Source of the DNA: a virus
DNA length: 64,000 bases
Reading direction: 5' to 3' (one strand)
IMG/VR virus record: IMGVR_UViG_3300033145_000788
Coordinates: 1 to 64,000 of that record
Within the stretch, counting starts at the first letter, position 1. Each line of letters begins with the position of its first letter. The position numbers and the translations under genes were made by a program. The notes below the pieces were generated by a model. It searched no databases. It saw only the letters and a program-made list of their open reading frames with translations, and was not told the origin of the DNA. This document shows, in pieces, positions 1 through 64,000 of the stretch.

Positions 1-1
1 T

Positions 2-2068
2 TTCGGGGATAATTATTTTATCGGGGCCACGTTATATATGAAGACCGGGACCTGCGCCGGGGAAACCCAGACCGTGACCGATTTCGCCCAGACCACGGGA
101 ACCCTGACCCATGCAGCCTTCTCTGCCCAGATTGACGCGGGCGATACGTTCACTTTGACCATGGCCTTTTCTAGTAGGGATATTCGGGTCGAATTGATCG
201 GGGCCGGAGATGCCGGGGATGCCACCTTCAAATGGAGTCACGATGGGGGAACTAAATATTTCGGAAGGGATAATCCAACTCAGGCGGATTGGTTGGCAGA
301 ACATACAGTCGAAGCTGCTGATGCGAATACAGCGACTGGAAATGTTCCCGCACTTATCCAGGCTTCAAATGGATATCTAATCTGTGCTTATCGTAGCAAT
401 GGAGACAACAAGATATATTGTAAGCGTTCAACAGATAAAGGATTGACTTGGGGATCTGCAATTCTAATTTCATCGTCACAAAATGCTTTTGTCAGTGGAT
501 TAACCCTTCTTTCTTCTGGCCGTCTTTTGCTTCCTTTAGAAGTTGTTGGGTATATTTATTATTCTGATGATAATGGAGCAACTTGGGCGTTACTTGCTTC
601 TGGCGTATCTACCTTTCGACAAATCATCGAGAGGTTTGATGGAGCATTGATCGGTGTATATGGAACGAATATTTTACGTTGTAAAATTTCTAATGATGGG
701 GGAACAACCTGGTCAAGTGCCATTACTATTGCCAGCGATGCAAATGATCAGCACATTGGATCTATTGTCCAAGCAGAGAATGGAGATTTAATTTGTGCCT
801 ACGAAAGTGATGAAGATGCTGTTAATGATATAGAAATTAAATGTAAAATCTCGACAGATGGTGGTGCTACATGGGGATCGGTAATTGCGGTTATAAATCA
901 TGATGGAGAAGATTATGAACAACCATGGCTTATAAAGGATATTGACGGAACCATTTTTTGTGCCGCTTTCCGTGATGTAGCCGCTGGAGATGAAACCTTA
1001 CATTTTACATATTCAACAGATAACGGTGCGACTTGGGCTGCTACGGCATCTCTGAAAACCGAAGCTGGAGTAGATTTAAAAACACCATGTTTGGCTTTAG
1101 TTGATGGTCATGATTTAATTTGTTCTTATTTAGAAGCCGGAAATACCACAATTAAAATCGTCCGTCGAGGTATCTGGGAAGCCTATTCCGCCAACGCCTG
1201 TCCCTGTGCCATCGAGGCCATGCCACAGCACCTGATCTGCGATTGCGAACTCGTCTGGCACGGCGGGGCCGGGGATGCCGGGGACGACTGGACGATCCTC
1301 CCGAAGTATTATTACGGGATGGAGAACATCATCGCTGACAGCCCCACCAAGTGCTGGCGGTCGGAGCAGGATGATATCACGGCCAAGATAGAATTGGATA
1401 TGGGGGTATATAGCCGTATGAACATTGATGCCCTTGGTTTATTTGATTGCAATTTAAGAACCTTACGCTGGCAATGTAATACCAGCACTTGGGTTGATCA
1501 AATAGACGAAATGTGTACAGATATAACCTCCTGGACCGATGGCGATACTGATGCTGGTGGCGGAGCTGGTGCGAGTTCGACACAGACAACGTTTAATAAT
1601 CAGGAGACATTTAAGTTTTATGTGCAAACCGCGGGAATTGGAACTTACGCCCGGAGGACTAAACAATTCGGTTCTGTTTTTGGGACTAAAACTACTATAG
1701 GAATTAGATTATATTGTGATTTAGTCGGGACATTGACAAATATAGATGATTTTACACTCCAGGTTTTTCTCTCTAATACTCTCCTATTTGACGTTCGGTT
1801 TGCCTCGGATGGATTGTTTATATATGACGGTGCCGGTTCTGCTCCAGAAGTTGGAACTAATCTTGTGGTACAAGATAAATGGCAGGAATGGAGATTTGTT
1901 ATTGATCATACCGTTGAGGCAAGTGCCTCCTGTGATGTTTATTTGGATGATGTCTCTGTGGCGACAAGTGTTAATTGTAGTTATGATGGGCTAGCGGGAA
2001 CTGAAGGGGAGATTCGTCTTCACCAGAATGGTAGAACAACCAATAGCGTCACTTCCTATGTAGATTAG
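2..2068 (+). CDS. Tail/receptor-binding protein, N-terminal part, with BNR/Asp-box (sialidase-like beta-propeller) repeats; 5' end outside window
   Basis: Frame open from nt 2. Repeated SxDxGxTW motifs (STDKGLTW, SDDNGATW, SNDGGTTW, STDGGATW, STDNGATW). Ends at TAG created by a TAGAT tandem duplication. Confidence 0.7.
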   Translation, partial: FGDNYFIGATLYMKTGTCAGETQTVTDFAQTTGTLTHAAFSAQIDAGDTFTLTMAFSSRDIRVELIGAGDAGDATFKWSHDGGTKYFGRDNPTQADWLAEHTVEAADANTATGNVPALIQASNGYLICAYRSNGDNKIYCKRSTDKGLTWGSAILISSSQNAFVSGLTLLSSGRLLLPLEVVGYIYYSDDNGATWALLASGVSTFRQIIERFDGALIGVYGTNILRCKISNDGGTTWSSAITIASDANDQHIGSIVQAENGDLICAYESDEDAVNDIEIKCKISTDGGATWGSVIAVINHDGEDYEQPWLIKDIDGTIFCAAFRDVAAGDETLHFTYSTDNGATWAATASLKTEAGVDLKTPCLALVDGHDLICSYLEAGNTTIKIVRRGIWEAYSANACPCAIEAMPQHLICDCELVWHGGAGDAGDDWTILPKYYYGMENIIADSPTKCWRSEQDDITAKIELDMGVYSRMNIDALGLFDCNLRTLRWQCNTSTWVDQIDEMCTDITSWTDGDTDAGGGAGASSTQTTFNNQETFKFYVQTAGIGTYARRTKQFGSVFGTKTTIGIRLYCDLVGTLTNIDDFTLQVFLSNTLLFDVRFASDGLFIYDGAGSAPEVGTNLVVQDKWQEWRFVIDHTVEASASCDVYLDDVSVATSVNCSYDGLAGTEGEIRLHQNGRTTNSVTSYVD

Positions 2069-2070
2069 AT

Positions 2071-2805
2071 TATCTCTATGCCTACACTACGCCCACAATT
2101 GATGAATTTGTCTCCTTTGACTTGACGACAGGTACTGCTGATGTCACCGGAAGCGCCACCAATTTTATTAAAGATTCGTCTCTCGTTGCCAATTATAAAA
2201 TACATGAACTTAAAGGGTATTCCCTAAGAATGACCAAAGGGACTAATGAAGGGAAAACTTGGGAAATAAAGGATAACGATGATACTAATTGGATTATTCT
2301 TGACTCAACGGGAAGTATAGGCGTCTCCAGTAGTGATACCTTTGCCATATTTCAGAAATGTATTGCTAAGACTTTTACCGGTATAGAAAGTGCTTATAGG
2401 TATATTCGTCTTTTTATCCCTCCACAATTTACTCCTGAAGGATATTATCAGATTGGTTCAGCGGTATTAGGGAAAGCCATTTCTCTGACTAAGGATTTTG
2501 CCCCAGGATACAGGAAGGATCACCGTTATGACATCCAGATGCTTCGGTCATCCGGTGGAGGATTGGAGCCAATCAAGAATGCCGATCGAAAGCGGATCTT
2601 CCAATTGAGATGGCCGGGTTCCGAAACGGCGAGGGAAGAGATGATCGCCCTGCTCGATTACATAGAAGGCAAGAATATAGTCCTAATTCCCGACCATAAT
2701 ACACTTACCGATTGTTACCTTGTCAAGCTGATCGGGCCTGCCCAGCAGAGGCACCGCCAAGGGAATAAGTTTGATCTCTCCCTAACATTCGAGGAAATCC
2801 TGTGA
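2071..2805 (+). CDS. C-terminal part of the same tail protein (frameshifted continuation)
   Basis: Removing one TAGAT copy (2061-2070) joins ...SYVD to YLYAYTTPTIDEFVSFDLTTG... in frame with track ORF 2122-2805. No clear RBS before 2122. Confidence 0.6.
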   Translation, partial: YLYAYTTPTIDEFVSFDLTTGTADVTGSATNFIKDSSLVANYKIHELKGYSLRMTKGTNEGKTWEIKDNDDTNWIILDSTGSIGVSSSDTFAIFQKCIAKTFTGIESAYRYIRLFIPPQFTPEGYYQIGSAVLGKAISLTKDFAPGYRKDHRYDIQMLRSSGGGLEPIKNADRKRIFQLRWPGSETAREEMIALLDYIEGKNIVLIPDHNTLTDCYLVKLIGPAQQRHRQGNKFDLSLTFEEIL

Positions 2806-4406
2806 GTACCATATCGGATGCCCTAAAGAAGACCCAGGAACCCCGGCTCTTGGTAGAGTTGTACTTTGACGGATTGATAATAAGGTACACTCTGGCAAGG
2901 TGGGGGAATATATCGGTTCCGTATTCGGGATATGATGAGCGGCTGTTCGAGGGGTTGATTACCAATAACCTCAATGTCAAGTCGTCTTTTGAATGGCGGA
3001 ATTTCAAGTATTCGATAGCCAATGTCCCGATAACAATCTGGAACAAGGAACGTCTCCAGGATCACGAGAAGACGAGAAGGCTCGACGGCGGGATTGGTAA
3101 GATATATCTCTGGACGGATGGCCTTGACTGGACCGATATTGACCCGGAGGGCCTGATATTCCGAGGCGTCTTCAAGAAGGAATGGCATGACAAATATTCG
3201 TATAGCTTTAATCTTGTGGACGACTCGGATACCAAATTCAGATTGTTACCGGAGACGACGATAAATACAGATACTTTTCCCCTCCACCGGACAGAGGAAG
3301 GGGGAGCCGGTTCCGTAGCCGGGATGCCCCAGCCCCTGTTGTACGGGGATTGGACGAAAGGGATTCCCTTAAAGAACGTCAAGTACGATACCACGACCCC
3401 GGACTATGAGTATTTGGCCTGTGTGGGTGTGGTTAAAAGTTCAGAGGCAGAATACAACGCCGGTACGGAATTTGTCTATACGAGCACGGACAGCACCGTG
3501 AATCCGGCGAATTATACGTTTTATCCCGGCGGACTGGATGGGCAGGGGCACGTCGTGGCCTATTTCGATTTCGGGGCCAACGATCAAACAACTTCGGAAC
3601 CCCTCCACTGCTCGATCAGAGGCCTGACCGATGGGTCGGGTGAAATAACTGGGACGGCGGGTACTCTGATCGAGCACCCCTCTCACATAATAGAACATCT
3701 CCTTCGGTATCATACGGGGCTTAATCCCCTCAATGACGAGATAGATTTTCAGTCCATCAAGACGATGGCCTCAATCCTGCCCGGACTCAAGTTTGCCACG
3801 ATCATTAATCAAAGCGTCTCTGGGGTGGACGTTGTGGACCGGATTCTCTCGGAATGCCGGTGTGCCAGAATTCCCCGGCAGAAGGGTCTCGGAATAATGA
3901 CGTTCGATCTGGATGCCGTCAGGACGGGGATAATTAAAAGGACGATTGACGTGGTGGATCGGACGATTAGGATTAGCAAGACCCCGGATAATCGGGTCTG
4001 CAATAACCTGCGGGTTTCCTACGGACTGAATCCTATGTCTGGGCAGTATGAAGGAGAGGTAATATACGACTGGACGAATAATTCCGATTGCGAAAGCAGT
4101 TATTATCAATACGGGGAGCGGCCGCAGGTTGAATTGAGATTGTCTGATGTCCAAGCGGAATACGTGGCAAGGTACCTCGCAAAGAGATACCTCGACATTT
4201 ATACATTCCGGCATGATATAGCAATCATAGAGGTTCCCTATTGGACCGGATGGGATATCATTGAAGGGGATGCTGGTCAACTTACCCTTGAGGAAGGATC
4301 GTCTCATACCGGAACCGGTTGGATAAATGAAGAGTTTATTTTGATAGAGAGGCAATTCAAACCGGTAACGATAAGACAGACATGGTGGAGGGTTGATACA
4401 CGATGA
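2802..4406 (+). CDS. Putative tail/baseplate hub-type structural protein
   Basis: 534 aa, GTGA overlap with upstream gene, position in tail module, PLLYGD and HPSHII-type motifs typical of tail hub proteins. Confidence 0.5.
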   Translation: MSTISDALKKTQEPRLLVELYFDGLIIRYTLARWGNISVPYSGYDERLFEGLITNNLNVKSSFEWRNFKYSIANVPITIWNKERLQDHEKTRRLDGGIGKIYLWTDGLDWTDIDPEGLIFRGVFKKEWHDKYSYSFNLVDDSDTKFRLLPETTINTDTFPLHRTEEGGAGSVAGMPQPLLYGDWTKGIPLKNVKYDTTTPDYEYLACVGVVKSSEAEYNAGTEFVYTSTDSTVNPANYTFYPGGLDGQGHVVAYFDFGANDQTTSEPLHCSIRGLTDGSGEITGTAGTLIEHPSHIIEHLLRYHTGLNPLNDEIDFQSIKTMASILPGLKFATIINQSVSGVDVVDRILSECRCARIPRQKGLGIMTFDLDAVRTGIIKRTIDVVDRTIRISKTPDNRVCNNLRVSYGLNPMSGQYEGEVIYDWTNNSDCESSYYQYGERPQVELRLSDVQAEYVARYLAKRYLDIYTFRHDIAIIEVPYWTGWDIIEGDAGQLTLEEGSSHTGTGWINEEFILIERQFKPVTIRQTWWRVDTR

Positions 4407-4846
4407 GTTTTTTCGATTGTTTATTCAAACGTATAGGAAGGTATAGGGTAAGCCCCTTAGACCAAAAAAACGGCGTTATAAGCCCCGGTACGGAGCGTTT
4501 TAAGACCATAGAAGACGCCATCGAGACCTCGGATTCCTGGTGGCGATCCCTAGACAATGAAGATCCAGGATTCTTTGCCGAATATGACTTAGGGGAATTG
4601 ATCATTCATCTATGCGGGAGCCGTTGGAAATTGGCCGAAGTCTATAATGAGCGGTATCCTGATGTGGAACCTTATACTCCCGATACCACGACCTATATGT
4701 TTACGGCGGGTGGTCCGACTCCCCCTGTCCATGTATGGTTGGTGGTCAAGGTGGTGGGTGGAGAGGTCATTCTCCACAAATGGGCGGCGGGCCATGAACT
4801 GAAACGGGTAATTGACTGGTACATGAACGTGAGGAGAGGGAAATGA
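4403..4846 (+). CDS. Hypothetical protein
   Basis: 147 aa ORF with ATGA overlaps at both ends. Confidence 0.6.
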   Translation: MSFFDCLFKRIGRYRVSPLDQKNGVISPGTERFKTIEDAIETSDSWWRSLDNEDPGFFAEYDLGELIIHLCGSRWKLAEVYNERYPDVEPYTPDTTTYMFTAGGPTPPVHVWLVVKVVGGEVILHKWAAGHELKRVIDWYMNVRRGK

Positions 4847-5100
4847 GGAAACTATTCAACGGGGAAAACGGAACAAGGATAAGGGTCAGCTTCCTGGGAA
4901 TCCTGCTGATCGCCGTCACGGTCACTGGTGGGGCGTTAAAATACATCGTGGATACCCAGGCAAGCGTGAACGCAGCCCAGGACGTGAGGATAGAGAGAAA
5001 GGTCGAGAAGGAGCAATATTATCACGATTCCATCAAGTTAACCCATCAACTCGATCGGATAGAGGACAAGATAGATGACCTGAACGAAAAAATTCCTTAA
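4843..5100 (+). CDS. Small single-TM coiled-coil protein (lysis-module membrane protein)
   Basis: Hydrophobic segment FLGILLIAVTVTGGAL then coiled coil LDRIEDKIDDL; directly upstream of amidase. Confidence 0.55.
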   Translation: MRKLFNGENGTRIRVSFLGILLIAVTVTGGALKYIVDTQASVNAAQDVRIERKVEKEQYYHDSIKLTHQLDRIEDKIDDLNEKIP

Positions 5101-5103
5101 AAC

Positions 5104-5132
5104 TTTAAAAATAACGAAAGGTATTATATAAT
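5104..5132 (+). promoter_or_regulatory. Phage promoter class TTTAAA-N17-TATAAT
   Basis: TTTAAA 5104-5109, 17 nt, TATAAT 5127-5132, then ATAGGTA; motif recurs 7 times in window. Confidence 0.7.
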
Positions 5133-5147
5133 ATAGGTAGGTGAAAG

Positions 5148-5666
5148 ATGAACAGACCGGATACAATTATCATACATCACAGCGCGACTAAGGATAATCC
5201 GGACTTGGAGGACGCTAGAGCCATATTGAGATACCATGTCAAGGAACGGGGGTGGTCCGACATCGGATATCATATCGTGCTTGAAAAACAGGACGGCAAT
5301 TCGAGGGTGTTTCCTGGGAGGCCGGACTTCAGGCCGGGGGCACACGCTCCGGGCCGTGGCGGGATGCCTTCCCATAATTCCCGTTCGATAGGGATATGCG
5401 TAGTCGGGAATTATTCCAAGGAGACCTTGCCTACCGATATGCTTGTTACCCTGGTCCGGGTAGTGTTCGAATATATGAAAAGATTCCTGATCCCTCCGGA
5501 CAAGGTTCTCGGGCACCGGGAAGTCATGCCACCGGGATATACCGAGTGTCCGGGGAACCGATTTCCCTTGGATCCGTTGAAAAAACAACTTACTCGCAAA
5601 TGGCAGATTTGGGTCCAGGCCGCCCTGAACGGGCGTGAAGATATAATCGAAGACATAACTAAGTGA
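5148..5666 (+). CDS. Endolysin, N-acetylmuramoyl-L-alanine amidase (T7-lysozyme/Amidase_2 type)
   Basis: IIIHHSAT, GWSDIGYH, GAH, HRE and TECPG zinc-amidase motifs. Confidence 0.92.
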   Translation: MNRPDTIIIHHSATKDNPDLEDARAILRYHVKERGWSDIGYHIVLEKQDGNSRVFPGRPDFRPGAHAPGRGGMPSHNSRSIGICVVGNYSKETLPTDMLVTLVRVVFEYMKRFLIPPDKVLGHREVMPPGYTECPGNRFPLDPLKKQLTRKWQIWVQAALNGREDIIEDITK

Positions 5667-5679
5667 AAGGAGAAAGAAG

Positions 5680-6627
5680 ATGACACAATTAGGAAGGGAA
5701 GAGAAAAGGAATTTCGTTTTATTCGTTGTTGGTTTTTTGGCATTTATCTTATTTTTCGTCGGACTCTGCGTGTGCTGCAGGGTTAGCCAGGCTGAGGAAA
5801 TTGAGAAATGGAATACGGTCGCCCCAAAAATAGATCGAATGGCAGAGATTAAGGCAATTCACGAAAAGCTTATTTATCCTTGCGTCAGGATTGCAGGTGC
5901 GTATGGCGGTGGTTCTGGAACGGTACTATATTCTAAATTAGAAACAGATGAAAAATATTCGACTTATGTGCTGACTAATTATCACGTTATAAGATCCGCC
6001 GTAACATTAAGCGAACAGTGGAACAGCGATCTCGGTAAGAATGTCAAGACGGAGAAACGGTCCGTGGTTCACGTAGAAGTTTTCCAATATCAGGATCTTT
6101 CAATTCCGGTTGGGACTTTAAAGGTCGAGGCAGATATTATTATTTATAGCGAGGAATACGATCTTGCTCTTTTGAAATTGAGATATGATAAACGAATAGA
6201 ATTCACAGCGAACCTTGCTAATCCGGAGCCGGATTATTATCTATCTGACAGGACAATAGCAGTGGGATGTAGCCTGCTTTTTCCTCCTATCCTGACTTCC
6301 GGAGAGATCACTAGAGTCAACCTCTTAGTCAACTCTCTTTATTACGATATGAGTACATCGCAAATCATCTTCGGAAACTCCGGTGGGGCAATGTATCTGG
6401 CCAAGACCGGAGAATTTATTGGAGTCCCGTTTGCCGTACCTGGTGTTCGGATAAATTGGACGACTTCCATACCCGTCACCCATATGGGTGTATTCATTCC
6501 AGCTAGTCGGGTTTATGAATGGTTGGAGAAAGAGCATTACGATTTCATCTATGACAAAGATAAGATCGAAAAGGCCTGTTTGGAAGAACGTGAAGAGGAA
6601 CTTAAGAAGAAGCGAGAGAAGAACTGA
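5680..6627 (+). CDS. Trypsin-like serine protease with N-terminal membrane anchor
   Basis: Catalytic triad motifs TNYHV, DLALL, GNSGG; hydrophobic N-terminus. Confidence 0.88.
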   Translation: MTQLGREEKRNFVLFVVGFLAFILFFVGLCVCCRVSQAEEIEKWNTVAPKIDRMAEIKAIHEKLIYPCVRIAGAYGGGSGTVLYSKLETDEKYSTYVLTNYHVIRSAVTLSEQWNSDLGKNVKTEKRSVVHVEVFQYQDLSIPVGTLKVEADIIIYSEEYDLALLKLRYDKRIEFTANLANPEPDYYLSDRTIAVGCSLLFPPILTSGEITRVNLLVNSLYYDMSTSQIIFGNSGGAMYLAKTGEFIGVPFAVPGVRINWTTSIPVTHMGVFIPASRVYEWLEKEHYDFIYDKDKIEKACLEEREEELKKKREKN

Positions 6628-7043
6628 TGTCAATATGGTCATGGATTGCTAAGAAGGCAGTTGGGGAATCTGCTGTTACTTTGGTTGATACGATTGATAA
6701 AATCGTAGATAAGTATACAGAGAGCCCAGATGAGAAACGGACTTTCCGGGAGGTCATCAATCGTGCCCAAACAGAAATTAATAAGATTGAAGCTGGGCAC
6801 CGGAGCCTGTTCGTGGCCGGGTGGCGGCCGGCAATAGGTTGGACTTGTGCAATCGGGGTTTTTTGGATCTTCATCGGAGAGCCAGTACTTCAATACATTC
6901 TAATTGCATCTGGAATTCCGATTCCCCCGCCACACTTAGATGCCGAGCAACTCATCAAGCTCACTTATGCGCTCTTGGGAATCGGGGGAACCTCTATTAT
7001 CGTGAGGACCATTGAAAAGAAAATGGGCGTGAATGGTAGATGA
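6627..7043 (+). CDS. Holin, 3TM (GTA-holin-like)
   Basis: FVAGWRPAIGW motif, TM segments, RTIEK near C-terminus. Confidence 0.82.
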   Translation: MSIWSWIAKKAVGESAVTLVDTIDKIVDKYTESPDEKRTFREVINRAQTEINKIEAGHRSLFVAGWRPAIGWTCAIGVFWIFIGEPVLQYILIASGIPIPPPHLDAEQLIKLTYALLGIGGTSIIVRTIEKKMGVNGR

Positions 7044-7118
7044 AGAAACATAAACGACCTCAGATCAATGCTTCTGAGTGGCCGTCCCATCTTATAACTT
7101 TGGGGCGAAAACAAGTCC

Positions 7119-7601
7119 TTGAAAACGGGGTGGTTATTCTGTTTGTTTACGATACAGAAAGAGGGGATACTTACGAGGTGGAAATTGTCCAGGACAAAGA
7201 CTAACGAGAAAGACTTCGGGGTTTTCAAAGAGGAAGCCAAGCTCTGGATAGACAGACTTTTGCGAGGGTGGGAAATCGCCTTCAAACATGAGACTATAGG
7301 GGAGGACCTACGGGCTTGGGAAGTGGACGATTTGCCTAACCGAATTGCCAATCTTGGTTTATCAATTGATTGGTCCCATTCTGATCTGACGCATCATCAT
7401 TTATGCAAGGCTGCATTTCATGAGGTCTGGGAGTTACTCTTGACGAGATTGAAAACCTTGGCGAAAGATAGGTACATTCAGGAAAAGGAAATAGACGAGG
7501 AGGTTCACCATATAATCCGAACGATGGAGAACCTTATGTTTGAACCTGATTACGAAAGGAGAATATGTGGAAAAAAGAAAAAGACGGCCCGCAGCAAGTG
7601 A
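7119..7601 (+). CDS. Hypothetical protein, possible zincin-like fold (true start probably TTG ~7188)
   Basis: AFHEVWELLL and EEVHHI motifs. Confidence 0.45.
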   Translation: MKTGWLFCLFTIQKEGILTRWKLSRTKTNEKDFGVFKEEAKLWIDRLLRGWEIAFKHETIGEDLRAWEVDDLPNRIANLGLSIDWSHSDLTHHHLCKAAFHEVWELLLTRLKTLAKDRYIQEKEIDEEVHHIIRTMENLMFEPDYERRICGKKKKTARSK

Positions 7602-8607
7602 TGAGATTTTACAACAGGCCCTTGATCTTTCGGTTAGATATACCCAGTTAGAAGTTGCCCAGTTCATGGGGATTCCACGAGGAACCGCCCAGACCTATAT
7701 AGATCGGGCGAAATTGAAAAAGATGAAACCCAGGGCGATCCCCAGGGAAGTTGAACAAGCGCACTCTCTTGCGTCAGAGCAGACCCACCGAGCCAACCAT
7801 CTTGAACGCCAAATCCAAGAGTTATTAAAACGAGACACCATTCCGGTGCATGCCTTCCAAGGTAAGAAGGTAAAGATCGGGATAATCTCCGATACGCACA
7901 TCGGATCACTTTATGCCCGACTGGATGTTCTCCAAGTTGCCTACCGGATGTTTAAATCAGAGGGAGTTAAAAACGTCTATCATGCTGGCGATTTAGTGGA
8001 TGGGGAGAAGATGTATCGGGGCCAGGAATATGAGATTTATGCCCACGGTTCCGATGCCCAGATAAAAGAAGTTGAAAATAGATATCCCCATTACAGGGGA
8101 ATCACAACATATTTTATTACGGGGAACCACGACCTCAGCTACTTTAAACGCTCCGGGACGGATATCGGTCTCTCCATTAAAGACAAGAGGTTGGATATGA
8201 TATATCTAGGTCAGGAGGAAGCTGATATTGATATGATGTGTGGAAGCCAAAAGGTCAGATTTCGGTTGTGTCATCCTCGTGTTGGAACCGCTTATGCCCT
8301 ATCCTACCATACCCAGAAATATATTGAGAGTTTATCCGGTGGTGAGAAGCCGCACATCATAGTCTTTGGCCATACCCACAAGGCTTTCCAATTGCCCGAT
8401 TACAGGAACATTTGTTCGATACAAGGTGGAACGGCCCAAAGCCAGACCCCATTTATGCGGGGGAAGAACCTTGCGGCACATATCGGTTTCTGGATTCTGG
8501 AATTTACGGTCAACGAACCTGCGCTCGTAAGCCGGTTTAAAGCCGAGTTTTTTCCTGTCTATGAACCGGGGCCAGTCCAACCCGAACGCCCCGACCCTCC
8601 TATATAA
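7540..8607 (+). CDS. Calcineurin-like metallophosphoesterase with N-terminal HTH
   Basis: SDTHIG, GDLVDG, GNHD, HP, GHTH motifs; N-terminal TQLEVAQFMGIPRGT helix-turn-helix. Confidence 0.9.
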   Translation: MNLITKGEYVEKRKRRPAASDEILQQALDLSVRYTQLEVAQFMGIPRGTAQTYIDRAKLKKMKPRAIPREVEQAHSLASEQTHRANHLERQIQELLKRDTIPVHAFQGKKVKIGIISDTHIGSLYARLDVLQVAYRMFKSEGVKNVYHAGDLVDGEKMYRGQEYEIYAHGSDAQIKEVENRYPHYRGITTYFITGNHDLSYFKRSGTDIGLSIKDKRLDMIYLGQEEADIDMMCGSQKVRFRLCHPRVGTAYALSYHTQKYIESLSGGEKPHIIVFGHTHKAFQLPDYRNICSIQGGTAQSQTPFMRGKNLAAHIGFWILEFTVNEPALVSRFKAEFFPVYEPGPVQPERPDPPI

Positions 8608-8627
8608 TTCCCCAACCCTTCTCTCTT

Positions 8628-8668
8628 GCCCACGGCCATTTTTAGAACTGGCCGTGGGCCTTTTTTTT
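8628..8668 (+). terminator. Intrinsic terminator
   Basis: GCCCACGGCCA / TGGCCGTGGGC 11-bp stem followed by T8. Confidence 0.9.
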
Positions 8669-8694
8669 GTTCAAAATCCCACCTTATTTTTTTC

Positions 8695-8723
8695 TTTTAT
8701 TTTAAGCAAAAGTATTATATAAT
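8695..8723 (+). promoter_or_regulatory. Promoter TTTTAT-N17-TATAAT, probably giving a leaderless mRNA
   Basis: -10 at 8718-8723; ATG at 8730 sits at the expected start site; no SD. Confidence 0.6.
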
Positions 8724-8729
8724 ATTTAT

Positions 8730-9281
8730 ATGAGGATCGCATTCGACCTTGATGGGACTCTTGCTGACAGTTATCCGGCCTTCCGGAAAGGCATCTTGAC
8801 CCGGACCGGTTGGGATTGCCACCCTTTGACAAGGCACTCTGTTCATCCGCCCGAAGTCTCGGAAAGTGAAGTCGGCCGGATGATAGCGGATATCCTTCTT
8901 GAATACAACAGAACGATCCTACCCTATAATGAAATTCCTAAAGCCCTAAAGAAAATCCATGCCATAATAAAGAAACCGATAATGATAGTGACGGCCCGCC
9001 AGGAAGCCCTCCGGGATTGCACCGAGGATTGGTATAGAAGGAATCTCCCAGTTCCCGTAGACCTGAATTTTGTTCAGTCCATGAAGAAACGGGATTTCCT
9101 TGTGGAGAAGAAAATTAAGATTTGGGTGGACGACCGTCTCCTTACGGCAAACCATATCTCCAAGGAGATAGAGACCGTTTTTCTATTGGACCGCATCTGG
9201 AACCAAAGGCGCCGGACCCAGCCGGGAATCATCCGGGCAAAAAACTTAAACCGAATCGCAGAATACATGGAAAAGAAATGA
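8730..9281 (+). CDS. HAD-family phosphatase, 5'(3')-deoxyribonucleotidase-like
   Basis: FDLDGTLAD, VTAR, K and WVDD motifs. Confidence 0.85.
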   Translation: MRIAFDLDGTLADSYPAFRKGILTRTGWDCHPLTRHSVHPPEVSESEVGRMIADILLEYNRTILPYNEIPKALKKIHAIIKKPIMIVTARQEALRDCTEDWYRRNLPVPVDLNFVQSMKKRDFLVEKKIKIWVDDRLLTANHISKEIETVFLLDRIWNQRRRTQPGIIRAKNLNRIAEYMEKK

Positions 9282-9946
9282 TAAATGAATGGCGGGGAAG
9301 AGTATCCGGCAAGACCGTGAGGCTGTTTAATCGGTGGGTTGAAAAAGTGGCCTGCCAGGGATATCACAGCCACTCCATTCCCGAGACCGGTCAAAAGTTT
9401 ATTTTTGTCCGGAAGCGGGTTAGGGGGAAACTGGTTTTTGATATTGAAATATTATCTGGAATTTCGCCACCATCGGGAGGAACGCCCCGTCCGAAAGAAT
9501 GGACGGATGTTGATGAATTCGGGATTACCTTCTTGGATCTCTCAAAGAAAAATCAGAAGATAATTTTGGGCGCAGAAGACCCATATAAAGAATTGGAGGG
9601 CCGGGGGAAATGGAGGGAGTTTATCCGGTCTCTGGGATTCAGAAGCCAGAAGGATTACGAATCGGCACTCCGGAAAGCGATGGTTCGACTTCAGCATATG
9701 TTGGAAAAGAAAGATCTTGTTCCGGTTATGAGAGGAGAACGGGAATTACATGGCTGGCAGGAGATCGCAGACTTTTTGCAAAGGGGCATTCTCGTGACCC
9801 GGATGCTGGCTACCGAGTATGGGTTACCGGTAGCTTTATTAGGTAAGACGCCTTATTCGACCGAGGAGAAATTGAGGGTTTGGATGGAGGAACTGGTGGA
9901 AAACCACCCAATTTGGAAGGAGGAACTAAAAAAAAGCATGGAATAA
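9278..9946 (+). CDS. DNA-binding protein with C-terminal excisionase/MerR-like HTH
   Basis: ATGA overlap; C-terminal LHGWQEIADFL...LPV; paralogous to 53994-54275. Confidence 0.55.
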   Translation: MINEWRGRVSGKTVRLFNRWVEKVACQGYHSHSIPETGQKFIFVRKRVRGKLVFDIEILSGISPPSGGTPRPKEWTDVDEFGITFLDLSKKNQKIILGAEDPYKELEGRGKWREFIRSLGFRSQKDYESALRKAMVRLQHMLEKKDLVPVMRGERELHGWQEIADFLQRGILVTRMLATEYGLPVALLGKTPYSTEEKLRVWMEELVENHPIWKEELKKSME

Positions 9947-10125
9947 CTTATTGATATGATTGAGAAATTACAGATAGATTTATAACCACTTGAAATTATT
10001 AAAGATTTATCGCCCGTTTTTACTTAATATTCTTAAAGTAATTTTTAATATTCTTAAAAAGAGGGTGTCATAACTAATTGAAATCATTAAATAATAAAAA
10101 AAGATAAAAAAAGTAAAAATAAAGC

Positions 10126-10163
10126 TTGACTTTATACTATTAGCTTAATTATAATTAAGCTAA
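10126..10163 (+). promoter_or_regulatory. Sigma70-type early promoter with overlapping 24-bp palindrome
   Basis: TTGACT 10126-10131, 18 nt, TATAAT 10150-10155; A-rich upstream element; TTAGCTTAATTATAATTAAGCTAA 10140-10163. Confidence 0.75.
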
Positions 10164-10188
10164 AGGATAAGGGAAAGGAGGGGGAAAG

Positions 10189-10647
10189 ATGGCAACAATC
10201 GTAAAAAAAGAAAGAGACGGGCTGAAAGTCAAGGTTAAGATTGAACGCTGGGTGAGCAACGAAACAGCCTATACTGATGGGTGGAACATTGATCTCGGTA
10301 AAAAAGCACACGAAACTACCACAATCTCAATTAACAAAAACGGGAAAACCGCGGTTTGTCAGGACTTAAACTTTTTCTATCGAATTAAAGATGAAAAAAG
10401 GTCTGAAGTTTACGCAAGGTTGGGGGACGCTTTCATCTCAGAGCCTATCTATAACATAATCAAGGATGCACTCGACGAGGCTACCTTGAAAGCTGATGCT
10501 GAAAATACCAAAGATAATCGAGAAGAGAAAATACAGGCAAAGAAGAACGCCGCTGAAGTGGCAGAGCTTGAAACTCAAAGAGACCAGAATCCCGGCTGGT
10601 GTAACAAATGTCACAGCTATTGTTACGGAGATTGCGAAGCTAATTAA
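10189..10647 (+). CDS. Early hypothetical protein with C-terminal Cys motif
   Basis: Strong SD AAGGAGG; ends GWCNKCHSYCYGDC. Confidence 0.75.
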   Translation: MATIVKKERDGLKVKVKIERWVSNETAYTDGWNIDLGKKAHETTTISINKNGKTAVCQDLNFFYRIKDEKRSEVYARLGDAFISEPIYNIIKDALDEATLKADAENTKDNREEKIQAKKNAAEVAELETQRDQNPGWCNKCHSYCYGDCEAN

Positions 10648-10677
10648 CTTATTAGAATAACAAAAGGAGGAAGAAAA

Positions 10678-10878
10678 ATGACTGAACAAGAATTAAGAGA
10701 CCATGGATTAGAGATTATGCACGGTGACTACACGGGAACCACGGACGATCGAGTCGACAGATGGTATTTACAATCTGTCGATGGGCCGATTGACCATCGC
10801 GGTCAAGGATATCCAAGCAAGCAATACATCCTTGATCACGCTGTACTCAATCATGGTGTAGTTGTAATTAGAGATTAA
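10678..10878 (+). CDS. Early hypothetical protein
   Basis: SD AAGGAGG, 66 aa. Confidence 0.65.
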   Translation: MTEQELRDHGLEIMHGDYTGTTDDRVDRWYLQSVDGPIDHRGQGYPSKQYILDHAVLNHGVVVIRD

Positions 10879-10958
10879 CCCTTCCGCCTAGCCTGTCCTT
10901 TGGGCGGGCCTGGCGGAGCGATTAAGCTCCAAAACAAAAAAAAGAAAGGAGAACTAAC

Positions 10959-11147
10959 ATGAAGGACGACGTAAATGGATGCTCAATTTGTCCAGCGGGT
11001 GAGGAAAACTATGAATCGTTTGATTTTCGAGGAAAAGAACTCATACAGTATGACTATCGCACGAAAACAGGCGAACTTTTTTCTTGCGTGGCCCCCACGC
11101 TTGAGCAATGCCGGGCAAAAAGGGATCAGTGGGTAAGGAATAACTAG
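10959..11147 (+). CDS. Small early protein (DUF3873-like)
   Basis: NGCSICPAGEENYE...QYDYR..GELFSCVAPTLEQCR pattern; SD AAGGAG. Confidence 0.6.
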   Translation: MKDDVNGCSICPAGEENYESFDFRGKELIQYDYRTKTGELFSCVAPTLEQCRAKRDQWVRNN

Positions 11148-11528
11148 TAATCCGGTCGCTTAACCCTTGCACCTAACCTTTACGGCCCGCCCGGAGCCTA
11201 TCCGGGCGACAGCGGTTAAGCTCCAAAATAAAAAAGGCGGGACACGAAAGATAAAATGGAAAGAAACAAGACGCGCACCCCAGCGGTTACCATCAAAGTA
11301 CGAGATGCATCTCTAGGCCCCAGGCTATTGGAGACCAAGGCGCTTGCGCCGTTGGTAGGAAACGATGGAATGGGATTGGGCTCTGTGTTGACTAGGCCGT
11401 CGCTCAGGACGTGGACTTTGGCGCATACGGTTCACACGCTGAGAACCCAGTCTAGTGGGCGTGCTTGCAAACGAAGCCAGGACATCCGGATACCCGCCTT
11501 TTTAAATCAATAAAAGGAGGAAAGAAAA

Positions 11529-11792
11529 ATGAAAGTATACAAAAATAAGAAAGGTATAACGAATAAGTTTGTTATAGAAATAGGACAACTTATGCCCTCA
11601 AAACAAGAATATATATATGCAAGACGAAGCCAATCTTGTATATATTTGCTATAATGGACGCAAGATTCATTATCTGAAAGTATTGATATATTAAAAGAGC
11701 GTTTTCAAACAATTAAGCAACCGGGTTTTAGTGGTCGAATTGTTCAACTAGGGGGTCTAACTGTTTGGGAAGACAAAAGAGTTGCTTATTAA
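11529..11792 (+). pseudogene. Small gene interrupted by in-frame TAA (11652-11654)
   Basis: SD AAGGAGG, ATG 11529; same frame continues WTQDSLSESIDILKERF... to TAA 11790-11792. Confidence 0.45.
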
Positions 11793-11803
11793 AAGGAGAC
11801 CCT

Positions 11804-12990
11804 ATGAAAACTTTCAAACGACAACCGAAACCTAAAGAACAGGGAGTCTATAACCCGATTATCAAGGGTGAGCATCTCGGAGGCGGGTTTGCCACCGCAC
11901 CCGAGGACTGCCCAAGGATAACAGAGATTGACGGTATCAGGGCCGTGGACACGGTGATTTGTATCCACTACTGCCGCCAGGGCGATTGCCCAACTTGGTT
12001 GGCGCTAAACAAGAATAGGCAGAAGTCCCGGTCGAGGGTCCCCGTCTGGTGAGGTTGAGATGAAAAAAGGTATCGCAATTGCAGAAGCAGATAGACTTTA
12101 TTTCCGAAGCGATATCCATATAGCTGTGGTTAAATGGAATAAAGGAATTGATGGTTTCCGAGTTATCACTCGTCAAACAGCTCGAATTAATAAATTGAAA
12201 CCGATTTATGAAACCAAAAAAAGGAGGGACGAGAATGCCAGAAAATCTTTACATCACAATTTTTAAAGACCCGGAGGGTTTGCCTCGTGGCTGGGGACAA
12301 GCTGGAACACAAAAGAAATCTATAACTATGGCTCGGTGGCAATGCAAGGATTATTGTACTTATCCTAACTCTGGGGCTTTGCGAGGATTACAGTTTCCTA
12401 AAGACTTTACTTTTGAGACATCTTTACAAAAGGAATCCTAATGCAAGTCACTCCTAAAAAAATGGACGAAATCCGGGACGGGGCAATCTCCGACCTAAGA
12501 GAAGGAGGAATCCCCGTACCGGGAGACGTATCCCCGCAAAAGGCCATTGACCTGTGGCTGATCCTGTGGCGGACGGACGAGGATTTCAGGGAAAAAATCT
12601 TAACCGAAGGCCCGAAGGGAGCCTTCAAAAAGGAGGGATGAAAAATGATGAGAAGATATAGCGGAAAAATATTGTTAACCGAAAAAAAGTGAGATTCTAA
12701 GACAAATGCATAAATCTCGACAAGGAATTGAAATGACAATTATTATAAAAGAAATAGCGGAAATAATTTTGGAGATAAGGAGGCAGGCTCAATTGCCTCA
12801 AGGGCATCCGTTTCCAATTTCTCAGGACGCATTTTTAGGAATGATAGAAAGGGAGCTCCGGGCAAGGAACGAAGACCTTGACTGGGCAAAACTAATCTGG
12901 CACGCATATATAAACGACAGGTATGAAATCGGCATTTGGGCCGAGGAAATCGTGAAATCTTTTGAAAAAGGAGTCCCGAAAGATGAATAA
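11804..12990 (+). CDS. Run of five small hypothetical genes (11804-12052, 12060-12266, 12235-12441, 12441-12641, 12733-12990)
   Basis: Tightly packed ORFs with SD sequences or stop/start overlaps. Confidence 0.55.
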
Positions 12991-13429
12991 AATAAGATTT
13001 CGACAGGCACTTTATGATGTGGATGGAAAATTCGTCGAGTGGCATTATTGGGGATTCTGGGATCAGGGCCTTTTCTTAACATTTTTTGCCCCGGCCCGAG
13101 ACCCCGAGACCGCCCAGGAAAATAGCTATCAATTTATAGATGATCTCCAGGATAATGACGGAAACGATATTTATGAGAATGATATCGTTGAACTCCACAA
13201 TCCAAATGAGACACATACTTCATACAAAAGTCCTGTTTTTTTTGGTTCCCTGGGGGCAACCGTGTTATATCATCCTGCTCACGTTAAAGCGATGGGATAT
13301 AAGGATAGAGGCCGATTATTAAAGGATTATATAAGAAGCGGAGGAAATTTCTTGTGTCGTGTTATTGGGAATATAGTTGAGAACCCTGAATTATTAAATG
13401 ATAATCAGGATGTGAAAAATGAAGGTTGA
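12983..13429 (+). CDS. YopX-family protein
   Basis: IRFR, QF..LQDNDGNDIYENDIV, VIGNIVENPELL. Confidence 0.8.
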   Translation: MNKIRFRQALYDVDGKFVEWHYWGFWDQGLFLTFFAPARDPETAQENSYQFIDDLQDNDGNDIYENDIVELHNPNETHTSYKSPVFFGSLGATVLYHPAHVKAMGYKDRGRLLKDYIRSGGNFLCRVIGNIVENPELLNDNQDVKNEG

Positions 13430-13578
13430 CATTATCCTCGGATTGATGTTTGTGGCGGCCCTGTTCATGGTGGGCTCGGAAGGCCCCTGGTTCCCCTGGG
13501 TCAACGCCGGGGGAATCCTGTTAATGATAACCTTTGCCGTTCCCCTGATAGCGAGGGAGAATAGAAGGAGGGAGTGAG

Positions 13579-14372
13579 ATGAGAGGACATTTTTGGTTTT
13601 CAAAGAAGTTAGAAGAATTAGAGGAGTGTAATCTTTTTGAACCTCGGATAACAATTGCTAAATTGGATACCGGAGAAAAGGTTAAATATAACATTATACG
13701 GTCAGATGGGAGCTTTGACCACGGGACAAAGTGGAGTGATCCGATTTATCTTGGAGAAGGCGAAGTCTATTCCGTGGGTGGTACGATTCAAAGTCCATTT
13801 GATAAATAAAAAGGGAGCTTGAAATGACAGAAACCCAAAGCGACTTTGATATCCTTTTGCAGATTCCCGACCCGGCCCCGTCCCCCGAATGCCTGACCAT
13901 TATGGGAGACCTCTGGAGGGGGTTGGGGGGTGATGCCAAGGCGGTCCTGGACCTCCTGTTAGATTTCCCTCCTGGATTGACATTTGAAGGGGACCTTAAT
14001 CGAATCAGCCTGACCCGTGTCAAGTTTTATCTGAGCCGGGAGTGGGCCATGCCGGCGAGGCGGATCAGGACAGCATTCCGGGAGATCCGGGGATACGTGA
14101 ACGACTTAAACGAGATTTATTAATCTTAGCCTTTGAAAGGAGAAATTAAAATGGTAATTTTTCATGGTGGATGCCACGGTTGCATAATGCAGGAGAAAGA
14201 AGGATTGGGCTATTGTGTAGGATGTCAATTTTTTGATGGAGAGTGGTCAAAACCCAATCTAAATGATAAACACATCAGAGAGCATAAAAAAATGGAAGGG
14301 ATACGAAAAGAGGCGAGGCGTTTAGCTTATTTAAGAAAGCAGGATCAATATGATCAGAATAAAGATACTTGA
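13579..14372 (+). CDS. Three small hypothetical genes (13579-13809, 13824-14123, 14151-14372)
   Basis: SD-preceded ORFs. Confidence 0.55.
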
Positions 14373-15702
14373 CAACGCCAATGCCCAGGTAACCGAGGGC
14401 GCATTGAAACTGAAACCATGCCTGAGCTTCCGGGCATCCTTCTGGAGACAGGGCCAGTACTCCAAAACGGAGAAGGAATACGACAAGTGCCTTATCAAGA
14501 AATCCGGGTTGATCTACACCGGGTGGCTCAGGCGCATAGAGGATTTTTGCGAACGGCAGGCCCTGGGTCTCAAGATAGAGGGGGAACTTGAATCCATATG
14601 GCCGGAAGCAGAAGCCTCGTTACCGGGTATCGAGTTCCGGCCCGACCAGAAGGAGATGATCCGGGCGGCAGTCAAAGCCCAAAGGGGAACCCTGGTGGCC
14701 CCAACCGGTTCGGGGAAGACCGTGGTAGCGGCCGGGATAATCAGTGCGTTCCCAGGTAGGAAGGTTCTCTACCTCTGTCCTCGACTATCTATAATGACCC
14801 AGACGGCGACCGAGTTCAGAAGGTTTTTTCCCGACCGGGAGATATGTGAGATCGGGGGTGGTCAGAGGGCGATATCCGGTGATATTGTGGTCTCGACAAT
14901 CCAGTCATATCGGACATTCGATTTGATTGAGTTGGCGGACCGGTTTGATATCGTCATGGTGGACGAAGTTCATCTGGCCATGAAATCCGGCGGGTCCTGT
15001 GAAAAGATATTATCCCGTACCCTCGCCCCGGTAAGGATTGGCCTGACGGCCACCCTGCCGGACCAGAGGGAAAAGAGGCTAATGATAGAGGGGCTGCTCG
15101 GCCCCATCATAAAGGAGATAACCCAAGAGGAGGCAAGAGAGATGAAGATCCTGGCGGAACCAAAGTTAGAACTGATCCCGGTCCCGGTCAACCGGGAGAT
15201 TAAGAAGCTACGGTCTTACAAAGGAATCCACAAGGCTGGGATAGTCCAGAACGAGCAGAGGAACAAGTTGATAGCAGAGAAGGCGGGCGAGATGGCCGAG
15301 CAGGGTAAATCGGTGATTGTCTTTTGTGTTGAGCTGGAGCATCTCGAGAATTTAGTTTCCATTATCCCGCAAGAATATGATGAGTGCACCTGTGTCGTTG
15401 ACGGGGCTACGTCTAAAGAAGATCGGGAACTCATTCGGCAAGGAGTGTCAAGGGGCGAAATTAAAATCGTCATCTCGTCCGTGGTCTGGCGTGAGGGGAT
15501 AGACATCCCCTCTCTTGGTGGAGTGATATTGTCAGGAGGGGGGAAGGCCGAACTCCCGGTCGTCCAGGCAGTGGGCCGGGCGTTCCGGCGGACGGAGGAG
15601 AAGACTGAGGCCGTTATCGTGGATTTTCTGGACCCATATCCTTATCTCGCCGAACACACGATCCAGCGGCTCGGAGTTTATAAGGATATGGGATGGATTT
15701 AA
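14350..15702 (+). CDS. Superfamily 2 DExH helicase (UvsW/T5 D10-like)
   Basis: APTGSGKT, DEVH, GLTAT, EGIDIP, QAVGRAFR. Confidence 0.93.
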   Translation: MIRIKILDNANAQVTEGALKLKPCLSFRASFWRQGQYSKTEKEYDKCLIKKSGLIYTGWLRRIEDFCERQALGLKIEGELESIWPEAEASLPGIEFRPDQKEMIRAAVKAQRGTLVAPTGSGKTVVAAGIISAFPGRKVLYLCPRLSIMTQTATEFRRFFPDREICEIGGGQRAISGDIVVSTIQSYRTFDLIELADRFDIVMVDEVHLAMKSGGSCEKILSRTLAPVRIGLTATLPDQREKRLMIEGLLGPIIKEITQEEAREMKILAEPKLELIPVPVNREIKKLRSYKGIHKAGIVQNEQRNKLIAEKAGEMAEQGKSVIVFCVELEHLENLVSIIPQEYDECTCVVDGATSKEDRELIRQGVSRGEIKIVISSVVWREGIDIPSLGGVILSGGGKAELPVVQAVGRAFRRTEEKTEAVIVDFLDPYPYLAEHTIQRLGVYKDMGWI

Positions 15703-15946
15703 CAGGAGAGATGAGATGGAGATAAAACCTTTTAATCCAGATAGTAAATGCCCAAAATGCGGATATCAATTAGCAGATACTTTATATGAAGAGACACCCC
15801 ATCATGAAAAAGACGGGACTATGTTCTGCAAAAAGAGAATGAAAAGAACCTGTAAACGATGCAAAGCGGTGAGATATGAGGAACCGTTGGATAGAGGAGC
15901 TGGTGACCCCTAACTTAAAAAAAATAACGGGGGCCTAAAATAAATC

Positions 15947-15975
15947 TTTTAATTTCAAGGAAAGTATTATATAAT
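15947..15975 (+). promoter_or_regulatory. Promoter TTTTAA-N17-TATAAT
   Basis: Member of recurring class; followed by a structured leader. Confidence 0.65.
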
Positions 15976-16108
15976 ATAGCTGTAATGGATTTATTGTTTC
16001 AATAGGGCGGTTCAGCGGCCCTACCCAAAAAAGGGGAGGTTTCCCTCCTTTTCCTCCCCGAACCCTCCGCTGGGCCGCCCATAACCCTAAAAGGAGACGA
16101 AAGGAGAA

Positions 16109-16360
16109 GTGATGTCTGAAGAAAATCAAACGGAGAAAAGCATAGCGGAGCATTGGGATGATTTGAAGAAAGAGGACCAATGTACAAGACAAGCCGAGGA
16201 ATACTGGAATAATCTAGATATGGAAGACTCTATTTTTGTTGACAATAAGAAATTAAAAGAAGTCATCACCGGGGTTTTCCGAACAGGGTATACAAAAGGA
16301 TATCTTGATGGAATAAGATATGCGATGGAAAGATTCCAGACTGAGCTCAAAATCCTATGA
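16109..16360 (+). CDS. Hypothetical protein
   Basis: SD AAGGAG; GYTKGYLDG motif. Confidence 0.6.
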   Translation: MMSEENQTEKSIAEHWDDLKKEDQCTRQAEEYWNNLDMEDSIFVDNKKLKEVITGVFRTGYTKGYLDGIRYAMERFQTELKIL

Positions 16361-16674
16361 CCATTCTAATGTTCGTCCGACCAAAAGGAAGTCTCTGACT
16401 GGCCTGTGAGGACGCCCGCCAGTTAGGTTGGCTATTGGAAAGACACGGATTTGATATTAAGATTCTTGAACTTGAAACCCCTGCGGGTTTGATGGAGGCG
16501 GCCTGGGAGGAACTGATAGGGGATGACGATTTTCTCTTTCCCACCGTTTACATCCCCGATCCGTCTAGATTACTGAATGGTCAGGGGAAAATGTGGAAGG
16601 GGGAAGTCCCAAAATTTGAGGAGATATGGGAGGCGGAGAATGACCAGATATTTTATACAACAACCTTTCGATGA
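16357..16674 (+). CDS. Glutaredoxin/thioredoxin-like protein with in-frame UGA (candidate selenocysteine, U-L-A-C)
   Basis: ATGA overlap at 16357; MTILMFVRPKGSL-TGA(16396-16398)-LACEDARQLG...ETPAGLMEAA...FPTVYI...WKGEVP, in frame with track ORF 16435-16674. Confidence 0.7.
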
Positions 16675-16699
16675 TTTTATTCGGGAGGACTTATAATAA

Positions 16700-18046
16700 A
16701 TGAATGGACAAGAACAAGAAGACAAGAAGGAAAAACGAAGGCGGGATGTCGCCCATCTTTGGTGTGACAAACAAGTCCTGAGATTTTTCAGGAAAGGATT
16801 CGACAAAAGGGCTTATCGGAAATATCGGGATGTATATCTGGCCCTCTGTGAGATAGACAGCGATTTCAATGAAGGTAAAATATACAACCTTACCAAGACA
16901 TGCGGCACCTATACGGGGATGGACCAGGGAAATATCTCAAAGATTCTTCAGGAGTTCAGAAAAAACGGGCTGATAGACTACGGCCGCAGGAAGAACGATC
17001 AAGGTCAGATCATCGGTTCTTTTCTGGTTATGTACAAGTGGGAGGACACTATATATCATGAAAACCTTATAAGGCTAGACCCTATTAAGGCTAGACCCCA
17101 TAATAATAAGAACCCTAAAGGGGAGCCTTATAAGAATTCTTCTAGTGAAGAAGGTTTTTCATATTCTTCTAAAGAACAAGAAGAATATGTTGTGGCATCT
17201 GATGCTGCCAATCATACCCAAAAGATTCTCTTTAAGAGAGACAAGAAGAAAGTAGTCTCCTTCCTAATGAAAGCAAAGCAGAAGGCTAAACCAATCCCTA
17301 AAAAGAAACAGGCCAAAACGGCTGTTGCCCTTATAGACCACTGGAACGCCCTCCGGCTCAGGAGGCACCTTGACCCAAAGAAGAAGATTTACTCCGAGGC
17401 CGTCCGGCGGATAAAATATCTAAAGCAAGGTAAGTTGTACGATGGCCAAGAGGACTTCAAGGAATACTGGGGCCGCAGGTTCACGGACGAGGAAATCAGG
17501 GCTTCGATGGATAATTTCGCCTTGGCCGCCCTTGACCCGGTCTACGAGCCGTCCCCCGCCGTCAAGGATCGGTTGAGGATGACGGGTTTGCCGGATTTTT
17601 TTCTGTCGCCGTTCGCAAAGGAGAAGAGCTATTTCCTGAAATATCTGAGGGGGAAGCCTAAGCCGGTTCCCTGGATGGCGGCCCCGAAGGACGAACATCC
17701 GGGTTTGACGAAGGCCCTGAAACGGGTTTATACGGACAATGTTCTCGGAGGGCTCAAACCGGAGAAGTGGCCTCTGGCCGACGAGAGGTCGTTTAGGCTC
17801 GCCAGTAACCGGGTGTGGGATTTCTTCTCCCGGAACCGGGAGCTGGTAAGCCCGGTGGTCTTGTCGGGGAACGGGACGAAGGAGGCGAACATGGCCCGGC
17901 TTTTGTTTGATGCGATCTCCGCCGATGTGGGTGACGCCGGGATAGGCAAGTTGTCCCCCGGCTGGTTCGGGTCGGAGGCGACCATAGCCCGTCGCCTGCC
18001 GTCCTATTTGTACAGCCAGGGCATTATTAATCAACCGATGAGGTGA
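16700..18046 (+). CDS. Putative replication initiator (N-terminal winged HTH)
   Basis: HTH-like TYTGMDQGNISKILQEFRKNGLI; low-complexity linker with DNA repeats; upstream of DnaB and primase. Confidence 0.55.
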   Translation: MNGQEQEDKKEKRRRDVAHLWCDKQVLRFFRKGFDKRAYRKYRDVYLALCEIDSDFNEGKIYNLTKTCGTYTGMDQGNISKILQEFRKNGLIDYGRRKNDQGQIIGSFLVMYKWEDTIYHENLIRLDPIKARPHNNKNPKGEPYKNSSSEEGFSYSSKEQEEYVVASDAANHTQKILFKRDKKKVVSFLMKAKQKAKPIPKKKQAKTAVALIDHWNALRLRRHLDPKKKIYSEAVRRIKYLKQGKLYDGQEDFKEYWGRRFTDEEIRASMDNFALAALDPVYEPSPAVKDRLRMTGLPDFFLSPFAKEKSYFLKYLRGKPKPVPWMAAPKDEHPGLTKALKRVYTDNVLGGLKPEKWPLADERSFRLASNRVWDFFSRNRELVSPVVLSGNGTKEANMARLLFDAISADVGDAGIGKLSPGWFGSEATIARRLPSYLYSQGIINQPMR

Positions 18047-18337
18047 AAGGAGGGGGGAGATGATGTTAATTTTAACCATACTTTTGGCAGGGATTTGCAC
18101 AACATTAGATGAATATCTGGATGGTTAAAACCCCTGACGGAGTTGACTTTGGATCCTTTTCTACTATTAAATTTACACGAACCGAAAGTATTAAACAAGC
18201 GGTGAGACTTTATAACACTGTAAGATTTGGGGTTCCTGGAATAGTCCAATGGCGTCAAAATTGGCGGCGAATGAAGAGAGAAGGTTATTCATGTGTTAAG
18301 GCGCATATCAAAAACGGGTGGCTCAAAGGAGGATGAG

Positions 18338-18649
18338 ATGGAAGATGGATATCCTGAAAAAAAAGAATTAGAGCAGATAAAACACTGGAAAATAACCCAG
18401 GAGAATCTGCATTCGGACTTGCAGGGGTTACTTGAATTTATAGAAGACCTTTGGAAATATGCCGATATAGACTACTTTAAAATAGACGGGCGGAAATTTG
18501 AACTCCATACCGGGGGTTGGTCAGGCAACGAAATGATAATGGAAGCCCTAGAAGGCAACTGGTTATTTTGGATGATGTATTGGCAGAAAAGTAAGCGGGG
18601 TGGTCATTATTATTTTGAATTGCCGAAATCGTTTGCAAAGGAAAAGTGA
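18338..18649 (+). CDS. Conserved phage hypothetical protein
   Basis: DGYP...ELHTGGWSGNE...RGGHYYF pattern. Confidence 0.65.
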   Translation: MEDGYPEKKELEQIKHWKITQENLHSDLQGLLEFIEDLWKYADIDYFKIDGRKFELHTGGWSGNEMIMEALEGNWLFWMMYWQKSKRGGHYYFELPKSFAKEK

Positions 18650-18898
18650 AAACAATAAAACTTAAATTCAAGGCGTATCTCAAGAAGCAGGATTTCATGG
18701 TGGATGTGGCCTTGATTGACTTTGAGCATCGCTACATCACTTGGTTTGACGGACAGTATTCTCGGGATTACCCGGAGCCATCTAAACTGTATGAGATGGT
18801 AAACTTTGATGACTGCAATATATTTGTGGGTATGGATATGTTCGGTGGCTTTGTGGATTATAAGACGGTCGAATTCTTTGAACCGAAGGAGGGAGAAA

Positions 18899-19318
18899 AT
18901 GAGAGAGATTAAATTTAGAGCGTGGGACAACATGTTGAATAACTGGAATAAAGATTCAAAAAGTTTATATTATGAAGATTGGGGAAAGTATTTTGGTTTT
19001 TTGTCTTATATGAATGGTATTGTTATGGTTGAGCAATTCACTGGCCTTAAGGATAAGAACGGCAAGGAGATTTATGAAGGGGATATTGTTCAATCTAAGT
19101 CAAAATTAGTTTCCTTTATAACTGGTGAAGAAATAAGAGGGTTTAAGATTGAAAATTATGAAGTGAGATGGGAGCGGGAAAAGGGAAGATGGGGGCGTTA
19201 TAGGGATGGTAGATTTGAACTTTTGACGGGATTAAATGAAGGTTATTTGAAAAAATGGTATATGGTCATCGGCAATATTCATGAGAACCCCGAATTGTTA
19301 AAGGAGCCCGATAAATGA
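18899..19318 (+). CDS. YopX-family protein (a YopX-like N-terminal ORF also at 18646-18912)
   Basis: MREIKFRAWD, QFTGLKDKNGKEIYEGDIV, VIGNIHENPELL. Confidence 0.88.
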   Translation: MREIKFRAWDNMLNNWNKDSKSLYYEDWGKYFGFLSYMNGIVMVEQFTGLKDKNGKEIYEGDIVQSKSKLVSFITGEEIRGFKIENYEVRWEREKGRWGRYRDGRFELLTGLNEGYLKKWYMVIGNIHENPELLKEPDK

Positions 19319-19740
19319 TAATCTTCAAACTTGGTAAGTGGGAGGTTTGGTTTTGGGTATCCTATTGGGCATTGGTAACCGGGGTGTGCTGTTTCCCATC
19401 CGGTCCGGACCATTTGTACTGGAGGGCTGGCCCGTTTGAAGTCAGGAAATATCTTAAATAGAAGGGGGTTGAGATGAAACTTAGTAAGGTTCAAGAGAAT
19501 GTGCTTGAGTTGATGAGTAAAGGATGGGTGTTGCGGGTTGACCGGCTTAGAGAAAAGGCCTGGTTGCTAAAAGAAGAAACCGATTACTCTTGCCGCATGA
19601 AAGACATTTATTATTCAACCATGGGTGCGTTGGAGCGTCAGTTTTTAATTGTCAATAGTGAATCTGAGAAGATTGGTGGAATTATAAGCTGGGAATTAAC
19701 CGATAAGGGCAAGAAGATTCTGATGAGTAAAGATTCATAG

Positions 19741-21273
19741 ATGACCGGAATCCAGATTAAAGGCTCTAAAATAGACGCAGACCGGGAGAAGCAGATGCTC
19801 ATCTGCGCCGTGGTTGACTCCCGGTTTCTAAGGGAGGTATCCTTGTTCCTTAAGCCGGAGCATTTTCAGGTTGCCTATGCCAGCCGGGTGTATTCCTGGA
19901 TACTGGATTACTTTAAGCGATACGACCAGGCCCCCGGAAGCCAGATCCAAGACCTGTACGAAATGAACAAACAGAAACTGGATGAGGCGGAGGGGGAACT
20001 GGTGGCCTCATTCCTTCTTGATTTGAGTGAGAGGTATGAGGACGAGGGTATTAATTCCGATTATCATCTGGACCGGGCCTTGGAGTACGCTAAGACGAGG
20101 GAGATAACCTTGATAGCGGACGAAGCCAAGGCACTCGTCTCCAGGGGCCAGATTGACGAGGCGGAGCGGCTGGTTACTGGATATCGCCAGGCGGCCAGGG
20201 CCACCTCGTCGTGGGTCAATCCTCATGATCCTGAGTTTGTGAGATCGGCGTTTGAGAGGATCACCGGTGACGAGCTTATCCGGTTTCCTGGGATGCTCGG
20301 CCGACTCCTCGGTCCGTTCTGCCGCCATTGGATGATAGCGTTTCAAGGACCGGCTAAAAGGGGAAAGACGTGGTGGGTTCAGGAGGTCAGGACATTGGCC
20401 CTAATGAACCGGCTGAAGGTGGTGGAGATAAATTTGGAGATGACGAGGGAGCAGTTGGCGGTCAGGTATTACAAGAGGATAACGGGTTTGGCGGATGAGA
20501 CCGGGGATTATCTTTACCCCGTATTCGATTGTCTTAAGAACCAGAATGATTCTTGTCAGAAGCCGGAGCGGGAATGCCGGATTGGGCTTTTGGGAGAAGA
20601 TGGATATCAACCGAAGTACGAGGATCAACCGGAAGGATATGCTCCCTGTGTCAAGTGCCGGGGGTCAAGAGACTATCTATCGGCGACTTGGTGGCAGACG
20701 GTTCACAAGGCAGGGTTGGATGTAGGAGGTATCATCCGAGGCGTCGAATCATTTGGCTTGATGTATGGTCAGGATAACTATCGCATTCAATGTTATCCAA
20801 GAGGAAGTGCGACGGTTGGGAATATAGAAAGGGATTTGGATATGCTGGAATATACTGATGAATTTATCCCGGATGTGATAATCGTGGATTATGCCGATAT
20901 TATCAAGGCGGAATCAAACAAGGATGAACACAGGCATAAGATAGATGAGATCTGGAAAAGGTTGGATGGGATGGCCCAGGAGAGACATGTTCTTATGGTG
21001 ACGGCCACTCACGCAAATTGGAGGCGGGTCGAGGGAAAAAGGATTCAATCTGCGGTTGATGTATCAGAGGATACCCGGAAGGCAAATCATCTGGATATGC
21101 TCGTGATGCTTGATCAACAGGACTGGGAATTGGAGAAAGGGATAATGCGGCTCGGGGTCGGGCTTCACCGTCATCGGGAGTTCAATCCGGGGGTCCGGGT
21201 CCAAGTGCTCCAACATTTCAAGACCGGTCAGCCGTTTTTGGACAGCGAATACGAAAGGAGAAAGGAGGAATGA
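19741..21273 (+). CDS. DnaB-like replicative helicase with Cys-rich insertion
   Basis: N-terminal DnaB-like domain, Walker A GPAKRGKT, NLEM, IIVDYAD; insertion DCLKN..SC..EC..PCVKC. Confidence 0.88.
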   Translation: MTGIQIKGSKIDADREKQMLICAVVDSRFLREVSLFLKPEHFQVAYASRVYSWILDYFKRYDQAPGSQIQDLYEMNKQKLDEAEGELVASFLLDLSERYEDEGINSDYHLDRALEYAKTREITLIADEAKALVSRGQIDEAERLVTGYRQAARATSSWVNPHDPEFVRSAFERITGDELIRFPGMLGRLLGPFCRHWMIAFQGPAKRGKTWWVQEVRTLALMNRLKVVEINLEMTREQLAVRYYKRITGLADETGDYLYPVFDCLKNQNDSCQKPERECRIGLLGEDGYQPKYEDQPEGYAPCVKCRGSRDYLSATWWQTVHKAGLDVGGIIRGVESFGLMYGQDNYRIQCYPRGSATVGNIERDLDMLEYTDEFIPDVIIVDYADIIKAESNKDEHRHKIDEIWKRLDGMAQERHVLMVTATHANWRRVEGKRIQSAVDVSEDTRKANHLDMLVMLDQQDWELEKGIMRLGVGLHRHREFNPGVRVQVLQHFKTGQPFLDSEYERRKEE

Positions 21274-21979
21274 AAGATGGGTAAAGCTGATGGAATTATC
21301 TAGTTGATTTCAATAATGTGTTTGAGGAGCAAAGGAAGAGGCAAGAAAAGGAAAGAAAGGAATTTAACGAAAATCTCCGGGAACCAGATTGTTTTGAGTC
21401 GGGGATGTAAGGGCAGGAGGGGTTTGGCATAGGATATTGGAGGGTTGATGATGGAGTCGTTAAAATGAGGAAGTTTGCTAATGGATATCACAAAGAGACC
21501 TATGAATTTATTTTTGATGAAATCCTTGCCTGGATTAATTTTGAACCGAAGGATATTATGGAAGGGGAAATGAAAAATGAAAGTGTTTAAAGGACCGGAC
21601 GGAAATTATTTTTATGGATTGAAGGAACGAGATCAGTATGAGAAAGTTTGGCGAGAGGTTGCTGAACCGCTTGAGGAATGTCTTGGATTGGAATTGATGG
21701 GGTTTGATCCTGATTATCTTTTTTATTGTCCAATGAAAAAGGTCTCGATTAATCTTCCAACATGGTTTGTAGAATTACTTGGGGAGGTTCTTATTTATAA
21801 GGAGAACCGGGAAGAATCTACTTTGGAGAAAGACGCAAGGCCAGGATGGATATGGGATAAGGAGAAGGAAATCTGGATTGGGTTTGAAGATATTCCAACT
21901 CAGAAAGAGCTTTTGAAGAATTCGAGTTGGGGACAGATGTTATTTAAAGATGAAAATTGGGAGGAGATAACAATAAAAC

Positions 21980-22216
21980 ATGACTGATTTCCTATGCCAA
22001 GCCGCCATAATCGTATTCGGGGGAGCCGGGATATGGTTGGTGAACCGGAGAATCCCGTCCCGATGGGGGCCGGTGTTTGGCCTTCTGAGCCAGCCGTTCT
22101 TTATATACGTGACATGGAGGGCCGGACAGTGGGGGATGCTTTTGTTGTCCTTTTGGTGGACGGTGGCCTGGGTCAGGGGGGTTTGGAATAACTGGATACG
22201 AAAGGAGGTGAAATGA
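21980..22216 (+). CDS. Small 3-TM membrane protein (PnuC-like half domain)
   Basis: RWGPVFGLLSQPFFIY..AGQWGM. Confidence 0.6.
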   Translation: MTDFLCQAAIIVFGGAGIWLVNRRIPSRWGPVFGLLSQPFFIYVTWRAGQWGMLLLSFWWTVAWVRGVWNNWIRKEVK

Positions 22217-22756
22217 GATGAAGATTAAACGGTGGGAAGCAGAGGCAACAGGTTATGCCAGTGGATATTTTCGTTTTTTTTTGGTTCAAACGGAATGCGC
22301 TTAAATGGTTAGGGTGGCAACATGAAGATATGTTAATTTTGACAGATAGATGGAGAGGAGTACGGACAGTTCTGCGTGATAGGTTGACGGGTGCTCAAAT
22401 CATTGAATCTACGACCGGGGGTGGAGTGGAAATTAGATATAAGGAGGCGTGATAAAATGAAGCTAAGAGAGAAGAAAACTAAAAAGGATTGTTTCTCAAG
22501 CAATTTTAATATTCATAGTCTAAATGAAATTATCGTGGGGTGGCCGGATGGTAATAGGGATTCGGATTATATATCTAATTATGATGTCTGGATTGAGGCT
22601 CTTAGTGAATGGAAAGATATGCGGCGGGCCTTTAGGGACAAAGATATTATCACGAATAATTATAATGATTTTTTCTTTGAACCAAGGAATAAAGAGGACC
22701 GGGAGAGAGGTTTTACTTTATAGATGGATAAGAAAGGAGGTGAAATGAGATGAAGA
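22193..22756 (+). repeat. 32-bp direct repeat (22193-22224 and 22725-22756) bracketing two small genes
   Basis: TGGATA(C/A)GAAAGGAGGTGAAATGAGATGAAGA, 1 mismatch. Confidence 0.85.
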
Positions 22757-22952
22757 GGAATTGTGAATTTTTAATCAGAGGTGAATATTGTGCCTCCGCA
22801 ACACACCTTATGGGTGTAGGGTCTCCTGAACTTACACCTGAGGACGATATGTGTAAATATGGAGAGGATGAGAATGTGTGCCCTCACTATAAGAGGAAAG
22901 AAGGAAGTCAAAACAAATATAAGGTTAAATATAAGGGCATAAGGTTAGGCTA

Positions 22953-23846
22953 ATGTTATCCTTCGACCTAAAAACCTATCTCGACGACCGGGGAATCCGG
23001 TACTGGGAGAAGGGCAAGAATGTCAAGAAGGGGAACGTTAACGTGAACTGCCCGTTCTGCCCGGACGGGTCGAATCACATGACGGTCTATCCGAGTGGGT
23101 TTATGAAGTGCTGGATATGCGGGTTCAAGGGTCATGTGGCCAAGTTGGTGATGGCCATGGAGAAATGCTCCGGGACCGAGGCGGAATCCCTGATGCGGCA
23201 GTACCCGCTGGCGGGGGAACCGCCGGTCTCAATGGAGGCCGTTCAAAAAAGCGATTTCAGGATGCCGAAGGAATTCACTGACGAACTACCTAATATTCAC
23301 AGGAGATATTTGGAAGGCAGGAATTTCGACCCCGCCCGGCTCCAGGCCGATTACGGGCTCATGGCGTGCGGGAACCGGGGGCCGTACAAGTTCAGGATTG
23401 TCGCTCCGGTGGTGATGGGCGGCCGGACGGTCAGCTTCCAGACGAGGGATGTGACCGGGAGGCAGACCCCGAAGTATAGGATGTGCCCGGACGAGGATGC
23501 CCTGGTGCCGAGGAGGGAGGTGCTGTATAATCTGGATTCGGCCGGCGATACGGCGGTGATAGTCGAGGGGATAACGGATGTTTGGAGGGGCGGAGCTGGA
23601 TTTGTGGCTACCCTGACCGCCGGGATGACTTTTGGACAGGCTCTAGCCTTGCAGAGGAAAGGCGTGAAACGGGTGTTCATCTTCTATGATGAGGGGGCGG
23701 AGGACCGGGCCGAGGAGGTGGAGTGCCTGTTGCCTTGGGCCGAGGTCTTTTTCGTGGGCCAGCCGGACGAGTATCTCGACCCGGCTGAGATGCCGGAAAA
23801 AGAAATTTCGGATTTGCGGAAAATAATCTTTAAAAACGAAGGATAG
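22953..23846 (+). CDS. DNA primase (zinc finger + TOPRIM)
   Basis: CPFC..H..CWIC zinc finger, VEGITD, YDE, DP motifs. Confidence 0.88.
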   Translation: MLSFDLKTYLDDRGIRYWEKGKNVKKGNVNVNCPFCPDGSNHMTVYPSGFMKCWICGFKGHVAKLVMAMEKCSGTEAESLMRQYPLAGEPPVSMEAVQKSDFRMPKEFTDELPNIHRRYLEGRNFDPARLQADYGLMACGNRGPYKFRIVAPVVMGGRTVSFQTRDVTGRQTPKYRMCPDEDALVPRREVLYNLDSAGDTAVIVEGITDVWRGGAGFVATLTAGMTFGQALALQRKGVKRVFIFYDEGAEDRAEEVECLLPWAEVFFVGQPDEYLDPAEMPEKEISDLRKIIFKNEG

Positions 23847-23857
23847 TATTATATAAT
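23829..23857 (+). promoter_or_regulatory. Promoter TTTAAA-N17-TATAAT
   Basis: Recurring class. Confidence 0.7.
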
Positions 23858-23893
23858 AGGGTAAATGGAAAATCTTAGGGAAGGAGAAAAGAG

Positions 23894-24472
23894 ATGAAAG
23901 ACGTGATGGAGAAGGAACTGATGGAGGCGGTTGAGGCTTTCAACGGGACGGATTATGCGAAGGATAGTGGGATTGAAATCGGTGAGAAGGATTTCGATAC
24001 GCTCAGCGTGACATTCGTCGAAGCGGTCAACGGGATCGTGGTGGAGGATGAAGATGAGCTGGAGAAGAATCTTCCCGAGATCGTCCAGAGGGTCTTTATG
24101 GGATTGGTGGAACCTGGGGAACCAGAAGACGATGGAGTCGTTGAGGAATCTGAACCGGAAAAATCGGGAGAAGGGATTGCCGAGGAGCCGAAAACAGAGA
24201 AATCGAAGCCAGAATCAAAGAAAAAGATTAAAGCTAAATCAAAAAATGCTCCAAAGAAGATAGAGAAAGGAGAGAAGAAAAGCTATCCAGAAGTCTTTGT
24301 GGATTTGATGAAGGGCGGGGGCGGGACGAAAAAAGAGTTAATAGAAAGAATGAATGAGAGAAGCAAAGGGTCTCCGACTTATGCTAAATATGTTGTTGGA
24401 ATTTTTATTACTCTTCTATTGGGTTTAGGATATGCAGAAAAAGATGAACAAGGAATTGTAAAATTAGTATAG
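23894..24472 (+). CDS. Hypothetical protein, acidic N-terminus and basic C-terminus
   Basis: SD AAGGAG, 192 aa. Confidence 0.7.
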   Translation: MKDVMEKELMEAVEAFNGTDYAKDSGIEIGEKDFDTLSVTFVEAVNGIVVEDEDELEKNLPEIVQRVFMGLVEPGEPEDDGVVEESEPEKSGEGIAEEPKTEKSKPESKKKIKAKSKNAPKKIEKGEKKSYPEVFVDLMKGGGGTKKELIERMNERSKGSPTYAKYVVGIFITLLLGLGYAEKDEQGIVKLV

Positions 24473-24476
24473 TTTA

Positions 24477-25187
24477 ATGCCCCTTCCTAAGTCATATTAC
24501 CAGGACGGTGAAGCCGGGATAACGATATATCATGGCGATTGCCTTGAGATAATGGCCGAATTGGAGCCGGTTGATTTAGTGTTGACCGATCCGCCATATG
24601 GGAATAATACGGAATATATTTCATATCAAGATTCACCTGAAAATTTAAAGGAATTAATCTCAAGTATTTTTCCGATAATGAGAGAACAAACTTCAAGAAT
24701 GCTTTTGACAAGTGGAGTTTTAAATATGTTTCTTTATCCATCCCCGAATTGGATTTTGGGGTGGTTTCATGGTGGTGGAACTGCAAGTGGACCGTGGGGA
24801 TTTGCTAATTGGCAACCGATACTTGCTTATGGGGCTTGTCCTTATATGGCTAAGGGATTGGGGAGAAGACCCGATGCTTTATTTTTAACCGAGAAAGTTG
24901 AGAAATTTGGACATCCTTGCACTAAGCCGATTGGTTTTTGGCGGTGGTTATTATTAAGAGGAAGTGCGTTAAGAGAAGATATTATTCTCGATCCTTTTAT
25001 GGGTTCAGGAACCACCTTGGTAGCCGCTCGACAGCTAGGCCGCCGAGCTATAGGTATTGAAATAGAGGAAAAATATTGTGAGATAGCGGTGAAAAGATTA
25101 AAGAATCTAAAACGAGGATTTGGATTGAATCTTCCCGAAAAGAAAAAACCAAAAAGAAAAGGACTATTACATAAGGAGAAACCATGA
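24477..25187 (+). CDS. DNA N4-cytosine/N6-adenine methyltransferase (beta class)
   Basis: DPPYG, HPCTKP, DPFMGSGTT, GIEIEEKYC. Confidence 0.93.
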   Translation: MPLPKSYYQDGEAGITIYHGDCLEIMAELEPVDLVLTDPPYGNNTEYISYQDSPENLKELISSIFPIMREQTSRMLLTSGVLNMFLYPSPNWILGWFHGGGTASGPWGFANWQPILAYGACPYMAKGLGRRPDALFLTEKVEKFGHPCTKPIGFWRWLLLRGSALREDIILDPFMGSGTTLVAARQLGRRAIGIEIEEKYCEIAVKRLKNLKRGFGLNLPEKKKPKRKGLLHKEKP

Positions 25188-26245
25188 AGAGAGAGGAATT
25201 TTTGGATGCGTTGAGGACGGTCGTGAACGCCACCACGGACAAGGACGATGTCCTTACGGGGACGGATTCGTTTGTTTTCGATGGCAAGTTCGTTAGAACG
25301 TATAACAATCAGATGGCCTTCAGTTATCCCCTGGATACTGGATTGTCTTGCTCCGTGAAGGCCAGGGAGACACTGAAGATCGTCGAGAAGATGCAAGGGG
25401 ATGCCTTGAGCCTGAAACAGGAGAAGGAGACCCTGATAATCGAGGACGACAGGACGGTCCTGAAGATGCGGTTGGAAGAGGGGACGGATGATATCCTCGG
25501 GGCGCTGTCGGGATTGGAATTGGATGCCCTGAAGTGGAAGACGCTGCCGAAGGATTTCTTTGAGGGCTTGAGCCTGTGCTCGTTCGCCATGTCCGCCGAT
25601 CCGGTTATGGCCTATATCAATGGGGTGGCCGTGACCGGCGGGGCGGTATGGGCGTCCGATAACTACCGGATAAGCAGATATATGTTTGAGAAGGTTTTCA
25701 AGGGTGAGTTTTCCCTGCCGAAGGAGGCAGTCTTTGTCCTTCTGAAGTTGGCCGAGAAGCCGAAGGAATATGCCGCCGGGAATGGATGGGTGAACTTCCG
25801 GACTCCGACCGGGGTCGTCTTCAGTTCCAATGAGCTGTATGAGCCGTTTCCAATTGAGAGGGTGGGGGAAATATTGTCCGAGAGTGAGAGCGAGGAGGGG
25901 AAGGCTTACAAGTTCCCCGAAAGGATGGACAGAAGCCTCGCTATGGTGAAGCCGTTTAGCGAGGAGGATGACCGGCTGGCGGTCCCCAACGTGGTCATTC
26001 GGCGGCGGGCCGGGCGGCTGGAGGTCCACAGCGAGCGGGAGTTCGGCGAGGTGAGCGATTTCGTCGAATTTGAGGGTGAGATGTTTGGGGAGGACATCAG
26101 CCTGCGGGTCTCGCCTGACCATTTACGCTCGATGCTCGCCGTGAACCGGGAGTTCAGGATCGTGGGTGAGGAGATGGTCTTGTTCTTATCACCGCAATTT
26201 GTTCACCTGATGACGGTCTATGTTGAGGAGGAGGGTAAGAAATGA
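25184..26245 (+). CDS. Sliding clamp (DnaN-like), divergent copy 1
   Basis: 353 aa; INGVAV..AVWASDNYRI matches LNGV..ATDGHRL of beta clamp. Confidence 0.7.
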   Translation: MKREEFLDALRTVVNATTDKDDVLTGTDSFVFDGKFVRTYNNQMAFSYPLDTGLSCSVKARETLKIVEKMQGDALSLKQEKETLIIEDDRTVLKMRLEEGTDDILGALSGLELDALKWKTLPKDFFEGLSLCSFAMSADPVMAYINGVAVTGGAVWASDNYRISRYMFEKVFKGEFSLPKEAVFVLLKLAEKPKEYAAGNGWVNFRTPTGVVFSSNELYEPFPIERVGEILSESESEEGKAYKFPERMDRSLAMVKPFSEEDDRLAVPNVVIRRRAGRLEVHSEREFGEVSDFVEFEGEMFGEDISLRVSPDHLRSMLAVNREFRIVGEEMVLFLSPQFVHLMTVYVEEEGKK

Positions 26246-27336
26246 AAAAAGGATTGGGGTTGAAGGAGAATCATGAGGGTCTTGATGCCCGTGATTTTGA
26301 CGGTGTCCTGCGGTTCTGCAAGAAGGTCGTATACAAGAGCTTCTCGATGCCGATATTGATGACCGTGAACGTAATGATAGGCAAATCGGGAATGACGATC
26401 CGGGCGACCGACTTGGAGGTATCCTACCGGGTTGAATTGCCTTGTGAGGGGATGGAGAAGGGTGAGATCTGCGTCCCCCTGGATTTGCTTGTGAAGGTCG
26501 TCGCTAACTCGAAGCGGAAGAAGCGGCCCGTTTTCTGCGAGATTCTGGAAGGGGACAAGTTCAGGGTCAACGGGAGTTTTGAGATTCAGGGGATGCCGCC
26601 GGACGACTTCCCGCTGGAGCCGGAATCGCCGGATGAATTCCAGGAGATTAATCTTGATAATCTGAGATATCTGAGGAACGGGATGACATCGGATGAGACT
26701 ACTCGGTATAATCTGGCCGGGGTTTATCTTGATTTTAAGAAAAAGAGGATGGTGGCGACTGATGGGAATTCAATGTATTTTTCTGATATGGATTTGGACA
26801 TAGGTGAGAATCTTCTTATTTCTTCGAGCGCAGTCAATCTGATTGCGGAACGATTTTTATCTGGGGGGAAGATAGAAATTGGGGAAAAGAATGATCATAT
26901 ATTTTTCAGGAAGGGGAATGAACTGCTGATTTCCCGTTCCCCGGATTTTCGCTATCCCGATTATTCTTTAGTAATCCCCAACAAATTTGAATCTCGATTG
27001 AAGGTGAATAACTCTAATTTGGGAGAAGTAATTAAAGAAGCATCTATCGCCTGCGATATGAGATGGCCCGCAATGCGAATGGACATTGACAAGGACAATT
27101 TTAAGATTTTGTCTAGCGCAGAAGATTTGGATTATGAGAAAGTAGTGGAATTTCCCTTTGATTATGAAGGTCCTGAGATTTCCATTGGAATGAATTGCAA
27201 TTATCTGCTGACGATCCTGCAATCATTTTCTGATGATTCCGAATTGATTGTGGATTTCACAAATGAGAAGGGGCCATTTATGGTAAAAGGAGATACCAAA
27301 GGGCTTTCTGTAATCTTGATGCCGATGAAAGTATAA
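26242..27336 (+). CDS. dnaN: DNA polymerase III beta sliding clamp, copy 2
   Basis: MPIL, ATDLE, DDFP, RYNLAGVY, VATDG, YPDY, N.NYL, ILMPM. Confidence 0.88.
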   Translation: MKKGLGLKENHEGLDARDFDGVLRFCKKVVYKSFSMPILMTVNVMIGKSGMTIRATDLEVSYRVELPCEGMEKGEICVPLDLLVKVVANSKRKKRPVFCEILEGDKFRVNGSFEIQGMPPDDFPLEPESPDEFQEINLDNLRYLRNGMTSDETTRYNLAGVYLDFKKKRMVATDGNSMYFSDMDLDIGENLLISSSAVNLIAERFLSGGKIEIGEKNDHIFFRKGNELLISRSPDFRYPDYSLVIPNKFESRLKVNNSNLGEVIKEASIACDMRWPAMRMDIDKDNFKILSSAEDLDYEKVVEFPFDYEGPEISIGMNCNYLLTILQSFSDDSELIVDFTNEKGPFMVKGDTKGLSVILMPMKV

Positions 27337-28292
27337 TGTCCCTCGACCTGAAGTATAGGCCGCAGGATTTGGATGAGTTTTATGGCTCTGATTCCCTCAT
27401 TTTCGCAGTTGAGGAATATCTGAATGATGAGAATCGGAAGCATGCTATTCTCCTTCACGGTCCGAGCGGATGCGGGAAGACCACGCTCGGAAGGATAATC
27501 ACTACGGGATTGGGATGCACCATTTTAGCCCCGCCGAATTTCCTTGAATTCGATCTGACGATAGCTCGTGGGATAAAGGACGCCAAGGAAAAGATAGTCT
27601 ATTCTTGTCGGTATGCACCACTTACGAAGAAAGGCGTGAAACGGGTCAAGGTATATCTCCTCGACGAGGCGCACCAGTTGACCAAGGATGGGGCTTCGGC
27701 GCTCCTGAAGACGATAGAGGAGCCGCCGCCGTTCGTGTATTTCATTTTCTGTACGACCGAGCCGGAGAAGTTGCTGGAAACCATCAGGACCCGGTGCACG
27801 AAGTTCCGGGTGGACAGGCTCGATTCCAAGGATATGACCGCTTTGGTTTCTGATATTGCTGGGGCCGAGGGGATAGTGCTTCCGTCCAAGGTCTTGAGGA
27901 AGCTGGTCTCTGTGAGCGAGGGTTGTCCGAGGGACGCCCTGAATTACCTGGGGCAGGTGCGGAATTTGGATGAGGAAGTCGCCCTTGACATCCTGTCCGG
28001 CGGTATCCAGGAGCCGGAGATAATTGAACTGTGCCGGATACTGGCGGACCGCAAGCCAGGGGACAAGTGGGCGAAGATCCAGCCGAAGCTCCAGGCTCTG
28101 AATGCTGATCCGGAGAAGGCCCGGCTGGCGGTTTACGGCTACTTTGCGAGCTGGGTGGCCAGGGAGCAGAAGGCCGGGGCCGCTGCGTATCCTGCTTTGA
28201 TAGCGACCTATTTCTCCGAACCATTTTATCATAGCGGGAAGAATGATTTGATCTTGGCGTTCTATCAGATATGTCGGGAGGTGGACGGGTGA
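27336..28292 (+). CDS. dnaX: Clamp loader, Pol III gamma/tau-like AAA+ ATPase
   Basis: KYRP, GPSGCGKTT, LDEAH, LLKTIEEPP, TIRTRC, GCPRDAL. Confidence 0.92.
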   Translation: MSLDLKYRPQDLDEFYGSDSLIFAVEEYLNDENRKHAILLHGPSGCGKTTLGRIITTGLGCTILAPPNFLEFDLTIARGIKDAKEKIVYSCRYAPLTKKGVKRVKVYLLDEAHQLTKDGASALLKTIEEPPPFVYFIFCTTEPEKLLETIRTRCTKFRVDRLDSKDMTALVSDIAGAEGIVLPSKVLRKLVSVSEGCPRDALNYLGQVRNLDEEVALDILSGGIQEPEIIELCRILADRKPGDKWAKIQPKLQALNADPEKARLAVYGYFASWVAREQKAGAAAYPALIATYFSEPFYHSGKNDLILAFYQICREVDG

Positions 28293-46012: not shown

Positions 46013-46501
46013 GATGGCTTGGTGGTCGTGGATAATTTATATTTTAGGGATGTGGTGTCTTATTGGATTGATGATAGGTCTTTTTTTAGGAATGATTGTT
46101 GCCCCAATGTCTTCATGTTCGGGAGAAACGCCATCTGAATCAACGAAGAGATTGGAGATTTTAGGTTTAATCTTAGCAGGGCCGTTTATTTGGTTTGTTT
46201 TTTTAATGGTTTATCTTGAAGATAGGAAAAAGCCGAAGAAAGATTTGAGCATTCTTTATTATAGGAATTATGAAGATTTTAAAAAAGCTAAATGGGAAGG
46301 GGAATAATGAAAACTCTCACAGTTATGGGCAAGATATTGTTTTGTTGACTCTAAAGGGAGCTATTTTGAACGGAATTTGTCCTGAACTTGCAAAGAGGTG
46401 TGTTGAATTTTGCCGAGATTCGATAGAAAAGAGTAAAGGTGAAAAACCGATATATGATAAATTTGATATAAACGAGGAAAAAATTATAGTAAGGAACAAC
46501 C

Positions 46502-46741
46502 ATGACTGACATAGCCAGAGACCTTGAGAAGCTGAAGGGCGAAATCGAGAAGGCAAAGACCGACGTGGCCCGGATGGAGGGACAAAGGGATGAACTTTTG
46601 TCCTCGTTACGGGGAAAACATAACTGCAAGACGATTGAGGCCGCCCGGACGCTTGCGGACAACAAGAGGAAGAAGAAGGAGAAGCTGGATGCCGAGGTCG
46701 AGGAGGGATACCGGGAGCTGAAGGAGCAGTATGAGTGGTGA
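46502..46741 (+). CDS. Small coiled-coil protein, possibly part of the split SbcC
   Basis: Heptad pattern; GC-rich like the other core genes; lies between SbcD and SbcC C-half. Confidence 0.5.
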   Translation: MTDIARDLEKLKGEIEKAKTDVARMEGQRDELLSSLRGKHNCKTIEAARTLADNKRKKKEKLDAEVEEGYRELKEQYEW

Positions 46742-47184
46742 AAACGGCGGCATGGTAAGGTCTAGACGATCAATAAAAACTAATCTTGGTTTAGTGAGCA
46801 TGCTTCCCATAGCAATGTTTGGGGGATCGGGATTATAGGGTGGAGAATCGGGAATCCCTGCTTGTCATGCCGCTATTAGATAGGAGGGAATGATGGATAA
46901 GGAAAGAACAATGACTAAATTCTGGAAAAAAGTCAATAAATGTGAGCATAAGAACTTGAGTCCTGATTATTGTGTGATGATAAGTTGTTCCACTCCATAT
47001 TGCCACGGAGGGGCAGAGGTTCATTGTCTTGATTGCGGTGCTTATATAACAGAATGTCCTTGCGGGGCCAACGATGGCATGTCGGGATGGTCAGAAGAAC
47101 GTCATAAAAATTACGTGAAAAAACGAAGCAAGAGAATTAATCAGAATCTTGGTTATGTGAATGCAATCAAGAGAACATATTAAA

Positions 47185-47772
47185 ATGTTTAACCTCCAGG
47201 ACTTCAAGCGCATTCAGGACAAGGCCTCCACCCTCCAAGCCGAGAGGCAGTATCTCATAAAGGAGTTGCGAATCGAGAGGGAGAAGGAGGCGAAATGGTC
47301 TAAGCGCCACGGTGATTGTCTTAAGGGGAGAGCCGTGATACAGGAGGCCGCAAAGGCGACGCAGGTTAACCTGGAGCGCCGGATCGGGGACCTGGTGACG
47401 ACGGCCTTGGAGGGGGTGTTTCCGGATGACCCGTATGAGTTCAGGCTCAAGTTTGAGGTCAGGCGGAATCGGACCGAATGCGATATATGGTTTGTAAAAA
47501 ACGGGAAAGAGATGGACCCGATGCTTGATTCCGGGGGCGGGCCGAAGGACGTGGCCAGTTTTGCGGCCCGGCTGGCGTTCTGGTCTTTGCGGAAGTCTCG
47601 GCCTTTGGTGATCCTGGATGAGCCGTTCAAGTTTCTCCATTCGCCGGAATACCAGAGGAATTGCTCAGACATGATAGGGATGCTTTCTGAGAAGCTGGGA
47701 ATGCAGATGCTGATCGTGACTGACCAGCGAAATATCGAGGGGGACAGGATATTTGATTTGGAGGAGATGTAA
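47185..47772 (+). CDS. SbcC/Rad50-like ATPase, C-terminal half
   Basis: Signature SGGG, Walker B ILDEPF, LIVTD in place of the H-loop. Confidence 0.85.
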   Translation: MFNLQDFKRIQDKASTLQAERQYLIKELRIEREKEAKWSKRHGDCLKGRAVIQEAAKATQVNLERRIGDLVTTALEGVFPDDPYEFRLKFEVRRNRTECDIWFVKNGKEMDPMLDSGGGPKDVASFAARLAFWSLRKSRPLVILDEPFKFLHSPEYQRNCSDMIGMLSEKLGMQMLIVTDQRNIEGDRIFDLEEM

Positions 47773-48152
47773 TGACTGTAGAATGTACTTGTAAAAAATG
47801 GAAAGAATGGCAACCGGTATTTAAGGGTAGGGATATTGTTCTATTGCAACATAATATGCCCTATGAAGGTCCAGTGTTTGCTTATTGTCCTTGGTGTGGA
47901 AAAAAACTAAAGGAAGTCGGAAAAGACTTAAAAACTGACGATGTTAACCATCCGGAGCACTATAACAAGCATCCTTCCGGAGTCGAGTGCATTGACATCA
48001 TAGAGCATATGGCTTTTAATCCAGGGACGGCGGTCAAGTACATCTGGCGGGCCGGGTTGAAGGATGCCGATGTGATCAAAGATCTCCGGAAGGCCGAGTG
48101 GTATATAAAACGAGAGATCGAGAGGATAGGGAAGGATGGCAAAAACCAATAA
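47772..48152 (+). CDS. DUF3310/SaV-like protein
   Basis: DDVNHPEHY, ECIDII, KYIWRAG.K, DLRKAEWY. Confidence 0.85.
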   Translation: MTVECTCKKWKEWQPVFKGRDIVLLQHNMPYEGPVFAYCPWCGKKLKEVGKDLKTDDVNHPEHYNKHPSGVECIDIIEHMAFNPGTAVKYIWRAGLKDADVIKDLRKAEWYIKREIERIGKDGKNQ

Positions 48153-48638
48153 AATAATTCATACGCCTTATGCCCATGTAGGCCATATTCATAAATGTGG
48201 CTGTTTTACTGATCAGTATAAAATTTTATTGGCTAATCAAGGAGAACATATTATGGAGATGGCGGTGTGTAAATGTGGGGCGGCATATGAATGGGCTGAA
48301 GTTATTACGTTTGCTTTTTTTGAATGTTATGATTGTGGTAGAGCGGCAAGATGAGAGGAAAGGAGAATGAAAAATGATTTATCTTGATGCCCAAAGGGCG
48401 GCGGAAAGATTTGCCCCGATTTTTGAAAAGATGGGGTGGACGTGGAGGGGGAAAGATGGGAATCATTATGTTCCTCTTGAAGCACAAATTTGTCAACGAT
48501 TAATCCAGTTGAGAAGTGATATTATTTCTGATGATTGTCTAATGAGTGGTACTGGGAGATTAGAAGCTGTTAAAATGGATAAGGAACGAATTTGTTTTAG
48601 ATTAGACCCTGGAAGCGAGAGTGAGTGGGATAAACAAT

Positions 48639-49763
48639 ATGCCGGATAACGACAAAATCACGGAATCGGTAATCATCCATCTGATTGAGACCTATGGCAA
48701 CTTGGCGAACCAGCAGAGGTTTAATCTGGCCAAGCATTGCGTAAGGACCGGCCAAATAAACAGGGGCCACAGTCAACTTATGAAGGTTTTGGAAAACAAT
48801 TCAAATCACGTTGAGGCCAGAAGGTTAATGGAGCTGATGCTCTTTGGGCCAGTGTGGCCGGTGCAGTTGTGCATCGAGCCGACAAACGAATGCCATGTCG
48901 GATGCCCTGGATGTGGGGGCCGGGACGGGGAGATCGGATACATGGACCTGGACCTCTTTAGGACTCTAATGTTGGAGGTCGCCCCGCATCTCCGGATTCT
49001 GGCCCTACATAATCGGGGTGAGTCGTTTCACCATCCTAAGATTTATGACTTCTTGGATGTAGTCGGACAATTCAAGCATATTTCAACATACATCCATACG
49101 GCCGGGCATCTTCCCTTGGATGCTGAGAGGATAGTCCGGGCTCAGGTGCCGACAGAGTTAGTGTTTAGCCTTGATGGGTTTACGGAGAAGACGCATAGGA
49201 AGTATAGAATCGGAGCCGACTTCCAAATTGCGATAGACAATATCAAGAGACTGAAGAAGGAGAAGCGTAAGCTGAACGTTGATAAGCCGAAGATCGTCTG
49301 GAAATATATTATGATGGGAACGAATGAGCGTGAGGTTAGGCAGGCGATGGGGTTAGCAGCCGAACTCGGATGCGATGAGTTCCGGATGGCCCCTTTTGCG
49401 GTTGGGTGGAAGACGATAGAGGGCAAGGTGGATGCCTATTTGAAGAAGTTTCTGCCTTCAGATGATAGGAATCTGAGGAATGACCGTGAGGCTTTGATGC
49501 AGGGAAAGATTGTAAAGGCGGGAAGGAAGCCGGGCGAGCCGTTTAATTGTATGGTGGTGCATAACTCGACCGCCATCCGGTGGGACGGGAAGGTCTTGCC
49601 CTGTTGCAATTGCCTTGAGCCGTATCAGCAGGTCATGGGGGTGTACGGGCCGGGGATGAAGTTCAAGGATATCTGGGATAGTACCGGGTTCCGGTCGTTC
49701 CGGAAGGCGGCTGTCTTGGATGCCAGGAGGCTGAAACCTTGTAGCATGTGCCATATGATTTAA
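48639..49763 (+). CDS. Radical SAM/SPASM protein with N-terminal TPR-like helix pair
   Basis: EPTNECHVGCPGC (CxxxCxxC), GES, SLDG, SPASM C..IRWDGKVLPCC..CSMC. Confidence 0.9.
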   Translation: MPDNDKITESVIIHLIETYGNLANQQRFNLAKHCVRTGQINRGHSQLMKVLENNSNHVEARRLMELMLFGPVWPVQLCIEPTNECHVGCPGCGGRDGEIGYMDLDLFRTLMLEVAPHLRILALHNRGESFHHPKIYDFLDVVGQFKHISTYIHTAGHLPLDAERIVRAQVPTELVFSLDGFTEKTHRKYRIGADFQIAIDNIKRLKKEKRKLNVDKPKIVWKYIMMGTNEREVRQAMGLAAELGCDEFRMAPFAVGWKTIEGKVDAYLKKFLPSDDRNLRNDREALMQGKIVKAGRKPGEPFNCMVVHNSTAIRWDGKVLPCCNCLEPYQQVMGVYGPGMKFKDIWDSTGFRSFRKAAVLDARRLKPCSMCHMI

Positions 49764-50099
49764 GAGGATGTGAAATGATGGATGGGAATCTTTTTCAGGA
49801 AGCGATGGCCATTATAGCAGGATGTACAGTTGGTATTCTTTTGTTTCTTGTAGTTATTTTTATTTTGTTGGCGGTTTTAGAGGACAGGTTAAGTCGAATT
49901 ATCAAACTTTTGGAGAAGATAGGAGGATGAGATGAGCGAGTGTAAAATTTGTGGGAATGAAGGAAGAGACGTAATGGGAAAAAGATCGAAAGAAGATAGA
50001 TGTAGAAGAAATAAATAACCTTGCCCATCGTGTGTATTATATAAGTAAGGCTTGGGTTGCAACTCAGATAAGATATAGAGCAAAGGATAATACAAAGGG

Positions 50100-51314
50100 A
50101 TGATCAGAATGAAAATGAAAGTACTCCATGCCCCTTTTGAGATAGCTGGAAATATGGCGAGGATCACCAAGCATCTTCGCAAAGCCGGGGTTGATGCCAC
50201 ATCTGTGAATTATTATAATACTTGGTTTGACTACAAGTGCGATATGAACTTGGGGATAAATGAACTCCCGGAGCGTGAGGCCCGAAATGAGGTGGAAAGA
50301 TTTACTAAAGAGGCGATGGATAAGTATGATATCTTTCATTTCCATTTCGCCCATTCCCTAAAGCCTGATATGAGTGATTTGGAGGAGCTGAAGAAAAGAG
50401 GGAAGAAAATCCTCTTTTCGTTCTGGGGGAGTGATCAACGGGGTTTTGAATGGATCATGTATAGTCAAGCTAAATTCTTGGGCTACGATCCTCCAAAACC
50501 TTACCTCTGGCCTTTGGCACTCTATGCAAAGCACAAGGTTATAAACGCCTATGCCGATGTCATTTTTGCCCATTATGCCGTTCCTCGCGGCCTGACTCCA
50601 AAGGGGATAATAGACACCTCAGAGTGGACCTTGGAAAAGAAAGAGGAATATGCTTCACGAGTCAAGTTGAAGAAAAACCCTAATACGACTTATTTTGTCC
50701 ATGCGCCGTCTGACCGTTTTAAAAAGGGGACGCCTCTGATTGAATCACTTTTCAATAAGTGTAAGGATAAGGGCTTGCCGATTGAGTTGCTTATGGTCGA
50801 GAGGCAGACCCCAGATCAGGCAAAGGAAATATATTCCCAAGCGGATTTTGCCTTGGAGCAGGTAGGGCCTGGGACATTTGGTCTGTTCGGAGCGGAGATG
50901 ATGTGTTGGGGAATTCCGGTGCTCGTCTATCATACGCCATTGCTTGACCGGATACGAAATTATCCTCCAGTGATAAGGATGACCGGGGATAGTTTTGAGG
51001 AGGAGATTAGAGAATGCATTGAGATGAAAATGAAAGGGTCAAACATGGAGGCGATGAAAGAAGGAGTCCGTACTTGGGCAATAGAGAATCTTGATATCAG
51101 TTTGGGAATAGAGATGTATAAGGATATCTACACTCGCCTGATGAATGGGGAGACGATTAAGCAATATCCTAATCCGGTTTGGTATCGGGAGGAACTGCGA
51201 TTGTTGAAGGGGGTCAAGTCGGACTTCTACAAATATATGTTTGATAATGGAATCTTTGCCAAGCTTGGCTTGGTGATTAACGATGCCGATTATGATAGGA
51301 GATGTTACAATTGA
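50100..51314 (+). CDS. Glycosyltransferase (GT-B, GT4-like)
   Basis: DIFHFHF, WGSD.R, HAPSDRFKKGT, FG.E.MCWGIPV. Confidence 0.82.
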   Translation: MIRMKMKVLHAPFEIAGNMARITKHLRKAGVDATSVNYYNTWFDYKCDMNLGINELPEREARNEVERFTKEAMDKYDIFHFHFAHSLKPDMSDLEELKKRGKKILFSFWGSDQRGFEWIMYSQAKFLGYDPPKPYLWPLALYAKHKVINAYADVIFAHYAVPRGLTPKGIIDTSEWTLEKKEEYASRVKLKKNPNTTYFVHAPSDRFKKGTPLIESLFNKCKDKGLPIELLMVERQTPDQAKEIYSQADFALEQVGPGTFGLFGAEMMCWGIPVLVYHTPLLDRIRNYPPVIRMTGDSFEEEIRECIEMKMKGSNMEAMKEGVRTWAIENLDISLGIEMYKDIYTRLMNGETIKQYPNPVWYREELRLLKGVKSDFYKYMFDNGIFAKLGLVINDADYDRRCYN

Positions 51315-51889
51315 ATAAAAAAGCAAACAGATTACAAACGGGAAATGGAAATCAAATATCAACATGTTTTAAACATGGAGATGGATTCAGTGTAGGGAGG
51401 TTTTGTACTATTAAAAACGATGTAATTATTGGAGACAACGTCACTATCGGTGATTATTGTAAGGTTATGCATGGGGCGAGAATCGGTAATAATGTTGTCA
51501 TAATGGATTATGTTAAACTAATGCCCGGCACGGTCATTGGTCATAACTGCAAACTTGACGATTATGTCAATACATCAGGATATTGCCGAATTGGGAATAA
51601 CGTTAGGATCAAGCGGATGAGCGTGATTGCACAGGGTTGTGTCATTGAGGATGACGTTCAGATCATGGTGGATGTCTCGACTATCCGTATCAAGCGGCCC
51701 GGAGAAGAGGAGCGGCCGGTTGTGTTTGGTCGGGGTTGCTTTATAGGAACTAAGGCCTGTATCCATGCGGGGGTGAGGATCGGGCATCATGCCATTATTG
51801 GAGCCGGGGCGAATGTGCTTAAGGATTGTGAGCCTTATGGTATTTACGTGGGTAATCCGGCCAAATTCATACGATATCAAAAGGGGTAG
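51302..51889 (+). CDS. Hexapeptide-repeat acyltransferase
   Basis: Repeated [IV]G.N..I hexapeptides; IGAGANV.KD..GNPAK. Confidence 0.9.
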   Translation: MLQLNKKANRLQTGNGNQISTCFKHGDGFSVGRFCTIKNDVIIGDNVTIGDYCKVMHGARIGNNVVIMDYVKLMPGTVIGHNCKLDDYVNTSGYCRIGNNVRIKRMSVIAQGCVIEDDVQIMVDVSTIRIKRPGEEERPVVFGRGCFIGTKACIHAGVRIGHHAIIGAGANVLKDCEPYGIYVGNPAKFIRYQKG

Positions 51890-51891
51890 GC

Positions 51892-52698
51892 ATGACAATT
51901 AAAATTGAGAGAGTACCATATCTGACCGAATATTGGGGATTTCCTATGGGCCGGATCAGTGGACTGGATGAAGCGAAAACTATCAGTGAGGATTTTGCCG
52001 AGTATCTTGTTGAACAATTCTTATTACAAGCAAAGAATGAGGGTTGGAAGTTCATTGATACTAATTTATCCATAGAAAATACAATCTTTGCTGAGGCCCT
52101 TGTTTGTCATGGATTCTATCCGGTGCAAGGATTTATACAGCTTGATGCTACCACGGATAGAGGGTGGGTGCCGACTGGAATGAATAATCCCATGATATCC
52201 ATACGCCGAATAAAGGAAAGTGATTTTTCTTGGATTAAAGAGGCTTATAGTTTGGTGGACTTCCCGAATCATTTTGTTGATGATGGTGGATTTAATAAGA
52301 CAAAGGCCATGATGCTTTATGTCCGGCGATATCGGGAAGTTTATGAGAAGCGGTTGGGAGAAGTTTTTGTGGCTGACATAGAGGACCGGCCTGCCGGTGC
52401 TCTTATTGCCATTGTTGATAAAGAAAAAAACACGAACCTCATGTCTGGTCTGGGGATTATCGTGCATCCTTGGGCACAGAGGCAGCGGGTAGCCCAGACC
52501 CTTATAGCCTACCGGCAAGGGTGGTATCAGCGGCAGGGTGTTAAACGGGTGAGTTTTGGAGTGAGTATAGCAAATAGGAAAATAATAAATTGTATGGCTC
52601 AAATGGGATTTAAGATCGGAGTTTCAACTTTGACTTTTCATAAATGGATAAAGGAGAAACAATATGGACACCAGCGAACAATACATAAAGATGTGTGA
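51892..52698 (+). CDS. GNAT acetyltransferase (WecD/RffC-like)
   Basis: EYWGFPMGRI N-terminus, VHPWAQRQRVA acetyl-CoA motif, N..IN..AQMGF. Confidence 0.7.
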   Translation: MTIKIERVPYLTEYWGFPMGRISGLDEAKTISEDFAEYLVEQFLLQAKNEGWKFIDTNLSIENTIFAEALVCHGFYPVQGFIQLDATTDRGWVPTGMNNPMISIRRIKESDFSWIKEAYSLVDFPNHFVDDGGFNKTKAMMLYVRRYREVYEKRLGEVFVADIEDRPAGALIAIVDKEKNTNLMSGLGIIVHPWAQRQRVAQTLIAYRQGWYQRQGVKRVSFGVSIANRKIINCMAQMGFKIGVSTLTFHKWIKEKQYGHQRTIHKDV

Positions 52699-53672
52699 TT
52701 GCCGGGAGATTCAAGATGGATGGATGTCTAGGGCCGGGGATTATGTTTTTGGACCAGAGATGATGGAGGGATATGGTTATGGCTGTGAAAAGACCCCAGA
52801 ATCAACTTTTTGGATTTTTAATTTCTCTACCCTTGAAGATGAAGATGGGATTGATCCCCGTATATCAGAAAAACCGCTTGTCGCAGTCGAGAATTATGCG
52901 GGTGATTGGTGTAGCGGGCCAATACCCATTGAGTTAATTACTTGGCTTCCTCATCAACACCAGATTCAGGAGATGGTATCAAATTATTTGGAAGGGCAAA
53001 TTAACCTTCTTTTGGATTATCTGCCGACCATGAAATTGGTGGGTGGCGGTAAGAGAAGAAAGATAGATGAAGCTGCTTATGATTCATGGGAACAACTTTG
53101 GTTGTGCATTTATATGCACGAGAAACATAATAAGACCTGGGATGGTGATAAATGGAAGGAGATAGACAAATAATGCCAAAACCGGGATGGGTCAAGACGA
53201 CAACGATGGTGGACCAAAGAGTCTCAGTAGATCAGAATACGATTAAAGAGGCCCGGGAATCCGGAACAGAGATAAGGGTACTTCAGTCCATCCAGGTGAC
53301 TGCGGCCGGGACACCGGAGGAGATGATATGGAAGATCCTCCAAGAGTTGCCGGAGCCCCGGTTCAGGAACATACTGGACCTGATCCGGACGGTGGCGCTT
53401 GCCCATTTCCCGTCGCAACGCCAGACGGCCGAATTCCTGGCGGTGTCCAAGGATTATTTCCGGCCGCATCTGAGGCGGATTGAACATAAGGAGGTGAATG
53501 ATGGAAAGAATTGATCCGGTACATAGAGAAGGAAACAATTGGTATTTTTGGGATGAGATACGGTTTAATAGATTTGGGCCATATGACACAGAAGAAGAGT
53601 GTCAAATAGAGATGATTAAATATGTCGCCCATTTAGATTTTGGAGATGAAGAAAAAGAAAGGAGACGAAAAA

Positions 53673-53990
53673 ATGAAGTTTAAATTTATTATCGTAATAA
53701 TCATATTGGCCGTATGTCTGGTGGGGTGTAGTTGGCCTGGGACATACTATTCTAAAATTGAACAAAATGTGAGCGTTGATTCGATAAAAGACGACACTTA
53801 CCTTGTTTGTACATACGTATGGATTTATAATTGGTTTGCAATTTCAGAAACCATTGAAAAGTCATTTTATAAATATGATGTTGCTTGTGAGGACATCCCG
53901 GCAGAGAAAACAAGACAGATGGCACAGGCCTTGATAGTAAAAGCACAGGTGGACCCGAAGCTAAAAATCTGGAAGAAGTGTAAATATTAA
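53673..53990 (+). CDS. Lipoprotein, paralog A
   Basis: Signal peptide with LVGC lipobox; WPGTYYS. Confidence 0.7.
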   Translation: MKFKFIIVIIILAVCLVGCSWPGTYYSKIEQNVSVDSIKDDTYLVCTYVWIYNWFAISETIEKSFYKYDVACEDIPAEKTRQMAQALIVKAQVDPKLKIWKKCKY

Positions 53991-53993
53991 GCA

Positions 53994-54275
53994 ATGTCAG
54001 ATAAGTTAATCGGTTGGCAGGAGATAGCGGACTTTATTGAGAAGAGCATCCCGACCACCATGAAGCTGGCCCGGGAGCTGAAGGCCCCGATAACCATGAT
54101 GGCCGGGACCCCGTTTTCCACGACGGGGAAATTAGGGAGGTGGAAGTCGGTGAACAAGAAGAAGCTATACGGGCCGAAGAAATTGACCGAGGAACATAAG
54201 CTCAGGATTGGCCGTGGTGTCATGAAGCGGGCTTGGGCCAAGGAGGAAAGGAAGAAATGGAAGGAGGAGGATTAA
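53994..54275 (+). CDS. Excisionase/MerR-like HTH protein with NUMOD3-like tail
   Basis: LIGWQEIADFI; LTEEHKLRIG. Confidence 0.6.
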   Translation: MSDKLIGWQEIADFIEKSIPTTMKLARELKAPITMMAGTPFSTTGKLGRWKSVNKKKLYGPKKLTEEHKLRIGRGVMKRAWAKEERKKWKEED

Positions 54276-54277
54276 AT

Positions 54278-54619
54278 GACTGAAATCACCCTTGAGATAA
54301 CGCAATTTAGGACGAAATGCTTAATCTTAGGAAGAAACACCTAAAGGGGGAATGAGATGGCTATTGAAATAAAATTAAAGCCGTGTCCGTTCTGTGGACA
54401 TAAAACACCTGATTTAAAATTTAGAGCGGTAGGATATTCATCAACGGGATATGAGGTTTTTGTTCTTTGTTCACTTTGCAGGACTAAAGGACCCTCTGCC
54501 CAAAATGAAGAATGGGCCATTGAAAAATGGAATGAGAGGGTTAAAGATGTCTGACGACCAAAAACTCAAAGCTGAAAATAGACGCCTCAAGACTGAAATC
54601 ACCCTTGAGATAACGCAAT
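54278..54619 (+). repeat. 29-bp perfect direct repeat (54278-54306 and 54591-54619)
   Basis: GACTGAAATCACCCTTGAGATAACGCAAT twice. Confidence 0.9.
54357..54554 (+). CDS. Lar-like (restriction alleviation) zinc-ribbon protein
   Basis: LKPCPFCG..CSLC..AIEKWNER. Confidence 0.75.
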   Translation: MAIEIKLKPCPFCGHKTPDLKFRAVGYSSTGYEVFVLCSLCRTKGPSAQNEEWAIEKWNERVKDV

Positions 54620-55113
54620 ATTGTCCTTGGGAGTGTATCTATTGTTCCTCTAATGCAGGGCCGGACGGGGAACACTTATCCTTTGAACAAATTGAAAAAT
54701 TTCTTGATGATAACGTAAAGTGGCCTCCGGCCAGGGTAATTAACATCAGTGGCGGTGAACCCCTGGCTCATCCCGATTTTTGGAAAATCCTGCAATTAGC
54801 ACAAGCAAGGGCTCGTTATGTGTGGGTTTATACTAACGCCCTAACCCACATCAGGTTCAATGCCGACATCATTGACGGGATAGAGTGCCATGCGAATGTC
54901 ATCTTGCGACCGGGTTCCCAAATTCCTATCAAGGCAGACGAAGTACATCTTCTAAAACTGGTTCCCCAGGGCCGAGCCAAGAATCTACCTCAGATGAAAT
55001 TTCATGTTTCGGGAAACCTGACCGGAAGCTGTGATGACTGTGACCATATTCTCTTGCAGGCGGACGGCAAAGTGGTCAAAGGTCCATGTAGAAAGGAATA
55101 TGAGGAGGATTAG
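54547..55113 (+). CDS. Short radical SAM protein
   Basis: EITQYCPWECIYC, SGGEPL, YTN, QGRA. Confidence 0.85.
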   Translation: MSDDQKLKAENRRLKTEITLEITQYCPWECIYCSSNAGPDGEHLSFEQIEKFLDDNVKWPPARVINISGGEPLAHPDFWKILQLAQARARYVWVYTNALTHIRFNADIIDGIECHANVILRPGSQIPIKADEVHLLKLVPQGRAKNLPQMKFHVSGNLTGSCDDCDHILLQADGKVVKGPCRKEYEED

Positions 55114-55959
55114 ATGCCGGATTTAGAGCGAATAAAACACATCTTCAAGTTTATGGAGTATGATGCCATTACCGAGAGACAACATGCCCTCATTATCTCG
55201 TTCGAGGAACAGTTTGAGAGGCGGGGAGATCTGTCTGAACGTCAGATGGGAATCCTTGAAGATATCTTCAGGAGGGCGGCTGAGAATCGGGAGTACTAAG
55301 GGGCGAGGTTAAAAATGTATTTTGACGGGACAGAGGAAATTCCAAAGGAAATACTAAAGGAAGTAATAATGAAAGAGCAATACTTCAAGCCTGGTGATAA
55401 GTTTATTGCGATAGTAAAAGGAAAGCATGACAAGCAGGGATTCCCGATAGAGAAGGCGATTCTCCTGTATCTTGGCGCCCGGTGGCTGCATTCTGCGGGA
55501 TTCAGTGATGCGGATAACGGAACCTGGGTGAATCGGGAAGGGAAAGGAGATATGGATGTACCGGATGCATATAATGTTTCTCTGTCTATGATCAGGGAGT
55601 GGGATGACAGGATATTCCCGGTGCCGGAGGAAATAAACAAGAGGGTTGAAAAAGAAAGGATAGAGACGGAAAGGCAATGGAAGAAACTGATGTGTGTATT
55701 GGACGAGTAAGACAAGAGGGGATAAAATCAAAAGACGGAAGGAGAAAGAAAATGGACACGAAAGAATTATTGAGTTTAAGGAAGGTATTGAAAGAAGATG
55801 TGGGAGAGTATGGGGACGGCTATACGATCGTAAAACATGAGAAGCTGAGCGAAAGCGAGATGATCATATTGGACACCCTGGTCGAGGCCCTGTTGATGCT
55901 TGATGAGAAAATAGAAGAGATAAGGAGATTTGCCAGATAATGGCAAAATAGGAGAAGAA

Positions 55960-56289
55960 ATGAGGTTTAAACTTATTATCATTATGGCAATATTGGCTCT
56001 TTATGTGGCGGGATGCGGCTGGCCGGGGACATATCATTCTGTTATTGAACAGACGGTTATTGCCGAGTCAATAGCGGATGATAAATATTGTGTTGCAACG
56101 ACGGTGCATATTTGCAATTGGACCGGACATTTGATGAGATGTGAATTCGGAACGATGGATTATGTTAATTGTGAAGATGTTCCTACAACAAAAAAGGAGC
56201 AGATGGACAGGGCTCAAAAAGTGAAGGTAGAAATAGATTCACAATTGAAGACTTGGAGGGAACAGAAAATCCGATATTATTTTTTTTGA
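55960..56289 (+). CDS. Lipoprotein, paralog B
   Basis: VAGC lipobox; WPGTYHS. Confidence 0.7.
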   Translation: MRFKLIIIMAILALYVAGCGWPGTYHSVIEQTVIAESIADDKYCVATTVHICNWTGHLMRCEFGTMDYVNCEDVPTTKKEQMDRAQKVKVEIDSQLKTWREQKIRYYFF

Positions 56290-57563
56290 TTGGGAGAATA
56301 TAGAAGGGAGAAAATAATGATACCCAAAACATTACATAGCAATAAAAAGCCTATTCCACCACTTGATAGACTTCTTCGAGAAAATGTGTATAGAATTTGT
56401 CCTAAATGCGGAAGCTCAATGGTAAGAACAAAATGGTTTTTCTTTGGCAAAAAGAAATGCATTCATCCGGAATGTGGATATGAGATGTAAAGGCTGTTCT
56501 ATTAAGAAGGAGGCAGAAGATTAAAGGAAGGGTAGGAGATGAAAATACAGTTAAATCTAGATGATTTAAAAATATTGGCAAAAAGGGCAGCTGAGGCAGG
56601 AATCGAATCAAGGTGGATTGAGGTAGCCCTTGAATGGATGGAGGCTACCGACAGGCGCATAATAGAATTGGAAGAGGGATTAAGTAAGAAACCATTGGAT
56701 AGAAATAATAGGAGATAAGAAGAAAGTATAAAGGAAGAGAAGCAAACATAAGATGAGGGAAACGGTAAAAAGGATAGATGGGGAATAGAAACCATCAAAA
56801 TAAAAATTCCTAAAATATAAGATAAAACCAGATATCCCTATAAAAGTATAAGAGGGATGGTAGAAGTAAGATTTATTATTTAATCCTTTTTATTTGTTTG
56901 GAAGTAGGTTATACTATATATAATTGTGATTTTAGTGTCCCCTGCCGCCCCTGGAAGGGGGCTTTGTAGAATTGGCAAGAAGGATACGCATGGATGACTG
57001 CCCGATTGGGACGGGGAAAATCCTGTATGGCCCGGGAGGAAGTTGAGTTCACTTGCCAATTCTACGGCCATTAATAAATTTAAAATGGAAAAATCATAAA
57101 ACCCCCCATTAAAGGAATGAAGCACGAACCCTACGGTCCCGACTATATGGTTGGAGCTTGGGTGGCTCTTTTGCGTTATCTTCTTGGTAAAGAACAGGCA
57201 CGAAATGATTTTAAGGCCGAAACCGGCATTGATATTCAGAGCGTAGTCAATGCTAGGAGTTTAAATAAACTCATAGATGAAGCAACCGGATTCACAAAGG
57301 ATGCGGTAATTAAGTGGGCTGATTGGGTAACTGTGAACCATTGGGGAGAGTATTGAAGAAATAAACAATGCCTGAAGGAAGAAAGAGCGGTGGGGCCAAG
57401 AAGATAGGCCGGAACGGTCTGAAATAGGCTGGCCCTGGGGCGTGAACAGACTTATTTTTGGTTTAAGCCCTTAGCCTTATGCCTTTGTATAGGTTTAGAC
57501 CCGGAATTGGTTTGGAAGGTGTTTTATCCCCCGGTAAAAGAAAAGCCGTTCCTTGAAAAAAAG

Positions 57564-57592
57564 TTTAAAAGCAGGCCGTCTTATTATATAAT
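57564..57592 (+). promoter_or_regulatory. Promoter TTTAAA-N17-TATAAT
   Basis: Recurring class. Confidence 0.72.
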
Positions 57593-58037
57593 ATAGGTAA
57601 GGAAAGAATATTAGAAAGAGGAAGGGGAATGAAAGCGATGTTCAGGAAGGAGAGAAAGACCGTAGATCTTGTCAAGGAGAATGTCCATACGGTCTGGATG
57701 AAGGTCGGCGGGAGGATAATCAAGAGGCATAAAAGGAAGCACAATGTAAAGAAAGGAGAATAAATGTTTGGTCTGACACAGAAAGAAAAAGAGCCCCTTC
57801 ATCCCAAAGTTAAACCGGGCAGTGAAGTGGCAATGACAAGCCTTCTGAGGACCGAGGTTCTTGGAGACAGGATAGAAGTTCTTGAAAGCAAGTTGGATCT
57901 GATGGAAGGCTGGTTCAATGATGTTGAGAAGGATTTGGCGGATTTGAGAAAGGATATGGTTTGTGTAGGATCGTTCCTTGAGGATTTAAAGGGGATATTT
58001 GAGGGTTTACGATTTATAGTTGGGAGGAGGACGAGTG

Positions 58038-58358
58038 ATGGCTCCGAATGAATATAGGATGTTAGATGCTAAAGTGGCCGACAAGGTGTTTGGTTACGGT
58101 TATATTCCATCTCATTATTCTACCCGGGCAAGATCTACCCTGGTTGTCTGGAACCATTTGGTAAAACAAGGATATGCCCCGGCCTTGATAACGGACGACA
58201 TCACCGGGAAGTTTGCCATGGCCACCGAGGGGGGACAGTCGGTCCAAGTGGATAAGGAAGGCCCGGATTTATTCTGGTTTGTGGTCGAGAAGGGAGACTG
58301 GTACGACACGGTCGGCGAGGCTATATGCCAGTACGCTTTGAAGGTGATAGAGGAGTGA
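58038..58358 (+). CDS. Phage ABA-sandwich-like protein
   Basis: LDAKVADKVFG..PSHYST..AICQYALK. Confidence 0.6.
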   Translation: MAPNEYRMLDAKVADKVFGYGYIPSHYSTRARSTLVVWNHLVKQGYAPALITDDITGKFAMATEGGQSVQVDKEGPDLFWFVVEKGDWYDTVGEAICQYALKVIEE

Positions 58359-58655
58359 TGTTCTGGGTGATATTCATTGGGGTGGTAGTCGGGATTCCGG
58401 CGGCCCTGGTGGTTGCGATGCTGATAGCCCTGCACCGGATGAAGAAGGAGTGAGAGATGGACGGTGTTGAGATGATTTTTTGGTCGGTATCCGGAGGCAT
58501 TATTATATGGGCGGCAATTTTATTTGTCTTGGAGAGATTATGGCCCTAATTATAAGCATTTGCCAGTTGATGATTATCTCTGGCTTGATCCTGATGGGGA
58601 TAAGGTTTTCCCTGGGGCTTTTGGACAGATGATTAATAAAGGAAGAGATTAAATA

Positions 58656-58940
58656 ATGGCTAACTGGAAGAGGGTCGGATTGGGTATTTGGACAGATGAA
58701 TTTCAGCGCATTAAGAGCGGTGAACAGAAGTTTGTGATTGAATGGGATGGGGATGAAAATATTAATATTGGGGATATCCTTGTTTTGGAAGAGGATTCTT
58801 TCGAAGGAAATACGGGAGAAGTGCAGACTGCTGAGGTCACAAGCATTGAAAGAAGAAAATATATTGGCCTCACTGAAGGGTGGATATGCATGTCCATCCG
58901 CCCCATAGAAAACGATTTCAGGGGAGCGAGTAAATTCTGA
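58656..58940 (+). CDS. ASCH/DUF3850-like protein
   Basis: FQRIKSGEQKF, IGDILVLEE, GWICMSI. Confidence 0.7.
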   Translation: MANWKRVGLGIWTDEFQRIKSGEQKFVIEWDGDENINIGDILVLEEDSFEGNTGEVQTAEVTSIERRKYIGLTEGWICMSIRPIENDFRGASKF

Positions 58941-59853
58941 TGGGAGATAAATACATAATACGATGGACACAGCACAACTTGGAGGGATACGTCCGCCCCG
59001 AGAACGGGGAAGGTTGGGACACCTGGGCTGAGGCCCGGTCCCGGAAGAAAGTCCTGGAGCGGGAACACCTGGGGAGGGAATTCTTCATTGTGACGGTCGA
59101 GGAGAGTTTAAGGGACTTAAAATGATAAACACAATAAAATGGATTATTGAATGGAGAGAAATTTTAGCGGGCATAGTTGGAATGATATTGTTACTTATAG
59201 CCGGTGGGTGGATACTAGGTCTTTCATTGGCGGTAATAATATATGGGAGTTAAAAAAATGAGATACGTTGTAAAATGGACGAAGGACGACAAGGTGGGAT
59301 ACCTATATCCCGATGACGATCCAGAGGGGTATGGTTCTTGGGTAGATGCCAATGTCGGAATGGCTGTTGCCGCAGCGAAAACCGGATACCACTTTGAGAT
59401 TGTTTCGGCTGAGGAAGTACCGGCCGGTCTCCGGAGGCGGCGCGGGACAAAGATAATTGGCCGGGGGGTAAACAGGATAGGATAGAAAGGGTAGAAATGA
59501 AACTCCGAAAAGTTAAGAATAAAATCACAAAACTCTCGAAAAGGGCATCGAAATTAAATGTCAGGATGTCAAGAGAAGAAGTGTTTAATCTTCTTGGTTG
59601 GCCGACTTGGGTGGTGATGTCGGGGGATGAGGGGAAGTTGGCTCTTCCCGATCCGGGAATAGAGCTTGAACTTTATTGGAAGAATCCCGGTTGGAGGCCT
59701 GTGGTTGTCCAGTTCGATGAGAGTTATGAAGTTACTGGCTGGGATGAAGGTCGGACCTACTGTGGGGATGACGTCCGTTTGTTTGAACCGTCGGATGAAT
59801 ATTTGTGTAGTAAAGTTGATCCAGCGGAATATTATGAATGAAAGGATAAACCA

Positions 59854-60213
59854 ATGACCCCCGGCAGAGCGATCCGTAAATACTGTATTAATTGTGTCAG
59901 CGGGGTTACCGAAGTAAAAGATTGCCGGGGTGACAAGTGCCTTGGCGGTTTGGGTGGCGAGAACGGAGTCTGCTATCTGTTTCCTTATCGCATGGGCAAG
60001 GGTCGGCCAAGATTAAGAACGATCAAGCGGTTCTGCATAGAATGTCAGGGCGGCGATAAGGAGAGAAAGGTTCAAAAGAAGGAAATTTTGGATGGCGTCA
60101 GGGGATGCCTCTCTACCGATTGCTGGCTTTATCCGTTCCGTATAGGTAAGAACCCGAATATTAAGGACGGGAACCGGAGAGCGGCCCACTTCAAAAAGGT
60201 TAAAAAGGGATAG
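59854..60213 (+). CDS. Cys-rich phage protein with internal duplication
   Basis: AIRKYCINC..CYLFPYRMGK repeated as TIKRFCIEC..CWLYPFRIGK. Confidence 0.7.
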   Translation: MTPGRAIRKYCINCVSGVTEVKDCRGDKCLGGLGGENGVCYLFPYRMGKGRPRLRTIKRFCIECQGGDKERKVQKKEILDGVRGCLSTDCWLYPFRIGKNPNIKDGNRRAAHFKKVKKG

Positions 60214-60291
60214 TTATAGGGGGAAAAAGGGGCTTATTTTTGGTTTTAGCAACCGGGCCTAATAGAAAGGGTAAGGAAAGGGGAATTTTAA

Positions 60292-60741
60292 ATGCAAATG
60301 TCGGATTTACTGATTAAGAATGAGGATGATTACTTAAATGCTCTTGATCGGATTATGCATCTGACGGGAGCCAAGCCGGGATCAGATATGGCTACCGAGC
60401 TATCCCTTTGGAACATAGTGGTTGAGGCGTATGAGAATATGTATGTTCCCTCGGAGAAGGAAAGTAGGGAATGGGCAGTAGGAGAAGGAAGCCTTGGTCC
60501 TAAGGTAGATCTTAAAGATGTGAAAGGTTTAGTTAGGAATATTCAACGAACCCTTAATGATTCCGGCCATTTGCTGAAGGATTTTTCTTGGGAGGCACAA
60601 ACTCATATAAAAGAAGCCCCCACTCGATTTGGGGAAATGCTTCGTTATCCCGCAGGGGTTTCTCATATCTACTTAAATTTGTTCTTTAATCCTGACCAAA
60701 AAGAGTTTGAATTTTATATGAGGAGAGATAATGCCCGCTAA
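60292..60741 (+). CDS. Protein with HigA-antitoxin-like N-terminal region
   Basis: IKNEDDYLNALDRI..AKPGS..L..VVEAYE. Confidence 0.55.
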   Translation: MQMSDLLIKNEDDYLNALDRIMHLTGAKPGSDMATELSLWNIVVEAYENMYVPSEKESREWAVGEGSLGPKVDLKDVKGLVRNIQRTLNDSGHLLKDFSWEAQTHIKEAPTRFGEMLRYPAGVSHIYLNLFFNPDQKEFEFYMRRDNAR

Positions 60742-61658
60742 AGATGTAGAGATACTCGGGGCCTTTGTCCGGGACATCATAGTCAGGAAAGACCGAACTC
60801 CGAACCTCTTCATTTCGTTTGAGGAAGGGGAGGTGGTCTCCCTGAATATCACGTTCCGGGATGAGGAGATGGAGGTATGGGCGGACAAGGCCGTTGAAGG
60901 ATGTGTGACCCCCGATGATTTTAACAAAAACTTTCAATGGTTGCGTGAGAATTCTGTTGATTACGCAGGTTTGTGGGTGGCGCTCAAGGACGGGGTTTTA
61001 CTTGGGAACGATGAAAGTCGGGCTAGATTACGTTCGGCTTTGGCGGGTATGCTCAAGGATGTTTTGTTTTTTAAGGTTGAAGATGGTGGGAGCTATGAAT
61101 ATAAATGCCTTCATCCTAATGCCCGGAGGACCCTTGAAATTGGCAGCCGCAAGTTCTGGCGTTGCCCGGATTGCGGTGCGGAAGGAGAGGAGAAATGCCC
61201 TTCCATATAATGGTTCTGGATAAAAGAACAACCGATTCGACTCCGTATGTTTCTACAAGAGGAATGACCCCGCATTGGAAAGATAAGGAAGAAGCCCAGA
61301 GGACGGCGGACCTTTTGAACGGGTGGAACGTTGGGTTGTACCGGGAGATATATTATTGGGTGAAGGAGATAGAATGCTAACGAAGAACTTCAAGCTGGAT
61401 AGGAAGAAAGGTCATGATTGGGAAATGATTCTGGCCGTAGATCTGTCGAACGACGTTAAGCTGATGGCTGAGGCGGGATACGTCAAGGAGATAGAAATTA
61501 TTGCCGACGAATTCACCGCATTGATTCTTAAGGAGTTTGGCCTGGAAGCAGGTCGATATGCAAGGACGGAAGACGTGAAGAGGGCAAATGAGATCTTGGT
61601 CAGGGAGAAGGGCAGGTAGCAAATTGATATCATTGAAGAAAAAAAAAGAAAAAAAAGG

Positions 61659-61686
61659 TTGACTCCTATGAAAAAAAGGTTATAAT
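61659..61686 (+). promoter_or_regulatory. Sigma70-type promoter
   Basis: A-tract, TTGACT 61659-61664, 16 nt, TATAAT 61681-61686. Confidence 0.65.
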
Positions 61687-61717
61687 AGGGCTAAATATAT
61701 GAGAAAAGGAGAAGATC

Positions 61718-61861
61718 ATGTATCTGGTTTCCAAGTGTTGCGTGGGCATCGAGTGTCGGTATCGTGGCAACGGAACGTTCAAGAAGATTAACAAAAGATT
61801 GGGTTTGAAGGAAGATTTCCTGGCCGCTGAGAGTATTGCATCCGCCGACGGGCATGTTTGA
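61718..61861 (+). pseudogene. Truncated DUF523-like N-terminus
   Basis: MYLVSKCCVGIECRYRG resembles LVSACLLG.xCRYDG; similarity stops before the expected CPE motif. Confidence 0.55.
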
Positions 61862-62363
61862 TCTCTTTTTGGAGAAGGGGAAATGGCCGGATTTCTATCG
61901 CCCCTATTGCCGGGAGATGTTGAGAGGCGTCCTGACGGATTATTATAGAGAACAGGATTTAAACGGAATCGTCGTATTGAGGGGGGAGCGGGCGGAGGAG
62001 AAGTCGAACCAGAGCAAAAGAAGAAACGTTAGATTTATAAAAAGGGATGGGGTGACGTATTTTGCTCCGATCTATTTTAGCAAGAAAGATGCGGGGGAGA
62101 AGATAATAGCCGAGAACGGTCTCCCCGTATGGGAGGGATATGAAAGGGGATTAAAGAGAACGGCATGTAGGATATGCCCCGGACAAAGGACGGTGGCGTA
62201 CGCGGTAATAAGAAAGGATTTCCCCGATATATGGGAAGAGTTAACTTGGTTGGAAAAGAGGTTGGGATTGGGGGTATGGAGAGAGATTAACGGTGTTCGG
62301 GGTTCTTTTAAAGAGATGGCAGATAAGGGGGATATAAATTTATCTAAGAAACCAATGCGTTAA
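61836..62363 (+). pseudogene. PAPS-reductase-like protein lacking its N-terminal PP-loop
   Basis: G.R.EE..S.RR, P..F, YERGLKRTACRICP; no SGGKDS motif, no SD. Confidence 0.65.
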
Positions 62364-62406
62364 ATGGGACTTATGGGATATTGTGAGGTTTTGATAGGAG
62401 GTAAAA

Positions 62407-62934
62407 ATGAAAAAAAAGACTCTTGCGCGGCCCGGCCATGCCAAAGCTGACTACCAGTTAAAACAGAGGCGGCTCCTGGTCTCGGCGTTGAGGTTGCGGG
62501 GCTTATCTCATCAGGAGATAGCGGATAAGTTAGCCGAGCAGGGGATTTATTCCCCGTGTCGTCTTAAGAAGGAAGAACCCTTGAGCGTGACGACAATCTC
62601 GCACGACTTGAAAATCATAGCAAGGGAATGGCGCGCCGAGATGATCGAGAATATGGATGCGTTAAAGGCAAGGAAGCTGGCCGAGTTCCGAGAGGTGAAG
62701 AAAGCCGCTTGGTCAGGGAAGAATTATATGTCTATTCTCAGGGCGCTTGAGAATGAATGTAAGATATTGGGCCTTTATGACAAGGATAACAGGATTAAGG
62801 TTGACGTGTCTCTAAGGGAGGTTATAGAGGCGCTTCCCGAAGAGCTGAGGACTACCGTGGAGATGGGCTTGATGGAGGCGGTGACAGCGAAGGCGGATGG
62901 AAGCGGCAAAAAAGCAGATATCAGATATCATTGA
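62407..62934 (+). CDS. Terminase small subunit (HTH)
   Basis: LRLRGLSHQEIA..SVTTISHDL, CKILGL; directly upstream of TerL. Confidence 0.7.
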   Translation: MKKKTLARPGHAKADYQLKQRRLLVSALRLRGLSHQEIADKLAEQGIYSPCRLKKEEPLSVTTISHDLKIIAREWRAEMIENMDALKARKLAEFREVKKAAWSGKNYMSILRALENECKILGLYDKDNRIKVDVSLREVIEALPEELRTTVEMGLMEAVTAKADGSGKKADIRYH

Positions 62935-64000
62935 TGTGATAAAGGGAAAGTTTACGGACGAACAAATCCAAGCGTATCTGGACGACAAGGCGAGCGGTGG
63001 AAACCCCTATTCCAAATACGCCGATGACCCGGTCGGATTCTGCGAGGAGGAGTTGGGTTGTACCCTGACCGATGATATCATTACGATGATGGAGGCCGTC
63101 CGAGATTACAGGGTTGTAATCGCCATATCGGGAAATGCGCCGGGCAAGACGTTTGCTGCCGCTCACATGGCCCATTGGTTTTACAAGTGTTTGCCTAATT
63201 CCCAGGTTATCTTGACGGCCCCGCATCCGGGCGAAGACAATCTAAAGAGAAAGTTGTGGGGGGAGATCGAGAAAGTATTTGGGCATAATCCAATGGTCTT
63301 TAAGGACGACAGGATCGTTACCTTGGAGATTTCCCCGAAGGCCGATAACCGAGATCGTCAATATCGGCATTTTATTCAGGGGATTACGCTTCCGCAGTCG
63401 GGAAGTGAAGAGGAAAAAATTTCGAAACTTTCCGGATCGCATGCCGACAATATTATGTATATTTTGGATGAAGGAGACGCTGTTCCTGAGTGGGCGTTCA
63501 AGGCCATTGATTCTTCGATGTCTGGCGGTAATGCCCGTCTCCTGATTATGTATAACCCGAAGAGGAAAGCCGGTGCCGCCTATAAGAAGATTCGGAGCGG
63601 TCAAGCCCATGTCGTTCGGCTGGATGTGTTGAAACATCCCAATGTTCTGACCGGAAAGATTATCGTCCCGGGCGGGGCAGTTACCCGGGAACAGACGGTT
63701 AAGAGGATCAATGAGTGGACGGAACCTCTCCCAAAGGAATATAAACCGGACGCCACTTGTTGGGAGATTCCTGATTTTCTGGTAGGCGCCACGGCGATAA
63801 GTGATAGTGGGAAGGAATTCCCCCCATTGGAAAAGGAATGGCGGAAGATCAAGGACGCCGAGTTCTATTACATGGTCCTGGGAGAGTATCCGGCGGAAGG
63901 TTCGGATCAGTTAATCGCCCAAGCGGATATAGACAAGGCTGTTTCGAGATGGAAGATTTTCGTGGCCGAACACGGAAAGGAACACGACATAAGACCAGTT
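62897..64000 (+). CDS. terL: Terminase large subunit, ATPase domain (3' end outside window; absent from ORF track)
   Basis: YADDPVGFCEEELG, SGNAPGKT Walker A, TAP, SGSH..YILDEGD Walker B, YNP. Confidence 0.88.
   Translation, partial: MEAAKKQISDIIDVIKGKFTDEQIQAYLDDKASGGNPYSKYADDPVGFCEEELGCTLTDDIITMMEAVRDYRVVIAISGNAPGKTFAAAHMAHWFYKCLPNSQVILTAPHPGEDNLKRKLWGEIEKVFGHNPMVFKDDRIVTLEISPKADNRDRQYRHFIQGITLPQSGSEEEKISKLSGSHADNIMYILDEGDAVPEWAFKAIDSSMSGGNARLLIMYNPKRKAGAAYKKIRSGQAHVVRLDVLKHPNVLTGKIIVPGGAVTREQTVKRINEWTEPLPKEYKPDATCWEIPDFLVGATAISDSGKEFPPLEKEWRKIKDAEFYYMVLGEYPAEGSDQLIAQADIDKAVSRWKIFVAEHGKEHDIRPV

Follow-up and report, generated by a model that had tools for sequence, protein, structure and literature searches.

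A candidate selenocysteine redoxin gene in the replication module of a tailed phage

Selenoproteins occur in cells, and a few animal viruses are known to have them. The locus considered here raises the question of whether a virus of bacteria might also encode one. It belongs to IMGVR_UViG_3300033145_000788, a phage record of 98,976 bp that has direct terminal repeats and is rated complete; the window, i.e., the whole stretch of DNA that was analysed and to which all positions refer, is its first 64 kb. On the + strand, a frame of 105 codons plus a terminal TGA (16357..16674) contains a single internal stop, a TGA at codon 14 (16396..16398, +), which lies three codons before a TGT (16405..16407, +). 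A first-pass annotation had pointed out this arrangement, which is indeed present, and had proposed that the gene encodes a glutaredoxin-like selenoprotein in which selenocysteine (Sec) is inserted at the TGA to give a U-L-A-C (UxxC) active site.

Genome setting and layout of the gene

The phage genome has a G+C content of 46%, and long ORFs on the + strand take up 85% of the sequence. The phage is tailed, its capsid is of the HK97 type, and a portal and a terminase are present. Its replisome is of the bacterial style, comprising a DnaE-UDG fusion, a beta clamp, a clamp loader, a DnaB-like helicase and RecA; a second clamp-like ORF adjoins the beta clamp. The redoxin gene is found within the replication module, where a superfamily-2 helicase, a zinc-ribbon ORF and an 83-aa ORF are located upstream and a 448-aa ORF, which has no family assigned, is located downstream. 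Searches of the phage genome revealed no tRNA and no Rfam match, no ribonucleotide reductase of any class (no NrdD, no nrdG and no class I or class II enzyme) and no further thioredoxin-fold gene (zero matches in a six-frame search with PF00462 and PF13192). Because TGA terminates 42 of the 111 long ORFs, genome-wide recoding of TGA is ruled out. The possibility that the phage carries its own tRNA-Sec, SelA or SelB was likewise rejected, since none is present in its genome.

The start codon of the frame (ATG, 16357-16359) overlaps the TGA stop (16358-16360) of ORF 16109-16360 in an ATGA junction (16357..16360, +), just as had been described. Overlaps of this 4-base type are found at 11 of the 137 gene junctions of the phage and are a normal junction type; here, the overlap suggests translational coupling with ORF 16109-16360. 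No Shine-Dalgarno motif precedes the ATG. A strong motif of this kind, present in 66 of the 89 long phage ORFs, is missing at both candidate starts, i.e., the ATG at 16357 and a TTG at 16435, the latter being preceded at a distance of 7 nt by a weak AGG. Downstream of the codon 14 TGA, the sequence continues with CTG GCC TGT, and the frame then stays open to the TGA at 16672-16674. The 12 codons that separate the codon 14 TGA from the TTG (16399..16434, +) encode the second Cys (Cys17, which would be the resolving Cys of UxxC) and the first half of helix α1. It is at this TTG that gene callers start a 79-aa ORF (16435..16674, +), which amounts to the C-terminal three quarters of the protein, strand β1 and the active site being absent from it. 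On the + strand of the 99-kb genome, the codon 14 TGA is the only one with a Cys three codons on and a long open frame behind it.

Bacterial relatives, homology and predicted fold

In standard collections, the gene appears to be an orphan. A word search of 5.8 billion proteins returned only its own 79-aa call (P0002) together with spurious repeat proteins, and phmmer against 1.84 billion representatives returned the same call together with repeat-driven noise. No relative of the read-through protein was found among viral contigs, cultured phages and PDB sequences, or among metagenome contigs searched both by protein and by a DNA pattern with N at the third base of the TGA, and neither the read-through protein nor the 79-aa ORF had a match in Pfam, NCBIfam or PHROG at E≤10. 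Scanning the viral contigs with the family alignment described below gave no match either. These database searches came back blank because scores of ~32 bits could never pass the E-value threshold among billions of sequences. The sole relative reached via the helicase (L002) has no counterpart of the redoxin gene, which is also absent from 20 related phage records reached via the capsid protein; these records hold no PF00462 or PF13192 redoxin, and the one weak match among them lies inside a glycosyltransferase-like ORF.

The phage capsid protein has many relatives with 45-60% identity, which in the species-genome collection have been assigned to MAGs of four different phyla (labels Lutibacter, Bacteroidales, Desulfobacterales and Planctomycetota). 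Relatives in cultured phages are less than 37% identical and have mixed hosts. When the read-through protein was compared with the five MAG genomes that hold capsid relatives, a 90-aa CxxC protein was found beside nrdD in the Desulfobacterales MAG (G023). This protein was set aside as a candidate for the closest family, as it scores only 12.9 bits by profile and represents a second, more distant nrdD-linked family; a closer family replaced it. A six-frame search of 401 genomes from the phylum of the Desulfobacterales MAG gave matches in 62 genomes at E≤0.05, the best relative having an E-value of 1.5e-7 per genome (~6e-5 after multiplication by 401). The closest relatives are 39-40% identical over residues 13-91 and are encoded by ORFs of 85-93 aa without an internal stop. 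With this query, 602 further genomes (301 from the phylum of the Lutibacter MAG and 301 Planctomycetota) gave no match at E≤0.001, the genomes searched being samples of three phyla only.

The family that emerged (~86 aa, CPxC) is present in 72 of the 401 genomes sampled. All ~75 of its full-length bacterial members carry Cys at the position of the TGA, and the only members with stops are decayed second copies, which make up 2 of the 77 family matches and contain several stops each. The bacterial relatives match the PF13192 Thioredoxin_3 model at 31-32 bits (cut-off 24.8) and, below the cut-off, the MJ0307-type thioredoxin model. By profile homology to relatives that pass the PF13192 cut-off, the phage protein can be assigned to Thioredoxin_3. 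As written, its CxxC dithiol has the second Cys and a TGA, not a Cys codon, at the first position; this feature of the family would be complete only if the TGA were decoded as Sec or Cys.

Against a profile built from 15 bacterial relatives, the read-through protein scores 34.6 bits with X at codon 14 (E 7e-13) and 38.3 bits with Cys at this codon, the maximum in 5000 shuffled sequences being 7.2 bits. The 79-aa ORF scores 22.8 bits. Since the addition of residues 1-26 (with X at 14) lifts the score by ~12 bits to the full value, the homology extends to the codon that directly follows the TGA, with residue 16 as the first one aligned. The 13 residues that precede the TGA are too short to be scored alone (-2.2 bits), and they contain two invariant positions, M1 and F6. 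In an alignment of 13 relatives (A2), the codon 14 TGA occupies the column of the first CPxC Cys, which is invariant, and the C-x-x-C spacing is kept in the profile alignment. The other invariant columns are C17, A20, G24, L27, G44, E47, A48, P62, G82 and P85, with W80 being nearly invariant. The protein features named in the first-pass annotation (among them FPTVYI and WKGEVP) are therefore real family features, as P62, G82 and P85 are invariant and W80 nearly so; the codon for Pro62, at the cis-proline position of FPTVYI, is located at 16540..16542 (+).

These profile scores bear directly on the simplest reading of the locus, according to which the true gene is the 79-aa ORF starting at TTG 16435, the 78 nt before it serve as a spacer encoding a leader peptide of 13 codons, and the UxxC pattern arose by coincidence. 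Prodigal-type calls do give this ORF, the TTG has its weak AGG, and coding-potential scoring of 16357-16434 does not discriminate either way. However, residues 15-26, which are encoded upstream of the TTG and include the invariant second Cys, are homologous and worth ~12 bits, and a protein without strand β1, the active site and half of helix α1 would not be a redoxin. In addition, the stretch from 16360 to 16435 contains no promoter- or terminator-like site. The active-site helix is coded straight after the TGA (16396-16398), and no start codon is found between this TGA and the conserved stretch that follows, which argues that the gene does not start at the TTG. On sequence grounds, the profile scores already largely refute the 79-aa reading, and hardly any probability can be granted to it. 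The choice thus narrows to two possibilities, a TGA that is decoded or a gene that is broken.

Structure prediction is consistent with the homology. An AlphaFold2 model that rests on an alignment of 14 rows (pLDDT 82.6, pTM 0.74) has strands at residues 2-7, 33-38, 63-66 and 78-81 and helices at residues 15-29, 42-50 and 87-103, i.e., the topology β-α-β-α-β-β-α, in which helix 15-29 begins directly after residue 14 and strand β3 begins at residue 63, next to Pro62. The top Foldseek matches of this model in the PDB are all thioredoxin-fold proteins (probability 0.95-1.0), whereas the single-sequence AlphaFold model has a pLDDT of 42 and its Foldseek matches are meaningless. For the 79-aa ORF, the ESM Atlas model resembles Thioredoxin_3/Glutaredoxin clusters (84-102 aa; TM 0.52-0.60), and the best named feature matches point to Thioredoxin_3/Glutaredoxin too; both are leads at most. 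Compared by hhalign with an NrdH-like profile (proteins of phages and of E. coli), the candidate aligned in the canonical register and scored 20.6 (P 0.003), a value beyond the 99th percentile of 300 shuffles. Taken as homology and modelling results, these data support the view that the gene encodes a thioredoxin-fold (glutaredoxin-like) redoxin with the TGA at the first active-site Cys. To this extent the original proposal, which made the gene a glutaredoxin-like one, is supported; on the other side stands the fact that its ~75 full-length bacterial relatives all have Cys.

In all 13 loci inspected, the bacterial redoxin gene is flanked immediately by a long ORF on one side and by an ORF of ~250 aa on the other. 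One locus was checked: here the long ORF encodes NrdD (PF13597, E 6e-106), and an NrdG2 activase (TIGR02495, 184 bits, cut-off 131) is encoded by the ORF after the redoxin. Among class III ribonucleotide reductases, thioredoxin serves NrdD2 and glutaredoxin-like NrdH serves NrdD3 as the reductant instead of formate (PMC9176816, Table 1), and the bacterial relatives sit where such a reductant is expected, between nrdD and the activase gene. This position suggests that the nrdD-linked redoxins may be the reductant of the anaerobic reductase. The phage protein is homologous to them over nearly its full length (≤40% identity; profile score 34.6 bits) and shares with them the fold, the position of the active site, the cis-Pro and the C-terminal W-x-G-x-x-P. 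It differs from them by insertions of 3-5 residues before the active site and around β3 and β4, by a 15-residue C-terminal extension and by the TGA in place of Cys. Moreover, the phage gene belongs to the replication module of a genome without nrdD/nrdG, whereas the relatives belong to an nrdD-nrdG operon; unlike the class III reductants, the phage redoxin has no reductase encoded alongside it and would need a host enzyme.

Small CxxC redoxins of 72-87 aa are encoded by other phages as well, namely the NrdH-like glutaredoxins of mycobacteriophages and of Enterococcus, Arthrobacter and Gordonia phages. These match the candidate distantly and belong to another family (PF00462), and all of them have Cys and no in-frame stop. 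A different comparison is provided by bacterial selenoproteins, among which a Sec thioredoxin (PF00085, UxxC), a Sec glutaredoxin (PF00462, UxxC) and the Sec.1/Sec.2 proteins (PF13192, CxU/UxC) are established or predicted (PMC13188914). Such Sec redoxins have a small thioredoxin fold, Sec in place of the N-terminal active-site Cys and a SECIS within the ORF that is read by SelB, and the same is proposed for the phage gene; however, they are cellular proteins backed by several independent Sec sequences or by experiment, whereas the present case is one phage gene (PMC13188914). It should also be noted that the PF13192 selenoproteins are spaced CxU or UxC, whereas the phage candidate is spaced UxxC (PMC13188914). 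Membership in TsoA (NF045695), a LULAxC selenoprotein family, was considered and rejected, as the model gave no match and the spacing is different.

The expectation of a Sec-using and probably anaerobic host fits the distribution of the relatives. Among the phyla sampled, homologues are detectable only in that of the Desulfobacterales MAG, where they occur in operons of the anaerobic reductase, and of the five genomes tested (MAG G023 and the four in which the closest relatives occur), all five have SelB and four have SelA.

The UGA codon: RNA structure and the competing explanations

If Sec is inserted at the UGA, a SECIS element should be sought downstream of it. The minimum-energy fold is a hairpin with the UGA in its stem (16396..16425, +; -13.6 kcal/mol), in which UGACUGGC pairs with GCCAGUUA, followed by an inner GUG/CGC stem and an AGGA loop 10 nt past the UGA. 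According to the bacterial SECIS model, the distance from the UGA to the loop is 16-37 nt (PMC13188914), and the hairpin does not fit this model because its loop is too near the UGA. Both of the hairpins that had been described after the UGA, including GCCAG/UUGGC at about +25, can form, but the RNA structure by itself is not above chance: the minimum-energy hairpin has a z-score of -0.13 relative to dinucleotide shuffles, and the 53-nt segment lies at only the 17th percentile of genome segments.

The region was also scanned with our own implementation of the published SECIS constraints (PMC13188914), i.e., a loop of 3-9 nt, a stem of 4 bp or more, G in the first two loop positions, a spacing of 16-37 nt and an energy of -7.5 kcal/mol or below. 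One stem-loop (16404..16448, +; -9.7 kcal/mol) fits all of them, the UGA and the loop being 23 nt apart; its apical hairpin (16418..16432, +) consists of a GCCA/UGGC stem and a GUUAGGU loop (16422-16428). The bacterial SECIS prediction thus returns a compatible element, yet one that discriminates little, as 24% of random TGA sites in the genome pass the same scan and 16% reach -9.7 kcal/mol. No Rfam family was matched. The 30 nt past the UGA have a G+C content of 67%, which corresponds to the 95th percentile of this 46% G+C genome. Overall, the SECIS evidence is weak.

The position of the TGA is more informative. As the only TGA of its kind on the + strand, and one that aligns with the invariant catalytic Cys, it is placed in a way that does exceed chance. 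By our estimate, roughly 40 single-base changes would create a stop in a gene of this size, and only one of them gives the picture seen here; a chance nonsense mutation at exactly codon 14 is unlikely. This has to be weighed against the reading in which the gene is a recently inactivated CxxC redoxin, i.e., one in which TGT or TGC was changed to TGA, or for which the assembly picked up a minority variant or an error of the consensus, so that the product ends after 13 codons while the rest has not yet decayed. In agreement with this reading, Cys is found in all of the bacterial homologues, which is one half of what had been named beforehand as grounds for giving up the selenoprotein, and the search for homologues with Cys or TGA yielded no TGA copy: a second TGA-bearing copy was found neither in the protein databases nor in the viral, metagenome and phage collections, the 20 related phages or the 401 + 602 bacterial genomes. 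Both Cys codons are one base away from TGA, the hairpin is no better than chance, and decay is documented in the family by the second copies mentioned above. However, the mutation would have had to strike this one codon among the ~40 available changes, the frame is otherwise intact with no second lesion in 105 codons and still reaches its full profile score, and the stop is followed by a G+C-rich region with a model-compatible stem-loop. It also counts against a broken copy that dead genes are usually lost soon from the compact genomes of phages. We regard inactivation as rather unlikely, albeit as an explanation that has to be taken seriously.

Decoding need not involve selenium. A near-cognate tRNA (for Trp or Cys) might read the UGA and give a low level of a CxxC- or WxxC-type protein, perhaps as a means of limiting expression. 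UGA followed by C terminates weakly in E. coli, and C is indeed the next base here; coding homology resumes directly after the stop, and no convincing SECIS was found. Nevertheless, a signal for selenium-free read-through would not be expected to coincide with the one residue that is replaceable by selenium, Trp at the nucleophilic position would kill the activity, and we know of no case of such read-through at the active site of a redoxin. This explanation is considered very improbable.

It appears, then, that 16357-16674 probably encodes a selenocysteine redoxin in which UGA is read as Sec (U-L-A-C) by the machinery of the host. The TGA occupies the one codon, that of the first active-site Cys, at which replacement by Sec makes chemical sense, and in a rough Bayesian reckoning the coincidence of position favours Sec over a random nonsense mutation by about an order of magnitude. 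Our estimate for Sec was discounted below this ratio because it concerns a single sequence and the SECIS is weak. What also speaks against Sec is that there is a single TGA-bearing sequence, with no close relative of the gene or of this phage region in the collections searched, and that the nrdD-linked family provides no Sec precedent, its full-length members in 72 genomes all having Cys.

Proposed mechanism and implications

Provided that the Sec reading is correct, the following scenario may be envisaged. Translation would start by coupling at the ATGA overlap. Given the known ribosome footprint, a ribosome at the UGA would be expected to melt the 5' arm of the stable hairpin (16396-16425), which would leave the GCCA/UGGC hairpin, whose loop contains GU and lies 23 nt downstream, free to form and to recruit SelB. 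Sec would be placed at the UGA by SelB, tRNA-Sec, SelA and SelD of the infected cell. Since the phage lacks a reductase of its own, the redoxin would act on host proteins, and since its bacterial relatives sit between nrdD and nrdG, a class III reductase is the likeliest target; judging from this synteny, the redoxin would, during infection, most likely supply the class III ribonucleotide reductase of the host with reducing equivalents, for which the Sec form would be a more reactive donor. It is tempting to go one step further and to propose, as a possibility that we hold only tentatively, that the phage has a Sec form of a redoxin for which its host lineage, probably anaerobic and Sec-using, has nothing but the Cys version, and that this form is a faster donor for the class III reductase and provides more dNTPs, in which case the switch from Cys to Sec would be an innovation of the phage.

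No report of a selenoprotein in a virus of bacteria was found in the literature searched, and neither phages nor viruses are mentioned in a review of prokaryotic selenoproteomes from 2026 (PMC13188914). Although Sec thioredoxin-fold redoxins as such are already known, the literature searched contained no report of a phage-encoded one or of a Sec form of the nrdD-linked family. The locus also illustrates that an apparent orphan can be placed by a targeted six-frame search of the right phylum where searches of billions of sequences fail on the E-value. If the Sec reading is true, gene callers would systematically truncate genes of this kind, the active site being what is lost here. It would further mean that phages can exploit the recoding machinery of the host for a single codon, and that phage redox genes may serve as markers of Sec-using, anaerobic hosts.

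Replication, lysis and radical SAM genes of the phage

The window encodes a DNA polymerase III alpha subunit that carries a C-terminal uracil-DNA glycosylase fusion (30707-34039). The polymerase part comprises PHP, NTPase and finger domains, and the glycosylase domain spans residues 956-1097 of the product; the closest cultured relatives are Streptomyces phage DnaE proteins, which match at 36% identity within the polymerase part only. In a lysis cassette (5148-7043), an Amidase_2 endolysin is accompanied by a 315-aa trypsin-like peptidase and by a gene-transfer-agent-type holin (PF11351) with three transmembrane segments. The phage additionally has two radical SAM genes (48621-49763 and 54451-55113), one of which encodes a SPASM domain and has as its nearest match a tungsten-cofactor oxidoreductase maturase, far below the cut-off, while the other is short (220 aa) and belongs to no clear subfamily. 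Radical SAM genes of both kinds are common among anaerobes.

Relatives of the phage

Contigs L100-L104 carry capsid genes 38-48% identical to that of the phage and are binned in MAGs from four different phyla; MAG binning of such contigs is unreliable as a guide to the host. One of them measures 107.6 kb, is assigned to a Lutibacter MAG and probably represents an entire phage genome. In the closest long relative of the phage (G004), a long, highly repetitive Ser-Pro-Ser-Glu protein is encoded at L099:2-1177, and its gene adjoins a glycosyltransferase-like gene.

Redoxins in the nrdD operon and possibly truncated thioredoxin genes

A distinct second family of small CxxC redoxins (approx. 82 aa) was observed in the Desulfobacterales MAG G023 (L107:1486-1755) and at further bacterial loci (L109-L137). 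Its members, present in 66 of 301 genomes from the phylum of G023, begin with MTLFTK, conserve an ALAHLAWHEL stretch and have a weak Pfam match. The gene of this second family also lies between nrdD and the activase gene, so that one operon slot accommodates two unrelated-looking redoxin families. The nrdD-linked Thioredoxin_3 redoxin is present as an additional copy in two genomes from that phylum (G109:C60:24687-24875 and G348:C52:1045-1242); these additional copies contain two or three in-frame stops (TGA and TAA) and are probably decayed paralogues.

The nearest named ESM Atlas clusters to P0002, the 79-aa ORF called for the phage redoxin gene without its active site, are annotated as "thioredoxin family", are just 61-66 aa long and come from Nitrospirota and Thermodesulfobacteriota. 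Such lengths would be consistent with Thioredoxin_3 genes that gene calling has truncated at the active site; it may be speculated that these clusters represent uncalled selenoproteins.
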